Shown: positions 1 through 64,000 of the stretch, in pieces
How positions within the stretch are numbered: position 1 is the first letter of the stretch
Layout: every line of letters starts with the position of its first letter
Made by a program: the position numbers and the translations under genes
Notes under the pieces: model-generated
Databases searched by the model: none
The model's input: the letters and a program-made list of their open reading frames with translations, nothing else
What the model was told of the DNA's origin: nothing
Assembly (NCBI GenBank): GCA_951406725.2
Contig: OX597838.1
Coordinates: 16,368,001-16,432,000, forward strand
Origin: Octopus vulgaris
Taxonomy: Eukaryota
DNA length: 64,000 bases
Reading direction: 5' to 3'

Positions 1-482
1 TCTTGAAAAGAGAGAGAAAGAGAGATTAAGAGAAAAACAGAAGAGACAGAGACTGGAAGACCAAGAGAGAAAGACAGAGAGATGAGAACAGAGAAAGGAA
101 GACAGACAGACAGCAGAGAGTGAGAGAGAGAGAGAAACGAAATGGAAGAGAGGCTGGCAAATAAACAGAAGAGATGAGATTTCCAATAGATCAACAACGT
201 AGATATATGAACAGTATTATTGATCTCTGTTGTCATAGAAATAAATATATTACTAACTGATATAATGAAAAGGGAGAAAAAAAATGGTGTTAGACATCTT
301 TGTCAAGAAATAGTTTGATACAGGTCAAAAAAAAGTATCTAGTCATAACTCAAGCCGATAGGGAGAGCTAGTATGTGGTGACTCAAATTGCTAAAAACAG
401 CCTCCATATCTTCCTCAGATCATACCCTACTGATTTAAAACTGAAAGGACCTAAGGGATGCATCTAACTGTGGGTTCCTTAA

Positions 483-702
483 CCCTTTCGTTACTGTATT
501 TATTTTGAGATGCTCTGTGTTTCTTTCAATTATTTTAAATATAACAAAGAATTTAGTAAAATAACTTAGTTATAATTAAGCTAGTGTTAGGAATATTAAT
601 TGTGACTAAGGTTTGGTGGAAGATTTTAATTCAAAACTTATGGAAACAAGACATTTTACCACTGAGCCAGAGCCGGCTTTGGCCGGGTTAGTAACAAAAG
701 GG
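483..702. mobile_element. piggyBac-type MITE, family A
   Basis: TTAA|CCCTTTCGTTAC...GTAACAAAAGGG|TTAA; near-identical to 62504-62724; further partial copies near 1116-1256, 12570-12945, 17975-18325, 28250-28376. Confidence 0.85.
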
Positions 703-706
703 TTAA

Positions 707-924
707 CCCTTTAGCATTCACTTTATTCTGTCAAAAGTAATGTTTATTTATTCACATTGTTTTGAATTAATCCTGCATTATTTTATAGCTTCAAGATTTT
801 GATGAAGTAACATAATTTTTAGAATGGTATTATCGGGTTGGTGTGAGAGGCCAGATCTGACCAGTTTGAGCATAAAACGGGTCGAATATTTTGGCCAGAT
901 ATCACTGGTCTAAATGCTAAAGGG
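707..924. mobile_element. piggyBac-type MITE, family B
   Basis: TTAA|CCCTTTAGCATT...AATGCTAAAGGG|TTAA with perfect 12-bp TIRs; shares TTAA 703-706 with the family A copy. Confidence 0.85.
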
Positions 925-1345
925 TTAATGGCGGCTCACTTGGAGATAAGCAACAACTTTTCAAAATTTGATCTTTACAAATAAACCTATAAATATCAGT
1001 AGTAGCTAGACCTCTTTGATACAACCAATATGGGTGGAGTGGAGTTTCTGATATCAATCTACCCAGAAATGCCTTTGCTTCTATGATACAAACTTCTTTT
1101 AATGTAATCCAAAACAAACCCTTCCATCAAAACATTAATTTATGCATCAAACACCTGCTTAATAAAGGCTAAGTTATTTTACTGAATTCCTAATTATTTT
1201 CAAAATTAAGTAAAACAAAAGCACTGTATTTCAATAGAAATATGGTAACCAAAGGGTTAAAGTGATCCAAATTAAAACCTTCCACCATAATTTCATATTA
1301 ATTTATGGAACAAACACCAACTTAATAATGGTAAGGGTATTTTAA

Positions 1346-1802
1346 CCCTTTAGTGTTCAGATTACTCTGTGAAATGTAATACTTTTTCACTCAAATTGTT
1401 TTGAATTAATCATGCATTATCTTATAGCTTTGAGGTTTCAATGATGTGATTGCTCATTTTTAGAATGTCAATGTAGGTTAGGAGTGAGGGGCTAGATGTT
1501 GCCCATTTGAATATAAAACATGTGGAATATCTGGGCCAGATATATGTTTCTTTATTACCCACAAGGGGCTAAACACAGAGGGGACAAATAAGGACAGACA
1601 AAGGGATTAAGTCGATTACATCGACCCCAGTGCGAAACTGGTACTTTATTTATCGACCCCGAAAGGATGAAAGGCAAAGTCGACCTCGGCGGAATTTGAA
1701 CTCAGAACGTAACGACAGACAAAATACTGCTAGGCATTTCGCCCGGCGTGCTAACAATTCTGCCAGCTTGGGCCAGATATAGCCAGTATAAACACCGAAG
1801 GG
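1346..1802. mobile_element. MITE family B interrupted by a SINE
   Basis: TTAA-CCCTTTAG...AAGGG-TTAA termini; SINE nested at 1545-1768. Confidence 0.75.
1545..1768 (-). mobile_element. tRNA-derived SINE family S1
   Basis: Head GCTGGCAGAA...GAGTTCAAATTCC (A/B-box like), core GCCTTTCATCCTTTCGGGGTCGATAAAT; 13-bp TSD TGGGCCAGATATA. Confidence 0.85.
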
Positions 1803-2057
1803 TTAATGAATTTTCCATTATTTTCAAAATTAATTAAAACAAAGGGAGCATATTTCAACAGAAATATGGTGACAAAAGGATAAATGCCAGGAAGCTAGAG
1901 ATGGAAAAATGCCTTTGAGAGACCCTTACAGCCAAACAAGACCTTTATTTAATACACCAGTTCAATGATGGCAACAGTCACAACCATTGTTTTTAAGAGA
2001 GAAATTTCTTCTTTTCCTTCCACTTTTCAATGTTCGTAAGAGTTGAAACATTGATAA

Positions 2058-2340
2058 TCATCATCATCATCGTTTAACGTCCATTTTCCATGCTAGCATG
2101 GGTTGGACGGTTCGACCAGGGATCTGGGAAGCCAGAAGGCTGCACCAGGCTGCACCAGGCTCCAGTCTTATCTGGCAATGTTTCTACAGCTGGATGCCCT
2201 TCCTAACGCCAACCACTCCGTGAGTGTAGTGGGTGCTTTTTACGTGCCACCTGCACAGGTGCCAGGCGAGGCTGGCAACGGCCACGGTCGGATTGGTGTA
2301 TTTTATGTGCCACCGGCACGGAAGCCAGTCGAAGCCAGTT
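2058..2340 (-). mobile_element. 5'-truncated RTE-LINE 3' end with (GAT)n tail (family R)
   Basis: GTTGGCGTTAGGAAGGGCATCCAGCTGTAGAAAC motif and (CAT)n; matches the 3' UTR of the RTE copy at 43464-44478. Confidence 0.8.
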
Positions 2341-2354
2341 GTAAGTAGAAGGAA

Positions 2355-2648
2355 AACAAGATATTGTCCTACGATGAGCTTGTCTGGAAGGCACTAGTAT
2401 CAGATCTTCCCCTGAGTTGGTATAAGCAGAGAGGTGGTCAGCTGAAGACGTGGTTCACATCAGTTAAAGCAGATATGGCGCTCATTTCTGGGTTTCAAGT
2501 CTTTGGCGTTCATCGCTCCAGTGGGAATGGCTTTAACATGCTGCAGAACCAGCCGCCAACAGACATGCATGGACTGCTTTGACCCATGACGCAGTGAACT
2601 CAATAAGAACCAGCTTAAGCCTCCTGGGAGAATACCATGACAAGAAGA
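2355..2648 (+). pseudogene. RTE-clade LINE ORF C-terminal remnant
   Basis: Translates ...WYKQRGGQLKTWFTSVKADM...QVFG, then frameshifted ...ANRHAWTALTHDAVNS, typical of RTE C-termini. Confidence 0.65.
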
Positions 2649-3175
2649 CTTTTCGATGTGCCTTATCCTTCTCACACCACTTTCCTCATCTAGCTTCATT
2701 ATGCAGACACATGGTGTACGAGGATTGTGTAAACCAGTGATTCCTAATGTGGAAAATTTGTGGTAGTGTCTGGGATAAAAATTTTTTTTTTTCTTTTTAG
2801 TAGGACATGGAATTGTGAAAACCATTTTTCACAGCAAACATACTACACCTAAACTCAGCCTAGCCAAGCCAATCCCTCCAAACAAACACACTGTGTGAAG
2901 ACTGTTTGCTACAGCACAACACTATTCTAATGCTACAGATGAAGCTAACAAAACTGTCTTCTTGAATCAAGAAAATCTACCAGTCATAGGTAGAAGGTTC
3001 TCGTTAAAGTGAATCACTTTTTTTTTCCTTGGACAAAATGTACCTTTTTTTTTTGTACTCAGTACTTAATAAAAGAGTTACTGGTAGATTCTTTTGTATT
3101 AAATAACTGATAAAATATTAAAAATAAAGTTGTTTCTTCCCAGCCTCTGGAGGGGCACACATTTTTCTGGATAGT

Positions 3176-3940
3176 TATTGTGGGGCTTGGGTGAAAGTAG
3201 ATTGGGAAACACTAGTGTAAACCTATTTAAAAGTGACAATCCTTATGGCAGTCACCACAGATGAAGATGAAGTCATCACTGTATGAAGTTGAAACCATCC
3301 ACTTCCTGAATTACTGATTTTTACCAAACCAGAAATGGTCAACCTCTAAATTCAACAAATATTAAATTTACTTTAAGTAAATGAACTACCAAGTACCTAT
3401 ACATTAGTATAATTGATACAAGTTCATTAATACTGTACTGTGCAAGGTACCGGTAAACTAGTCTAGCAGCCACAGGAATTTGAAGTTCCTACTCATAAAT
3501 TAGTACAGATTATAAGTGGTTTCAGATCATCAGTGTCTGGAAAGTTGTTGTTCCTGTATTTAAACTGAAATGAGTAAGAGTGTTATACTAAGCTGAGTAC
3601 TAATTAAGCCGAGTAATTGGAATAATGTTGAGCTAACTAATAGATTATCAAGGTCAATCACTTTTTATTTTTAAGGTTATCGGTATTAATGAACTTGTAT
3701 CAATTATACTAATGTATAGGTACTTGGTAGTTCATTTACTTAAAGTAAATTTAATATTTGTTGAATTTAGAGGTTGACCATTCCTGGTTTGGTAAAAATC
3801 AGTAATTCAGGAAGTGGATGGTTTCAACTCCATACAGTGATGACTTCATCTTCATCTGTGGTGACTGCCATAAGGATTGTCACTTTTAAAAAGGTTTACA
3901 CTAGTGTTTCCCAATCTACTTTCACCCAAGCCCCACAATA
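3176..3940. repeat. Long inverted repeat (258-bp arms, ~250-bp spacer)
   Basis: 3176-3433 is the reverse complement of 3683-3940 with about 3 mismatches seen. Confidence 0.95.
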
Positions 3941-4154
3941 TAACCAGCACTGATTTGTTATGACATTTCATATCCAAATACATCTAATGTAAACAATGTA
4001 ATCACAGAGAGAAAATTAGGTAATCGGTGTATATGCATATTTCAGGAGTTCTTGCTCCTTCATCAGCACCCATCCAACCCGTTAACCATCCACAAAATCA
4101 TTGCTTAAATAGCCACTAAATATAGTGGTATAACACTATTAGAGATACCAATTT

Positions 4155-4360
4155 TACTCTTTTACTTGTTTCATTCATTTGACTGTGGCCATGCTGGAGC
4201 ACCGCCTTTAGTCGAGCAAGTTGACCCCAGGACTTATTCTTTGTAAGCCTACTACTTATTCAGTCTCTTTTCACCGAGCTGCTAAGTTACGGGGACGTAA
4301 ACACACCAGCATCGGTTGTCAAGCGATGTTGGGGGGATAAACACAGACACACAAACATAT

Positions 4361-4443
<83 letters not shown>

Positions 4444-4549
4444 AATATATATATATAGCCTTAAAGACACTCGATCAAAGTGCCATGCAGTGGGACTGAA
4501 CCCGGAACCATGTGGCTCGTAAGCAAGCTACTTGCCACACAGCCACTTC
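4155..4549 (-). mobile_element. SINE family S2 (internal TA/CA microsatellite), internally deleted
   Basis: Tail TACTCTTTTACTTGTTTCA...CATGCTGGAGCACC and head ...CCACACAGCCACT; homologous to 43030-43433. Confidence 0.8.
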
Positions 4550-5181
4550 TATTCCTGACAGCTGGTATGTATATCTATATACTGGTAGAAACAGCATATT
4601 TTGTTATGCAACTAAAATATACTACAAAGCGTATCAAATGCTTTATCGTTTCTCTTATTGATTTGGTCTTCATTTAGCACGAACTGTACTTCTGATTTTC
4701 CTTTGCTTCCCTCATCATAGACAAAGAACTACAGGTGAAAACCATGTAAGCATGTGTATAGAGATGTGAAGAAGTGCGCAGAGGAACAAGAAGGAATGGC
4801 TGACCGATTGCATGTGTGTGTATGTGCGTGCAAGAAAATATGTGTAAGTTTATGCATGGGTGTATGTGTATGTGTGTGTGTGTGTGTGTGTCAGAAAGTG
4901 AAAGTGAAAGACAGTGTGTATATGTGTGTATGAATGTATGTGACTGTTTGTGTGTATGCTTGAGCGTATGTGTGGGCGTGTGGCCAGCCATCAGGTGTGT
5001 ATCCATTGATCTCCAATTCAGCAACACAATTTGACATGAACATACATCATCGGCTCGCACACAAGCTGATAATCAATTATATGAGCAAACTCCTGCATCA
5101 ATAGATTCTCGAGACAACACTGATATGTATTTCACTAATACACACTCGATTCACAATTGGCTGCCTTGCTAGCTGGACCTA

Positions 5182-5703
5182 CCGTAAATCCTCGAGTATA
5201 GTCCGCCCTTGAGTATAATACGCAGGGGATTTTTAGGGGGCTGTATCTCTGAAAAACCTAAACCTTGTGTATAATACGCACCATTTCTCTAACTCAAGTC
5301 GTGCATAATTAAGCCAGAAGCACCTAGTCGAACAAACACTTCTGCGCATGCGTAATACAGTAATGGTGATGTTCTTAACTGTTATATGAGAATGTAAATA
5401 TGTTTGCAAATTGTTTTTGTTACATGTTATTCTGTGTTCTGAATACTTTTATTTTAATAAATGTTGCTTACTGCAAGTTATGGATGATTCTTTTATGACT
5501 TCATTGCTTTCCGGCTTAGCTTAAGGTATTTCTGCGCCCAACATCACAAAATGCGTCTGAATAAACATTACTGGACAGCAAATAGAGTCTTGGACATTGC
5601 TTAGAAAATATTTTTCATTTTTAGCCTCGTATATAGTACGCACTAGGGAATTTGACCTTTAAATTTTAGGAAAAAAATGCGGATTATACTCGAGGGTTTA
5701 TGG
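5182..5703. mobile_element. Tc1/mariner-superfamily (pogo/Tigger-like) MITE
   Basis: TA|CCGTAAATCCTCGAGTATAGTCCGC...GCGGATTATACTCGAGGGTTTATGG|TA; ~25-bp TIRs and TA TSD. Confidence 0.8.
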
Positions 5704-6467
5704 TATTTACCAACCAAACAGATCCATCAACAGAAAATGAAATAAAAAATAATACATACAACACATATCTAACATCACTACGTCACTACTAGCACAGAAG
5801 TTGCACTGACAACAGCAGCAGCAAGAGTCTGGCAATGTTCCTACCTCTGCACATTGCAAGTCAGAAGGACTAAAATGCCAATTCAAAGGAACAAACAAGA
5901 AGAGTCAATACAGAAATAATGGAGCAATACTGTACAAAGGCAAGCTGTGGTGTTGAAGCATGAAAAAGATTGGCACCATTCCAAGAAAATACACTACACA
6001 CTAGTGAAGGTTTGGCAGTACCATTAAGGAATGTGGTTTGTGACTAGGAGGTTTTGAATATGCTCTCATTGCACAGGTCATGATGGTGGTGATGCTGCTG
6101 CTGGTAGTGATTATGGTGGTAGTGGTGCTGGTGGGAGTGTTAAACTGTTCATACAATTACACTGTGTAGCATGCTTTTAGCCCTTGGGTAGCAACTGTTA
6201 TTTCCTTTTTGCTTTCCCCTAGAAAGTATGAAAAATGGCTTATATTTCCTTCAAACTTTGCTTTTTTTTACATTTAATCAAACCCATAAGAATACCTCTC
6301 AACACACGGCTATGATGCTCCCCACCTATTCCTGCTCATCATCAGAGATGCACATTGTCAGTCACTAAGAGACATGCTCAAGTGGTTAAGGTCAAGCAAC
6401 TGACAAGGAAATCTATGGTATTGAGCAGAATATTTGCTATAATGATATTTCTGCTTCAGTAACTCAC

Positions 6468-6479
6468 CACTGAATCTGT
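6468..6479 (-). other. Candidate 12-nt microexon
   Basis: Minus strand: TTTTTCCATTAGATTTCAG|ACAGATTCAGTG|GTGAGT. Confidence 0.3.
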
Positions 6480-7224
6480 CTGAAATCTAATGGAAAAATA
6501 GATCAGTTTCAAAATATTGATGTCCAGGTCACAAAAGCATAGTTTGAAGGGAATAGTAGTCATTTCCTTTGATTTCTAAATAGAAGCAAATAAGAAAAAA
6601 ACACAGACCAAAGACAAAAAAAAAAATTATGATTTTGTTTCACAGTGTTATTTAAGTACAGCACACAAGAACAGGAATGGTCACCTCATAAGCAAATGTC
6701 CTGTGTTAATATTTCATAGATAGACACTCAGTGCAAGACTGTCAGAGAAAGATGATCGTCCTTGTTATTGTGTGACGGACTTAATCTGATCTCTGATTAA
6801 ACACCACCATCACCTGAACCTGGAATGCTTATAATGGAGTACACTGTTTCAAACACCTGGGCCAGGTCTCCTGTCTGAAAATAACTTCCCTGGTTCATTG
6901 ATTTTTGAAGGCCCTAAAAGTGGTTACTAACACTTCTCTTCCACCAACTATCAATCAAGTTTCTGTTATTAAATTGCTACCATGCTGGGGCACCGCCTTC
7001 AAGAGTTTTTAGTCAAATGGCCAATCCATTTGACTACTTTTTTTTGTCAAGCTTGGTACTTATTCTATCCGTCACTCAGTCTAACACCATCAGTTGTTAC
7101 CCTGAGTACCCTTAGTAGAATCCAGGTGACCGTAAGCATTCATAAGCCAAAGGTTCAGTTTGAGAATACCTTCTTCTCCCACAGTAGTTTCTGAGGCCCT
7201 GTGAAAGGTCATAGACATTGCCTT

Positions 7225-7556
7225 CCATCCATCTATCCGCTCAGACGAAGTTGACTCTCGGTTACTCCATGGATCAGTGTCCTCCAGTCAGTTCTATCCT
7301 GGGCCGCTTCTTTCAGATTGGCTATGTCCATTCCGGTATCACTCTTGATGGTGTCAAGCCAGTGGGTTCTTGGTCAGCCTCTTCCTCTCTTGCTACTGAC
7401 CATTCCGAGCATGATGTACTTCTCCAGGGATTTTCTCCGCATAACATGACCGAAATATGCCAATCTATGCTTGGTGATCCTAGCTTCTAGCGACATTTTC
7501 GGCCTGATCTGCTTAAGAACTTCTCCATTGGTGAGCCTCGCTGTCCATGGAATTGC
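7225..7556 (-). pseudogene. RTE/BovB-like LINE 3' fragment
   Basis: IPWTARLTNGEVL...RLAYFGHVMRRKSLEKYIMLG...RGRG*PRTHWLDTIK; in-frame stop. Confidence 0.85.
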
Positions 7557-8073
7557 CTTAATGCCCGTTTTTAAATAGGGGTGGAGAAAGAAAGCAATAG
7601 TTTTGTTACCTTTTAAATTCAATTCTTTTCAAAGTTCACCTCTCACATCACCACCGCCTGACCCCCAGGGAGCGAAAGTAAGCAACAGCTACAAAGTACC
7701 AGAAATATACAGGGGTGGGTTGATTTAATTTATCATGTCCGCCACCCAACCATTCAATCATTGGCTAAGAGCCTAAGTAAGAAATCAATATAATAGTATC
7801 TATTGCATAAAACTGTAAGCAACAATAACAACAACATTGACATACAGATTTTTTCTTACTTCTTTCTTTCTTTCTTTCTTTTTATTTATTTCTCTCAGCA
7901 TTTGTTTGGTTGGCCAGCAATGCTGTGCTTAACCAACTAATCTGTAAAATTACAGGCAATGATAGAGAGAGCGGAGAGTACACGAGTGGAGTGGAAGCAG
8001 GGCAACAGGAAACAAAAAGACCACACAAAATAATCCAGTAGTGTGTGAGAGAAAGAGAGAAAGCTGAGAAATA

Positions 8074-8105
<32 letters not shown>

Positions 8106-8212
8106 CATGTGTGTGTGTGCACCAGCCACAGATCAGTTCTCTTCAGTAGCCAAAAGACCAACTGTGTAAAGTGGGGAAGAGTAATAAAGTCAATTAAATT
8201 GATTATAATATA

Positions 8213-8613
8213 CTAGCAGTATCGCCCGGCGTTGCTCGGGTTTGTAAGGGAAATAACTATAAAGCACTTTTAGAGAGTTATAGCCAAAAAATAGCAAAAA
8301 AATGCATTAAAAATAGAAAAAAAATTATGGTGAATTTTTTTTTAAATCGTTGACTCATCGTAGACATTTTTAGAGAGTTACTTCCCTTATATAATAGCGA
8401 AAAAAATGCATTAAAATGGAAAAAAATTATGGTAAATTATTTTTTAAATCGTAGACTCATCATGGATGCGCGCTAATGCCCAGAAGGGCTTGATATGAAT
8501 CACGACTATAAGATACCCGGTTTTGGTTAAACTGCACCGCAAAATGTGGGAGTAGTTAGGAATCTAAATCGGAGGAGACAGACAGCACACAACCTTACTT
8601 TTATATATAAAGA
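8213..8613 (-). mobile_element. Non-autonomous Helitron
   Basis: Minus strand: A|TC... start, subterminal hairpin CCCGAGCAACGCCGGG, ...CTAG|T end; internal ~100-bp tandem duplication. Confidence 0.8.
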
Positions 8614-8838
8614 TTACAAATATATATTTTATTTGCACACACACACACATATACATGTACACACCAGAGTCTGACATTCTTTTACTGGTTTCAATCACAG
8701 GACCATGGCCAGACTGGGGCAATGCATTTCTGGATTTTAATTAATTACAGTCAGGCACTTGTTTTATCGATATCTATGTTTGAACTGCTAAGTTACCCTT
8801 TTTCTCTGACACAAAATTGATTTTGACAAGTAATGTCA

Positions 8839-8881
<43 letters not shown>

Positions 8882-9221
8882 GACAGCTTCCATCTACCAA
8901 ATTCCACTCCAGAATATTGGTGAACTCAGAGTTCATGGTGCCATAGAGAGAGATCAAAAGCAGGACCGTGTGTTTGTGAAGCAGATTTTTTAACCACACA
9001 ACTATACTATGTAACAGCAAAAATAAATGTCAATGGTTTCTAACACAGACACAAGGCCTGTAATTTTGAGGGGAAGGGGGGTTAGTCAGTATCATTGACC
9101 CCCAGGGCTCAACTGGTACTTATTTCACTGACCTCGAAAGGATGAAAGGCAAAGTTGACCTCAGCAGAATTTGAACTCAGAACATAAAGACGGGGGAGGT
9201 AATTTTGAGGAGGAAGTAAGT

Positions 9222-9222
9222 A

Positions 9223-9260
<38 letters not shown>

Positions 9261-9370
9261 ATTGATGTTGTTGTTGTTGTTGTTGATGTTATTGATGTTG
9301 ATGTTGATGATGATGTTGATAATGATGTTGATGATGATGATGTTGATAATGATGTTGATGATGATGATGT

Positions 9371-9404
<34 letters not shown>

Positions 9405-9409
9405 GGTGG
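9222..9409. repeat. (GTT)/(GAT)/(GGT) compound microsatellite
   Basis: Direct reading. Confidence 0.95.
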
Positions 9410-9963
9410 CTTTAGATTTTGGCACAATGCAGTAATTTCAGGGGTAAGGTAAGTCAATTACATCAAACCCCAAAAGGATGAAAGGCAAAGTCGATCTCAA
9501 TTGACTTTGGAATTTGAACTCCAAACGTAAAGACAGATGAAATGCTGCTAAACACTTTGTCCAGCATACTAATGATTCTACCAGCTCACCACTTAGTAAT
9601 AATAATTGTAGAACTAGTCCCAAATAAGGAAAAACGTAGGCATAATGTGGGTAGGTTACAAAAATGCACTTTAATTACAATAAAAGAACTATTAATTTGC
9701 AGGATTAATCTATTAGAGAGAGTCCTGGTTCAAATACTTCCAAGTGAAAGGACCCTTCTAAAAGTACTCAAAAAACTGACAGTAGTGGGAATTAGAGTAA
9801 CTGGTCACACCCCCAAAATAGGAATGGTCCCTATCACAAGTTTCCACAATGTTTCCATCAACCATATTCCATTCACAATACCTTGGCCAACCTGAAGCTA
9901 TGGAATAAGACACTGTATTTTGATGGCATATAAAACACTTTTTCCAAAAAAAGTGTCTCAAAA

Positions 9964-10442
9964 GAAAACATCACCCTGGGTCCTGCATGCAAAGTTGGGC
10001 CTCCTATAAGCTTTAATTCACTGAAAACGTCACTCTGGGTCCTGCATGCAAAGTTGAGCCTCCTATAAGCTTTAATTCACTGAAAACGTCACCCTGGGTC
10101 CTGTATGCAAAGTTGGGCCTCCTATAAGCTTTAATTCACTGAAAACGTCACCCTGGGTCCTGCATGCAAAGTTGGGCCTCCTATAAGCTTTAATTCACTG
10201 AAAACATCACCCTGGGTCCTGCATGCAAAGTTGGGCCTCCTATAAGCTTTAATTCACTGAAAACGTCACCCTGGCTTCCTGCATGCAAAGTTGGGCCTCC
10301 TATAAGCTTTAATTCACTGAAAACGTCACCCTGGGTCCTGCATGCAAAGTTGGGCCTCCTATAGGCTTTAATTCACTGAAAACGTCACCCTGGGTCCTGC
10401 ATGCAAAGTTGGGCCTCCTATAAGCTTTAATTCACTGAAAAC
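9964..10442. repeat. 59-bp minisatellite, 8 copies
   Basis: Unit GAAAACGTCACCCTGGGTCCTGCATGCAAAGTTGGGCCTCCTATAAGCTTTAATTCACT; no spacers. Confidence 0.95.
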
Positions 10443-11237
10443 AGTTTTTCATCCTGAATATGTGCTGCTGAAATCTAATGTGCTTCTAATGTGCTTCTGT
10501 GTCCTATATGCCATCAAATGCAGTACCTGAGGTACTGTACTGTGAGATTGAACTCTGAAACCACACAAAGCATTTGTTAAGTAAACAAGCCATATCACAG
10601 CTGTGGCTGGCTGCTCTGTTTAGGCTGACACAACAAAGTGGTAAGCTACTAGCATTAGTTGATCAATATGTAAACAAGATGTCAAAGTAACTAGGTGGTA
10701 AATGGTGCATGTCCCACCATCATAAACATGTGACATAATTACGTAGGACATAGGTGTCTGCACTGTGAAAGGTAATTTAGTAGTCAATGGAATAAATAAT
10801 TTAGTTCAAGCTAACAAAAAAATAAATGTCAAAAACCTGCCTTCTTTCTTGGTGGTGATTACAGTTTTAGGTAAAACTTATTTTCTGACAAAGGCAGCTA
10901 AGATTAGCAAATATCAGGATGTGAAGGTCAATATCAAAAAGAATGTGTAACACAAACATGAAAGACGAAAGCCAGTTGTTAATAAAATTGTTGGTATGTG
11001 CTTATTTTGTTTTCTTTAACGCTTGTTGTTCCCTGCTAGTATGGCTTAGACAGGAGGAAATTGCAATAGAAATTTTTATGGTTGGATGCACTTCCCGTTG
11101 CCAACTCTTAACAGAGACTTTTTATCCCAGAGGATTTTGAAAGCACAGAGTTAGCAGGTGATTTGTGACAGGAAATATCAACAAAAGTCACCAGTAGCAG
11201 CCAAGCTACAAATGGTGACACCATTCATAGCTATAGC

Positions 11238-11432
11238 TCTCTTTTACTTGTTTCAGTCATTTGACTGCGGCCATGCTGGAGCACTGCCTTTTAGTCGAGC
11301 AAATCGACCCCGGGACTTATTCTTTGTAAGCCCAGTACTTATTCTATCGGTCTCTTTTGCCAAACCGCTAAGTGACGGGGACGTAAACACACCAGCTTCG
11401 GTTGTCAAGCAATGCTAGGGGGACAAATACAA

Positions 11433-11473
<41 letters not shown>

Positions 11474-11636
11474 TACGACAGGCTTCTTTCAGTTTCCGTC
11501 TACCAAATCCACTCACAAGGCATTGGTCGGCCCGGGGCTATAGCAGAAGACACTTGCCCAAGGTGCCACGCAGTGGGACTGAACCCGGAACCATGTTGTT
11601 GGTTAGCAAGCTACTTACCACACAGCCACTCCTGCG
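11238..11636 (-). mobile_element. SINE family S2, full length
   Basis: Head GCGCAGGAGTGGCTGTGTGGTAAG..., CORE-like CCTTGGGCAAGT, internal (TA)n, tail ...GAAACAAGTAAAAGAG. Confidence 0.85.
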
Positions 11637-12145
11637 CTCTGTATACATTTTATAACCATTCATACACACACACAAAACGTGTGTGTCTGTAATGAATTAT
11701 CGTCAGCTATAAAAGAAAAAAGATTCAACGAACACATTAAGAAACTGCAAAAACAAACCAGGTGCCAAACAGTTCCAGATGATCACTCATTCTCTTGCAA
11801 AAAAAAATTCTTCAGGGAAAGTAATGTCCCTGTCTCCTGACAAGATCCAATTTACAAAAATCTAATTAAAAACCTTGAAATATGAACAAGAGTGATAATG
11901 GCAATTACTGTTTCTCATTTAGGCACAAAGTCAATGATTTCAGAGTATAAGGGATTAGTCGACTACTTGGACCCCAGCACTTGACTGGTACTTTATTTTA
12001 TCAATGCCCAAAGGATGAAAGACAAAGGTGACCTCAGCAGGATTTGAACTCAGAACATGAAGAACCAGAAGAAATATTGCAAGGCATTTTGTCTGATGGT
12101 CTTATGATTCTGACAATCCACTTCCCTAATAATAATAACAACAAC

Positions 12146-12381
12146 ATCATCATCATCATCATCGTTTAACGTCCGTTCTCCATGCTAGCACGGGTTGGAC
12201 GGTTCGACCGGGGATCTGGGAAGCCAGAAGGCTGCACCAGGCTCCAGTCTGATCTGGCAGTGTTTCTACAGCTGGATGCCCTTCCTAACGCCAACCACTC
12301 CGTGAGTGTAGTGGGTGCTTTTTACGTACCACCTGCACAGGTGCCAGGCGAGGCTGGCAACGGCCACGATCGGATTGGTGC
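12146..12381 (-). mobile_element. RTE-LINE 3' end (family R)
   Basis: Near-identical to 2058-2300. Confidence 0.8.
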
Positions 12382-13348
12382 AATAATAACAATAATAATA
12401 ATAATAATAGCAACAGGAAGAATTTGGAGGATGTGAACAGTGAGCAAAGATATAAGACAAATGGCTGAAGGAGATTAGAATAGAATGCCTCGTAGAACTC
12501 CTACAGAAAGTTTGTTTCTTAGGGTCAGCAAGGATTATCAGGAGGGTTCTTAGCACTGGAAAGACAACCCGGCTGAAACCGGCTCTGGTTCTGTAGTACA
12601 AATGTCTTGTTTTTGTAAGTTTTTAATTAAAATCTTCCACCAAACCTTAGTCACAATTTATGTTCCTAACACTAGCTTAATGATAACCAAGTTATTTTAC
12701 TAAATTCCTTGTTATATTTAACCCTTTTGATACCAACCTGGCTGACACTGCCTCTGGCTCTGTCGTACAAATGTCTTGTTTTTGTAAGTTTTGAATTAAA
12801 ATCTTCTACCAAACCTTAGTCACAATTTAGATTCCTAACACTAGCTTAATGATAACTAAGTTATTTTACTAAATTTATTGTTACATTTAAAGTAATTGAA
12901 AGAAACACAGAGCATCTCAAAATAAATGCAGTAATGAATGGGTTAAACATAAATGTTCAATTAGAACAAACTATACTGTGGTAGATACTACGAGACAACT
13001 CCTCATATTGGTTTTTAGTGCAAAATGATTTCGTTTATATTCCTAGCAGGGATTAGGTAGAATTTCAGATCACACTGTAATTATAATTGACAATTTTAGT
13101 GATCACTTTTCCATTATTGCATGGGTCAGATGGAATTCATTGCGATAGATTTCTCTATAGCCTGATGCTCTTCAAGTCACCAACCCTCGCCTGTTTCCAA
13201 GTAAGGTAATATTTCCCTATGACCAGATATGTTTTTACGGAAGACAGAAATTGAATGACAGTGCTTGTATGAGGGTGACACTCGTTTACAACTCTCATGC
13301 AAAGTCAAGACAAGGGGACATGACATACACACAGGGACACACTGATTT

Positions 13349-13443
13349 TTATATATATATATATATATATACATATATATACATACTTATACATATACAT
13401 ATGCATACATACATATACAAACATACATGCATATATACATACA

Positions 13444-13482
<39 letters not shown>

Positions 13483-13577
13483 GCATATACATATACATAT
13501 GCATACATACATATACATATGCATACATACATATACAAACATACATGCATATATACATACATGCATATATACATACA

Positions 13578-13628
<51 letters not shown>

Positions 13629-15425
13629 GCATATATATATATATATACATGCATATATATATACACATTCATGCATATATATATACACATTCATGCATAT
13701 ATATATATATATATACATGCATACATATATATATACATACATGCATATATACATATACATGCATACATATATATATACATACACATGCATACATATATAT
13801 ATACATACATACATATATATATACATACATATATATATACATACATGCATACATATATATATACATACATGCATACATATATATATATACATACATGCAT
13901 ATATACATACATGCATATATACATACATGCATACATGCATATATACATACATGCATACATACATATATACATACATGCATACATGCATTTATACATACAT
14001 GCATACATACATATATACATACATGCATACATACATATACATACATGCATACATACATATATATACATACATGCATACATACATATATATACATACATGC
14101 ATACATACATATATACACATACATGCATACATACATATATATACATACATGCATACATACATATATATACATACATGCATACATATATATATATACATAC
14201 ATGCATACATACATATATATACATACATGCATATATATATACATACATGCATATATACTTACATATATATACATACATGCATATATACATACATGCATAT
14301 ATACATACATATATACATACATGCATATATACATACATATATACATACATGCATATATACATACATATATACATACATGCCTATATACATACATATATAC
14401 ATACATGCCTATATACATACATATATACATACATGCCTATATACATACATATATACATACATACATATATACATACATGCATATATACATACATATATAC
14501 ATACATGCATATATACATACATATATACATACATATATACATGCATATATACATACATGCATATATACATACATGCATATATACATACATGCATATATAT
14601 ATATACATACATGCATATATATATATACATACATGCATATATATATATACATACATGCATATATATATATACATACATGCATATATATATATACATACAT
14701 GCATATATACATGCATACATGCATATATACATGCATACATGCATATATACATACATGCATATATACATACATGCATATATACATGCATATATACATGCTT
14801 ATATACATACATGCATATATACATACATGCATATATATATATACATACATGCATATATATATATACATACATGCATATATATATATACATACATGCATAT
14901 ATATATATACATACATGCATATATATATATACATACATGCATATATACATGCATACATGCATATATACATGCATACATGCATATATACATACATGCATAT
15001 ATACATACATGCATATATACATGCATATATACATGCTTATATACATACATGCTTATATACATACATGCATATATACATACATGCATATATACATACATGC
15101 ATATATACATGCATGCATATATACATGCATATATACATGCTTATATACATACATGCATATATACATACATGCATATATACATGCATATATACATGCATAT
15201 ATACATACATGCATATATACATACATGCATATATATACATACATGCATATATACATACATGCATATATACATACATACATGCATATACATACATATATAT
15301 ACATACATGCATATATATACATACATGCATATATATACATTCACATATATATACATACATGCATATATATATACATACATGCATATATATATACATTCAT
15401 GCATATATATACATTCACATATATA

Positions 15426-15457
<32 letters not shown>

Positions 15458-15844
15458 CATATATATACATACATACATATATATACATTCACACATATAT
15501 ATACATTCACATATATATATATATATATACATACATATACATACATACATATATATACATAAATACATATACATACATATACATACATACATATATATAC
15601 ATAAATACATATACATACATACATATATATACATAAATACATATATATACATAAATACATATATATACATAAATACATATATATACATATATATATATAC
15701 ATAAATACATATAAATATATATATATATATGTACATATAAATATATATATATATATACATATATATACATAAATACATATATATACATATAAATATATAT
15801 ATATACATATAAATATATACATACATATATATACATGCATATAC

Positions 15845-15920
<76 letters not shown>
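13349..15920. repeat. ~2.5-kb compound (TA)/(CATA)/(TGCA) satellite ending in (GA)n
   Basis: Direct reading; source of the 700-800 aa artefactual ORFs. Confidence 0.95.
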
Positions 15921-15928
<8 letters not shown>

Positions 15929-16100
15929 AAACAACAAAAGACAAAGACAAGTAGACAAAACAAACAGATGTATTAGTTTAATGCTCGGGAAGTGAAAAAG
16001 TCTTTAACGTTTCGAGCCTACGCTCTTCCACAGAAAGGAACACAGAAAGAAACAATGGGAGAAAATAAAGGGCATGTAGCGGCTAGCGATCTATCACGGC
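15915..16100 (-). mobile_element. Penelope-like pLTR fragment with degenerate HHR-like motif (family H5)
   Basis: Minus strand CTTT-CTGTGGA-A-GAGC gtag GCTC-GAAAC-GTT-AAAG; homologous to 26645-26840 and 57352-57535. Confidence 0.5.
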
Positions 16101-16946
16101 AAATGGTGTTGTATACCTAGATATAACACAACAGGCTAATTTCAATTTCCACCCACCTAATCCACTAACAAAACTTTGGTCGGCATAGGGTTACGATAAA
16201 AGACACTTACCCAAGATGCCCTGTAATGAGACTGAACTTGGAAAAACATGTAACTGGGAAGCAAATATCGTAACCATACAGCTATACTTGTGCCAATATA
16301 TCCGTATAAACTTAAGACTTCCAACCAAATTTATGGTCTTTTATATGAAAAAAAAAAAGAAAGAGGTAACTTCCTGAAAGAGGAGAAATTGATTTGACGA
16401 AAAGTAGGATAATCAATTCACAAGAATTATTCCCTGAACTTTGGACATCATTAGCAGAGGGACATGTTTCAGATGACCTGCACAAAGTAGTGACAAGATT
16501 GCTAACATGAGTGATGTTACATTACATTTTTTTTTTTTTTTAATGTTTAAACATCTTTGTCAACAAAAATGACCTTTGGTTAAAAACATTTTGTAAACAA
16601 AGTAAATATTTTTTTTTACTTATTTTTTTTTTCTCTCTCTTTCCATTTCTGCATAAATTCATTCATTCATTCATTCATTCATTCATTCATTCTTTCAGAT
16701 GTTTATTCATCCCTTAACTCTTTTGTTACCACATTTCTGCTTAACATATGCTGCCTTTATTTCAATTCATTTTTAAAATAATGAAGTGTTTAGTAAAATA
16801 ACTTTCTAATTATGAAGCTGGGGTCTGGAATAATTTAGCATAAATTTTGATGGAAGATTATAAGATTATAATTTATACCATTCTAAAACAGTAGTAAGTT
16901 AGTCATAGAACTTGGAGCAGTCTCAGGTGGGTTGGTATTTAAAGAG

Positions 16947-17178
16947 CTAGGCGGTGAGCTGGCAGAATCGTTAGCATGCCGGGCGAAATGCTCAGCGGTA
17001 TTTCGTCTGCCACTACGTTCTGAGTTCAACTTCCGCCGAAGTTGACCTTGCCTTTCATCCATTCGGAGTCGATTAAATAAGTACCAGTTATGCACTGGGG
17101 TTGATATAATCTACTTAATCCGTTTGTCTGTCCGTGTTTGTCCTGTGTGTTTAGCCCCTTGTGGGTAGTAAAGAAATA
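16947..17178 (+). mobile_element. SINE family S1
   Basis: Full head and tail; 13-bp TSD GGTATTTAAAGAG. Confidence 0.85.
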
Positions 17179-17839
17179 GGTATTTAAAGAGTTAACCAAT
17201 TTTACTGTTCATCAAGGTCTTCTTTCCAACTACCCTCTGTCATCTTTATATATGGCAGACTAGCCACGTACCTCCTTTACAGCAAGACACCTCTATCCTA
17301 CATTAATTTCTCAACATCTGCCATAGAGCCATTTCATCCTCTTCTCCAACCAAACTCAGTACTGGGGTCTTTTTCTTTGTCCAGTGAGTTCCATGCACCC
17401 ATACACATACACATGTACATGCATACACATGCATGCACTTACACATGCACACACACACCCATTACACATGCACATTAGTGTCAGTGTCATGAAAAAAGCA
17501 CTCAATACATTCTGTAAAGTGTTTGGCATTAGGGAGGGAGGGCATCCCTCTATAAACCATACCAAAGCAAACACCGGAGCTGAACACAGTCCTCAGGCTT
17601 GTTGGATCTTGTCCAACTAACCAACCCCTACCAACATGGAAGACAGACATTAAATGGTGATGACGACGATGATGACGACAATGATGACGCAAGTGTTTCT
17701 TCAAGACTAACAAGATAACAGCAAAAAATTCAATTTAATTCTTAACTTCATTCATTAAATATTCCTTTTTTAAATTTGAAAATTTATTCCTTCAAGAGAG
17801 TTGCAGCTGACGAACACAATGAGGAACAAGCTGACTCAC

Positions 17840-17859
17840 CACAGGGATTAATGCATTGG
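17840..17859 (-). other. Candidate 20-nt microexon
   Basis: Minus strand: TACTAAC branch point (17921-17927), pyrimidine tract, TTGCTTCTTTCAG|CCAATGCATTAATCCCTGTG|GTGAGT. Confidence 0.45.
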
Positions 17860-18749
17860 CTGAAAGAAGCAAGCTGAGTAGCCATCCCGGTGAGGGGGGG
17901 GGGGGAAGAAGCAGTCAACAGTTAGTAACAAGTCACCAGTTCTTGGTTTACCAGTTTCTTGACAAACTAGCTTAACCCTTTCGTTACCAACCCAGCCAAA
18001 ACCAGCTCTGGCTCTGTAGTACAAATGTCCTGTTTTCAAAAGTTTGGAATTAAAATCTTCCACCAAACCTTAGTCACAATTTATATTCCTAATACTAGCT
18101 TAACCCTTTCATTACCAACCCGGCTGAAACTGGCTCTGGCTCTTTAGTACGAATGTCTTGTTTTCAAAAGTTTTGAATTAAAATCTTCCACCAAACCTTA
18201 GTCACAATTTATGTTCCTAACACCAACTGAATGGTAACCAAATTATTTTACTAAATTCTTTGTTATATGTAAAATTAATTGAAAGAAACACAAAGCATCT
18301 CAAAATAAATACAGTAACGAAAGGGTTAGCCCTTTAGCTTTGAAATTTCAATGATGTGATTTCATATTTTATGAATGACATTGCAGGATAAGTGCAAGAG
18401 TTCAAACCTGGTCAGTTTGAATATAAAACAGGCAGAATATTTGGGCCAGATACAGCTGGTTGATTATGTGACTATATATATTTTGAACTCACATTGTGAG
18501 AGGCAGGATCTGGCCAGATTGAACATGAAAGTGGAAGAATATTTTAGTCAGATATGGCCAATTTAAATGTTAAATGGTTGAAAAATCATATTGTAGTTTT
18601 ATAATTAACCCTTTAGCATTTAAACTGGTTATATCCAGCCAAAATATTCAACCAGTTTTATGTTCAAAACTGACCATATCCAGCCTCTTATATTTACACT
18701 ATAATGTCATTCTAAAAATAAACAATCGTGACATCAAAATGATGACAGC

Positions 18750-19018
18750 GCCACCTGACTGGCGTCCATGTCGGTGACACGTAAAAAGCACCAACCGATC
18801 GTGGCCGTTTGCCAGCCTCCTCTGGCCCCTGTGCTGGTGGCACATAAAAAGCACCAATCCACTACACTTAGGGAGTGGTTAGTGTTGGGAAGGGCATCCA
18901 GCTGTAGAAACACTGCCAGATCAGACTGGAGCCTGGCGCAGCCTCATGGCTTCCCAGACCCTGGTCGAACTGTCCAACCCATGCTAGCATGGAAAACGGA
19001 TGTTAAACGATGATGATG
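18750..19018 (+). mobile_element. RTE-LINE 3' end (family R)
   Basis: Same motif and (GAT)n tail as other family R copies. Confidence 0.8.
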
Positions 19019-20571
19019 AAGTTGAGAACCACTAATTTAGATCATTTTAAAACAAGATGGTTTCTATCATAGAACTTGGAAGTGGGGTGAGCTCAGGCAG
19101 GCTGGTAGCAAAAGGGGTAAGTGTTCTGAGTTGCTAAATCTATGCCATAGCTATGTTCAAACAGATTAACTGACCGACAAAGTATACAACTTCTGGGTAA
19201 CAAGCTTTTTGCTTTAGTTTTTATTCTTTGCTTTTTGAAATAAAGAAGAAAAAAATCATTGTCTGAAAGGTTTATATAATATTTTAATGGCAAATATGAC
19301 ACTGAACTTTCATACTTTGACCTTGTAACTAATTTTTATACCCTAGAAATTTGATTCATTCTAGTTATTTAATATTCTAATCAGATGGCATTGTTAATTT
19401 TCTAGAAATAAACAGAGAATAAAAAAATCAGTGCATGAGAAAGTGAGACAGACGGACAGACAGATTGACAGACAGAAAGAGAATGTATGTGTGCATGTGT
19501 GGGTGTGATGCATACATACTCCCACATGATAAGACCAAAAATTGGGAATTTGTGTTACTGAGTTCAATTTTTATGGAACCAGGTTAGTAAAACATTTTGA
19601 AGAATAAGTGATAGCAGGTCAAGGCAACAAAAGTATTGATATAAAATGGGTGAGTTAACAATAAAGAGTAAAGACCCATTTCAGTCATGAATGACCATGG
19701 GATTGCACCTAGAAAGTTCTCCTCCAAGGCACAAGTCTATTCTTATTCTAGCAGCTATGCTCTCAGAGAATCCACCCCTACTACTGACTTGGTCACCTAG
19801 GTAATGGAAGCTACTACTACTACTAGTTCTAGTTTTTTCCCCTGGCATGTAATAGAATCTATTTTCTGTACATTATGTGCATGTGTGTGTGTGTGCATTA
19901 TAAGTATGACAAGCGTCTTTCAGTTTCCATCTACTAAATCCACTCACAAGTCTTTGGTCAGTCCAATGTTATAGTCAAAGGCACTTGCCCAAGGTGCCCC
20001 ACAGTGGGACTGAAACTGAAGCTTTTTACCACACAGCCTTGCCTGCACCTATGAAATTAAGAATTTATTAACATAACTTTGTCATTATTCATTAAGCTGG
20101 TGTTTGGAAGGGTTTAATTTAGATAATTTAAAACAGGAAGTTTGCATCATAGACCCAAGGGTGACCTCATCATGTTGGTTGGTATCAAAAGGATTAATTA
20201 ATTACTCAGGAAACATTTAGATATACAATCCTAACTGTTCTAGGATACATTTAATTCAATTATATGTAGTTGAACATCTTCAGGTTTCTTCAAATTGCTT
20301 CCAAGTAAAATGGGCGTCTGGAATCTTTAGAATACCTCCTTAACATTTTTTTTTAATTCTAAATTCCAACCAATTTTTCTTTCAGTGAAGAAAGAAATGT
20401 ACTTTTGGCATTATCATTATGTAAATGCCCCATAATTTAGTAATGTAAATCTCTGCTTGCTAAGCTAATATCAATAACAGAAAATACACTCACTGCAATA
20501 AATACACAAGGATCCTTCATGTGTAGGGATCTTCATTGTGCTTCAGTTGACAGTATCTTAAATTATAATCC

Positions 20572-22056
20572 TACATAAAGGAGGTAGCAGAGCAGAGGCC
20601 AGGAATTACAGACCTATCTCTCTGACCCCGCACATCAGCAAGGTCATGGAACAAATAGTCAGAAGGAAACTAATCACCTTCCTTGAAGAAAATGGTTTGC
20701 TGCCTGACACCCAACATGGTTTCCGACCAGGATGAAGTTGCCTGACTCAGCTCTTACAACACTACGACTGGGTGCTGAAACAGCTGCTCAACAACTCAAA
20801 TGTGGAAGTCATATATCTCAACTTTGCAAAGGCTTTTGATAAAGTCGATCATGAAATGATATGTCACAAACTGCGTGATCTCGGCATAGTTGGAAAATTG
20901 AGAGAATGGCTTCATGACTTTATGAAGGATAGAAGTCAAGTGGTAGTAGCCAATGGGGCCACCTCCAATGACATGCAAATAGTGAGCGGTGTTCCGCAAG
21001 GCACTGTTTTGGGACCACTACTATTCATAATGGCCCTCTCAAACATGCCTTCAGCCACACAGAGAGCCACAATCACAAGTTATGCAGATGATACAAAAGT
21101 CTCACAGGTAATACAGAACCCTGAAGACACTGTACCTGCAATGTGAGTTGGATGAAATATACAATTGGGCTGAAAAGAATAGCATGCAGTTTAATGCTGA
21201 AAACTTTCAAGCCTTGTGCTATCAGCATGCAAAACTAAATTCAATACCCATTAAATACACTGGACCTGGAGGGATTGCAATCCCAGAGGTACAGTCAGCG
21301 TGAGACCTGGGCATTTACGTGAGTAATGATGCATCCTTCCATGTGCATGTTGCTAAATTGGCAATGAAATGCAGGCAGCTGACTGGATGGATTCTTAGAA
21401 CTTTTAGAACAAGAAATCAGGAAACCATGATGGTCCTCTGGAGGACACTTGTCCTAAGCCACTTTGACTATTGCTCTCAGCTATGGTCACCATCCAGTGT
21501 CAAGTTAATCACAGAACTTGAGGCGATCCAACAAAGCTACACGAAGAAGATAGCCTCTGTGCAGCATATACACTACTGGGAAAGACTCAAGAGATTAAGA
21601 CTCTATTCCTTAGAGTGTAAGCGAGAAAGATATACCATAATATACATCTAGAAGATCCTGGAAGGACTTGTCCCAAACTTTGGCATCGAGAGTTACACAA
21701 GTACTAGAACTGGGCGCCACTGCATAGTGCCAAGGACTCCAAATTTGCCATCAAGATATAGGATAAGATACTGCAATAGCCTGAGCTTCAGAGGTCCATA
21801 GCTTTTAAATACCCCCCCAAAGACCTGAGAGAACTGCATGGGGTGGATGTAGGTGTCGTCAAAATAAAGCTGGACCTCTTACTGTCAAGTGTCCCAGATG
21901 AGCCAACTTCGCGGCAGGAGGTGCAGATGAGGGCACCAGTATGAAAGTCCCTCATGCAGCAAATGTCAATTCCTAAAAATAATTCACAAAGTAAAATTAT
22001 GTAGCAACACCAAGTGGTGGTGCCCCAGCAAGGCCACAGCTCGTGAGCTGAAACAA
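20572..22056 (+). pseudogene. 5'-truncated CR1-clade LINE (reverse transcriptase, stops and frameshifts)
   Basis: NYRPISLT, QHGFRPG, FAKAFDKVDH, SGVPQGTVLGPLLF and YADDTK motifs, C-terminal DYCSQLWSP; ends in a stem-loop then (TA)n. Confidence 0.92.
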
Positions 22057-22057
22057 G

Positions 22058-22108
<51 letters not shown>

Positions 22109-22280
22109 TGTATATGTATATACACATATATATATATATACATATATACATATATATACATATATAATATACACATATGTATATACACATATATGTATAT
22201 ATACATACATACATATACATACATATATATACACATATGAATATGTATATACACATATATGTATATATACATACATACAT

Positions 22281-22313
<33 letters not shown>

Positions 22314-22509
22314 CATACATATGTATATATATATAAATAATATATATATATACATATATACATATACATATATACACATATGTATATATATATAAATAAT
22401 ATATATATATATACATATATACATATACATATATACACATATGTATATGTATATAAATAATATATATATATATACATATATACATATATATATACACATA
22501 TGTATATGT

Positions 22510-22540
<31 letters not shown>

Positions 22541-22543
22541 TAC

Positions 22544-22586
<43 letters not shown>

Positions 22587-22637
22587 CATATATGTATATA
22601 TACATATATACATATACATACATATATATATATACAT

Positions 22638-22720
<83 letters not shown>

Positions 22721-22785
22721 TATATATATACATATATACATATACATACATATATATATATACATATACATACATATATATATAT

Positions 22786-22832
<47 letters not shown>

Positions 22833-22879
22833 CATATATATGTATAAATATGTATATATATATATATAAATAACGTGTG

Positions 22880-22925
<46 letters not shown>

Positions 22926-23068
22926 TGCTCCAGCACGACCATAGATGCACAGCTGAAAAGAGTATATTTACATATGTAAAAATATGTGTGTAAAAATATA
23001 TATACATGTAAAGATATATATATAAGTGTATATATGTATATACAGTATATATACATATATATACACAG

Positions 23069-23118
<50 letters not shown>

Positions 23119-23200
23119 CACACACAGTATATACATATATATGCAGTATGTATATATATATATGTGTGTGTGTAAAATATATATATATATATACATGTAT
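22058..23200. repeat. (TA)/(CATA) compound microsatellite
   Basis: Direct reading; contains a ~40-bp LINE/SINE 3'-end fragment at 22921-22962. Confidence 0.95.
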
Positions 23201-23589
23201 AAATAAATTAATATGTGTCTGTGTATATGTATTTAAAGATTAGGCTTAGGATTGTAATCCACTTCAGCTAGTCTATTAAAATCAGATAATTATTTGATCA
23301 TTTTAATTATCAAAAAGAAAGGCTTTAAAAAAAACGTTTCAACAATGGATACGGACAACACTGTACGTTTCAGAAATTCTAGTTCAGTCCAGCTGCATAG
23401 AATTTTGGGAAAATGTCTTCAAATGTGTGTGTGTACACATATATAGACACATCTGTAGACAGAATTTTTTATATAATATATTTATTTATGTCATATGTCA
23501 TATGTATATATTATATTCATATATATATATATTGTGTATATAATACACATCAAATATATATTGTAATACATATATGTATAATATACAAG

Positions 23590-23620
<31 letters not shown>

Positions 23621-23942
23621 ATATAAATATATATATATATGTATATATCATTTATATATATTGTCTGTGTTTATATATATGCATACATATATACAAACAC
23701 ACACTCTCAAATTCATATATATATATACACACACTCACAAATATACCTATATACATATACACACACACACACACGCTTATATCTATCTACACACACATGT
23801 ATATATACATATCATCAATATATAAATAAACACACGCACACATATATAGAGAGAGATACATACATATATATATACATACACGTGTGTGTGCATATATAAA
23901 TACACATATAAATACACAACATTCACACACACACACACACTA

Positions 23943-23979
<37 letters not shown>

Positions 23980-24382
23980 AACTTTATAACATCTGTGGGT
24001 GTGTGCCTATGCCTATTGTTCATCTTTCTCTCTCGCTCTTTCGTGTGTGTGTGATTTACGTAGCATGACAGATACACATATACGACTTCCCACTCAAAAA
24101 GTTATCACATGACGAGAGCATGATCACAGGTCGGACAAGATGAACCTGCACAACGACAGTCGGCACTTTAGTCCCCCACCCCATCCACCCACCCCTCTCC
24201 ATCTCTCTCTCACACACACACACAAACAAACACACGTAAAGACAAATACACACACAGTGGTACTGACTTCACAGTTCTGCAAGACCACGAAATAACAACA
24301 GCCACCACCCACATTATTCTCGTGTCCCATATGGTAATATGAACATCACACGAAAGCAACAGTATTCCACATCCTATATATA

Positions 24383-24660
24383 CTCTTTACTCTCTCTTTT
24401 ACTTGTTTCATTCATTTGACTGCGGCCATGCTGGAGCACCGCCTTTTAATCGAGCAAATCGACCCCCGGGACTTATTCTTTTTGTAAGCCCACTACTTAT
24501 TCTATCGGTCTCTTTTTGCCGAACCGCTAAGTTACGGGGACGTGAACACACCAGCATCGGTTGTCAAGCAATGCTAGGGGGACAAACACAGACACACAAA
24601 CACACACACACATATGCCTTGTGAGTGGATTTGGTAGACGGAAACTGAAAGAAGCCTGTC

Positions 24661-24665
<5 letters not shown>
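24383..24665 (-). mobile_element. SINE S2 with inverted 5' segment
   Basis: 3' half on minus (to ~24612), adjacent S2 segment on plus (24616-24665). Confidence 0.7.
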
Positions 24666-24705
<40 letters not shown>

Positions 24706-24711
24706 CACATA

Positions 24712-25452
24712 TGATGGTGGCACATAAAAAGCATCAGTAATGGTGGCACATAAAAAAGCACCTGTAATGGTGGCACATAAAAAGCACCGGTAATGGTGGC
24801 ACATAAAAAGCACCAATGATGGTGGCACATAAAAACCACTGGTAATGGTGGCACATAAAAAGCACCGGTAAAGGTGGCACATAAAAAGCACCGGTAAAGG
24901 TGGCACATAAAAAGCACCGGTAATGGTGGCACATAAAAGGCACCGGTAATGGTGGCACATAAAAAGCACCGGTGATGGTGGCACATAAAAAGCACTAGTG
25001 ATGGTGGCACATAAAAAGCACTGGTGATGGTGGCACATAAAAAGCACTGCTGATGGTGGCACATAAAAAGCACTGGTGATGGTGGCACATAAAAAGCACT
25101 GCTGATGGTGACACATACCTTTTTCTTTATTACCCACAAGGGGCTAAACACAGAGCGGACAAACAAGGACAGACATAGGCATTAAGTCGATTACATCGAC
25201 CCCCAATACGTAACTGGCACTTATTTAATCGACCCCGAAAAGATGAAAGGCAAAGTTGACCTCGGCGGAATTTGAACTCAGAACGTAGCTGCAGACAAAA
25301 TACCGCTAAGCATTTCGCCCGGAGTGCTAACGATTCTGCCAGCTCGCCGCCATAGTAACATAAAAAGCACCGGTAATGGTGGCACATAAAAAGCACCGGT
25401 AATGATGGCACATAAAAAGCACCGGTGATGGTGGCACATAAAAAGCACTGGT
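24712..25452 (+). repeat. 26-bp minisatellite derived from the family R 3' UTR, interrupted by SINE S1
   Basis: Unit ATGGTGGCACATAAAAAGCACCGGTA, ~15 copies then ~4 copies; continues into a family R tail at 25460-25610. Confidence 0.9.
25120..25350 (-). mobile_element. SINE family S1
   Basis: Full-length homology to 16947-17178. Confidence 0.85.
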
Positions 25453-26221
25453 GCCATGTAAAAAAAAAAGCACCCAGTACACTATAAAATGAGCATCCAG
25501 CTGTAGAAACCGAGCCGAAACAGATTATGGAACTGGTGCAGCACCTGGCCTAGTTCCCATCTGGCCATCCAAGCCATGCCAGCATGGAAAACAGATGTCA
25601 AATGATAATGACATGTAAATATGTGTGTGTGTATATGTATGCATGTATAATTATATATATATGTTTGTGAAAGCTTTGTATCTCTGCTGTAAGGCTTCAT
25701 TTCCGTACAAGCCAGCTGAATTCAATTCATCCCCACTCGAAAGACACCTGTTGTTATGTCCTGTTATTATTATTATTTTTATTGTATTTTGTATTTATAT
25801 TTGTGTAACATCGTCTGTTTTTCCGTCCTTGTTTTCGTATACATTCGATGCTTTCTTCCAAGGAATCTAATGCTCTTAGCTTAGTTTTTCCTTGGGGCTG
25901 GCCAGATTGGAGCAATCTCAAGATTAATCAACTGAAATTGCGAGGATGATCCGGTTCTTGACTGAGGATAGAAAACTTCAAATGATCCGTCCTTGTTTCT
26001 TTTGTTTTTGTATCGTCTATTTGGATGTTTTGTTGTCCCTTTTTGTATCACCTAGTTGTCTGGATGTTTTGCATTCTTGTCCCATTTTGTATTTTATATA
26101 TACATACACACACATATGTACATATATATACATATACACACACATATGTACATGCACACACATACATACATACACACACACACATGTACATATATATACA
26201 CGCATACATACACGTGTGTAC

Positions 26222-26253
<32 letters not shown>

Positions 26254-26487
26254 GTATACATATATACATACACATGTATATATATATGTGCATACATACA
26301 CATGTATATATATATATATGTAAACGTAAAAAAATATATACAAACTGGGACAAGAACGTGAAACATTTAGAAGACGACACAAAAAACACAGACGGGACAT
26401 TCAAAGCCCTCAATCATCAGTCAAGAACCGGATCATCTTCGCAATTCCGGCTGATTAATCTTGATATATATACATACATACACACAC

Positions 26488-26526
<39 letters not shown>

Positions 26527-26557
26527 CATGTGTATATATATATATATATACATACAC

Positions 26558-26598
<41 letters not shown>

Positions 26599-26606
26599 CA
26601 CATGTG

Positions 26607-26640
<34 letters not shown>

Positions 26641-26644
26641 CATG

Positions 26645-26840
26645 TTGATTCGCTAGCTTCTGCACGCATTTTTTTTCTCTCCGTGTTTCTTTTCTGTGTA
26701 TCTTTCTGTTGAAGAGCGTAGGCTCGAAATGTAAAAGACTTGTTTTATTTATATTCCTGAGCGCCATACTAATACAATTGTTTGTTTGTATTCCACCTGC
26801 CTTCGTCTTTTGTTTATTTTCATAAAGCTTCCCATTATAT
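26645..26840 (+). mobile_element. Penelope-like pLTR fragment with degenerate HHR-like motif (family H5)
   Basis: 26701-26738 TCTTT-CTGTTGA-A-GAGC gtag GCTC-GAAAT-GTA-AAAGA; flanked by TA-rich microsatellite. Confidence 0.5.
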
Positions 26841-27699
26841 ATACACTTACATACACATACATGTACATATATAGATATAAAAATATCCATACATACACAC
26901 ATGTACATAAATATATATATATATACACACACACATATACATACATACACACACATATGTTCATACATATGTACACACACTCAGTGAAAAAAAGGAAAAC
27001 AGATATCAAATGATGCGATGAAAACTTCAACAACAAATTTTGATGTCAAAAGGGTGAAGCTCAGCTCAGAGATGGATCAAAATTTTTTCAAGATCAAATG
27101 AGTCTGAATATTATTATTCTACAATAATACTCAAAGAGAGGGACATTCTATGTACACAGAAATGCATGAGCCGAAGATAAGGAGAAATTAAAGGGATCGA
27201 ATCCTAACATAAAGAGACAACAGTAAAGAGGTTAATCATACGGAAACACCTATACTTCTCTAACATGGAAGTTTACTGCGAATTCAATAGTCTGTTGGTT
27301 GACATTAACAAGAAATGTCAAGAAGACAACTCTGTAACATTTATTAGGATTCACTTCAGCTATTCCAAGACAAATGCCAAATTCTTTGCTGCTGCTGCTG
27401 TTGTTGTTGCTTGTCTTTTGGTTAATCTAATATAAATGTAGGAATGACCTGAACAGACAGACATCTGACACAGCTGTAGCCGTCCAAAATATTCATTCAA
27501 CTCTTGTAATCATGTCCACCACATCTTCATCGTATATGTGTTAGCCAAAAATTTTGGATTAAAAATTTTGAGGTCCTTATACAAACATACATTACATTAT
27601 ATATATATATATATGTAGGTCCCGGGTTGAGTCGGGGTTAACCACAGTAAATAAGGTACTCAATACATAGCAGAGTAAAGTAATTTATTTTATAGAAGG

Positions 27700-27750
27700 A
27701 GTTTCTACAGGACTAGAACTGTTTCATTCAGATGAAATCTTCAGGAAGCT
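27700..27750 (-). ncRNA. Type I hammerhead ribozyme motif (H1)
   Basis: Minus strand AGCTTC-CTGAAGA-t TTC atct GAA t-GAA-ACAG ttctagtc CTGT-A-GAAACT; stem I 5/6 paired, 4-bp stem III, GUA site. Confidence 0.6.
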
Positions 27751-27863
27751 GGCTGTCTAAATAAGTTCTGGTATTTATGCATTTAGGCAGATTTAATGGA
27801 GTGGTGGTGGGGGACGTTTTTTGGGTAGGTTGGTATTTAGGAGATAAATAGGGCACAAGCTAT

Positions 27864-27894
<31 letters not shown>

Positions 27895-29446
27895 CGACGG
27901 ACTTCTTTCAGTTTCCATCTATCAAATCCACTCACAAGGTTTTGGTCGGCTCGAGGCTATTAGTAAAAGACACTTGCCCGAGACACCAGGAATTTTATTT
28001 AGGGAAGTTTGGCTGCAACATTCAGCAAAACAAGCAACTATAGTAGAAACTGTATCAGTGTGTGTGTGTGTGTGTGTGTATGTGTTTCTAGATATTGTTA
28101 TTCAGGCAGAGAGAAAAAAATGAAAAACAACCAGTTGTTACTGTTTTGAATTCCTTCGTTAACCCTGACCAAAAAAGACCCATGATCAAAAGCATTCCAG
28201 CCATGATCAACCCATCTTTTGTTGGGTTTGTAGAACTACACTATTTAACCTTTTCATGACCACGTTCCAAATGCCAGATTAATACTGTCGGTTATTTTAC
28301 TAAATTCTTCATTATTTTCAGAATTAATTAAAAACACAAACAGTGTACTTCAAATAGAAATACAGAAACAAAAGGGTTAAAGTATATTATGACCAATATA
28401 CTTTTCTGACCTGCCTGTCCATCTAAGTCCGTCAGTTTTGGTAGTAGCAATTGGCAATGAAGACATTACAGGATGTGGTGACAAGATGGGTGTAATTCCT
28501 AAATATCTCAATATTTAAAAGAAAAAAAAAGAAAAAAGTTTGCTATTTAGTCAGTCATAATTAACTATATATTGAAAACAAATAAGTCAGGCTGACTAGA
28601 TGGTATCTGCTAAGAATACATGACATAACGCTACATTAGGGCAAAACTGAGATGTCCTCAGACAAAAGTGAAACTGAAAAATCAAATTGAAACCAAGCAA
28701 CTCCTAAGTTGTTCCCAATAAGTAGTGTCTACTCTAAGCTGCTTTTCCCTTCTATTTCCTAATCAATGTGTATATAAAAGCTAACAGAATGCTTGGAACA
28801 TCAGAAAAATTGCTTTGCAGTATTTCTTCAACCTCTTTACATTTTCAGTTCAAATCCTGCCAAGGTCAACTCTGCCTTTTATGTTTTCAAGTTCAGTAAA
28901 ATAAGGTACCAGTCAAGTACTGGGGTCACTGGTAGGAACTTTTTCCTCTCAAAATAACGAGCCTTGTGTCAACTAGCAGAATTGTTAGTGTCCAAAAATA
29001 GTGTTTCTTCCAAGTTCAGAACCTGCCAAGGTCAACTTTGCTTTCATCCCTCTAGGATAGATACAATAAAGTACCAGTCAAGTACAGGGTTTGATGTAAT
29101 CAATTAACCCTTTCTGCTTAAAATTTGTGGCCTTCTACCAAAATTTGAAATTATTATTATTATTATTATTATAAATTTACTATATGCAAATTTACTTAGC
29201 AGAGATGTTACTCTGAAGTTTGATGGCAACAAGTCTCAATCTCAAGAATCTGTCTTGGGGTTCTTGCAAAATACGGAATGGCACTTTTCAACAGGTTGAC
29301 AATACATGCCTCAATTCCTGTAGCCCTCAGCCTCTTAGGTAACAGTTTTGTTGTTGTGTTGAGTACAGCAATTACCACAAGAGCAATTTTCACCCTTGTG
29401 CTCCTCAATCTCTTCTCTCTATCAGGATCCTGATATTTCTCAGCTA

Positions 29447-29634
29447 TGGCACGTAAAAAACACCCACTACACTCACGGAGTGGTTGGTGTTAGGAAGGGC
29501 ATCCAGCTGTAGAAACACTGCCAAATCAGACTGGAGCCTGGTGCAGCCTCCATGGCTTACCAGACCCCGGTCGAACCGTCCAACCCATGCTAGCATGGAA
29601 AACGGACGTTAAATGATGATGATGATGATGATGA
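29447..29634 (+). mobile_element. RTE-LINE 3' end (family R)
   Basis: Family R motif and (GAT)n tail. Confidence 0.8.
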
Positions 29635-30697
29635 TTTTGGTTTCTTTGATATCCACTCAACTATCATATGAGATTACAAGGTCAATGATGTTACACTATT
29701 CATTCTGTCACTCCATAGTCTCTTTGCTTCATCAGCCAGTGCAAAGAAATCTCATGTGATCCTGTAATTATCATTTACCATGGAAGCCTCTGATTTGTGT
29801 TCATACCTTTATCCTATCACTTCAAATCCATGAACTTGGCTCACATTCCAATGCACTCTTTTACCAACACAGTCATGCTAGCATTTATACTCTTTTTATG
29901 TTAGCTTACAACACTTGCAGGGGAGACAGTTAATACTTTAATCCCCTTTTCTACACATTCTGTATTTGTTGTCTGTCATTAACAAATTCATTCTAATGGC
30001 TTGTTTCTGTGTGGCTATAATTAGCAATTCAGTTACTTGTTTCTGGTCTCCATCTTTCAATCAGCACAAGCTTTTCACTTCAAACCTCTTTGGTTTGTTA
30101 CATGAATTGGCCATGTAGTTACTTCTCTTTCTAGTTATTTGTCCTATATTCAATGTTTCACAGGTTTCTTCCATGTTTCTAGCTGCAGATAACAGTCTTT
30201 CCTCACCATAAAATTTTTATATGGCACCTTGGTTTTAGAATATAATGCAATAAAATGTTCCCCATGATGGATTCAATTGCACTAGGAACATCCAATGCAG
30301 AGGTTGCAAATAACCACAATGATCTCACACACACATACTTTATATATATACACTTTATACATATAACTTTCTATATATATACACACAGACACACACACAC
30401 ACATATATATATAAATGGGTAGTATAACATGTGGATTCAGAGGATGTGTGGCTATCAAAGAAAGCTCCTCTTACAAACTCACCTATCAGTTGTGAAACAG
30501 CTGTAAGCCTATGGAAGTCACATGGCTATATATATATATATATATATACAAAAAGCAATAAAGATTCAAGTTAATTTAAATGAATTTACTTGAATATGGT
30601 ACCTAACTTAGATGCACCAAAAAAAACTATACTGATTTAACAATACAGTAATGTGGGGTGATTATAAGCGAGAATGAAGCAACAAGAATGGATAGGT

Positions 30698-30788
30698 TTT
30701 TAGTACAATCGTTTCATACAAGGACAGGTTTTATTAAAAGTTGCAAAAATTACAGCATATAAACGTGTCCCGTACTCATCAGCTAAAA
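30698..30788 (-). ncRNA. Hammerhead ribozyme motif H2 (mirror copy)
   Basis: Reverse complement of 31384-31474. Confidence 0.7.
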
Positions 30789-31383
30789 TACATGTGAGTT
30801 CTCTAGACATCTTAGTGGTTGAGGCTATACTCATGAAGTAATGTAGATAATTAAGTAACATAAACAGATTTCAAAAGTTCATTAAAGTTCTTTAAAGATG
30901 ATGTACAGTCTTATCACAGAATTTTAAAAAGTCTTAATAGCATCACAGAGAAGGTGACCTAATCCATAGTGCACATATGAATTTCCAGAGATATGATGAG
31001 GGATTACATACTCACAGAAGACAAATTTATCCATTGTTAATTACAACGAGGTGGGTTTCAATTCCTGCTTATAAGCTAATATATAATTATATAATGCTAA
31101 TAAGCAGGAATTGAAACCCACCTCGTTGTAATTAACAATGGATAAATTTGTCTTCTGTGAGTATGTAATCCCTCATCATATCTCTGGAAATTCATATGTG
31201 CACTATGGATTAGGTCACCTTCTCTGTGATGCTATTAAGACTTTTTAAAATTCTGTGATAAGACTGTACATCATCTTTAAAGAACTTTAATGAACTTTTG
31301 AAATCTGTTTATGTTACTTAATTATCTACATTACTTCATGAGTATAGCCTCAACCACTAAGATGTCTAGAGAACTCACATGTA

Positions 31384-31474
31384 TTTTAGCTGATGAGTAC
31401 GGGACACGTTTATATGCTGTAATTTTTGCAACTTTTAATAAAACCTGTCCTTGTATGAAACGATTGTACTAAAA
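31384..31474 (+). ncRNA. Type I hammerhead ribozyme motif H2 with long stem II
   Basis: TTTTAG-CTGATGA-GTACGGGACA...TGTCCTTGTAT-GAA-AC gatt GT-A-CTAAAA; perfect 6-bp stem I; predicted cleavage after 31468. Confidence 0.75.
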
Positions 31475-32210
31475 ACCTATCCATTCTTGTTGCTTCATTC
31501 TCGCGTATATATATATATATGTATATTCACCTTTTATACACCCTGACTGGTTTTACACACACACACACAAACATATTTATAAATACATGGTTAAAGCTTA
31601 GCTGTTACCCACAAGTGGCAATGACCTGGTAGCATACACCAGACTATCATCACAAATGGTTTTTGGTGCTTGTATAGTCATGAGCAGACATAGACACTTC
31701 CTCAACCTCTCGGTCTTCCTTCTCTAGATCCAGTGGAACAGCAAGGATGTCACAGCTACAGGAAGAGAGAGTCACACAAGCAGTTAACAGATACTTAATT
31801 TTTAACCAAGTAGACTGGAGTAGCTTAAGGACATAACATGTTGCCCAGGCAAGAAACGAGCATATGCCCTTACAGTTATAAGGATAACACTTCTAACCAC
31901 AACACCATGTACTTTCAAGTGTGTTTGCGTGAGTGTTTCCGTTCCTTTCAAGTGTTATTATAACAACTTTGCTAAAACTTGTACCTCTCGCTTCGTCTTT
32001 TCCTTGATTTTGCTCATTACCTCATATATACTCTTTTACTTGTTTCAATCATTTGACTGCGACCATGCTGGAGCACCAGTCAGACAGTGACATTGGTTTC
32101 GTGCTTATAAAGTGCTTGGCTGTAAAGGTGACTCATCATGTGTGTGTGTGTGTGTGTATAACTATATATACATGTATATATTCATACATGTACATATGCA
32201 TATACACAAC

Positions 32211-32251
<41 letters not shown>

Positions 32252-32324
32252 TATATTCATACATGTATATATAAGTATATATTATACAAAAATACATATA
32301 CATATATATACATTCTTTTATGTT

Positions 32325-32545
32325 TTTATTTGTTTCAGTCATTTGACTGTGGCCATGCTGAAGCACTGCCTGAAGTCAAACAAATCAACCCCAGCACTTA
32401 TACTTTGTAAGCCTAGTACTTATTCTATCGTTTTTGTTTTTTTTTGCCGAACCACTAAGTTACAGGGACATAAACACACCAACATCGGTTGCCAAGTGAT
32501 GGTGGTGCAACAAACACAGACACACAAACATATACACATACACAC

Positions 32546-32624
<79 letters not shown>

Positions 32625-32773
32625 GATGGACTTCTTTCAGTTTCCATCTATCAAATCCACTCACAAGGCTTTGGTCGTCTTGAGGCTATAGTAGAAGACG
32701 CTTGTCCAAGGTATTATGCAGTGGGACTGAATACGGAACCATTTGGTTGGTAAGCAAGCTACTTACCACACAG

Positions 32774-32776
<3 letters not shown>
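32325..32776 (-). mobile_element. SINE family S2
   Basis: Homology to other S2 copies; long internal (TA)n. Confidence 0.8.
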
Positions 32777-32820
<44 letters not shown>

Positions 32821-32852
32821 TTTATTTAAAGCAGCAGAAAATTCAACAATAT

Positions 32853-32890
32853 CTGTTACTCTGAGTTTCTCGTTGCCGTTCATCAGACAG
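32853..32890 (-). ncRNA. Hammerhead ribozyme motif H3 (mirror copy)
   Basis: Reverse complement of 32915-32952. Confidence 0.6.
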
Positions 32891-32914
32891 TTTTTGCTAG
32901 AATTCTAGCAAAAA

Positions 32915-32952
32915 CTGTCTGATGAACGGCAACGAGAAACTCAGAGTAACAG
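32915..32952 (+). ncRNA. Minimal type I hammerhead ribozyme motif H3
   Basis: CTGT-CTGATGA-a CG gcaa CG a-GAA-ACT cag AGT-A-ACAG; GNRA-capped 2-bp stem II; GUA site at 32946-32948. Confidence 0.65.
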
Positions 32953-33055
32953 ATTTTGTTGAATTTTCTGCTGCTTTAAATAAAGCATATTACTCTACCA
33001 CTGGTATTTGAGTACTCTTTTTTTCCACCTTGTTTCACATTTATGTGTTTACTCC

Positions 33056-33095
<40 letters not shown>

Positions 33096-33153
33096 CACAG
33101 ATGCACACATATACTTACACACACACTCACACATATACTTACACACACATATA

Positions 33154-33850
33154 CAGGGTGGCCATTAAAGCAACGGACCATACTGCAATATGTGAAATTA
33201 CTAACATTCTCCTTTTTTTATTTCTTTTCACAGCTGCCGATATTATTCACAAACCAATCCTTATTGGGTGGAGGCAGATAATCAACAAGGCAGGGGGAAA
33301 GTAATGATGTGGTGTGTGGTGTGGGATTTTCCACAATCAAGTAATTGGACCATTTTATTTTGAGTGCTCTGTGACAGGTGATTCGTATCTGGACAGGCCT
33401 GGCAACAAGAGGATGCCTCATGTGCATTCACTTGGAAAGGGGGAAAAAAATCCTGTCTGGTTTCAACAGGATGGGTCTCAGGATGGGGTTCATGATTTTC
33501 CGAATGAACATTTTCTAGGGAGATGGCTCAGGTGTCGCGGGCCAATTGAATGGGCACCAAGGTCCCCAGATTTAACTCCCGTGGACTTTTTTCTTCTGGG
33601 ACTACATTGAATCCCTTGTGTATTCTGAAAAGATTCGCAACCAAGGACATCTTCTTCAAAGAATTGTTGAAGTGTGTGAACAAGGCAACGGCAATGGAGA
33701 CCTATTTGAGAAGGTTCATCGCAAGTTCAAATTCCCTATGAACACTTGTTTAGAGCTACATGGCCAACACTTTGAACATTTGTAATGGATTACCAACTTC
33801 ATTGCTAATAAAGCATACTTGATATCTCACGTGACTTTGTGGTCACCCTG
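33154..33850 (+). mobile_element. Internally deleted Tc1/mariner (Tc3-like) element
   Basis: TIR CAGGGTG...CACCCTG after TA; remnant VWCGI...IGPFYF...WFQQDG...WAPRSPDLTPVDFFL. Confidence 0.85.
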
Positions 33851-33967
33851 TGACCCCATATATTTCTAGAAGGTTGATTGTTAAGGCCGGTCAGAGAGTG
33901 ATATTGGTTTCATGCGTATAAAGTGCTTGGCTATAAAGATGACTCATCGTGTGTGTGAGTATGTGTG

Positions 33968-34227
33968 ACTGGCCTCTGTGCCGGTGGCACGTAAAAGCAC
34001 CATCCGTTTGTGGCCGTTTGCCAGCACCATCTGGCACCTGTGCGGGTGGCACGTAAAATGCACCCACTACACTCGCGGAGTGGTTGGCGTTAGGAAGGGC
34101 ATCCAGCCGTAGAAACACTGCCAGATTAGACTGGGCCTGATGCAGCCTTCTGGCTTCACAGACCCCAGTTGAACCATCCAACCCATGCTAGCATGGAAAA
34201 CGGACGCTAAATGATGATGATGATGAT
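33968..34227 (+). mobile_element. RTE-LINE 3' end (family R)
   Basis: Family R motif; an inverted copy lies close by at 34287-34422. Confidence 0.8.
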
Positions 34228-36390
34228 TCATACATGTACATATGTACATACAGAACATTATATATATATATATTCATACATGTATATCATCATCATCATC
34301 GTTTAACATCCGCTTTCCATGCTAGCATGGGTCGGACGATTTGACTGAGGTCTGGCGAACCAGATGGCTGCACCAGGCTCCAATCTTGATCCGGCAGAGT
34401 TTCTACAGCTGGATGCCCTTTCTAGTATATATAAATATATATTATATAAAAATACATATTTATTCATACATGCACATATGTATATACAATGTATAAATAT
34501 ACACACACATACACAAGAGTGTGTGTGTGTGAGAGAGAGAGGGTGCCAGTAATATTGAACTTCACAACGAATTAACTCTTCTACTCTCAGTAATAGTCAA
34601 ACCAATAAATGGTCAGTTGTTATTCTTAAAGGTCCTTTAAAATAACATTTCAATAGCATCCACACACACACATAGATGCTTGTATATGTACAAATATGTT
34701 TGTATATTTATCTACGTTTGTGCATAATTTGATGTATGTCTAGAATAAGTTAAACACGAAATAAAAAGGGTTTCTAATTTAGGTACAAGGCCAGCAATTT
34801 TGCTGACAGGTATTAGTTCATTACACTGATACCTCAGTAGATGACTGGTAAAATAGATCTCAGTGGGATTCGAAACCATAACATTTTAAAGAGTCAGAAG
34901 AAATACCTATTTCTTTACTACCCACAAGGGGCTAAACATCGAGTGGACAAACAAGGACAAACGTATTAAGTCGATTACATCGACCCCCAGAGCGTAACTG
35001 GTACTTAATTTATCGACCCCGAAAAGGATGAAAGGTAAAGTCGACCTCGGCGGAATATACCGCAAATCCTTTTTTCCAAAGAAATTCTAGACTAAACTGC
35101 TAAGCAACCATTTACATTTAAATTACATATTCATAAACTATGGGGAAGTGAAACTGGTTTCACTTCCGAGTTGACATAAAATACATTTTACCGACACTGT
35201 TAATCATCACTAATAGAATTTCCCTTCCCGTTAGGACAGCATCAAGTTGCCAGACAGAGCAACGAAATCGCCTTCAAAGCACACCCAACCATCTTTATAA
35301 CGACACACTGGATATTGTTACTCGGCATACTCTTATTCCAGAACAGTGTATGGCAGCAGCTGAACTGCCCTTTGATCGTAGGTCTGTCTGCTCTATCGGG
35401 ACTGACATGGACTAAACAGAAATAACTCTGCTCTATTAATTTGCCATTATATAACTATGTAAAGAAGAAAAAAAATCCTCATTAACATACATTGATTTTA
35501 TCTTATCTCTTCATAGATAAAGAAAACGAAGATATTGAATATAGATTTCTTAATAGCTCTGATGTCACTTAAATGCTTTATATAAGGAAATGAAATTACA
35601 CTCAACAGTGAGCCGAGAGACTAGTCACTGCATAACAGATATAACATCTTCCTTTCATGTACCTCTGTGCTTTTATAATCTCTTATGGGAGGTTGTGGCC
35701 ATGTGAAACCATAGTGTGATGCTTAAGACTCCTAAATGTTTCACACTGTTCATATTCTGCTGCAAAAGTCAAGGCTTCCAACAGAAATTTGGCAAGGCGG
35801 AACAGATTACTTTCAGGTCCTGGAAGGAGGGGATCCTATCAAAATCGAGGTTTTGTTTGTTTGTTTAAGAAAGGTACCCACAGTTATCTTTCCTAGGCTC
35901 TCAGGCCCCATACTGATGCACCGGTCGACCTCCCTCACTCTAATGTTAAAGGTTGCGATCTTATTTACAACAGTCTACGACTGAGGGCAAGGCCGAAATT
36001 TGTAGGTGAAACGAGGGCAGTGATTTTTACCTATTACTGTTGTAGGTGAAAAATAACGATAACTATAAACTTGGCTGTATTTGAACTCAGAACTTCCAGA
36101 TACATCTAAATGCTGCAAAGCAATCATATAAAAAATGACTAAATATGTTCCATATATATATATATATATAAATATGTTCCATATATATATATATGCATGC
36201 ATGCAAATATATAAGAATAATATAACACAAGAATGGGACATATCAGACTTTAATAGTGATTATATTTGTTTTCTGCACCACACACCAGCCTTTATATTCA
36301 TATACCATTATACAAGATAATTCTATTACGAGGTTTTGTCCGAATTATACTATATATATATAAATATTATAGTGGGGTACGCTGGTTTAT

Positions 36391-36451
36391 GGGGGTACCC
36401 TGGGCTTCTCGCTCATAAGGGGTTTAGCCTTACGGCGTATCGTCAGACCCC
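36391..36451 (-). ncRNA. Hammerhead motif H4 (variant mirror copy)
   Basis: Minus strand GGGGT-CTGACGA...CGCCGTAAGG...CCTTATGAGCG a-GAAGC CCAGG GTA-CCCCC; carries GAAA to GAAG change. Confidence 0.5.
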
Positions 36452-36492
36452 ACTTTGAAATATTTTAAAGAGGTCTCAGGCCAGCAGTGTTT

Positions 36493-36553
36493 GGGGTCTG
36501 AAGATACGCCGTAAGGCTAAACTCCTTATGAGAGAGAAACCCAGGGTAACCCC
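36493..36553 (+). ncRNA. Type I hammerhead ribozyme motif H4
   Basis: GGGGT-CTGAAGA...CGTAAGG ctaaact CCTTATG...GAA-ACCC a GGGT-A-ACCCC; perfect stem I; GUA site at 36546-36548. Confidence 0.7.
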
Positions 36554-36676
36554 ATAAATCGATCTACCCCACTATAATATTGACTACTCTACATCTTAGA
36601 GTGCGCTTCTCCTCCGGATTTATGCATTTCTACAAACGATCATATATATTTTGAGATAGATAGATATATGTATATA

Positions 36677-36791
36677 CAGGGTGTCTATAAAGTCATGATG
36701 CAATTTAAAATACATGTAACTTCGTAGAAGAATTTATCTGTAAAAAGGATAAGAAAGCTTGATGCGACTAGTTTTTCAGCCGGACACCTTG
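36677..36791. mobile_element. Tiny Tc1-type MITE
   Basis: TA|CAGGGTGTC...GACACCTTG|TA. Confidence 0.55.
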
Positions 36792-38093
36792 TATACACAC
36801 ACACACACACATTATTTTGATAGTGAGAGCTCATCCATTCCCATGATCTGTACCCATGAAAGAGAAATCTCTGTAGGTTTTCTCACTATCAAAAATAAGT
36901 ATACACTACACAATGGTTTTCTCTAGTTCTATATTGGACATGTTCCATGTATAAATATAGTTTCAAGAGGTTCTGAACATCAATTACATGTTCACTTGCT
37001 AAATAATCGAGGGTGAAACTTTATTTTTTCAACCCTTTGGGGATCAATAAATAGGATATGTCCATTACTGCAGTCAATGCTTCGTCTCTCGCCCCCGCTT
37101 AAAGAAATCAGCTCTAGGCGTTTGACCAGCTGGAAATAGCAGTCAAAATCTAAAACTATGTCCCACAGCCTTGGAAAGAGGAAGCCACATTAAGCAATAT
37201 TGTCTTACACACACAAACACACAAAATAAATATCCATTTAGTCACGGCTGGAATGCTTTTGATTATAGGTTTGCTCGACCAGGATATTGACTTAGGGGCT
37301 TAACAACCAGTATGGTACTCAACTTGCTAGAAATAGCAGCCAATTTTTTTTTTTCAAATTATATCCAACCACATTACGAAAGAAAAGAGAAAACATTAGA
37401 TAACGTAGTCTTAGATACATAATAGCAAAAAGAAAAAAATAATAGAGGAATGGTCACAGCTGGAATGCCTTTGATCACAAGTCAGCTCGATCGGCACAGA
37501 CCTGGGGTTAAACATCAACAAAAAAAATGAAAGTAAAAAGGGTATTTTGACACTTAAAAGAAACGAGAAAACACACACAATCACTTATATAATCAGTTAT
37601 TATTCTTTAAACAATTTTTTTTTCCTCGTGTTTTGAGTAATGTGTGACTGGTGACTTATTTTATAATCTCCATCTGTTTTCAAAGTGGGTTTCTATGTGG
37701 GGAATACATAAATAAGCTACAGGAGGCCAACATTCTACGACTGAAGGACAAATTCTTCTCTCTCACTCTCGTTTAGAAACCAGGACTATGAGTCATTCAA
37801 GACTCGGAGAAACGATTTTTAACTTTGTTATTCAATTATCTTAGAACGTGTGGGTGGATTATTGTGTTTATAGATTGATTAATTTCCGCCACTACCGCCT
37901 TCATCGCCATGCTCACACCATGATTGCAGAAATGTCTTTAATGAGTTTATGCCTATGCTTATATTAAACAAGCAATAATTGAACATACGTATTAATAAGC
38001 ACTCGTAGATGAATGCATTATATATTCCATATACATACACCACATATGTTGCGTATATTTTCACATATGCAAAAGCTTCATATATAAGTACAC

Positions 38094-38157
<64 letters not shown>

Positions 38158-38468
38158 GGCAATACACACACAAGTATGTATGTATACACATCCATTTCAC
38201 ATTTGCAAACCTCATACACAAGCACAGAGACGTGTGTGCACATATAGTAATACGTAGTGTGTGTGTGTGTATATATATATATATTTCTTGAGAACACATT
38301 CTTCGTGGAAAATAGCGATTTTGACGTCTATATCTAGCATATTGACCGTCCACTTTTAATGGTCAGTCTTTTAAATTTTGTATGTAAAAATATTTTAATC
38401 TTCGGATTTTTTTTAGTATGCTAGGCCACTGGGTTTTAATTGATTAATATCAATTTCTACCCTTATTC

Positions 38469-38516
<48 letters not shown>

Positions 38517-38678
38517 TCAAACAAATAAAAGTACATACATATACACCCATCCGTAAATACTGATGTTGCCCTTTATTTCGAAGAATCTGGTGCATCAGAT
38601 GACTGTGACTGGTTCGCTGAAAGACCAGGGAGTGTCCTTATTTACGACAGTACTATATTCCACAGCGGTGACACACAC

Positions 38679-39310
38679 AGATAGAGAGAAGGTGGTAGAC
38701 AAAATAGGAGATTAAAAAAACATTTTTAACACAAAATATAGGGCCGCGAATCTCAGTAAGGGGCAGTTGATTTAATCGGCCCTTATCCCTACATGTGAAT
38801 GGCATTTATATTCCGGACCATGTTAGAACAAATAGCCAAGACGATTTGGGTGGAATTAGAACTTATAATGCGTGTTTGAAAGGGCGTGTTTGAATAACGA
38901 AGGCTATTAGGGCCCCTGAAGGATGGAAAAGCTAAGTCGATCTTGATGGGATTGGAACTCAAAATGTATTAGAAAGTAGATATTTAAATAAGATAGAGAG
39001 AAGGTGGTAGACAAAATAGGAGATTAAAAAACCATTTTTAACACAAAATATAGGGCCGCGAATCTCAGTAGGTAAGGAAGGGGCAGTTGATTTAATCGGC
39101 CCTTATCCCTACATGTGAATGGCATTTATATTTCGGACCATCCTAGAACAAATAGCCAAGACGATTTGGGTGGAATTAGAACTTATAATGCGTGTTTGAA
39201 AGGGCGTGTTTGAATAACGAAGGCTATTAGGGCCCCTGAAGGATGGAAAAGCTAAGTCGATCTTGATGGGATTGGAACTCAAAATGTATTAGGAAGTAGA
39301 TATTTAAATA
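38679..39310. repeat. Tandem duplication (312 + 320 bp)
   Basis: 38679-38990 is repeated at 38991-39310 with few differences. Confidence 0.95.
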
Positions 39311-39949
39311 AGGAAGGGTATTAAAGCATTTTTTTTTATTGATCTTTATTCTGCTATCTACTGCCCTGATAGAATATAAAGAATGACATCACATTGGATA
39401 ATAATAATAATAATAATTAATGATGATTTTTTAGAGTATATTTTTCAGCAGAGCTTAAAAGAAAACAACGTTGTCGGCGATATAAATATTTTCTTCATTT
39501 TGCCTTGAGAATAATATGATTAGGATAATTATAGGTTCAATACTAAGTAATCGAATGGTCGTCCAACGAGATGTGTGTATGTATATGTGTGTCTTTTTTC
39601 GTTTGACATACCAGAAATATGTGTAGTATACATACATTTTCGGTCTGACATACCGGATGTATATATATATATATAGGGCTTTATCTTTAAAAAAATTCCT
39701 GCATTTGCTTACAAAGCCACAGCAAAGAAAGAAAAAGAACACACAGAATTTAATATAATATATAAATAATATAACATATTTATATTTAAAAAATTCATAG
39801 GAAAGCGATCAGGATAAGAAATGAAAATTATTCAGTCACTATAGAAAGATATCTGACAGAAGGAACTGTCAATAGTAAAACAGGTGACCGTACAAATTCC
39901 TTATCGTTTAACCCTAAGAACGATTGATTTCCGTTCACCACGATTAACG

Positions 39950-40003
<54 letters not shown>

Positions 40004-40355
40004 GATAAGCAGGCAAGGTAATAAATATTTTCTCGAGGCTGATGAAGTGAAAGAGGGAATTAAGTATCAGGAGGGATGAGATGATAACTTAACTTAGAGT
40101 ACATGCTAAGGTTATAATTATACTTGCTCTTTATTTGTCTGATGGCTTTGGGAAATGAGAAGTAGAGGCGGTCATTCGCGTGCAAGCATACATACAATAT
40201 ATATATATATATATATATATATTCTCTTTTACCTGCTGTGGTTTTACTGAGATCTCTCTTAAGTAGAAAGAATAGCCATGACTCTTTGACTGCTATTTCT
40301 AAATTCGGTGTGTGGTGAGGCAAATCGTTGCTAAACCCTTAATTACTTAGTATTA

Positions 40356-40416
<61 letters not shown>

Positions 40417-40997
40417 CGGCTGTTGAGAATGAAGCTTGATAAATCAAGTTTTATACACCAAAATATAATACGAAGCTTCTTTTATTACATTTTATACTAA
40501 GCAGCAACAAATTGCTATAAATACTTAGACACACACACACTTAAATACATAATGGAATATGATTTTTGTAATTTAAAATGCAAATATAATCTTTAATAAT
40601 TTCATGCCGTTTATCTCAGATTTTATTCAATTTTTACATAATAATTTCTTCGGCAAGATATTTCATTAATTCACTTTCGTTTCCACTAAAACCCGGGATA
40701 CCAGTTTTTGACCAAAACAATATAGAAAAAAATTGTTTATTAACCTATGTGATATTATGTATTTGTTGACTTTTGCTCCACAAGTCACCGAAGTATGAAC
40801 ATCTGATAATCATTGCGTATTAAATTCGTTCATATGATTGTTATTCGATATGGTCGATAGGTTTTGATATTTTTTAGTTCATGTTTTTTTATCCTTTTAA
40901 TCATAATTAAAAAAATGAAATTGAGAAAAAATATTATATATATATATATAAACACATGAAATGAGTAAACGATAATTGGAAAGATACATACACACAC

Positions 40998-41041
<44 letters not shown>

Positions 41042-41294
41042 CTGAATGATATGATATATATATGTAAAAAAATGTAATATATAAATAAATATCTGTAAAT
41101 ATGAACCATCCGATCTTCTGATTACCTCATTTCTTCTAATATATATATATATATATATATTTATGTATGTATATATATATATAAACACATGAAATGGGTA
41201 AACGATAATTGGAAAGATACATACACACACACATTGTATATATATATATATATATGATATATATAGGCGGTATGTGTATCTATATGTGATTTCA

Positions 41295-41460
41295 ACTCAC
41301 CTCAAAAGCAACGTGAAACTGATTATTGTTTTGTTGTTGTTGGTATTTTTTTCTTTAACATCTCTCTAGAATAATCCGCGAGGTTCCATGCCCCGTCCGA
41401 ACTTCTGTCTTGTGACTGACTGGCAAACAAAACACAGATACAAGATGAAAGTAGAGGAAG
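41295..41460 (-). other. Candidate first (5' UTR) exon and splice donor of a minus-strand host gene
   Basis: Consensus donor GAG|GTGAGT at 41301/41300 in unique, locally CpG-richer sequence; 5' boundary unknown. Confidence 0.3.
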
Positions 41461-41605
41461 TCTTGATGGTAATTGGTTAGTACGGTAGTGGTGGTGGCGG
41501 TGGTGGTGATAGTGGTGATGAAGGTGGCGGGATTATGGTAGTGGGAAGAGGAGGTATGGAAGTTAGAGTAGCGTTTGCTAATTAAGTAGCAGTCAGTAGT
41601 TGTTG

Positions 41606-41648
<43 letters not shown>

Positions 41649-42280
41649 ATGCCGCAACAGAGACGGCGAAAGAACAGACAAGAGAGGCAGAGAAACAGAA
41701 AGAAAGAGAGAGATTACAATGATAAGAGGAGACAACTTGATGATCTTCGAGAACGGAAGATTCTAATTTCTGTTCGTTCACATATACCACTGTAGCTGTA
41801 TCACTTGTTTTTGAAATGCTACAGTAATAAATATACACCGATCTAATGGACAGAAATGAAACCGAAGTGCTGAGGAAGGAACTAGAGGTTTCAAAGAAAT
41901 GAACTGTGTTAATTATTATATATATATATAGACATATATATATTGTCTTGAGCTTTCTAACAACGAAAGTGAAGTTTATTGTCTTCAATTCAGATAAAAA
42001 AAATAATGAATAAAAACTATACATTGATATTACTGTATATAAAGGTGAATGATTGAGATGAGTGTTACGTAACAAATAGGTTTCGTTCGCATGTACGTAT
42101 ATCGCAAGCTACGGATAGGGAAATAAAATATTTCGTTACATTATTTATGATATCGATAATTATTTTGCATGTACGATAGAAATTAAATTTGTCAATTCGC
42201 CATTGGTTTTTGTTATTTATATTATTCTGTGTGGGGGGTCGTGTATGTATCTTTCCAATTATCGTCTGCCCACTTCATGT

Positions 42281-42316
<36 letters not shown>

Positions 42317-42347
42317 GTACATATATACATATATATATGTGTGTGTG

Positions 42348-42380
<33 letters not shown>

Positions 42381-42972
42381 TACATAACGCTTGTATATTT
42401 CTAGAGAAAAAAATTCTCAGAGATATTAACTAGGGGCGTCATCAGACATAAAAAAAAAATCAGTTGTTGGCATTTTAATACACTGAGTACAAAAAAGTCT
42501 ATCAGGAATAATAAAGATTTGAGGAAACGAGAATAATAGTCAATGAATAAAATATTTTATTCTGGCAAGTATGGGAAACAACTCTATACATGTTTCTGCA
42601 TTATTACATCTCATCGAAGAATAAACTTCACATCGTGTAGTAGAAGTGAGAGGATCGGTAAGAAAATGTACAATATTATACACTGGTCAACATAGCAAAA
42701 TAAAACATTTTAGCCCAAAGGCCTCCAAATATATCCTGTCACAAAATCTTTATTCTTTTATTTGTTTCAGTCATTTGACTGCAGCCATGCTGGAGCACCA
42801 ACTTAAGGGGTTTTAATCAAACAAATCGATCCCAGGATTTATTCTTTGTAGGCCTAGTATTTATTCGATCGGTCTCTTTTGCCCAACCGTTAAGTTATGG
42901 GGACATAAACACACTAACATCGGTTGTCAAGCGATGTTGGGCGGACAATACAGACACAAACACACAAATATA

Positions 42973-43029
<57 letters not shown>

Positions 43030-43031
<2 letters not shown>

Positions 43032-43433
43032 CGCAGGAGTGTCTGTGTGGTAAGTAGCTTGCTTACCAACCACATGATTCCAGGTTCAGTCCCACTGTGT
43101 GGCACCTTGGGCAAGTGTCTTCTACTATAGCCTCGGGCCAACCAAAGCCTTGTGAGTGGATTTGGTAGACGGAAACTGAAAGAAGCCCGTCGTATATATG
43201 TATATATATATATATGCGTGTGTGTGTTTGTGTATCTGTGTTTGTCCCCCTAGCATTGCTTGACATGCTGGTGTGTTTATGTCCCCGTTACTTAGCGGTT
43301 CGGCAAAAGAGACCGATAGAATAAGTACTGGGCTTACAAAAGAATAAGTCCCGGGGTCGAGTTTCTCGATTAAAGGTGGTTGCTCCAGCATGGCCGCAGT
43401 CAAATGACTGAAACAAGTAAAAGAGTAAAAGAG
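43030..43433 (+). mobile_element. SINE family S2, full length
   Basis: GGCGCAGGAGT head to ...AAGTAAAAGAGTAAAAGAG tail; an inverted partial copy lies at 42750-43020. Confidence 0.85.
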
Positions 43434-43463
43434 TATATATATATATATACACATTATATATAT

Positions 43464-44478
43464 ATCATCATCATCATCGTTTAACGTCCGTTTTCCATGC
43501 TAGCATGGGTTGGACGGTTCAACTGGAGTCTGGGAAGCCAGGAGGCTGCGCCAGACTCCAGTCTGATCTGGCAGTGTTTCTACAGCTAGATGCCCTTCCT
43601 AACGCCAACCACTCCGTGAGTGTAGTAGGTGTTTTTTACGTGCCACCGGCACAGAGGCCAAAGGAGGCTGGCAAACGGCTATGATCAGTTGGTGCTTTTA
43701 CGTGTCACCGACACGGATGCCAGACAGGCGGCACTGGCATCTGCCACATTCGGACGGTGCTTTTTATGTGTCACCGGCACAGGTATCTTAACTACAATTT
43801 CCATTTGATTTCTATTTTGATGTTGGTGTTGATGTACTTGACTCAATAGGTCTCCTCAAGAACCGCGGGTCACCCTATGATCCAAGGTTAGCACAGCAGG
43901 CCGTCCTGCGAGCCATGAACTCACTTTATTTGTTGGGTCTTCACAGTCACAGCATATCTCAGAGGTCTCAGTCTTTGTCATTTCCTCTGTGAGACCCTAC
44001 GGGCCACCAGCACGGGTATCACAACTACAATATCCCTACGATTTTTATTTTGATGTTGATGAACTTGACACAATAGGTCTTCTCAAGCGCTGCAGGCCGT
44101 CCTGCAAGCCATGAACTCACTTCATTTGTCAGGTCTTCAAAGTCACAACATATCTCCAGAAGTCTCTGTCATAGCCTCTGTGAGGCTCAACGTACGAACG
44201 TCATGCTTGACTACCTCATCCCATATCTTCCTGGGTCTACCTCTACCCTAGATTCCTTCACCAGTTTGGGAGTGGCACTTCTTCACACATCTCTCCTCAT
44301 CCATCCGTAGTACATGACCATACCAACGCAAACATCTCTCCTGCACGCTGCATCCGATGCTTCTTATGCCTAACATCTCTCTCAGGGCACTTACACTCTG
44401 TCGTGCATGGACACTGACATTACACATCCAGTGGATCATGCTAGCTTCATTTCTTTCGAGCCTACACATGTCCACCAC
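43464..44478 (-). mobile_element. RTE-LINE 3' region (two stacked truncated copies): ORF end, 3' UTR and (GAT)n tail
   Basis: RLERNEASMIHWMCNVS...LRWYGHVLRM...RGRPRKIWDEVVK on minus; 43770-43998 is homologous to ~44005-44190. Confidence 0.85.
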
Positions 44479-44491
44479 AATATATATATAT

Positions 44492-44731
44492 ATCATCATC
44501 ATCATCATCATCGTTTAGCGTCCGCTTTCCATGCTAGCATGGGTTGGACGGTTCAACTGGGGTCTGGGAAGCCAGAAGGCTGCACCAGGCCCAGTCTGAT
44601 GTGGCAGCGTTTCTACAGCTGGATGCCCTTCCTAACGCCAACCACTCCATGAGTGCAGTGGATGCTTTTTACGTGCCACCAGCACAGGTACCAGACAAGG
44701 CTGGCAAACGGCCACGATCGGATGGTGCTTT
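44492..44731 (-). mobile_element. RTE-LINE 3' end (family R)
   Basis: Family R motif. Confidence 0.8.
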
Positions 44732-45451
44732 TATATATACTACAGGTGGTGAACCAGGATGACCTCAGCCCTGGGCTAAAACCAGTAAAAGATAAAAGAT
44801 ATACACACGATGGGTTTCTTTCAGTTCTCATCTACCAAATTCACTCACAGAGCTTTGGTTGAAGGCACTCGCCCAAATAGAAAACACTTGCCCAAGGTGC
44901 CACACAGTGGGACTGAAATGGAATCATGGGGTTGGGAAGCATGCGTCTCACCACACAGTCAAGCCTGTGTTAACCTGCGGGTGTGACAAAAAACATTTGG
45001 TTAACTAAAGTCTTAAAAATGGAATTTGGTTGACAGAAACTACGTTGAAGTTTATCAAGAGGATCATTCTGTCCCTGGATGGCAGACTTAATCTGGTGGT
45101 CATGCCGGACTTGACAGCGTGTTGCATCCTTGGGCAAGACACTTCACTTCACATTACTGCAGTCTATGCAGCTGTAATGAATACCAGTTGAATGTTTATG
45201 CAACCCTTTCTCCCCCTCCCCTAGCTGTCATATTGTTTTGTGCTGTGGAAGCATCCTGACCCCTTCCATGTAAATGAAAAAGAATGAATGCATTACAATA
45301 AAATAAAGAAACTGTGTGAACTGTCGAGCAGAGTTGACAGCGTTGATCATCCGTATTGATTACTGTATTAGTCTAATATCATAACTACATTTGGAGTAGT
45401 ATGGAGTGCATTCTGTGAGAATATATTAATTCTGCAAAAGGTTATTCTAGA

Positions 45452-45830
45452 CATCATCATCATCATCGTTTAACGTCCGCTTTCCATGCTAGCATGGGTT
45501 GGACGGTTCAACTGGGGTCTAGGAAGCCAGAAGGCTGCACCAGGCCCAGTCTGATCTGGCAATGTTTCTACAGCTGGATGCCCTTCCTAACGTCAACCAC
45601 TCCATGAGTGTAGTGGGTGCTTTTTATGTGCCACCGACACAGGTGCCAGACGAGACTGGCGAACGGCCACACTCGGATGGTATTTTTTATGTGCCACCGA
45701 CACAGGTGCCAGACGAGGCTGGTGAACGGCCATGCTCGGATGGTGTTTTTTATGTGCCACCGACACAGGTGCCAGACGAGGCTGGCGAACGGCCACGCTC
45801 GGATGGTGTTTTTTATGTGCCACCGACACA
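45452..45830 (-). mobile_element. RTE-LINE 3' end (family R) with 63-bp unit x3
   Basis: TTTTATGTGCCACCGACACA... recurs every 63 bp from ~45621. Confidence 0.8.
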
Positions 45831-45867
45831 ACCATATCCAAATATTTATTTGGTTAATACTATTCTT

Positions 45868-46126
45868 GTGGAGGCGCGTGGCTTAGTAGTTAGGGTGTCA
45901 GCAACATGATCGTAAGATTGTGGTTTCGATTCCTGAACCAGGCGACGCGTTGTGTTCTTGAGCAAAACACTTCATTTCACGTTGCTCCAGTCCACTCAGC
46001 TGGCAAAAATGAGTAACGCTGCGATGGACTGGCGTCCCGTCCAGCTGGGGAACACATACGCCATAGAAACCAGAAAACTGGGCCTGTGAGCCTGGCTAGG
46101 CTTTAAAAGGGTGCAAAAATTAAAAA
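45868..46126 (+). mobile_element. tRNA-derived SINE family S3
   Basis: A-box TGGCTTAGTAG, B-box GTTTCGATTCC; 12-bp TSD AATACTATTCTT. Confidence 0.85.
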
Positions 46127-46309
46127 AATACTATTCTTACACCCAATGTTGTCATAACATTTTGGATGTTCTGCTAAAATCAAAATTAAAGAGATCAAGA
46201 GGACGTCTGCGTCAGCTCACAGCTATATTTTCCTTTGTTCTACATAAACGTCTCTAGTCTGTGGAATCATAATGCCAGTTACCTGGTTTCTGTGGTGTAT
46301 AAATGATTG

Positions 46310-46655
46310 GGATCTTTACCTTTTGACCGACAGATTTTTAAAATAATTTTTTTGTAACTAAACACTTTCAGACATTGGACACTGGTAGAACGTGTCATAT
46401 AAAACATCTTTTACTCTTAGCGTTTTTGAGAAAAACTTATATTTAGGAAGTTATTTCACGTTAAAGTAGTCCTATTTCTGTAATTTCAACCAATCAATGA
46501 AGTGTATTTAGCTGAATAAAATTACTGCTGTTGTTTGTCAACAACTACTATTGGCGGTGTATTTTTCGTTTGTCACTGTTATTTATGACATCATTTGTGC
46601 ATTTGTACGGGTTTTAGCTTTAAGGTTTTATGGTTAGGGTTTTAGAATTAGGGTT
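46310..46655 (+). mobile_element. Dispersed element ending in degenerate TTAGGG repeats
   Basis: Homologous to 54821-55207. Confidence 0.7.
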
Positions 46656-47116
46656 AAAAACCTGCAAAGAAAGGAACAAGGTGTTCTGCAGACAATAAAG
46701 CCACTTAGCTGGCAGAATCATAAGCATGTTAGACAGAATACTTAGCAATATTTCTTCCAGCTGAAGCAGTGAGCTGACAGAAACGCCAGCACATCAAGAC
46801 TGGCAGGATGAAGTGGCTGACCTCCCCTGTTCGAAGGTTTATAATGGACGCAGTTTGTGTGTCAAATAGCTAGCTTGAGGTGGTGGCCTCATGGAGCTAA
46901 TCAGCGACAGCTTTCGTCTTATATCTATAAGACTGCCACATTAGTATGGCGATAACTATTAATTTCCAGTAACGCTGCCGTAATCTCCTTTAGAGAGACT
47001 TAGTAATTTTAATATTTCTATTAATCCCAATAATTCTTCCAGTTCTTTATGTTCTGAGTTAAAATCCCAGGTCAGCTTTGCCTTTCATACATGTAGGCTC
47101 AATAAAATAAAGTACC

Positions 47117-47348
47117 TATTTCTTTATTACCCACAAGGGGCTAAACATAGAGGGGACAAACAAGGACAGACATAGGTATTAAGTCGATTACATCGACCCC
47201 AGTGCATAACTGGTACTTAATTTATCGATCCCGAAAGGATGAAAGGTAAAGTCGACCTCCGCAGAATTTGAACTCACAACGTAACAGCAGACGAAATACC
47301 GCTAAGCATTTTGCCCGATGTGCTAACGTTTCTGCCAGCTCGCCGCCT
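47117..47348 (-). mobile_element. SINE S1 nested in an older S1 copy
   Basis: 18-bp TSD TCAATAAAATAAAGTACC. Confidence 0.85.
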
Positions 47349-47569
47349 TCAATAAAATAAAGTACCAGTCAGGTTGTTGGGGATGTAATCAACTTGTTTC
47401 CTTCCCTCGTAAATTGCTGATCTCAAACCCTGTTCAGGTTGAATGTTGTAATCTCGGTCATTAATCTCGGTCACTGATAACCATGGAAATCAAATAACTA
47501 GTCTTGTGTGTCCTAAGGCCTCAAGGAAAATAAAATAAGAAAGGTGAAAAAAAGCATTGTTGTGAGTAA

Positions 47570-47623
<54 letters not shown>

Positions 47624-48283
47624 ATATTGCATGTGTAGAAATTAATTGATAAACCAATGAAATATAGAGGAAATAATTGATTTATTGATCACAGTGCATT
47701 GTGCTTAGTACAAATACATTACTTTTCATTTCTAGCACTCTTCTCTACTGTTACATCCACACACACACACAACGTTTGATACTCTATTACTCTTTTCTGT
47801 CACTGGAGTGTAGCCAATTTGAGGAAGGCCCCGATTACCACCACCACCACTGTCAAAGGATTTTTTTTTTCAGCTGACTACGATCACAGCTGACTACTTA
47901 TTTCAGACTGGCTCTTAATTTATCAGTTTCTATTCACTGAATGGCTAAGTTACCTGAAATATCTTCTTATAATATAAATATATCATAATTGTATGTGATT
48001 GTTTATGTACCTATGTCTATGTGCTTGTATATGTGTCTACATTGTTTGGTATAAATTTAACAATATTTTGTGTCTCCTTTTTACAGGAACAGCTTGACGT
48101 ATTGGTGAAGAGTCTATGGCGTTGGAGAGCATAAAGATTAAAGTTATAATTGAGGAAAAGTTAGCTGACATCAAGGGTTAGAAGCCATCTGAATATTGGA
48201 GAAGAATTTATTGTATCAAGATGATTATGCTGAATTTCAAACTGCTGACATCGTTACTGCTGCTCAATGCCCAGTGAATACTA

Positions 48284-48840
48284 TTGGGTTGTCCGGAAAG
48301 TTTGTGCCAATTTTTAAAGGAAAGAAAAAGGTCAATAAATACTTGCCATTACATCTTTAATCAACCAAATATGAACCATTTTGTTGCACAATGCGTCTCC
48401 ATCTTTCCTTTCACTTGAAAATACCCTCTTCCCAGAATTGAGGTGGTTTCATGGCAAAGAATTCATCAAGGTATCTTTTTACGTCATCCAAGGAATTGAA
48501 ATTTTTACCATTAAGACTATTCTGCAGAGACCTGAATAAGTGGATATCCGAAGGAGCAATATCTGGAGGGTGGGGTAACACATCCCAGCCGAGCTGCAGA
48601 AATTTTTGTCTGGTTCCCAAAGCAGCAAGTGCCGAAAATGAACTTTCTTATCTTCCATTTTAAAGGGTTACAGAATTAACACAGGTTATAGGAACATAAA
48701 CCTGCTTCCACGAAAAGATAGCTTAAACTGTGCTCTAAATGGAGGTGCAATCAAATCCTATTTTATGGACTCAACCATGTTCTAAAATAAGTCGAAAGGT
48801 AAGCTACTATAAATTGGCACGAACTTTCCGGACAACCCAA
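48284..48840 (-). mobile_element. Internally deleted mariner element
   Basis: TA|TTGGGTTGTCCGGAAAGTT...AACTTTCCGGACAACCCAA|TA; remnant LGWDVLPHPP..DIAPSDIHLFRSLQNSL. Confidence 0.9.
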
Positions 48841-48924
48841 TATAAAAGCTGTAAGATGTGACATGGACAGCTGCAATGGAGATTCTGAAGCTGTGACCGG
48901 CAGGAAAGGACACAGCAGATGGAA

Positions 48925-49350
48925 TTCATCCCCACATTTTGAACAGAGCATTAGGCTCAGTTCAGGTGGCTATGTGAAGCTGCCGGGGACTGTGGTCAGT
49001 CTCTGGTTGAAGAAGGTTGTTGCTGGAAGGCCATGTATGTGGCTGCAGGATTCAGTTCCTTGTCATACATCTGGAAAGAGTAGGAAGTGGCTGTCAGAGA
49101 ATTTCTACAGCTTCACCGGCCCCAATTTCTGGTTTTCTAATTCCCTCAATCGTAACGCCATGGATTACTATGTGTAGGGCACAGTTAAAGAATGACACCA
49201 ATCACTCTACCTGCGACACCAAGCCCAAGCTGGTAGCCAAAATGAAGGAGGTGCTTGAAGATCTACTAAGGGACACAGTGGGAAATGCATTTACCAAGTT
49301 CCGGAGCTTTCTTGAGACCTTGGTGGAAGCTGAGGGGTAGTCACCTTGAG
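48925..49350 (+). pseudogene. Degenerate Tc1/mariner (maT/DD37D-like) transposase fragment
   Basis: ...WLQDSVPCHTS...KWLSENF...NFW..NS...NAMDYYV...FRSFLETLVEAEG. Confidence 0.7.
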
Positions 49351-49686
49351 TAAACTGTTATCTCCTAGCCTTAATCTAGTTGATATTTTTTTGATTTTTT
49401 AAAAAGGATACTTTTATACCCATCAAGCTAAGCAAAATTGCAATCGTGACAGATACTGGTGCCATGCAAATTGGCACCCATGCCAGTGGCACATAAAGGC
49501 ACTCGTTACACATTCATTTTTTTGGATTTTTTAAAAATACTTTTATACCCATCAAGTGGTTGGTGGTAGGAAGGGCCTCCAGCCATAGAAAACCATGTCA
49601 GATCAGACTGGAGTCTGATGCAGCCTTCCACCATCCCAGCCCAGTCAAACCGTCCAACCCATGCCAGCATGGACAACAGATGTTAA

Positions 49687-49704
49687 ATAATAATAATAAT
49701 AATA

Positions 49705-49746
<42 letters not shown>

Positions 49747-49865
49747 GTGATGATGGTGATGGTGATGGTGATGGTGGTGATGGTGATGATGGTGATGGTG
49801 ATGGTGATGGTGGTGATGGTGATGGTGATGATGATGATGGTGATGATGATGATGATGATGATGAT
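49687..49865. repeat. (AAT)/(GAT)/(GGT) microsatellite grown from a family R tail
   Basis: Directly follows the family R end at ~49560-49686. Confidence 0.9.
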
Positions 49866-50708
49866 TTGGATGGAATATTGTGTTTCCTTTCTGTCACATT
49901 TATCTTGGAACACTTTGTATGTGCAGGTACATGCATGTATGTATGTTGGGAGGAAAGAGAGGGAAATGGTTGGTGGAGAGAGAGAGAGAGAGAGAGAGAG
50001 GCAACTGATATGAAGGTTACTAATCATAGGTTGATTGATTGCTGTATTGAATTGATTGGTTGCCATATAAATATTGCATGCATGTATGTGTGCATGCATG
50101 TGTGTTCGTGTATGTGTGTGTGCATGTATGTGTGTGTGTGTGCATGCATGTATGTGTATGCATGTATATGTATGTGTGTGCCTGTATGTGTGTATGCATG
50201 TATGTGTGTGTGTTTGTTTGTGTATGTATATGTCTGTGCATGTTTGTTTGTGTGTGTATATGTGTGTGCATGTATGTGTGTGTGTGTGTTTGTGTGTGTT
50301 TGTGTGTGTGTGTATGTATGTGTGTGTGTACATGTGTCTGTGTTTGTATGTGTGTGTGTGTGTGTGTGTTTGTGCATGTATGTGTGTGTGTGTGTATGTT
50401 TGTGTACACATGCATGTGTATATGTGTGTGCTTCTTTGATGAAGTATTGGGATGATACATAAAGCCGATATAAAAATGAATAAAAGATGAGGGATCACAC
50501 ATTTTATTCAATTCCATGTCCACTGTAAGTACCTCCATGACACTGTCAAAAATATATCAACACATATTTAACATCCAATCCAAATTTACTCATCACTAAT
50601 TCATTCTGAAACAAGAAGGCACCAATATGGATACTGGAAATATCAGCAAAATCTTCTCCCTCAAATCGGTCTCACATCTTAACCCTTTCAACCCTGCTTA
50701 TACCAAAC

Positions 50709-51097
50709 TAGTGGAGGCACAATGGCCCAGTGGTTAGGGCAGCGGACTCGCGGTCGTAGGATCGCGGTTTCGATTCCCAGACTGGGCGTTGTGAGTGTTT
50801 ATTGAACGAAAACACCTAAAGCTCCACGAGGCTCCGGCAGAGGATGGTGGTGATCCCTGCTGTACTCTTTCACCACAACTTTCTCTCACTCTTACTTCCT
50901 GTTTCTGTTGTACCTGTATTTCAAAGGGCCGGCCTAGTCACTCTCTGTGTCACGCTGAATATCCCCGAGAACTACGTTAAGGGTGCACGTGTCTGTGGAG
51001 TGCTCAGCCACTTGCACGTTAATTTCACGAGCAGGCTGTTCCGTTGATCGGATCAACCGGAACCCTCGTCGTCGTAACCGACGGAGTGCTTCCATCC
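50709..51097 (+). mobile_element. tRNA-derived SINE family S4
   Basis: TGGCCCAGTGG A-box, GTTTCGATTCC B-box; TSD ATACCAAAC. Confidence 0.85.
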
Positions 51098-51246
51098 ATA
51101 CCAAACCATCTGAAATTGCCCTAGGGTTCTATGACATGAACTCACTGTTTTAACCCTTTAGCATTTAAACTGAGCATATCCAACTCAAACATTGCACCTG
51201 TTTTATGTCCAAACCAGCTAGATCTAGCTTCTTACACCTATCATAT

Positions 51247-51552
51247 GTGGAGACACATGGCCTAGTGGTTAGAGCAGCGGACTCGCGGTCGAGGGATCGT
51301 GGGTTCGAATCTCAGACGGGGCAATGTGTGTGTTTATGAGCGAAACACCTAAGCTCCATGTGGTTCCAGAAGAAGGTAATGTCAAACTTCTGCTGACTCT
51401 TTCACCACAACTTTCTCTCACCCTTTCCTCCTGCATTTTGCAGCTCACCTGTGATGGATCAGCGTCTCGTCCAAGTGGGGAACCTATACGCCAAGGAAAC
51501 CGGGAAACCGGCCCTAATGAGGCAGGCATGGCTCGAGAATGAACAAACAACA
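51247..51552 (+). mobile_element. tRNA-derived SINE (S4-like head, S3-like tail)
   Basis: TGGCCTAGTGG...GGTTCGAATCT; (AAC)n tail; TSD ACACCTAT[C/T]ATAT. Confidence 0.8.
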
Positions 51553-52097
51553 ACACCTATTATATAATGTCATTCTAAAAATAAACAATTACATCATTGA
51601 AATCTCTAAGCTGTGTGATAATACATGATTAACTGAAAAGAATGTGAATAAATAAGGATAATATCTGATAGAGCAATCTGAATGCTAAAGGGTTAATCTA
51701 AAATATAATCTTCCATCAAAATTTTATGCTAAATTATTGCAGATCCCAGCTTGATAATTAGGAAGTTATTTTACTAAATCCTTCATTCTTTTTTAAAATT
51801 AATTCAAACAAAGGCAACATATGTTAACAAAAATATGGTAACAAAAGGGTTAACACCAACCCCACCCAAACTGCTTCTATTTAAGTGTTCAAATTTAAAA
51901 CCAAACCTTAGGCTAAAATCTCATCAATACATGAAATGTAATATATTTCAGCATATCTTAGTTGTCTTTTTTATTGACTCTGAAAAGATGAAAGGCAAAG
52001 ATGGCCTTAATGGAATTTGAACTCAGATCATAGAGAGTTGGAACAAATATTATTATAATGCAATTCACATTATTCTGTCAAAACTAAAGCTTATTTA

Positions 52098-52511
52098 CTC
52101 TTTTACTCTTTTACTTGTTTCAGTCATTTGACTGCGGCCATGCTGGAGCACCGCCTTTAGTCGAGCAAATCGACCTCGGGACTTATTCTTTGTAAGCCCA
52201 GTACTTATTCTATCAGTCTCTTTTGCCGAACCGCTAAGTGACGGGGACGTAAACACACCAGCATCGGTTGTCAAGCAATGCTAGGGGGACAAACACAGAC
52301 ACACAAACACACACACATACACATACATATACATATATGTACATATATACGACGGGCTTCTTTCAGTTTCCGTCTACCAAATCCACTCACAAGGCTTTGG
52401 TCGGCCCGGGGCTATAGCAGAAGACACTTGCCCAAGATGCCACGCAGTGGGACTGAACCCGGAACCATGTGGTTGGTTAGCAAGCTACTTACCACACAGC
52501 CACTCCTGCGC
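52098..52511 (-). mobile_element. SINE family S2, full length
   Basis: Near-consensus copy; TSD CTTATTTA; inserted in a MITE B remnant. Confidence 0.85.
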
Positions 52512-53444
52512 CTTATTTATTCACATTGTTTTCAAATTAATCATGCATTATCTTGTAGCTTTGAGATTTTGATGAGGTTAACTGTTATTGTTTTAAATGA
52601 TATTGTAGAGTAGTTGTGAGAGACCAGACCTGGCCAGTTTGAGCATAAAACAGGTAGAATATTTTGGCAGGATATGGCTGGGCTAAAGAGTTAATTAAAA
52701 TAGCCATCTGTGTATCATACTCAATGTACATACACTGTTGATGGTCAGGTTATTTTGGATTGTGTTTTAAGATAACATTTCTCATAGATTTGCTGCGTTA
52801 AAAACACAATAAATACCAGTAGGAGCCAGTGAGAGCACCATATGCATTTTGGCCCTTCTGTGGATTTTTCTATAGTGTCTACTTGCACCCAGCCACTTGG
52901 GCGGATGAAAATTCATCAGCTCTGAGAAAGGAAAAAGTAAATAAAAAAAATTAAAACGTTCACTGATAATGCAAATAGCTCTCGCTGGCTGCTGCTGAGA
53001 TGAAATTTTGTCTCTCTCTGATATTTACTGAGTTTTTAATGCAGCAAGTATTAAAAACATTTCCATAAGAGATGTTATCATTAGACATTTACTGCAGTAA
53101 CTGGCTGGTCAACAGTGTATACATTAAGTGTAATAGACAGATGGCCATGTTATCCATTAAGTTCAAAAAGGGCAGTGGATTGGAAACAAATTGCTTTGCA
53201 ATATCTGCTCTGGCTTTATGTTCTGAGACCAAATTCCACCAAGGTCAGCTTTGCCTTTCAGCTCTATGGGGGAATCAATAAAATAAAGTACCAATCAGTG
53301 CTTAACTTGGTCTTATTTTATTGACCCGGAAAGGATGAGAAGCAAAGTTAGTCTTGGTGGTATTTGAACAGAAAATGTAAAGAGCTGTAAAATATACAGC
53401 TAAGCATTTTGCCCAGTATGCTAACAATTCTGCTAGCTTACTGC

Positions 53445-53934
53445 GTTCAAATTCCGCCGAGGTCGACTTTGCCTTTCATCCTTTCGGGGTCGATAAATTA
53501 AGTACCAGTTATGCACTGGGGTCAATGATACTGACTAAGCCCCTCACCTCAAAATTCTGGCAGCGAGCTGGCAGAATCGTTAGCATGCCGGGCGAAATGC
53601 TTAGCGGCATTTCATCTGCTGTCACGTTCTGAGTTCACATTCCGCCGAGGTTGACTTTGCCTTTCATCTTTTCAGGGTCGATAAATTAAGTACCAGTTAT
53701 GCACTGGGATCAATGATACTGACTAACCCTCTCACCTCAAAATTCTGGCAGCGGAGTTTACATTCCGCTGAAGTTGACTTTGCCTTTCATCCTTTCGGGG
53801 TCGATAAATTAAGTACCAGTTACGCACTGGGGTTGATGTAATCGACTTAATCCCTTCGTCTGTCCTTGTTTGTCCCTTTGTCCCTTCTATGTTTAGCCCC
53901 TTGTGGGCAATAAAGAAATAAAAATTAAAAAAAT
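53445..53934 (+). mobile_element. Trimeric SINE S1 insertion
   Basis: Three successive S1 core units, one tail; 18-bp TSD ATTCTGCTAGCTTACTGC. Confidence 0.8.
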
Positions 53935-54217
53935 ATTCTGCTAGCTTACTGCCTTTGGTATTGAACCATAATGAAAAGGGAATTTAGCATCAGCTTCCAT
54001 CATCATCATCATCTTCATATTTATTTTAATTACCACTTTTCCATGCTTGCTGGCATCCAACAGAATATTATTGATGATAGTTTATTCTCAGAAAAGTGCG
54101 TCTCAGAATCTCAAAACAATGCAATGGAGTTGGGTGAGGAGATAGACAGAGAGACATAGAGAAAGATGACTGACCAAATTCCAGTCAAATTTAAACAGCA
54201 TCCCAGCTACTTGGCTC

Positions 54218-54643
54218 ATCATCATCATCATGATCATTATCGTTTAACGTCCGCTTTCCATGCTGGCATGAGTTGGACGGTTTGACTGTGGGCTGGCGAA
54301 CCAGATGACTGCACCAAGCTCCAGTCTTGATCTGGCAGAGTTTCTACAGCTGGATGCCCTTCCTAACGCCAACCACTCCGCGAGTGTAGTGGGTGCTTTT
54401 ACATGCCACCGGCACGGGGGCCAGTCAGGCGGTACTGGCAATGACCTGGCTCGAATCTTTTTACACGTGCCACTGGCACAGGTGACAGTGAAACGACGTT
54501 GGTAATGATCACACTCGAATGGTGCCCTTGTACGTGCCACAGGTACAGAAGCCAGTTGGCTGCTCTGGCAACGATCACGCTCGGATGGTGGGGTATGGAA
54601 GCCAGTTGGCTGCTCTGGCAACGATCATGCTCGGATGGTGCTC
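54218..54643 (-). mobile_element. RTE-LINE 3' end (family R variant)
   Basis: Family R motif with a different upstream UTR containing an internal repeat. Confidence 0.75.
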
Positions 54644-54820
54644 TTATAAAAGGCAGGCAGTTTACGTGGGTCAAAAAGCAGTTGCATGGTAATGTAATAA
54701 ACTGGGATTCATTTGATTAATGTTCAGCAGGAATTTGAGAAACTGAACCATATTATAGTGACAACCACACCAGATATGTAAATGTTCTGAGAATGTATAG
54801 CTAGTAGGAGGCCATGAGTC

Positions 54821-55207
54821 GGATCTTTTCCCTTTGAACGGCAGATCGAGAAATTATTTTTTTGTAACTAAACACTTTCAGACTTCGGACACTGGTAGAA
54901 TGTGTCATATAAAACATCTTTTACTCTTAGCGTTGTTGAGAAAAGTTTATATTTTCAAAATTATTTTGTGTTAAAGTTGTCGTATTTCGGTACTTTCCAC
55001 CAATCAATGACGTGTATTCAGCTGAATTAAAATTACTGCCGTTGTTTGTCAACAACAACTATTGGTGGTGTATATTTTGTTTGTCACTGTTATTTATGAC
55101 ATCATTCATGCGTTTGTACTGGTTTTAGCTAGAAGGTTTTAGGGTTAGGGTTAGGGTTTTAGTGTTAGGTTTTTAGGGTTAGGGTTAGGGTTTTAGGGTT
55201 AGGGTTA
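54821..55207 (+). mobile_element. Dispersed element with (TTAGGG)n-like 3' tract
   Basis: Flanked by direct repeat GAG[G/A]CCATGAGTC at 54808-54820 and 55208-55220. Confidence 0.75.
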
Positions 55208-55920
55208 GAGACCATGAGTCTAATCTTTAGCAACAATGGAAACAATTTGGAACATGTTTCTATCTTAGTAAACCTCAACAGCAAAGCATAACACACTTAT
55301 ACTTGGGAAATTTTCCAGTGTTGTAAGTAATAGATCTTTGCTTGACATTTGAAACCAGAACTCATTTTTTTCATACCAGAGTCTTTAAAATGGACTGATG
55401 GTGTTATCAAGAAGCTGGTTATTCATTTTCTTGAATAGACATCAAAACTGACAGATTGATGTCAGTATAAAAACTGACCATTTAAAATTCACAAATGCAC
55501 TTGATGACATCACCAGGAAGCTTAACCCATGCTAACGCTGTCCGTGGCAATCAGTCAACTTCAATATAAAAAATCTTTCAAGAATGCAAAGACAAAAGAA
55601 CAGGACAGACAGAGAGTAGGATAGACAAAGAGGAACAAAGAACAAGAACACATATCAAGCATTACATCTGCTATTAATCACGTATCAGTTGTTTGATGTG
55701 ACAGATTTGTCGAATATGAAGAGCTTCAACATTGAAAAGAGCTGAGATGCTTCAAACTTGAGCACTACCCAATGGCAGATGACACTTACATTCCACTCAC
55801 TCACTCACTCACTCTCTCTCTCTCTCTCTCTCTCTCCCTTTCCCCCTCTCCCTCTGTCTAGCTATCTCTTTCTCTCGTGCTCTCACTGTATCTAAAGTCC
55901 ACAACCACACCGCTTTATCG

Positions 55921-56330
55921 CTCTTTTACTCTTTTACTTGTTTCAGTCATTTTGACCGCGGCCATGCTTGAGCGCCGCCTTTCGTCAAGAAAATCGCCCC
56001 CCACCCAGGACATATTCTTTGTAAGCTTAGTACTTATTCTAATGGTCTCTTTTTTGCTGAACCGCTAAGTTACGGGGACATAAACACACCTGCATCGGTT
56101 GTCAAGCGATGTTGGTGGGGAGAACAAACACAGACACACAAACACACACACACACACAGATATATATACATATATATGACCGGCTTCTTTCAGTTTCTGT
56201 CTACCAAATCCACTCATAAGGCTTTGGTTGGCCCGAAGCTATAGTAGAAGACACTTGCTCAAGGTGCCACGCAGTGGGACTGAACCCAGAACCATGTGGC
56301 TGGTAAGCAAGCTACTTACCACACAGCCAC
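55921..56330 (-). mobile_element. SINE family S2
   Basis: Homology to other S2 copies. Confidence 0.85.
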
Positions 56331-56384
56331 TTAAAAAGAACTTTCACTTTATGTACTTCCCAATTGGACCATCATGTCTAATTC

Positions 56385-56838
56385 AATCACTTAACAACAA
56401 ACATTGACCTCCTGGAATCTGTTCAGAGACGTGCAACCAAACGCATACTCTCCATCAGACACCTACCATATTCTGAGCGCCTTGTTTCCCTGGGCATGGA
56501 TTCACTGAAGCTCCAGCATCTGGCGACGGACTTGGTGAACACCCACAAAGTTATCAACCACCTCACCAACAACAACACTGAACACCTTTTTGATCTCCAT
56601 GTGTCCAAAACACGTGGACATGCCTACAAAGTCAGAAAACAACACAGCTCCCATGACTTTCGGAAACATTTTTTCACGCTCAGAGTTGCTGAAGCATGGA
56701 ATAAACTGCCTGCATCAGTTGTTGACTGCCATGACACTGCATCCTTTAAGGCCCTCATGCTTTCCGAAATCCGCCGAAACTACACCTGATTATATATACG
56801 CTTTAGATGAGTTGTAGTGCACCTGAGCACTGTACACA

Positions 56839-56870
<32 letters not shown>
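56385..56870 (+). pseudogene. CR1-clade LINE 3' end with (ATT)n tail
   Basis: IDLLESVQRRATK...YSERL...TRGHAYKV...RKHFFTLRVAEAWNKLP. Confidence 0.9.
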
Positions 56871-56871
<1 letters not shown>

Positions 56872-57351
56872 AACACATGAAGACATATAAAAAAGACCTC
56901 AACATCTCTTTTATTCTTCAATTTATGTTATTATTAAAACATTATTGTAAGTTGCTTAAATGCTGTAATATTTTCAGACAAAATACCGAATCTATTAGCT
57001 GTGCTGATGTTTCATCAACTCACAGCTGACTATGATTTATTGAAGGTGTCCATCCCCATTCCTATAAGAAATTTTGATAGGCAGAACAAAAACTACTTTC
57101 AGGCCTCTGTGAGGGTGAGTAAGGGCTGCTCTCAAAATTCAAGAGTGTTGTGAAGTTATTTGTATTATAAATTTACGGTAAAAATATTTCTTTACCTTCA
57201 CCCGTTTAATACAATAAATGAGTTAATTGCATTGCAATTAAAAACATTTATGTATTAAGAATCTGGGTACTTTACCAACAGTATATTGGATAAATACTAT
57301 CCCATAGTGGGTTACACCAATAACCCCTATCTTACTTTGTACTATATATAT

Positions 57352-57535
57352 AGTGAGAATTTATGAAAAAAATAAAAGACGAAGATGGGTGTCTAAACAA
57401 AAAACAGATGTATTAGTTTAACGCTCAGGAAGTGAGAAAGTCTTTTACATTTTGAGCCTATGCTCTTCTACAGAAAGGGACTCAGAAAGAAACAAGGAGA
57501 GAAAATAAAAAGGTTTAGTGGCTAGCAATCTACCA
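57352..57535 (-). mobile_element. Penelope-like pLTR fragment (family H5), decayed
   Basis: Homologous to 15915-16100; HHR-like motif mutated at 57441-57478. Confidence 0.45.
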
Positions 57536-57560
57536 TTACATACATATCTACATATATATA

Positions 57561-58062
<502 letters not shown>

Positions 58063-58074
58063 ATATATCTATCA

Positions 58075-58576
<502 letters not shown>

Positions 58577-59634
58577 CAATAATAACTTCTGTGTTTTAAG
58601 AATCTACAAAATATGAATATTTGTTTCTCAATAATGGCTGGACCAGCCATTTTGAAGAACTAAGACTACATGCTCATTTGCATACACATGCATTACATAT
58701 CATCATCTCTTCAATTCACAATCAATTCACCAAGTTGACTGTGCCATCTTTATTAGAGAAACTATTTTTAGACATGATTTGGGCAAATAAAGCTGGACTG
58801 TTTAAGAAACAAGAGAAAAAAAAAAGAATTGATATAATACGAATATAAATCTTCGGCATATATTTCGCAATTTTCACTGAATTACTATTATGATATTCAG
58901 TAAACAAGAAGGAAAAAAATCAGTTAATAAAAATAGTCAATCTCTAATAACTATGGAAGTCCATAATAAATACAAATTCACATACACACACAAGATATTC
59001 TTAACATATTTATTTCTCGGCTAATGCAATTTTGAACAGACGAATCAACTTGAGACATAGATTATTTATTATTAATTTTCCTTATTAAAGAATATAATCA
59101 ATTAATTTCAAAGATATTATTTACTTTGATTTATCAAAGGATATTTAATTATTATATCTTCTCTATATCATCCCCTTTTATTAATTATCTCAATTGCATT
59201 TCTTAATTAAAATTAATAACTTGTTTGGACTAGGCACGAACTGACAAGGGAGTGGGGTACAGTTAACCGAAACTCGGTATACCTCAGCATATAACTGGTA
59301 CTGATTTTGTAGATTCCAACAGAGGAATGAACGATGGAAAAAAATCAATGATGAGGGGGAAGAAAGGAAACAGAAATTCCTGTGGAACCTGAAGACAAAT
59401 TAAATACTATTATTGGAAAATTTCTCAGGGGTTCCATTTGCATGAGGAACACAAAGTTATATGTAATGGAACGTAAATGGCATTGAAGATCACTGGTTTT
59501 GGGGATGGAGACAGCTAAGGTCATGTGTATGACCTCCTTCTTCCAGACTCAAGAAGTTAAGAAAAAAATAAATAAACTCGATAGAATAAATAAAGATTCC
59601 AGTCAGGTTTTCAACCAGTTACTTCAATTCATGA

Positions 59635-59660
59635 TCATCATCATCATCACCACCACCACC

Positions 59661-59754
<94 letters not shown>

Positions 59755-60560
59755 CCATCATTATCGTTGTCGTTGTCGTCATCAATACTACCATCAATAC
59801 TACCACCACCACCACCACTACCATCACCATCACAACCACCGCTACCAACACCACCCTCACCATCATCACCACTACTACCACCACCAATACCACTACTAAC
59901 CACAACACTGTCATCAGCAGCAGTAGCACCACTACTACCACTACTATCATTACTGCAGCCACTGCTGTCGTTGTTGTTATTGTCACCAACATTGTAGTCA
60001 TCATCATCATCATCATCATCATCATGACCATCACCATCATCATTATCAGCAACATCACCACTACTACCACCACAAGACCACCATCACCATTACCACCACC
60101 ACCACCACCACCGCTGCCACCACCACAAGACCACCACCACCACCACAACAACCACCACCACTACCACTATCCCATCACTGCCACACCATTACCACCACCA
60201 CCACAATACCACCACCACCACCACAAGACCACCAACAACACTACAACCACTACCACCACAACCACCTCCACTACCACTACCAAAACCACCAACAGCGCCG
60301 CCACCACCACCACTACCACTATCACCATCACTACCATCGCCGCCACCACCACTAGCACTATCCCATCACTGCCACACCATTACCACTACCACCACAATAC
60401 CACCACCACCACCACCACCACAAGACCACCTCCACTACCACTACCAAAACCACCAACAGCGCCGCCGCCGCCACCACCACTACCACTATCACCATCACTA
60501 CCATCGCCACCACCAGCACAACAAGACCACCACCAGCCCCCCCACGACCATCATCATTAT
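59635..60560. repeat. (CAT)/(CAC) degenerate trinucleotide satellite
   Basis: Direct reading; internal ~190-bp duplication (near 60165 and 60356). Confidence 0.9.
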
Positions 60561-61586
60561 CGTTACTCAAAAGTTCATTTACATATGCTGACCTGAGTCG
60601 GCCATCTATTATTTATAGTCTGGCATGACACAAGAAAAATTCTATATTTTCTTTGCTTCGCTCTCACCATCTCTTTTCACGTCTTCTTCCTTGCATTTTT
60701 CTCTGTTCTGTCTGATAACACAATCCACTGACGATGCTTTGTCTTCCAGCAGGTGTCATCATCCGTACACATTTGAATCATAGCCATAAAAGCACACATC
60801 AGCTTCTTCGGTACATATCAGATAATGGCTAGCCAATTTGCTTATCTCACATCATGCATTCTGCCTTCCATGTAAGCTACTTACAGATATCAACTCATAC
60901 CTATATATATATATACGTATATATATATTAATAAATAAAATAAAACATATGCATATATATAAACATATATGTACGTGCCTACCTCTACATGTACATATAC
61001 ACGCATATATGAGTACAGGACACCAAAAGGACGTCGAATACAATGAGAAACGAAAACATAGACACAAACCAAAGGAACTGGACATTTTTTTAAAAACAAC
61101 AAAAACATAGAGTACAGGACAATTAACACAAAGAAAAAAAGAAAAAACCCCTTACACACACACACATACATATATACATACATACATACAAACATACAAA
61201 CATACATACATACATACATGCATACATACATGCATACATACATGCATAGATACATACATACATACATACATACATGCATACATACATACATACATACATA
61301 CATACATACATACATACATACATACATACATACATACATGCAAGCATATATAATATGTAATTGAACAAATCTGTCCAACGAATGGGAATGTGAAACTCTG
61401 AGTAACAGTGGCACGTAAAAGCACCCACTACACTCTCGGAGTGGTTGGCGTTAGGAAGGGCATCCAGCCATAGAAAACCCTGGCAAATCAGACTGGATCC
61501 TGGCGCAGCCTCCAGCGTGCCAGCCCAGTTAGACCGTTCAACGCATGCCTGCATGGACAACAAATGTTAAATTATGATGATGATTA

Positions 61587-61627
<41 letters not shown>

Positions 61628-61898
61628 TGTGTGTGTGTCTTTGTGAATATATTTGTCCCCCACCATTGTTTGACAATATTAGTGTGTTTACAACTCTGTA
61701 ACTTAGCAGTTTGACAAAGAAACCGATAGAATAAGTACCAGGCTTTACAAAACTTATTTACAAAATAGGTTCTAAGGTTGATTTGTTTGAGCAAAATTCT
61801 TGAAGGTGGTGTCCCAACATGCCCACAGTCTAAGTAAAAGATAAAAGGTAATATAGATGTGTGTATATATATATATGTATATGTATATGTATATATGT

Positions 61899-62128
61899 AT
61901 TTCTTTACTACCCACAAGGGGCTAAACACAGAGGGGACAAACAAGGACAGACAAAGGGATTAAGTCGACTACATCGACCCCAGTGCGTAACTGGTACTTA
62001 ATTTATCGACCCCGAAAGGATGAAAGGCAAAGTCGACCTCGGCGGAATTTGAACTTGGAACGTAATGACAGACGAAATACGGCTACGAATTTCGCCCGGC
62101 GTGCTAACGTTTCTACCAGCTCGCCGCC
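61899..62128 (-). mobile_element. SINE family S1
   Basis: Near-consensus full-length copy. Confidence 0.85.
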
Positions 62129-62149
62129 TTAAGATATGTATATATGTAT

Positions 62150-62182
<33 letters not shown>

Positions 62183-62503
62183 TACACACAGAAATGAATT
62201 GCCTGATAGCTTTTGGGGTTTTTTTCCTGGTGTCAGATGCTGCAGTGAAGAGATACCAAGATCGTAGTTCAGATGAAAAGAATATATTTTTGTGCTTTGT
62301 GTTTTTATTCTCCGTTGTTTTGTTTTATCAAATTTTTTTAGCCCCCAAAAATGTTCACCTTTCATGTTTTTTCTTACATTTTGATTTTCTCCTTCAATTA
62401 GTTCAGCATCACCATTCTTCCAATAATTTCTTCCTTATGCATCAACTTTCACTTTTGTCTTTTAATTACCAATGATCTACAACTCTTTTGATCTTGATCT
62501 TAA

Positions 62504-62724
62504 CCCTTTCGTTACTGTATTTATTTTGAGATGCTCTGTGTTTCTTTCAATTACTTTAAATATAACAAAGAATTTAGTAAAATAACTTAGTTATCATTAA
62601 GCTAGTGTTAGGAACATAAATTGTGACTAAGGTTTGGTGGAAGATTTTAATTCAAAACTTATGAAAACAAGACATTTGTACTACAGAGCCAGAGCCGGTT
62701 TCAGTCGGGTTGGTAACGAAAGGG
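62504..62724. mobile_element. piggyBac-type MITE family A, intact
   Basis: TTAA|CCCTTTCGTTAC...GTAACGAAAGGG|TTAA; perfect 12-bp TIRs. Confidence 0.9.
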
Positions 62725-63019
62725 TTAATCTTTTAAATTCTTATTCTTTACTTGTTTCTGTCATTTGACCATGGCCTTGCTGGGGCACCACTTTGAAATG
62801 GTTTTAGTCGAATAAATCAACCCAGGGACTTTTTTTTATTTCGTTAAGCCTAGCACTTATTCCATCAAACTCCTTTTGCTGAACTGCTAAGTTACAGGGG
62901 ATACAACCACACCAACACCAGTTGTCAAGTGGTGGTAGAGGACAAACACAGATACAAAGATGTACACGCATAGCTGTATACATTATTTATGTATGTGTAG
63001 GAAGTGAGGTTGGCACTGG

Positions 63020-63614
63020 ATACGCCCTTAAATATGGTTTCTGATTACAAATATCTCGGGTCATACATATCATCATCTGGAAAAGATTTTCTAACTAGAA
63101 AGGGTATGGCCTGGTCAGCCTGTAATGACATGCATAAGATCTGGTCATCAAATCTAAGTAAAGATTTCAAACTTGAAATCTTCAAAGCCACAGTTGAACC
63201 AATTCTTCTATATGGCTCAGAAACCTGGACGTTATCAAAGAAGCTTGAGAGGCGGTTGGATGGAACCTACACTTGCCTCCTTATGAGAACTCAAAATCTC
63301 TCGTGGAAGTGTCATCCAACCAAAATGCAAATATATGGGAAACTACCACCTGTGTCATCTCTTGTGAAAGGTAGGAGAGTCCAGTTTGCTGGACATTGTT
63401 GTAGAGCTGAAAATGAGGTAATTTCTATTCTTCTCCTCTGAGAGCCATCTACTCGCAATACCAGAGAGCGCACACTCTCCTACTCTGATGTAATCTCCAG
63501 GGATACAGGCATCCAGCAACAGGACCTCTGTAATGCTATAATGGACCGTGAAGTCTGGCATAGCATGGTAAATACCATTGTCTCGACCACGATTGAACAA
63601 TGATGATGATGATG
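63020..63614 (+). pseudogene. 5'-truncated RTE-type LINE with (TGA)n tail
   Basis: DYKYLGSYI...FKATVEPILLYGSETWTL...RRLDGTYT...QFAGHC; in-frame stop. Confidence 0.88.
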
Positions 63615-64000
63615 GGTGGGTGCCTCACAATTCCTTACATAGTCGTGGAAAGGAAAATAGTGGGAACAAGAATCTCCGAACAAATAACAATAATAATTTA
63701 TTTCACCCGAATAAACATTTTCATCTCTGGACATCAGTAGCCTGGACGCCTTGGTGTGTGAGAAGCAGCAGGGGTGGTAGTTAGACACAAAAATATGAAG
63801 GCATTTTCACAGACTCGCCGCCAGAATGCCAGCTCCACGGAGCTGGTCTAAGTTGCATCCTGTCTGGTCAGAAGCTGGGGCCGAAGAGAGAGAGAATGGC
63901 GTTCAAGCCTAGCTGCAGTTGATGACTGCGCATGCGCATAAGGGGCTTCTGGCAGGCCTTCCGGAAGGCTCTAATCCCTGCACATGTGTGGATGAAAATC

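Follow-up and report, generated by a model that had tools for sequence, protein, structure and literature searches.

Within 9 kb of the genome of Octopus vulgaris lie four short elements that each carry a hammerhead-ribozyme motif, three of them as inverted pairs, and the locus raises the question of what kind of element these are and how their mirror shape arises. We consider it very probable that they are the 5′-truncated ends (pseudo-LTRs, pLTRs) of four protein-coding families of Penelope-like elements (PLEs) that bear Hydra-clade motifs and were inserted into (TA)n, with the mirror shape likely stemming from two primings per insertion. The hammerheads, the (TA)n targets, the inverted copies and the tails are all published for the Hydra clade, one octopus family included; new here are the counts of one tail per pair and a sharp 5′ boundary at the ribozyme, found in families A and C and not in B. 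These copy counts bear on two questions about PLEs, namely how inverted ends form and what purpose the ribozyme serves.

Hammerhead motifs and their helices

The window (the whole 64,000-nt stretch of DNA that was analysed) contains the following features.

27615..27865, minus strand: family A, a single 5′-truncated PLE end with tail, 251 nt, (TA)n on both sides
27706..27744, minus strand: family A hammerhead core (CUGAAGA, 12-nt stem II region, GAAA, 4-bp stem III, GUA)
27615..27684, minus strand: tail of family A, about 70 nt; the parent has it as part of its 5′ leader, where it stops 46 nt short of the ATG
30549..31504, both orientations: family B head-to-head pair of 5′-truncated PLE ends, inside (TA)n
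30549..30667, minus strand: tail of family B (119 nt), present on just the left arm; its end lies 54 nt ahead of the parent's ATG
30704..30782, minus strand: family B hammerhead core, left arm (descriptor scan)
31390..31468, plus strand: family B hammerhead core, right arm, with long stem II and self-complementary stem III
32820..33057, plus strand: family C palindrome and right-arm tail, inside (TA)n
32857..32886, minus strand: family C hammerhead core, left arm (descriptor scan)
32919..32948, plus strand: hammerhead core in the right arm of family C; stem II has 2 bp and a GCAA loop, and stem III is palindromic
32986..33057, plus strand: tail of family C, whose end lies 68 nt ahead of the parent's ATG
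36363..36641, plus strand: family D, an old head-to-head pair (arms 36363-36452 and 36492-36581, 89% identical)
36498..36548, plus strand: family D hammerhead core, right arm, with one stem II mismatch
4066-4030, minus strand: a fifth hammerhead family, elsewhere in the window (descriptor scan)

All four type I hammerhead motifs named in the original prediction lie where it had placed them. Families A, B and C pass a type I descriptor (CUGANGA, GAAA and UH, three helices, helix I open-ended), and the scan with this descriptor returned five matches in 27600-36600, where 500 dinucleotide shuffles averaged 0.004, and six in the whole window, where 100 shuffles gave 0.02. Copies of family D elsewhere carry the type I core; the two in the window are decayed and fail the scan, the plus copy through its stem II mismatch and the minus copy (core starting at 36446, left arm) through GAAG in place of GAAA. 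Three inverted pairs are indeed present (B, C and D, with A lacking an inverted arm here); a ribozyme on each strand, as had been claimed for all three, is found in B and C and is lost for D because of the defects on both of its strands.

The individual copies differ in preservation. Family A begins 121 nt upstream of its core and has a 6-bp stem I with one mismatch, which is absent from most family A copies. The B arms, 414 nt each by a repeat finder (30663-31076 and 31096-31509), have about 19 nt of AT-rich filler between them, and their stem II region spans about 60 nt. C is a perfect palindrome of 166 nt centred at 32902/32903, whose arms of about 83 nt meet without a loop and begin 16–17 nt upstream of the core, with a tail of 72 nt; the D arms measure 90 nt, and the right one carries a tail of about 60 nt. 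The lack of mutual similarity that had been noticed is borne out, the best BLAST match between families being 15/17 nt over the GAAA-stem III segment.

Covariation, proposed earlier as a check, is seen as compensatory changes in two families, B and D. Among rows that are related to each other and were picked by a core pattern fixing much of stem III, the B group (15 variants) has 95.1% of cells paired and 7 of 15 pairs changing on both sides, with 0–3 of 500 shuffles as high, and family D (31 variants) has 91.8% of cells paired and 7 of 20 pairs changing on both sides, with none of 500 shuffles as high in cells or score and 138 of 500 as high in pair count. Copies of A and C vary too little for a test of compensatory change. 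It is scarcely credible that the motifs are chance occurrences or the palindromes artefacts of assembly: long perfect inverted repeats beside microsatellites are hard to assemble, but the shuffle control and the compensatory changes speak against chance, the D arms differ by 11%, and the one-tail asymmetry over 61 loci described below is not assembler-like.

Short or atypical PLE hammerheads are expected to escape Rfam-type models. The Rfam hammerhead model gave no gathering-level match in three parent loci, and in the window, with matches ordered by E-value, no hammerhead appears among the 150 of 375 matches listed, which are dominated by microRNA-like microsatellite hairpins. Helix III has 2–4 bp in all four families, and its computed self-dimers (−5.8 to −12.8 kcal/mol) compare with monomer hairpins of 0 to −1.4 kcal/mol. 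The palindromic stem III would suit the dimer cleavage that had been suggested for a short stem III: judged from sequence, the ribozymes are predicted to cut as dimers through it on the parent RNA, and helix III of family A could close as a monomer. In a transcript that reads through a palindrome, modelled folding predicts that the ribozymes are buried in a long hairpin. A 2017 paper by Lunse et al. is said to deal with dimer cleavage.

Coding parents and genome-wide abundance

Every window piece, from A to D, is a pseudo-LTR that carries the ribozyme and belongs to a longer element. Full-length copies with RT plus GIY-YIG, which the original prediction had suggested seeking, exist for A, B and C, with intact frames of 711–953 aa; direct repeats 3,365, 4,784 and 4,664 nt apart surround the ORF in the parent units, the ribozyme is present in both pLTRs, and ribozyme and tail lie wholly in the 5′ leader, 46–68 nt before the ATG. 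For B, pLTR-ORF-pLTR parents with intact frames were found at four loci (L156, with a 953-aa frame in a 4,664-nt unit, and L158, L159 and L170), and for C at two (L202, with a 711-aa frame in a 3,365-nt unit, and L203). A sister subfamily of A has an intact 713-aa frame (L227); the window's own A variant has RT and EN upstream at L231 with broken frames, and no intact frame of that subfamily was found in the genome. Nor was a full-length D found in the genome, where only GIY-YIG EN remnants lie upstream of D copies, a D end standing downstream in the same orientation at 13 of 20 loci with an EN fragment (the query locus counted). The description of the pieces as protein-free ribozyme retroelements thus gives way to one of truncation products, as full-length RT and GIY-YIG parents exist for three families and upstream EN remnants for the fourth. 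Contigs of four runs presumed to be RNA cover the C element in 29–30 of 30 bins, a measure blind to ends, strand and level.

The A, B and C proteins are 38–43% identical, and the families, which had been called unrelated, are so at the DNA level and not by descent. The C protein fold, built with 34 aligned relatives, has a pLDDT of 90.5 (only 33.9 for the single-sequence fold) and finds telomerase RT as its best PDB match (E 1.8e-9); Pfam gave no RT match and only a sub-threshold GIY-YIG match (E 0.006), and a PDB sequence search did not name RT. All three frames have DKT, a CxCx5C linker, and CxxC..E and CxH surrounding the EN's conserved E and N, with RWK in B and C and RWR in A. Other PLE endonucleases carry a CCHH motif that Hydra elements lack, and between the two GIY-YIG strands, where it would probably lie, no CxxC occurs in the frames examined. 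The Hydra clade is defined by RWK, a change of DKG to DKT, the CxCX5C linker, CxxC and CxH (PMC8557442), and the A, B and C parents can be placed there provisionally, by motifs rather than by a tree. Nematis was considered as the clade and dropped for Hydra on comparing clade definitions with the motifs of the frames.

Exact matches to the ribozymes number about 7,100 (A), 1,300 (B), 3,700 (C) and 87 (D) in the genome. More than 12,000 such matches in three families, together with near-identical intact frames, show that the Hydra clade, little sampled until now, is abundant and recently active in this octopus. In 1.02 Mb of flanks there are 46 off-target hammerhead motifs, about 8 of them variants of the target families or doubtful, so that other hammerhead families occur about once per 25–30 kb in flanks that may hold more (TA)n than the genome at large. 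At that density, 250–480 windows of 64 kb are expected to hold four within 8.85 kb; the placing of four of the five window families within 8.85 kb has p 0.039. Since four in 9 kb are expected hundreds of times, and a fifth family lies at 4066-4030 (minus strand), the 9-kb cluster belongs to the genome-wide background, and the notion of a special locus was rejected on the density of off-target motifs. No host exon was recognised among frames of at least 110 aa (16-49 kb) or at least 55 aa (26.9-30.3 kb), a result with no bearing on whether the locus is intronic.

Inverted pairs, tails and 5′ ends

The PLE-type type I hammerheads, inverted pLTR structures and association with (TA)n that had been proposed are all supported. 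A (TA)4+ run lies within 260 nt downstream of 36/36 A, 31/31 B, 100/105 C and 12/19 D arms, compared with 27–38% of random points. In the pairs, which family A also forms elsewhere in the genome (14 pairs), the two arms meet at their truncated 5′ ends; one of them ends 22–37 nt past the ribozyme cut site and the other continues through a tail of 60–119 nt. Among 61 pairs sampled by pattern in chromosome order, 57 have exactly one tail (A 14/14, B 9/9, C 32/35, D 2/3; binomial p 2e-13 against one half), and of the four that break the rule one is an internal tandem junction. Overlaps of 1–4 nt mark the junction in 12 of 21 short C palindromes, and the centres that recur lie on 4-nt palindromes, CTAG in C and AGCT in A.

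In its strictest form, which we hold to be somewhat less likely than not, two-primer insertion has one RNP nick both (TA)n strands and use two fixed starts, giving exactly one tail per pair, and the thousands of tiny palindromes are run-offs marking the RNA 5′ end at the upstream edge of the hammerhead. More generally, the RT-endonuclease of the element likely primes reverse transcription twice per insertion, once per target strand. The endonuclease would nick both strands of the (TA)n; one cDNA would begin at the short end of the RNA and the other at the tail end, both would extend toward the RNA 5′ end, and their two ends would be joined through 1–4 nt of microhomology or filler. The tiny A and C copies would then be run-off products primed in the upstream pseudo-LTR, with the template RNA's 5′ end placed just before the ribozyme. 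In vitro, an anole PLE uses two adjacent RT start sites that bound the tail, both strands are cut and a dimer is predicted (PMC11167929); its ribozyme mutants still insert in vitro (PMC11167929), so that any role given to the ribozyme here is a putative one.

It is also worth considering that the cDNA of the PLE might snap back on a short terminal palindrome, copy itself and stop at a fixed point short of the tail. This is unlikely, although the centres at CTAG and AGCT fit it, as do variants common to both arms, and self-priming has been put forward for rotifer PLEs with inverted junctions (PMC3846280). Against it, many B and C pairs have very unequal arms with either one the longer, some junctions contain filler (as at the B centre), and single arms that lack a tail and pass directly into (TA)n occur as often as those with one, in keeping with a separate priming site at the short end. 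Subfamily variants common to both arms occur in 8 of the 20 assessable among 30 same-centre C palindromes; such sharing would fit fold-back copying or later conversion between arms as well.

Far less probable is that the short pieces are non-autonomous, protein-free ribozyme elements of retrozyme- or MITE-like kind, palindromic units mobilised in trans by PLE proteins. Palindrome centres do recur, 40 of 40 scored matches to a query with the whole C palindrome run end to end at 93–100%, and animal retrozymes are described as deriving from PLE pLTRs (preprint 10.64898/2026.07.22.740005). The whole-palindrome search, however, itself selects for the same centre, and C copies sampled by pattern have many centres, with arms reaching from 0 to >400 nt upstream of the core. 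A test gave no support for a clonal spread of the C palindrome, no internal arm-specific variant recurring among the 20 assessable same-centre copies. Furthermore, no head-to-tail arrays of short units were seen, whereas retrozymes are 150–450 bp tandem repeats (PMC7229834), and the palindromic C RNA is modelled to fold into an 81-bp hairpin (−144.8 kcal/mol) that would bury the ribozyme.

The 5′ ends of copies bear on the run-off part of the two-priming reading. Sampling required that one arm or both keep an intact ribozyme, so that shorter copies are hidden. Of 100 C copies, 40 start ≤18 nt upstream of the core, 28 of these falling at 12–18 nt, and only 7 start 19–100 nt upstream; with extents scored ungapped and therefore shortened by indels, 22 of 30 A copies start ≤7 nt upstream. 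When C arms were anchored downstream instead, again with ungapped extents, 8 of 104 were scored inside the core, several through point changes. Family B lacks such a pile-up, with 0 of its 30 arms starting <21 nt upstream of the core, and the 5′ extents of D gave no reliable measurement, so the run-off step is not general.

The pile-up might instead reflect drop-off or template switching of the RT past stem I, or 5′–3′ decay halted at a protein-bound ribozyme. We regard this as possible but rather unlikely. The A ends fall within the 5′ strand of stem I (0–7 nt), and B, with a differently shaped ribozyme, lacks the pile-up, both as this would have it; in contrast, the C peak at 12–18 nt upstream of the core is 8–14 nt clear of stem I, and C ends stop at the A of a pyrimidine-A-pyrimidine stretch, which we take to resemble an initiator. 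The Penelope pLTR has an internal TATA-less promoter (PMC2377424). If the two-priming reading with its run-offs is true, the fold of the ribozyme rather than its cut sets the start of the template, and the young octopus Hydra elements with intact frames offer a system for the study of inverted-repeat formation and microsatellite targeting. The one-tail rule and the sharp 5′ boundary can both be tested with natural proteins.

Comparison with known systems

Our literature search, with most subscription papers and Repbase/Dfam outside its scope, found neither a one-tail count nor a ribozyme 5′-end pile-up. The closest relatives are in the Hydra clade of C-terminal EN+ PLEs (Craig et al. 2021, PMC8557442), which includes Hydra-1_Obim of Octopus bimaculoides and shares with the elements here the RT with C-terminal GIY-YIG, RWK, DKT, the CxCx5C linker, CxxC and CxH, as well as a canonical hammerhead near the 3′ end, the (TA)n target and an inverted 5′-truncated copy. 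The ribozyme of Hydra-2_aMil has a stem I identical and a stem III nearly identical to those of family C, and the listed Hydra-1_oBim ribozyme differs from all four (PMC8557442). There are also differences: because of long repeat-rich 3′ UTRs, the units here measure 3.4–4.8 kb against “generally <3 kb” (a tendency) in the clade, the tails 60–119 nt against 30–40 bp, the B ORF has a long Asn-rich insertion, and thousands of copies with near-identical intact frames stand against the one octopus family listed (PMC8557442).

With the minimal hammerheads described for metazoan PLEs (Cervera and de la Pena 2014, PMC4209133), the elements have in common type I ribozymes in pLTRs, a palindromic helix III, many divergent families per genome that are mostly single truncated copies, and opposite-strand pairs 100–700 bp apart. 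Compared with the hammerheads described there, however, all four here retain a helix III of 2–4 bp, that of A appears closable as a monomer, and the stem II region of B reaches about 60 nt. The green-anole element PAc (Poseidon; Frangieh et al. 2024, PMC11167929) likewise has two element ends bounding a tail downstream of the ribozyme, and an AT-rich target, but it belongs to another clade and its ORF starts inside the ribozyme, whereas in the octopus elements ribozyme and tail sit entirely in the 5′ leader, 46–68 nt ahead of the ATG; a count of tails per pair was not found in the available text of that paper. Penelope of Adineta vaga (Arkhipova et al. 2013, PMC3846280) also shows head-to-head inverted pLTRs, palindromic junctions, a tail on one inverted pLTR and Asn-rich ORF insertions, and differs in its few copies and visible target-site duplications, with no (TA)n targeting in the available description.

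Finally, the animal non-LTR retrozymes (PMC7229834; 10.64898/2026.07.22.740005) are, like the window pieces, short, non-coding, PLE-related and equipped with a type I hammerhead. Among the ribozyme pattern matches we found no ORF-less tandem hammerhead repeats of 150–450 bp, the matches being single, in head-to-head pairs, or 3.4–4.8 kb apart around an ORF. Retrozymes, as described in these sources, are head-to-tail tandem repeats that yield circular RNAs, whereas the pieces here are single or head-to-head truncations of coding elements.

Hammerhead families in the window and across the genome

The four hammerhead motifs predicted at window positions 27600-36600 are present, and DNA similarity among their families (A to D) is, as predicted, confined to the conserved core. 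A descriptor scan found 5 cores in this interval (A once, B and C each on both strands) versus 0.004 in shuffled sequence (500 shuffles). The same scan placed a sixth core in the window at 4066, within the following element:

3940-4150 (core 4066-4030), minus strand: fifth hammerhead, belonging to a further old repeat family

This fifth family has 1,794 first-look candidates in the genome, the best copies being 80-85% identical. D gave no descriptor-scan match because both window copies are decayed, the plus arm having a stem II mismatch and the minus arm GAAG in place of GAAA. A is single in the window; B, C and D form the expected inverted pairs, each consisting of two 5′-truncated arms joined head to head. 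In the B group, the covariation proposed for the stems is seen as compensatory changes in 7/15 pairs, and 95.1% of cells are paired; in D it is weaker (7/20 pairs, 91.8%), and the rows in both are related and pattern-selected; A and C are too invariant to show it. All four families have a self-complementary stem III, for which the computed dimer energies range from -5.8 to -12.8 kcal/mol; computed as a monomer, it forms a weak hairpin in A and no stable one in B, C or D. It is likely that the ribozymes act as dimers on the parent RNA, a prediction in keeping with passages of PMC4209133.

In the 2.8 Gb genome, exact ribozyme-pattern matches number 7,132 for A (a degenerate pattern spanning subfamilies), 1,323 for B, 3,710 for C and 87 for D, and reversed control patterns gave 0 for each. 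The best copies are 96-99% (A), 99-100% (B), 93-99% (C) and 76-90% (D) identical. Flanks around sampled loci contain 46 off-target hammerhead motifs in 1.02 Mb, or ~38 once target-family variants and doubtful matches are removed. At one motif per 25-30 kb, 250-480 windows with four inside 8.85 kb are expected genome-wide, and therefore the cluster calls for no special cause. At least 10 more hammerhead families with palindromic stem III lie in 1 Mb of flanks (at L031, L158, L161, L146, L138, L202, L205, L245, L231 and other loci), and the genome holds a large unannotated hammerhead set.

Other repeats accompany these elements. Element C is directly followed (window 33155-33853) by a Tc1/mariner-like DNA transposon in a decayed state, whose transposase remnants include a WAPRSPDL-type motif of that family. 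Tandem arrays with unit lengths of 59, 26 and 320 nt, together with an interstitial stretch of TTAGGG, occupy window 9964-10442, 24714-25117, 38679-39312 and 55135-55208.

Parent elements and their proteins

The original description of these elements as protein-free does not stand: parents with reverse transcriptase (RT) and GIY-YIG endonuclease exist for A, B and C, and endonuclease remnants for D. The full-length copies sought were recovered for B (unit of 4,664 nt, frame of 953 aa, in several near-identical intact copies), C (3,365 nt, 711 aa) and, in a sister subfamily, A (4,784 nt, 713 aa); the window's own A variant is preceded, at another locus, by RT and endonuclease whose frames are broken. 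For D, the search among 20 loci with an endonuclease fragment gave remnants only, the D end lying downstream in the same orientation in 13. Near D copies at other loci are a putative BTB-like host frame of 692 aa in a single exon and a putative Ty3-like LTR retrotransposon frame, both named by eye (L212:2191-4269; L214:257-4118).

The A, B and C proteins are mutually 38-43% identical, and a Pfam search gave them no family name. The predicted fold of the C protein (pLDDT 90.5, 34 relatives aligned) has telomerase RT as its best structural match. All three carry RWK/RWR, DKT, CxCx5C, CxxC..E and CxH motifs, which are marks of the Hydra clade in sections of PMC8557442, and placement in that clade is by motif. 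In the B protein, long insertions rich in Asn separate RT from endonuclease (residues ~480-810; L156:3001-5862) with the frame kept open, similar to those of rotifer Penelope elements in passages of PMC3846280. A relative of B with an 836-aa frame (L160-L163, L166, L169; RT segment 65% identical, many intact copies) has no hammerhead of its own by scan in ~10 kb around the ORF, and its ribozyme may be atypical or absent.

Tails, targets and 5′ ends

The parents of A, B and C share one order: ORF, long 3′ UTR, ribozyme, a short end soon after the cut site, a tail beyond it, and the ATG of the next unit. In A, B and C respectively, the cut site lies 22, 36 and 37 nt before the short end, the tail is 70, 119 and 71 nt, and the ATG follows the tail by 46, 54 and 68 nt. 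When head-to-head pairs were sampled by pattern, following the order of the chromosomes, 57 of 61 had exactly one tailed arm (p = 2e-13), and the window's B, C and D pairs each fit this rule. A larger similarity-picked set shows the same pattern, two-tail cases falling at internal tandem junctions. The predicted (TA)n association is borne out, as arms enter (TA)n in 36/36 (A), 31/31 (B), 100/105 (C) and 12/19 (D) cases versus 27-38% at random.

Among loci required to hold one intact ribozyme, 40/100 C arms begin no more than 18 nt upstream of the core, 28 of these lying 12-18 nt away; only 7 start at 19-100 nt, and the remainder are long. Both C arms in the window begin at 16-17 nt. For A, 22/30 start within 7 nt; no B arm of 30 starts less than 21 nt upstream. 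With a downstream anchor, few partner arms proved to be truncated inside the core. A rival explanation for these 5′ ends is that RT drops off, or the RNA decays, at the ribozyme. On one contig (run X5), adaptor-like letters, presumably a template-switch adaptor, join a C element at L202:5167, a few bases from the core start, which hints weakly that an RNA 5′ end lies at this point.

In the L352-L381 set, 8/31 short A arms have lost 1-2 nt from the four bases that follow the cut site, versus 0/5 long arms; the fourth base is missing in every case, and each loss is confined to a single arm. Other A copies give 1/10 short versus 0/45 long, and all these counts are confounded by subfamily age. Two long arms, including the window copy (27702), have a substitution at that site, and no similar deletion occurs in 100 C arms.

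The sites at which palindrome centres recur are CTAG and AGCT; among short C palindromes, 12 of 21 have a junction overlap of 1-4 nt. Of 30 same-centre C palindromes, 20 were assessable. In 8 of these, subfamily variants are present in both arms, and across the 20 no internal variant specific to one arm is seen more than once. Judged by these variants, they look to have been built afresh from different templates. Fold-back copying, which has its source in passages of PMC3846280, remains a rival explanation for the formation of inverted pairs. A C palindrome transcript is predicted to form one long hairpin (-144.8 kcal/mol) with the ribozyme hidden; on this folding, the proposed coding of a ribozyme by both strands is probably a by-product.

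Proposed insertion mechanism and comparison with known elements

The A to D elements are ends of Penelope-like elements (PLEs), with the geometry and target described here. From this geometry, and from sections of work on an anole PLE (PMC11167929) that found both strands to be cut and mapped two adjacent RT start sites, one at each end of the tail, we infer a two-primer model. Both strands of (TA)n would be nicked, one cDNA primed at the short end and another at the tail end, both extending toward the 5′ end of the RNA, with microhomology or filler joining the two cDNA ends. Priming at the downstream pseudo-LTR (pLTR) would give long copies with scattered truncation points, and priming at the upstream pLTR would run off at the RNA 5′ end after ~60-85 nt, leaving stumps. 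The one-tail and 5′-end counts bear on how PLEs insert, and young intact elements in octopus make this process testable.

The listings and passages covered by a literature search gave no published count of the one-tail rule or the 5′ pile-up. A 2026 octopus repeat annotation lists 31 recently active Penelope-like families, and the portions of its main text considered leave ribozymes and Hydra unmentioned (PMC13282606). Sections of PMC4209133, PMC3846280 and PMC8557442 already describe pLTR hammerheads, opposite-strand pairs, tails, (TA)n targets and the Hydra clade; A to D are new families of this PLE type. Part of the supplement of PMC8557442 includes a Hydra family from an octopus that has a hammerhead and targets (TA)n; its ribozyme, as given there, differs from those of A to D.

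Follow-up and report, generated by a model that had tools for sequence, protein, structure and literature searches.

A short, imperfect palindrome in the genome of Octopus vulgaris (36363-36581) carries what look like two opposed hammerhead ribozymes, which raises the questions of whether these motifs are genuine, how they came to lie head to head and whether they can still act. We examined them in the context of the window, that is, the whole stretch of 64,000 nucleotides of DNA that was analysed. The hammerhead pair is real and probably dead by now, and we consider it likely that the palindrome is the fossil trace left when a Penelope-like retrotransposon (PLE) inserted, its 3' end having been copied twice in inverted order and then decayed. 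The palindrome and its boundaries comprise:

36363-36581, unstranded: the whole head-to-head palindromic insertion, a putative truncated PLE remnant (repeat search and alignment)
36349-36362, unstranded: (TA)n run bordering the palindrome on the left, the putative target site
36363-36389, minus strand: left 3' tail, which departs from the right tail at 5 positions clustered in 36380-36385 (alignment)
36453-36470, unstranded: junction palindrome centred on 36461/36462, in which 8 of 9 pairs form (alignment and shuffles)
36471-36491, plus strand: 21 nt present on the right side only, a left-arm deletion or a right-arm insertion (alignment)
36555-36581, plus strand: right 3' tail; the symmetry stops 33 nt past the cleavage site

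Firstly, we established the extent of the symmetry. The inverted repeat consists of two arms, 36363-36452 and 36492-36581, with 39 nt between them. An initial annotation, made from the sequence alone, had described 89-bp arms differing at several sites; the differences are there (80 of 90 positions match, that is, 89% complementarity, leaving 10 differing sites), although each arm measures 90 nt. Global alignment revealed that the symmetry runs past the inner arm ends to the centre, adding eight pairs out of nine, and 179 of 100,000 spacer shuffles matched the observed junction palindrome score against an arm. Since the arms extend to this centre, the element is a near-zero-spacer palindrome, and the 39 nt between them are no genuine spacer. 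At the outer ends, both arms stop together and no tail is definable at one end only; the TA or TATA found on both flanks of this single copy is formally readable as a target duplication.

Secondly, we inspected the two hammerheads, which both point outward and have the type I layout:

36492-36554, plus strand: right type I hammerhead; matches the strict descriptor and fails the stem II rule of the second descriptor
36492-36497 and 36549-36554, plus strand: 5' and 3' strands of the right stem I
36498-36504 and 36536-36538, plus strand: right core and GAA
36505-36535, plus strand: right stem II region, with a base pair broken at 36533
36539-36547, plus strand: right palindromic stem III, with the cleavage triplet GTA at 36546-36548
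36390-36452, minus strand: left type I hammerhead, damaged; passes the stem II rule and fails the strict descriptor

The type I core is defined as C3-U4-G5-A6-N7-G8-A9, G12-A13-A14, A15.1, U16.1 and H17 (PMC3088659). It reads CTGAAGA on the right (+36498) and CTGACGA on the left (-36446), and so differs at N7, as the initial annotation had reported. That annotation was equally right that one arm keeps GAAAC and a perfect stem I: this is the right arm, in which all invariant core bases are intact and stem I has 6 bp (TGGGGT/ACCCCA). The left arm reads GAAGC, i.e. it has a G at 15.1 (36405) and has lost A15.1, and a T:C mismatch occupies the base of its stem I (pair 1.1, 36395). Together with the break at the base of the right stem II, these lesions are complementary between the arms, as had been proposed. 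The left arm had also been credited with the better stem II base. Its stem II as a whole is indeed the better one (36409-36439, 10 bp with one bulge, -11.5 kcal/mol versus -6.4 kcal/mol in the right arm, which has no continuous stem II), but the G10.1-C11.1 pair is absent from both arms; A faces A, or a U-A pair is followed by a bulge, and both arms fail at the closing pair 10.1-11.1. A mismatch at this position was used to reject candidates in PMC3088659, yet one active natural U-U case is reported there. A U follows the core in both arms and is possibly an extra base between A9 and 10.1, a register that is ambiguous because there is no G-C pair at the base of stem II.

The strict descriptor demands an exact GAAA, at which the left arm fails, and the second descriptor demands stem II, at which the right arm fails, so that neither arm satisfies both. 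Even so, when the right arm was base-shuffled 300,000 times, 11 of the shuffled sequences satisfied the strict descriptor, making a chance resemblance very unlikely, and the window contains 7 matches to it, compared with a mean of 0.24 and a maximum of 2 in 100 shuffles. Stem III is a 9-nt palindrome with a central A, predicted to form an 8-bp self-duplex (-11.6 kcal/mol), and the two cores lie 52 nt apart. A second ACCCCA inside the right 3' tail is a possible competitor for stem I; its pairing with stem I was rejected as a ribozyme fold, there being no U-H before it in either arm. Rfam gave no match at gathering score anywhere in the window, and its 13 weak matches in 35500-37500 (E up to 10) included no hammerhead family. 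Rfam is insensitive here, because intact neighbouring hammerheads were also missed at gathering score. A MIR5200 match (E 4e-4) was set aside as far under the gathering score and as reflecting the hairpin.

Thirdly, we analysed how the arms have diverged. Five of the ten differences fall inside the 63-nt ribozyme, and the other five are confined to 6 nt of the 3' tail. Within the ribozyme, the changes at N7 and at a loop II base are neutral, one change breaks a stem II pair on the right and two remove A15.1 and pair 1.1 on the left; three of the five are structure-damaging, and no compensatory change is among them. With 79% of positions under constraint, three or fewer damaging changes out of five have P = 0.28. 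The arm differences fit neutral decay, and the N7 variation, which had been read as a sign of core conservation, is no evidence of selection. The five tail differences in 6 nt are unexplained by single-base drift: 435 of 200,000 random placements were as tight, and either a single complex mutation or the copying of two differing templates is suggested by the cluster. Per-arm divergence is 0.06, or 0.035 if the tail cluster is counted as a single event. On the octopus scale of PMC13282606, where 0.065 corresponds to 18 My, the insertion would date to roughly 10-17 My ago, a figure that would be too young if the arms underwent gene conversion. The proposal that an intact ancestor could be reconstructed from the arms was not supported: there is no majority consensus because there are only two copies, and three of the differing sites are polarisable only by assuming the hammerhead structure, while the other seven are not polarisable.

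We then assessed by fold prediction whether the motifs could still act. The isolated right ribozyme forms stem I with a probability of ~0.7 and no continuous stem II. For two isolated right-arm copies, the minimum-energy cofold adopts a double-hammerhead topology with intermolecular stems I and III; the energy gain of this dimer is not beyond that of shuffles (32 of 200 as good), nor is it for any of the 7 sequences compared (19-167 of 200 as good). Once the upstream and tail sequences are added, the ribozyme fold is lost from both the predicted monomer and the predicted dimer. For the right arm, taken from centre to end, the predicted ribozyme-compatible fraction is 3e-5; for the intact neighbours it is 1e-4 to 5e-4. 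Read-through RNA of the whole element is predicted to form one long hairpin (-153.0 kcal/mol, versus -77.8 kcal/mol with the ribozyme forced) containing a duplex of ~90 bp, in which the ribozyme would be trapped, and no cis dimer can form in one RNA because the arms lie on opposite strands. On these models, the hammerheads at this locus very probably do not cleave. PLE hammerheads are reported to be inactive as monomers and weak as dimers (PMC4209133), to cleave poorly except as dimers (PMC4209133, PMC6765202) and, in one case, to cleave only with the element's protein (PMC11167929). Because such hammerheads are weak as dimers or protein-dependent, a consensus that failed to cleave would be an unsafe refutation of a hammerhead origin.

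Two neighbouring palindromes served as comparators:

32815-32990, unstranded: zero-spacer palindrome, centre 32902/32903, arms ~99% identical
30663-31509, unstranded: 414-nt perfect inverted repeat running on to a near-zero-spacer centre at 31086/31087

The first has hammerheads at +32919 and -32886, which are very small (2-bp stem II with A:A at its base), in arms that differ at one site; the second has hammerheads at +31390 and -30782. Three hammerhead palindromes of differing sequence lie within 6 kb, and the ribozymes point outward in all of them. Beyond the cleavage site, the symmetry continues for 33, 42 and 41 nt in 36363-36581, 32815-32990 and 30663-31509, respectively; in both comparators the final few nucleotides are TA-rich and possibly belong to the flank. 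In two of the palindromes only 15-36 nt separate the core from the centre upstream of it, and in the third 303 nt do. All three have an AT-rich centre and a (TA)n run on one flank, the latter being weak evidence, given how abundant these runs are throughout the window. Three of the five hammerhead loci sit in zero-spacer palindromes, which cover ~3.4% of the window (binomial 4e-4, a post hoc figure for a hand-picked set of palindromes).

A third copy of the 36363-36581 arm is absent from the window, as are direct and tandem copies. Apart from itself, the arm's best BLAST match within the window is the GAAA/stem III segment at +32919 (15/17, E 0.79). This match is non-significant alone; its two differing bases constitute a compensatory stem III pair, the +32919 family having the same 9-nt stem III layout with a compensatory swap. 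Alignment with MAFFT did not bring the four hammerhead families into register.

The palindrome therefore presents two damaged type I hammerhead copies, each with ~33 nt of 3' sequence, joined head-to-head beside (TA)n. It is from this anatomy that we infer PLE membership, because neither a third copy in the window nor, in 300 of its 367 stop-free stretches, a parent element was found. PLE hammerheads described in PMC4209133 likewise have CUGANGA, GAAA, a palindromic stem III and a short stem I, and they occur in truncated copies as opposite-strand pairs ~100-700 bp apart; their CUGANGA is followed by an extra base, to which the U after the octopus cores may correspond. The octopus palindrome differs from these in having A:A (or U-A and a bulge) instead of G10.1-C11.1 at the base of stem II, a longer, bulged stem II, a 9-nt stem III palindrome with a central A, and a distance of only 52 nt between the cores. 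In the PMC4209133 alignment, a row of insecure identity also has an extra A before GAAA. Head-to-head PLE insertions (PMC3846280, PMC8557442) share with it the inverted truncated copy, the junction palindrome, the outward 3' ends and the AT-rich or (TA)n target, whereas here both copies are only ~100-120 nt long and lack coding sequence. The head-to-head order with junction palindromes is a frequent PLE form, attributed to self-priming (PMC3846280). According to PMC8557442, a 5'-truncated copy in inverted orientation and a tail of 30-40 bp are often found in PLE insertions, and (TA)n is a preferred target of some clades. Naiad PLEs also target (TA)n and insert in inverted form; unlike the octopus palindrome, they are described in PMC8557442 as being without canonical hammerheads. 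The supplement of that paper lists two octopus Naiad families, and short motifs of the palindrome and its neighbours had no true match in it.

On the PLE reading, the GIY-YIG endonuclease of the element would have nicked AT-rich DNA, reverse transcription would have begun ~33 nt downstream of the ribozyme cleavage site, and copying would have halted some tens of bases upstream of the ribozyme. The inverted second copy could have arisen by self-priming fold-back, or from cDNAs of both nicked strands annealing at a short palindrome. The arms would have been nearly identical at the start and have diverged since. The hammerhead of the parent RNA would have been active in dimeric form, with pairing via the palindromic stem III. 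A PLE protein has been reported to cut and extend both strands at AT-rich sites, with reverse transcription starting at internal sites downstream of the ribozyme (PMC11167929). A Pfam scan of 300 of the 367 stop-free stretches of the window found no GIY-YIG domain or PLE reverse transcriptase, an absence that is expected of a truncated copy; the sole reverse transcriptase remnant above or near the cut-off in the scanned stretches is LINE-type and lies 15 kb from the palindrome. A further proposal, which we regard as rather doubtful, is that the palindromic stem III, besides switching on cleavage, pairs two element RNAs with two-fold symmetry and that a dimeric PLE protein copies both simultaneously from the two nicked target strands. 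If this were true, one would expect head-to-head palindromes with zero spacer whose ends lie at a fixed distance from the ribozyme. The clustered tail differences would be a record of two template RNAs, and palindromes of the shortest kind might be able to spread as whole units.

One alternative is that the palindrome is not a dead-on-arrival truncation but a non-autonomous unit derived from a PLE end and re-mobilised whole, as a mini retro-element related to retrozymes. The centres lying 15-36 nt upstream of the core in two of three palindromes look as if pared to a cis-acting end, and PLE terminal repeats alone have been reported to mobilise other sequence in trans (PMC3846280). We nevertheless find this origin unlikely, since each palindrome family is single-copy in the window and the 303 nt upstream of the core in the third palindrome are what variable truncation predicts. 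Animal non-LTR retrozymes (bioRxiv 10.64898/2026.07.22.740005, PMC7229834) are, like the palindrome, non-coding and endowed with a type I hammerhead, and they are linked to PLEs, as the palindrome probably is; they are described, however, as direct tandem repeats that can form cis dimers and circles (bioRxiv 10.64898/2026.07.22.740005), which the inverted arms cannot do. We rejected identity with a tandem non-LTR retrozyme, the window holding no direct or tandem copy.

MITEs and foldback DNA transposons are short and palindromic, with a possible TA duplication, as is 36363-36581, and the formal duplication on its two ends would suit a derivative of such a transposon whose terminal inverted repeats (TIRs) resemble or captured a hammerhead. 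To our knowledge, no hammerhead is expected in these elements. Such transposons are present in the window: 48282-48842 has 35-bp terminal inverted repeats and TA flanks, and resembles a mariner-type MITE. This element, however, has no hammerhead match and a long non-palindromic interior, whereas the ends of 36363-36581 are tied to the position of the ribozyme. A transposon origin is quite unlikely in view of the shuffle frequency given above and of the three palindromes of different sequence, all of which have an outward-facing hammerhead placed about equally far from the end.

It is very unlikely that the host has exapted the RNA, either as a working plus-strand ribozyme or as a hairpin feeding small-RNA or RNA-editing pathways. 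The complete set of invariant core bases and the 6-bp stem I of the right arm, and the ~90-bp duplex predicted in read-through RNA, would be compatible with such a role; the arm differences include no compensatory change and are in keeping with neutral decay, the predicted ribozyme-compatible fraction of the right arm is minute (3e-5, the intact neighbours also being low), and the Pfam scan of 300 of the 367 stop-free stretches found no host exon nearby. An assembly or amplification fold-back artefact is scarcely credible, for although zero-spacer palindromes are a typical form of chimeras and the two neighbouring palindromes have arms 99-100% identical, the arms of 36363-36581 show 10 differences in 90 sites plus a 21-nt indel, this 11% divergence counting against an artefact as the initial annotation had argued, and artefacts would not stop at a similar distance from a ribozyme.

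With the PLE reading retained, the arrangement and the ribozyme type are already published, and 36363-36581 is most likely an ordinary genomic fossil and not a new RNA device. It matters little as a single locus, because thousands of such hammerhead motifs are reported per animal genome (PMC4209133). The words 'hammerhead' and 'ribozyme' are absent from the main text of the O. vulgaris repeat paper (PMC13282606), and no description of the 36363-36581 family was found among the papers listed for octopus Penelope elements and hammerheads; supplements or Repbase/Dfam may hold it. Prokaryotic genomes (0 loci), plasmids and phages, which are not the expected hosts, yielded no sequence related to the palindrome. 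Rfam misses short palindromes of this type, which can also be misread as MITEs. Three adjacent families that end 33-42 nt past the cleavage site and have zero-spacer junctions suggest a genome-wide dataset, which could separate self-priming from two-strand priming in PLE integration.

Several other features of the window were recorded. The hammerheads of 30663-31509 are identical and intact, with a long stem II and an 8-nt near-palindromic stem III, and TTTTAG immediately precedes their core, like a splice acceptor; this locus is a better candidate for an active ribozyme than 36363-36581. At 4026-4070 on the minus strand lies a lone hammerhead, which is intact and whose stem III is a perfect 10-nt palindrome; it is 90 nt from a 258-nt inverted repeat (3176-3940, 99% identical, 249-nt spacer) that ends in CCCCACAATA, resembling CCCCACTATA of 36363-36581. 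A weak match to the strict descriptor at 42445 (minus strand), without stem II and beside a TA run, may be decayed or due to chance. The stretch 35973-36010, 350 nt to the left of 36363-36581, is possibly a heavily decayed hammerhead-like sequence, with an incomplete core and no descriptor match. As a whole, the window consists of repetitive, animal-like DNA with abundant microsatellites and dispersed repeats. Its tandem arrays at 9964-10442, 24714-25117 and 38679-39312, with units of 59, 26 and 320 nt and 92-96% matches, contain no hammerhead matches. The LINE-type reverse transcriptase remnant is broken and lies at 20562-21143 on the plus strand (Pfam RVT_1), its best homologue being 80% identical among the matches listed (762 in total), and an interstitial telomere-like array of the TTAGGG type occupies 55135-55208.
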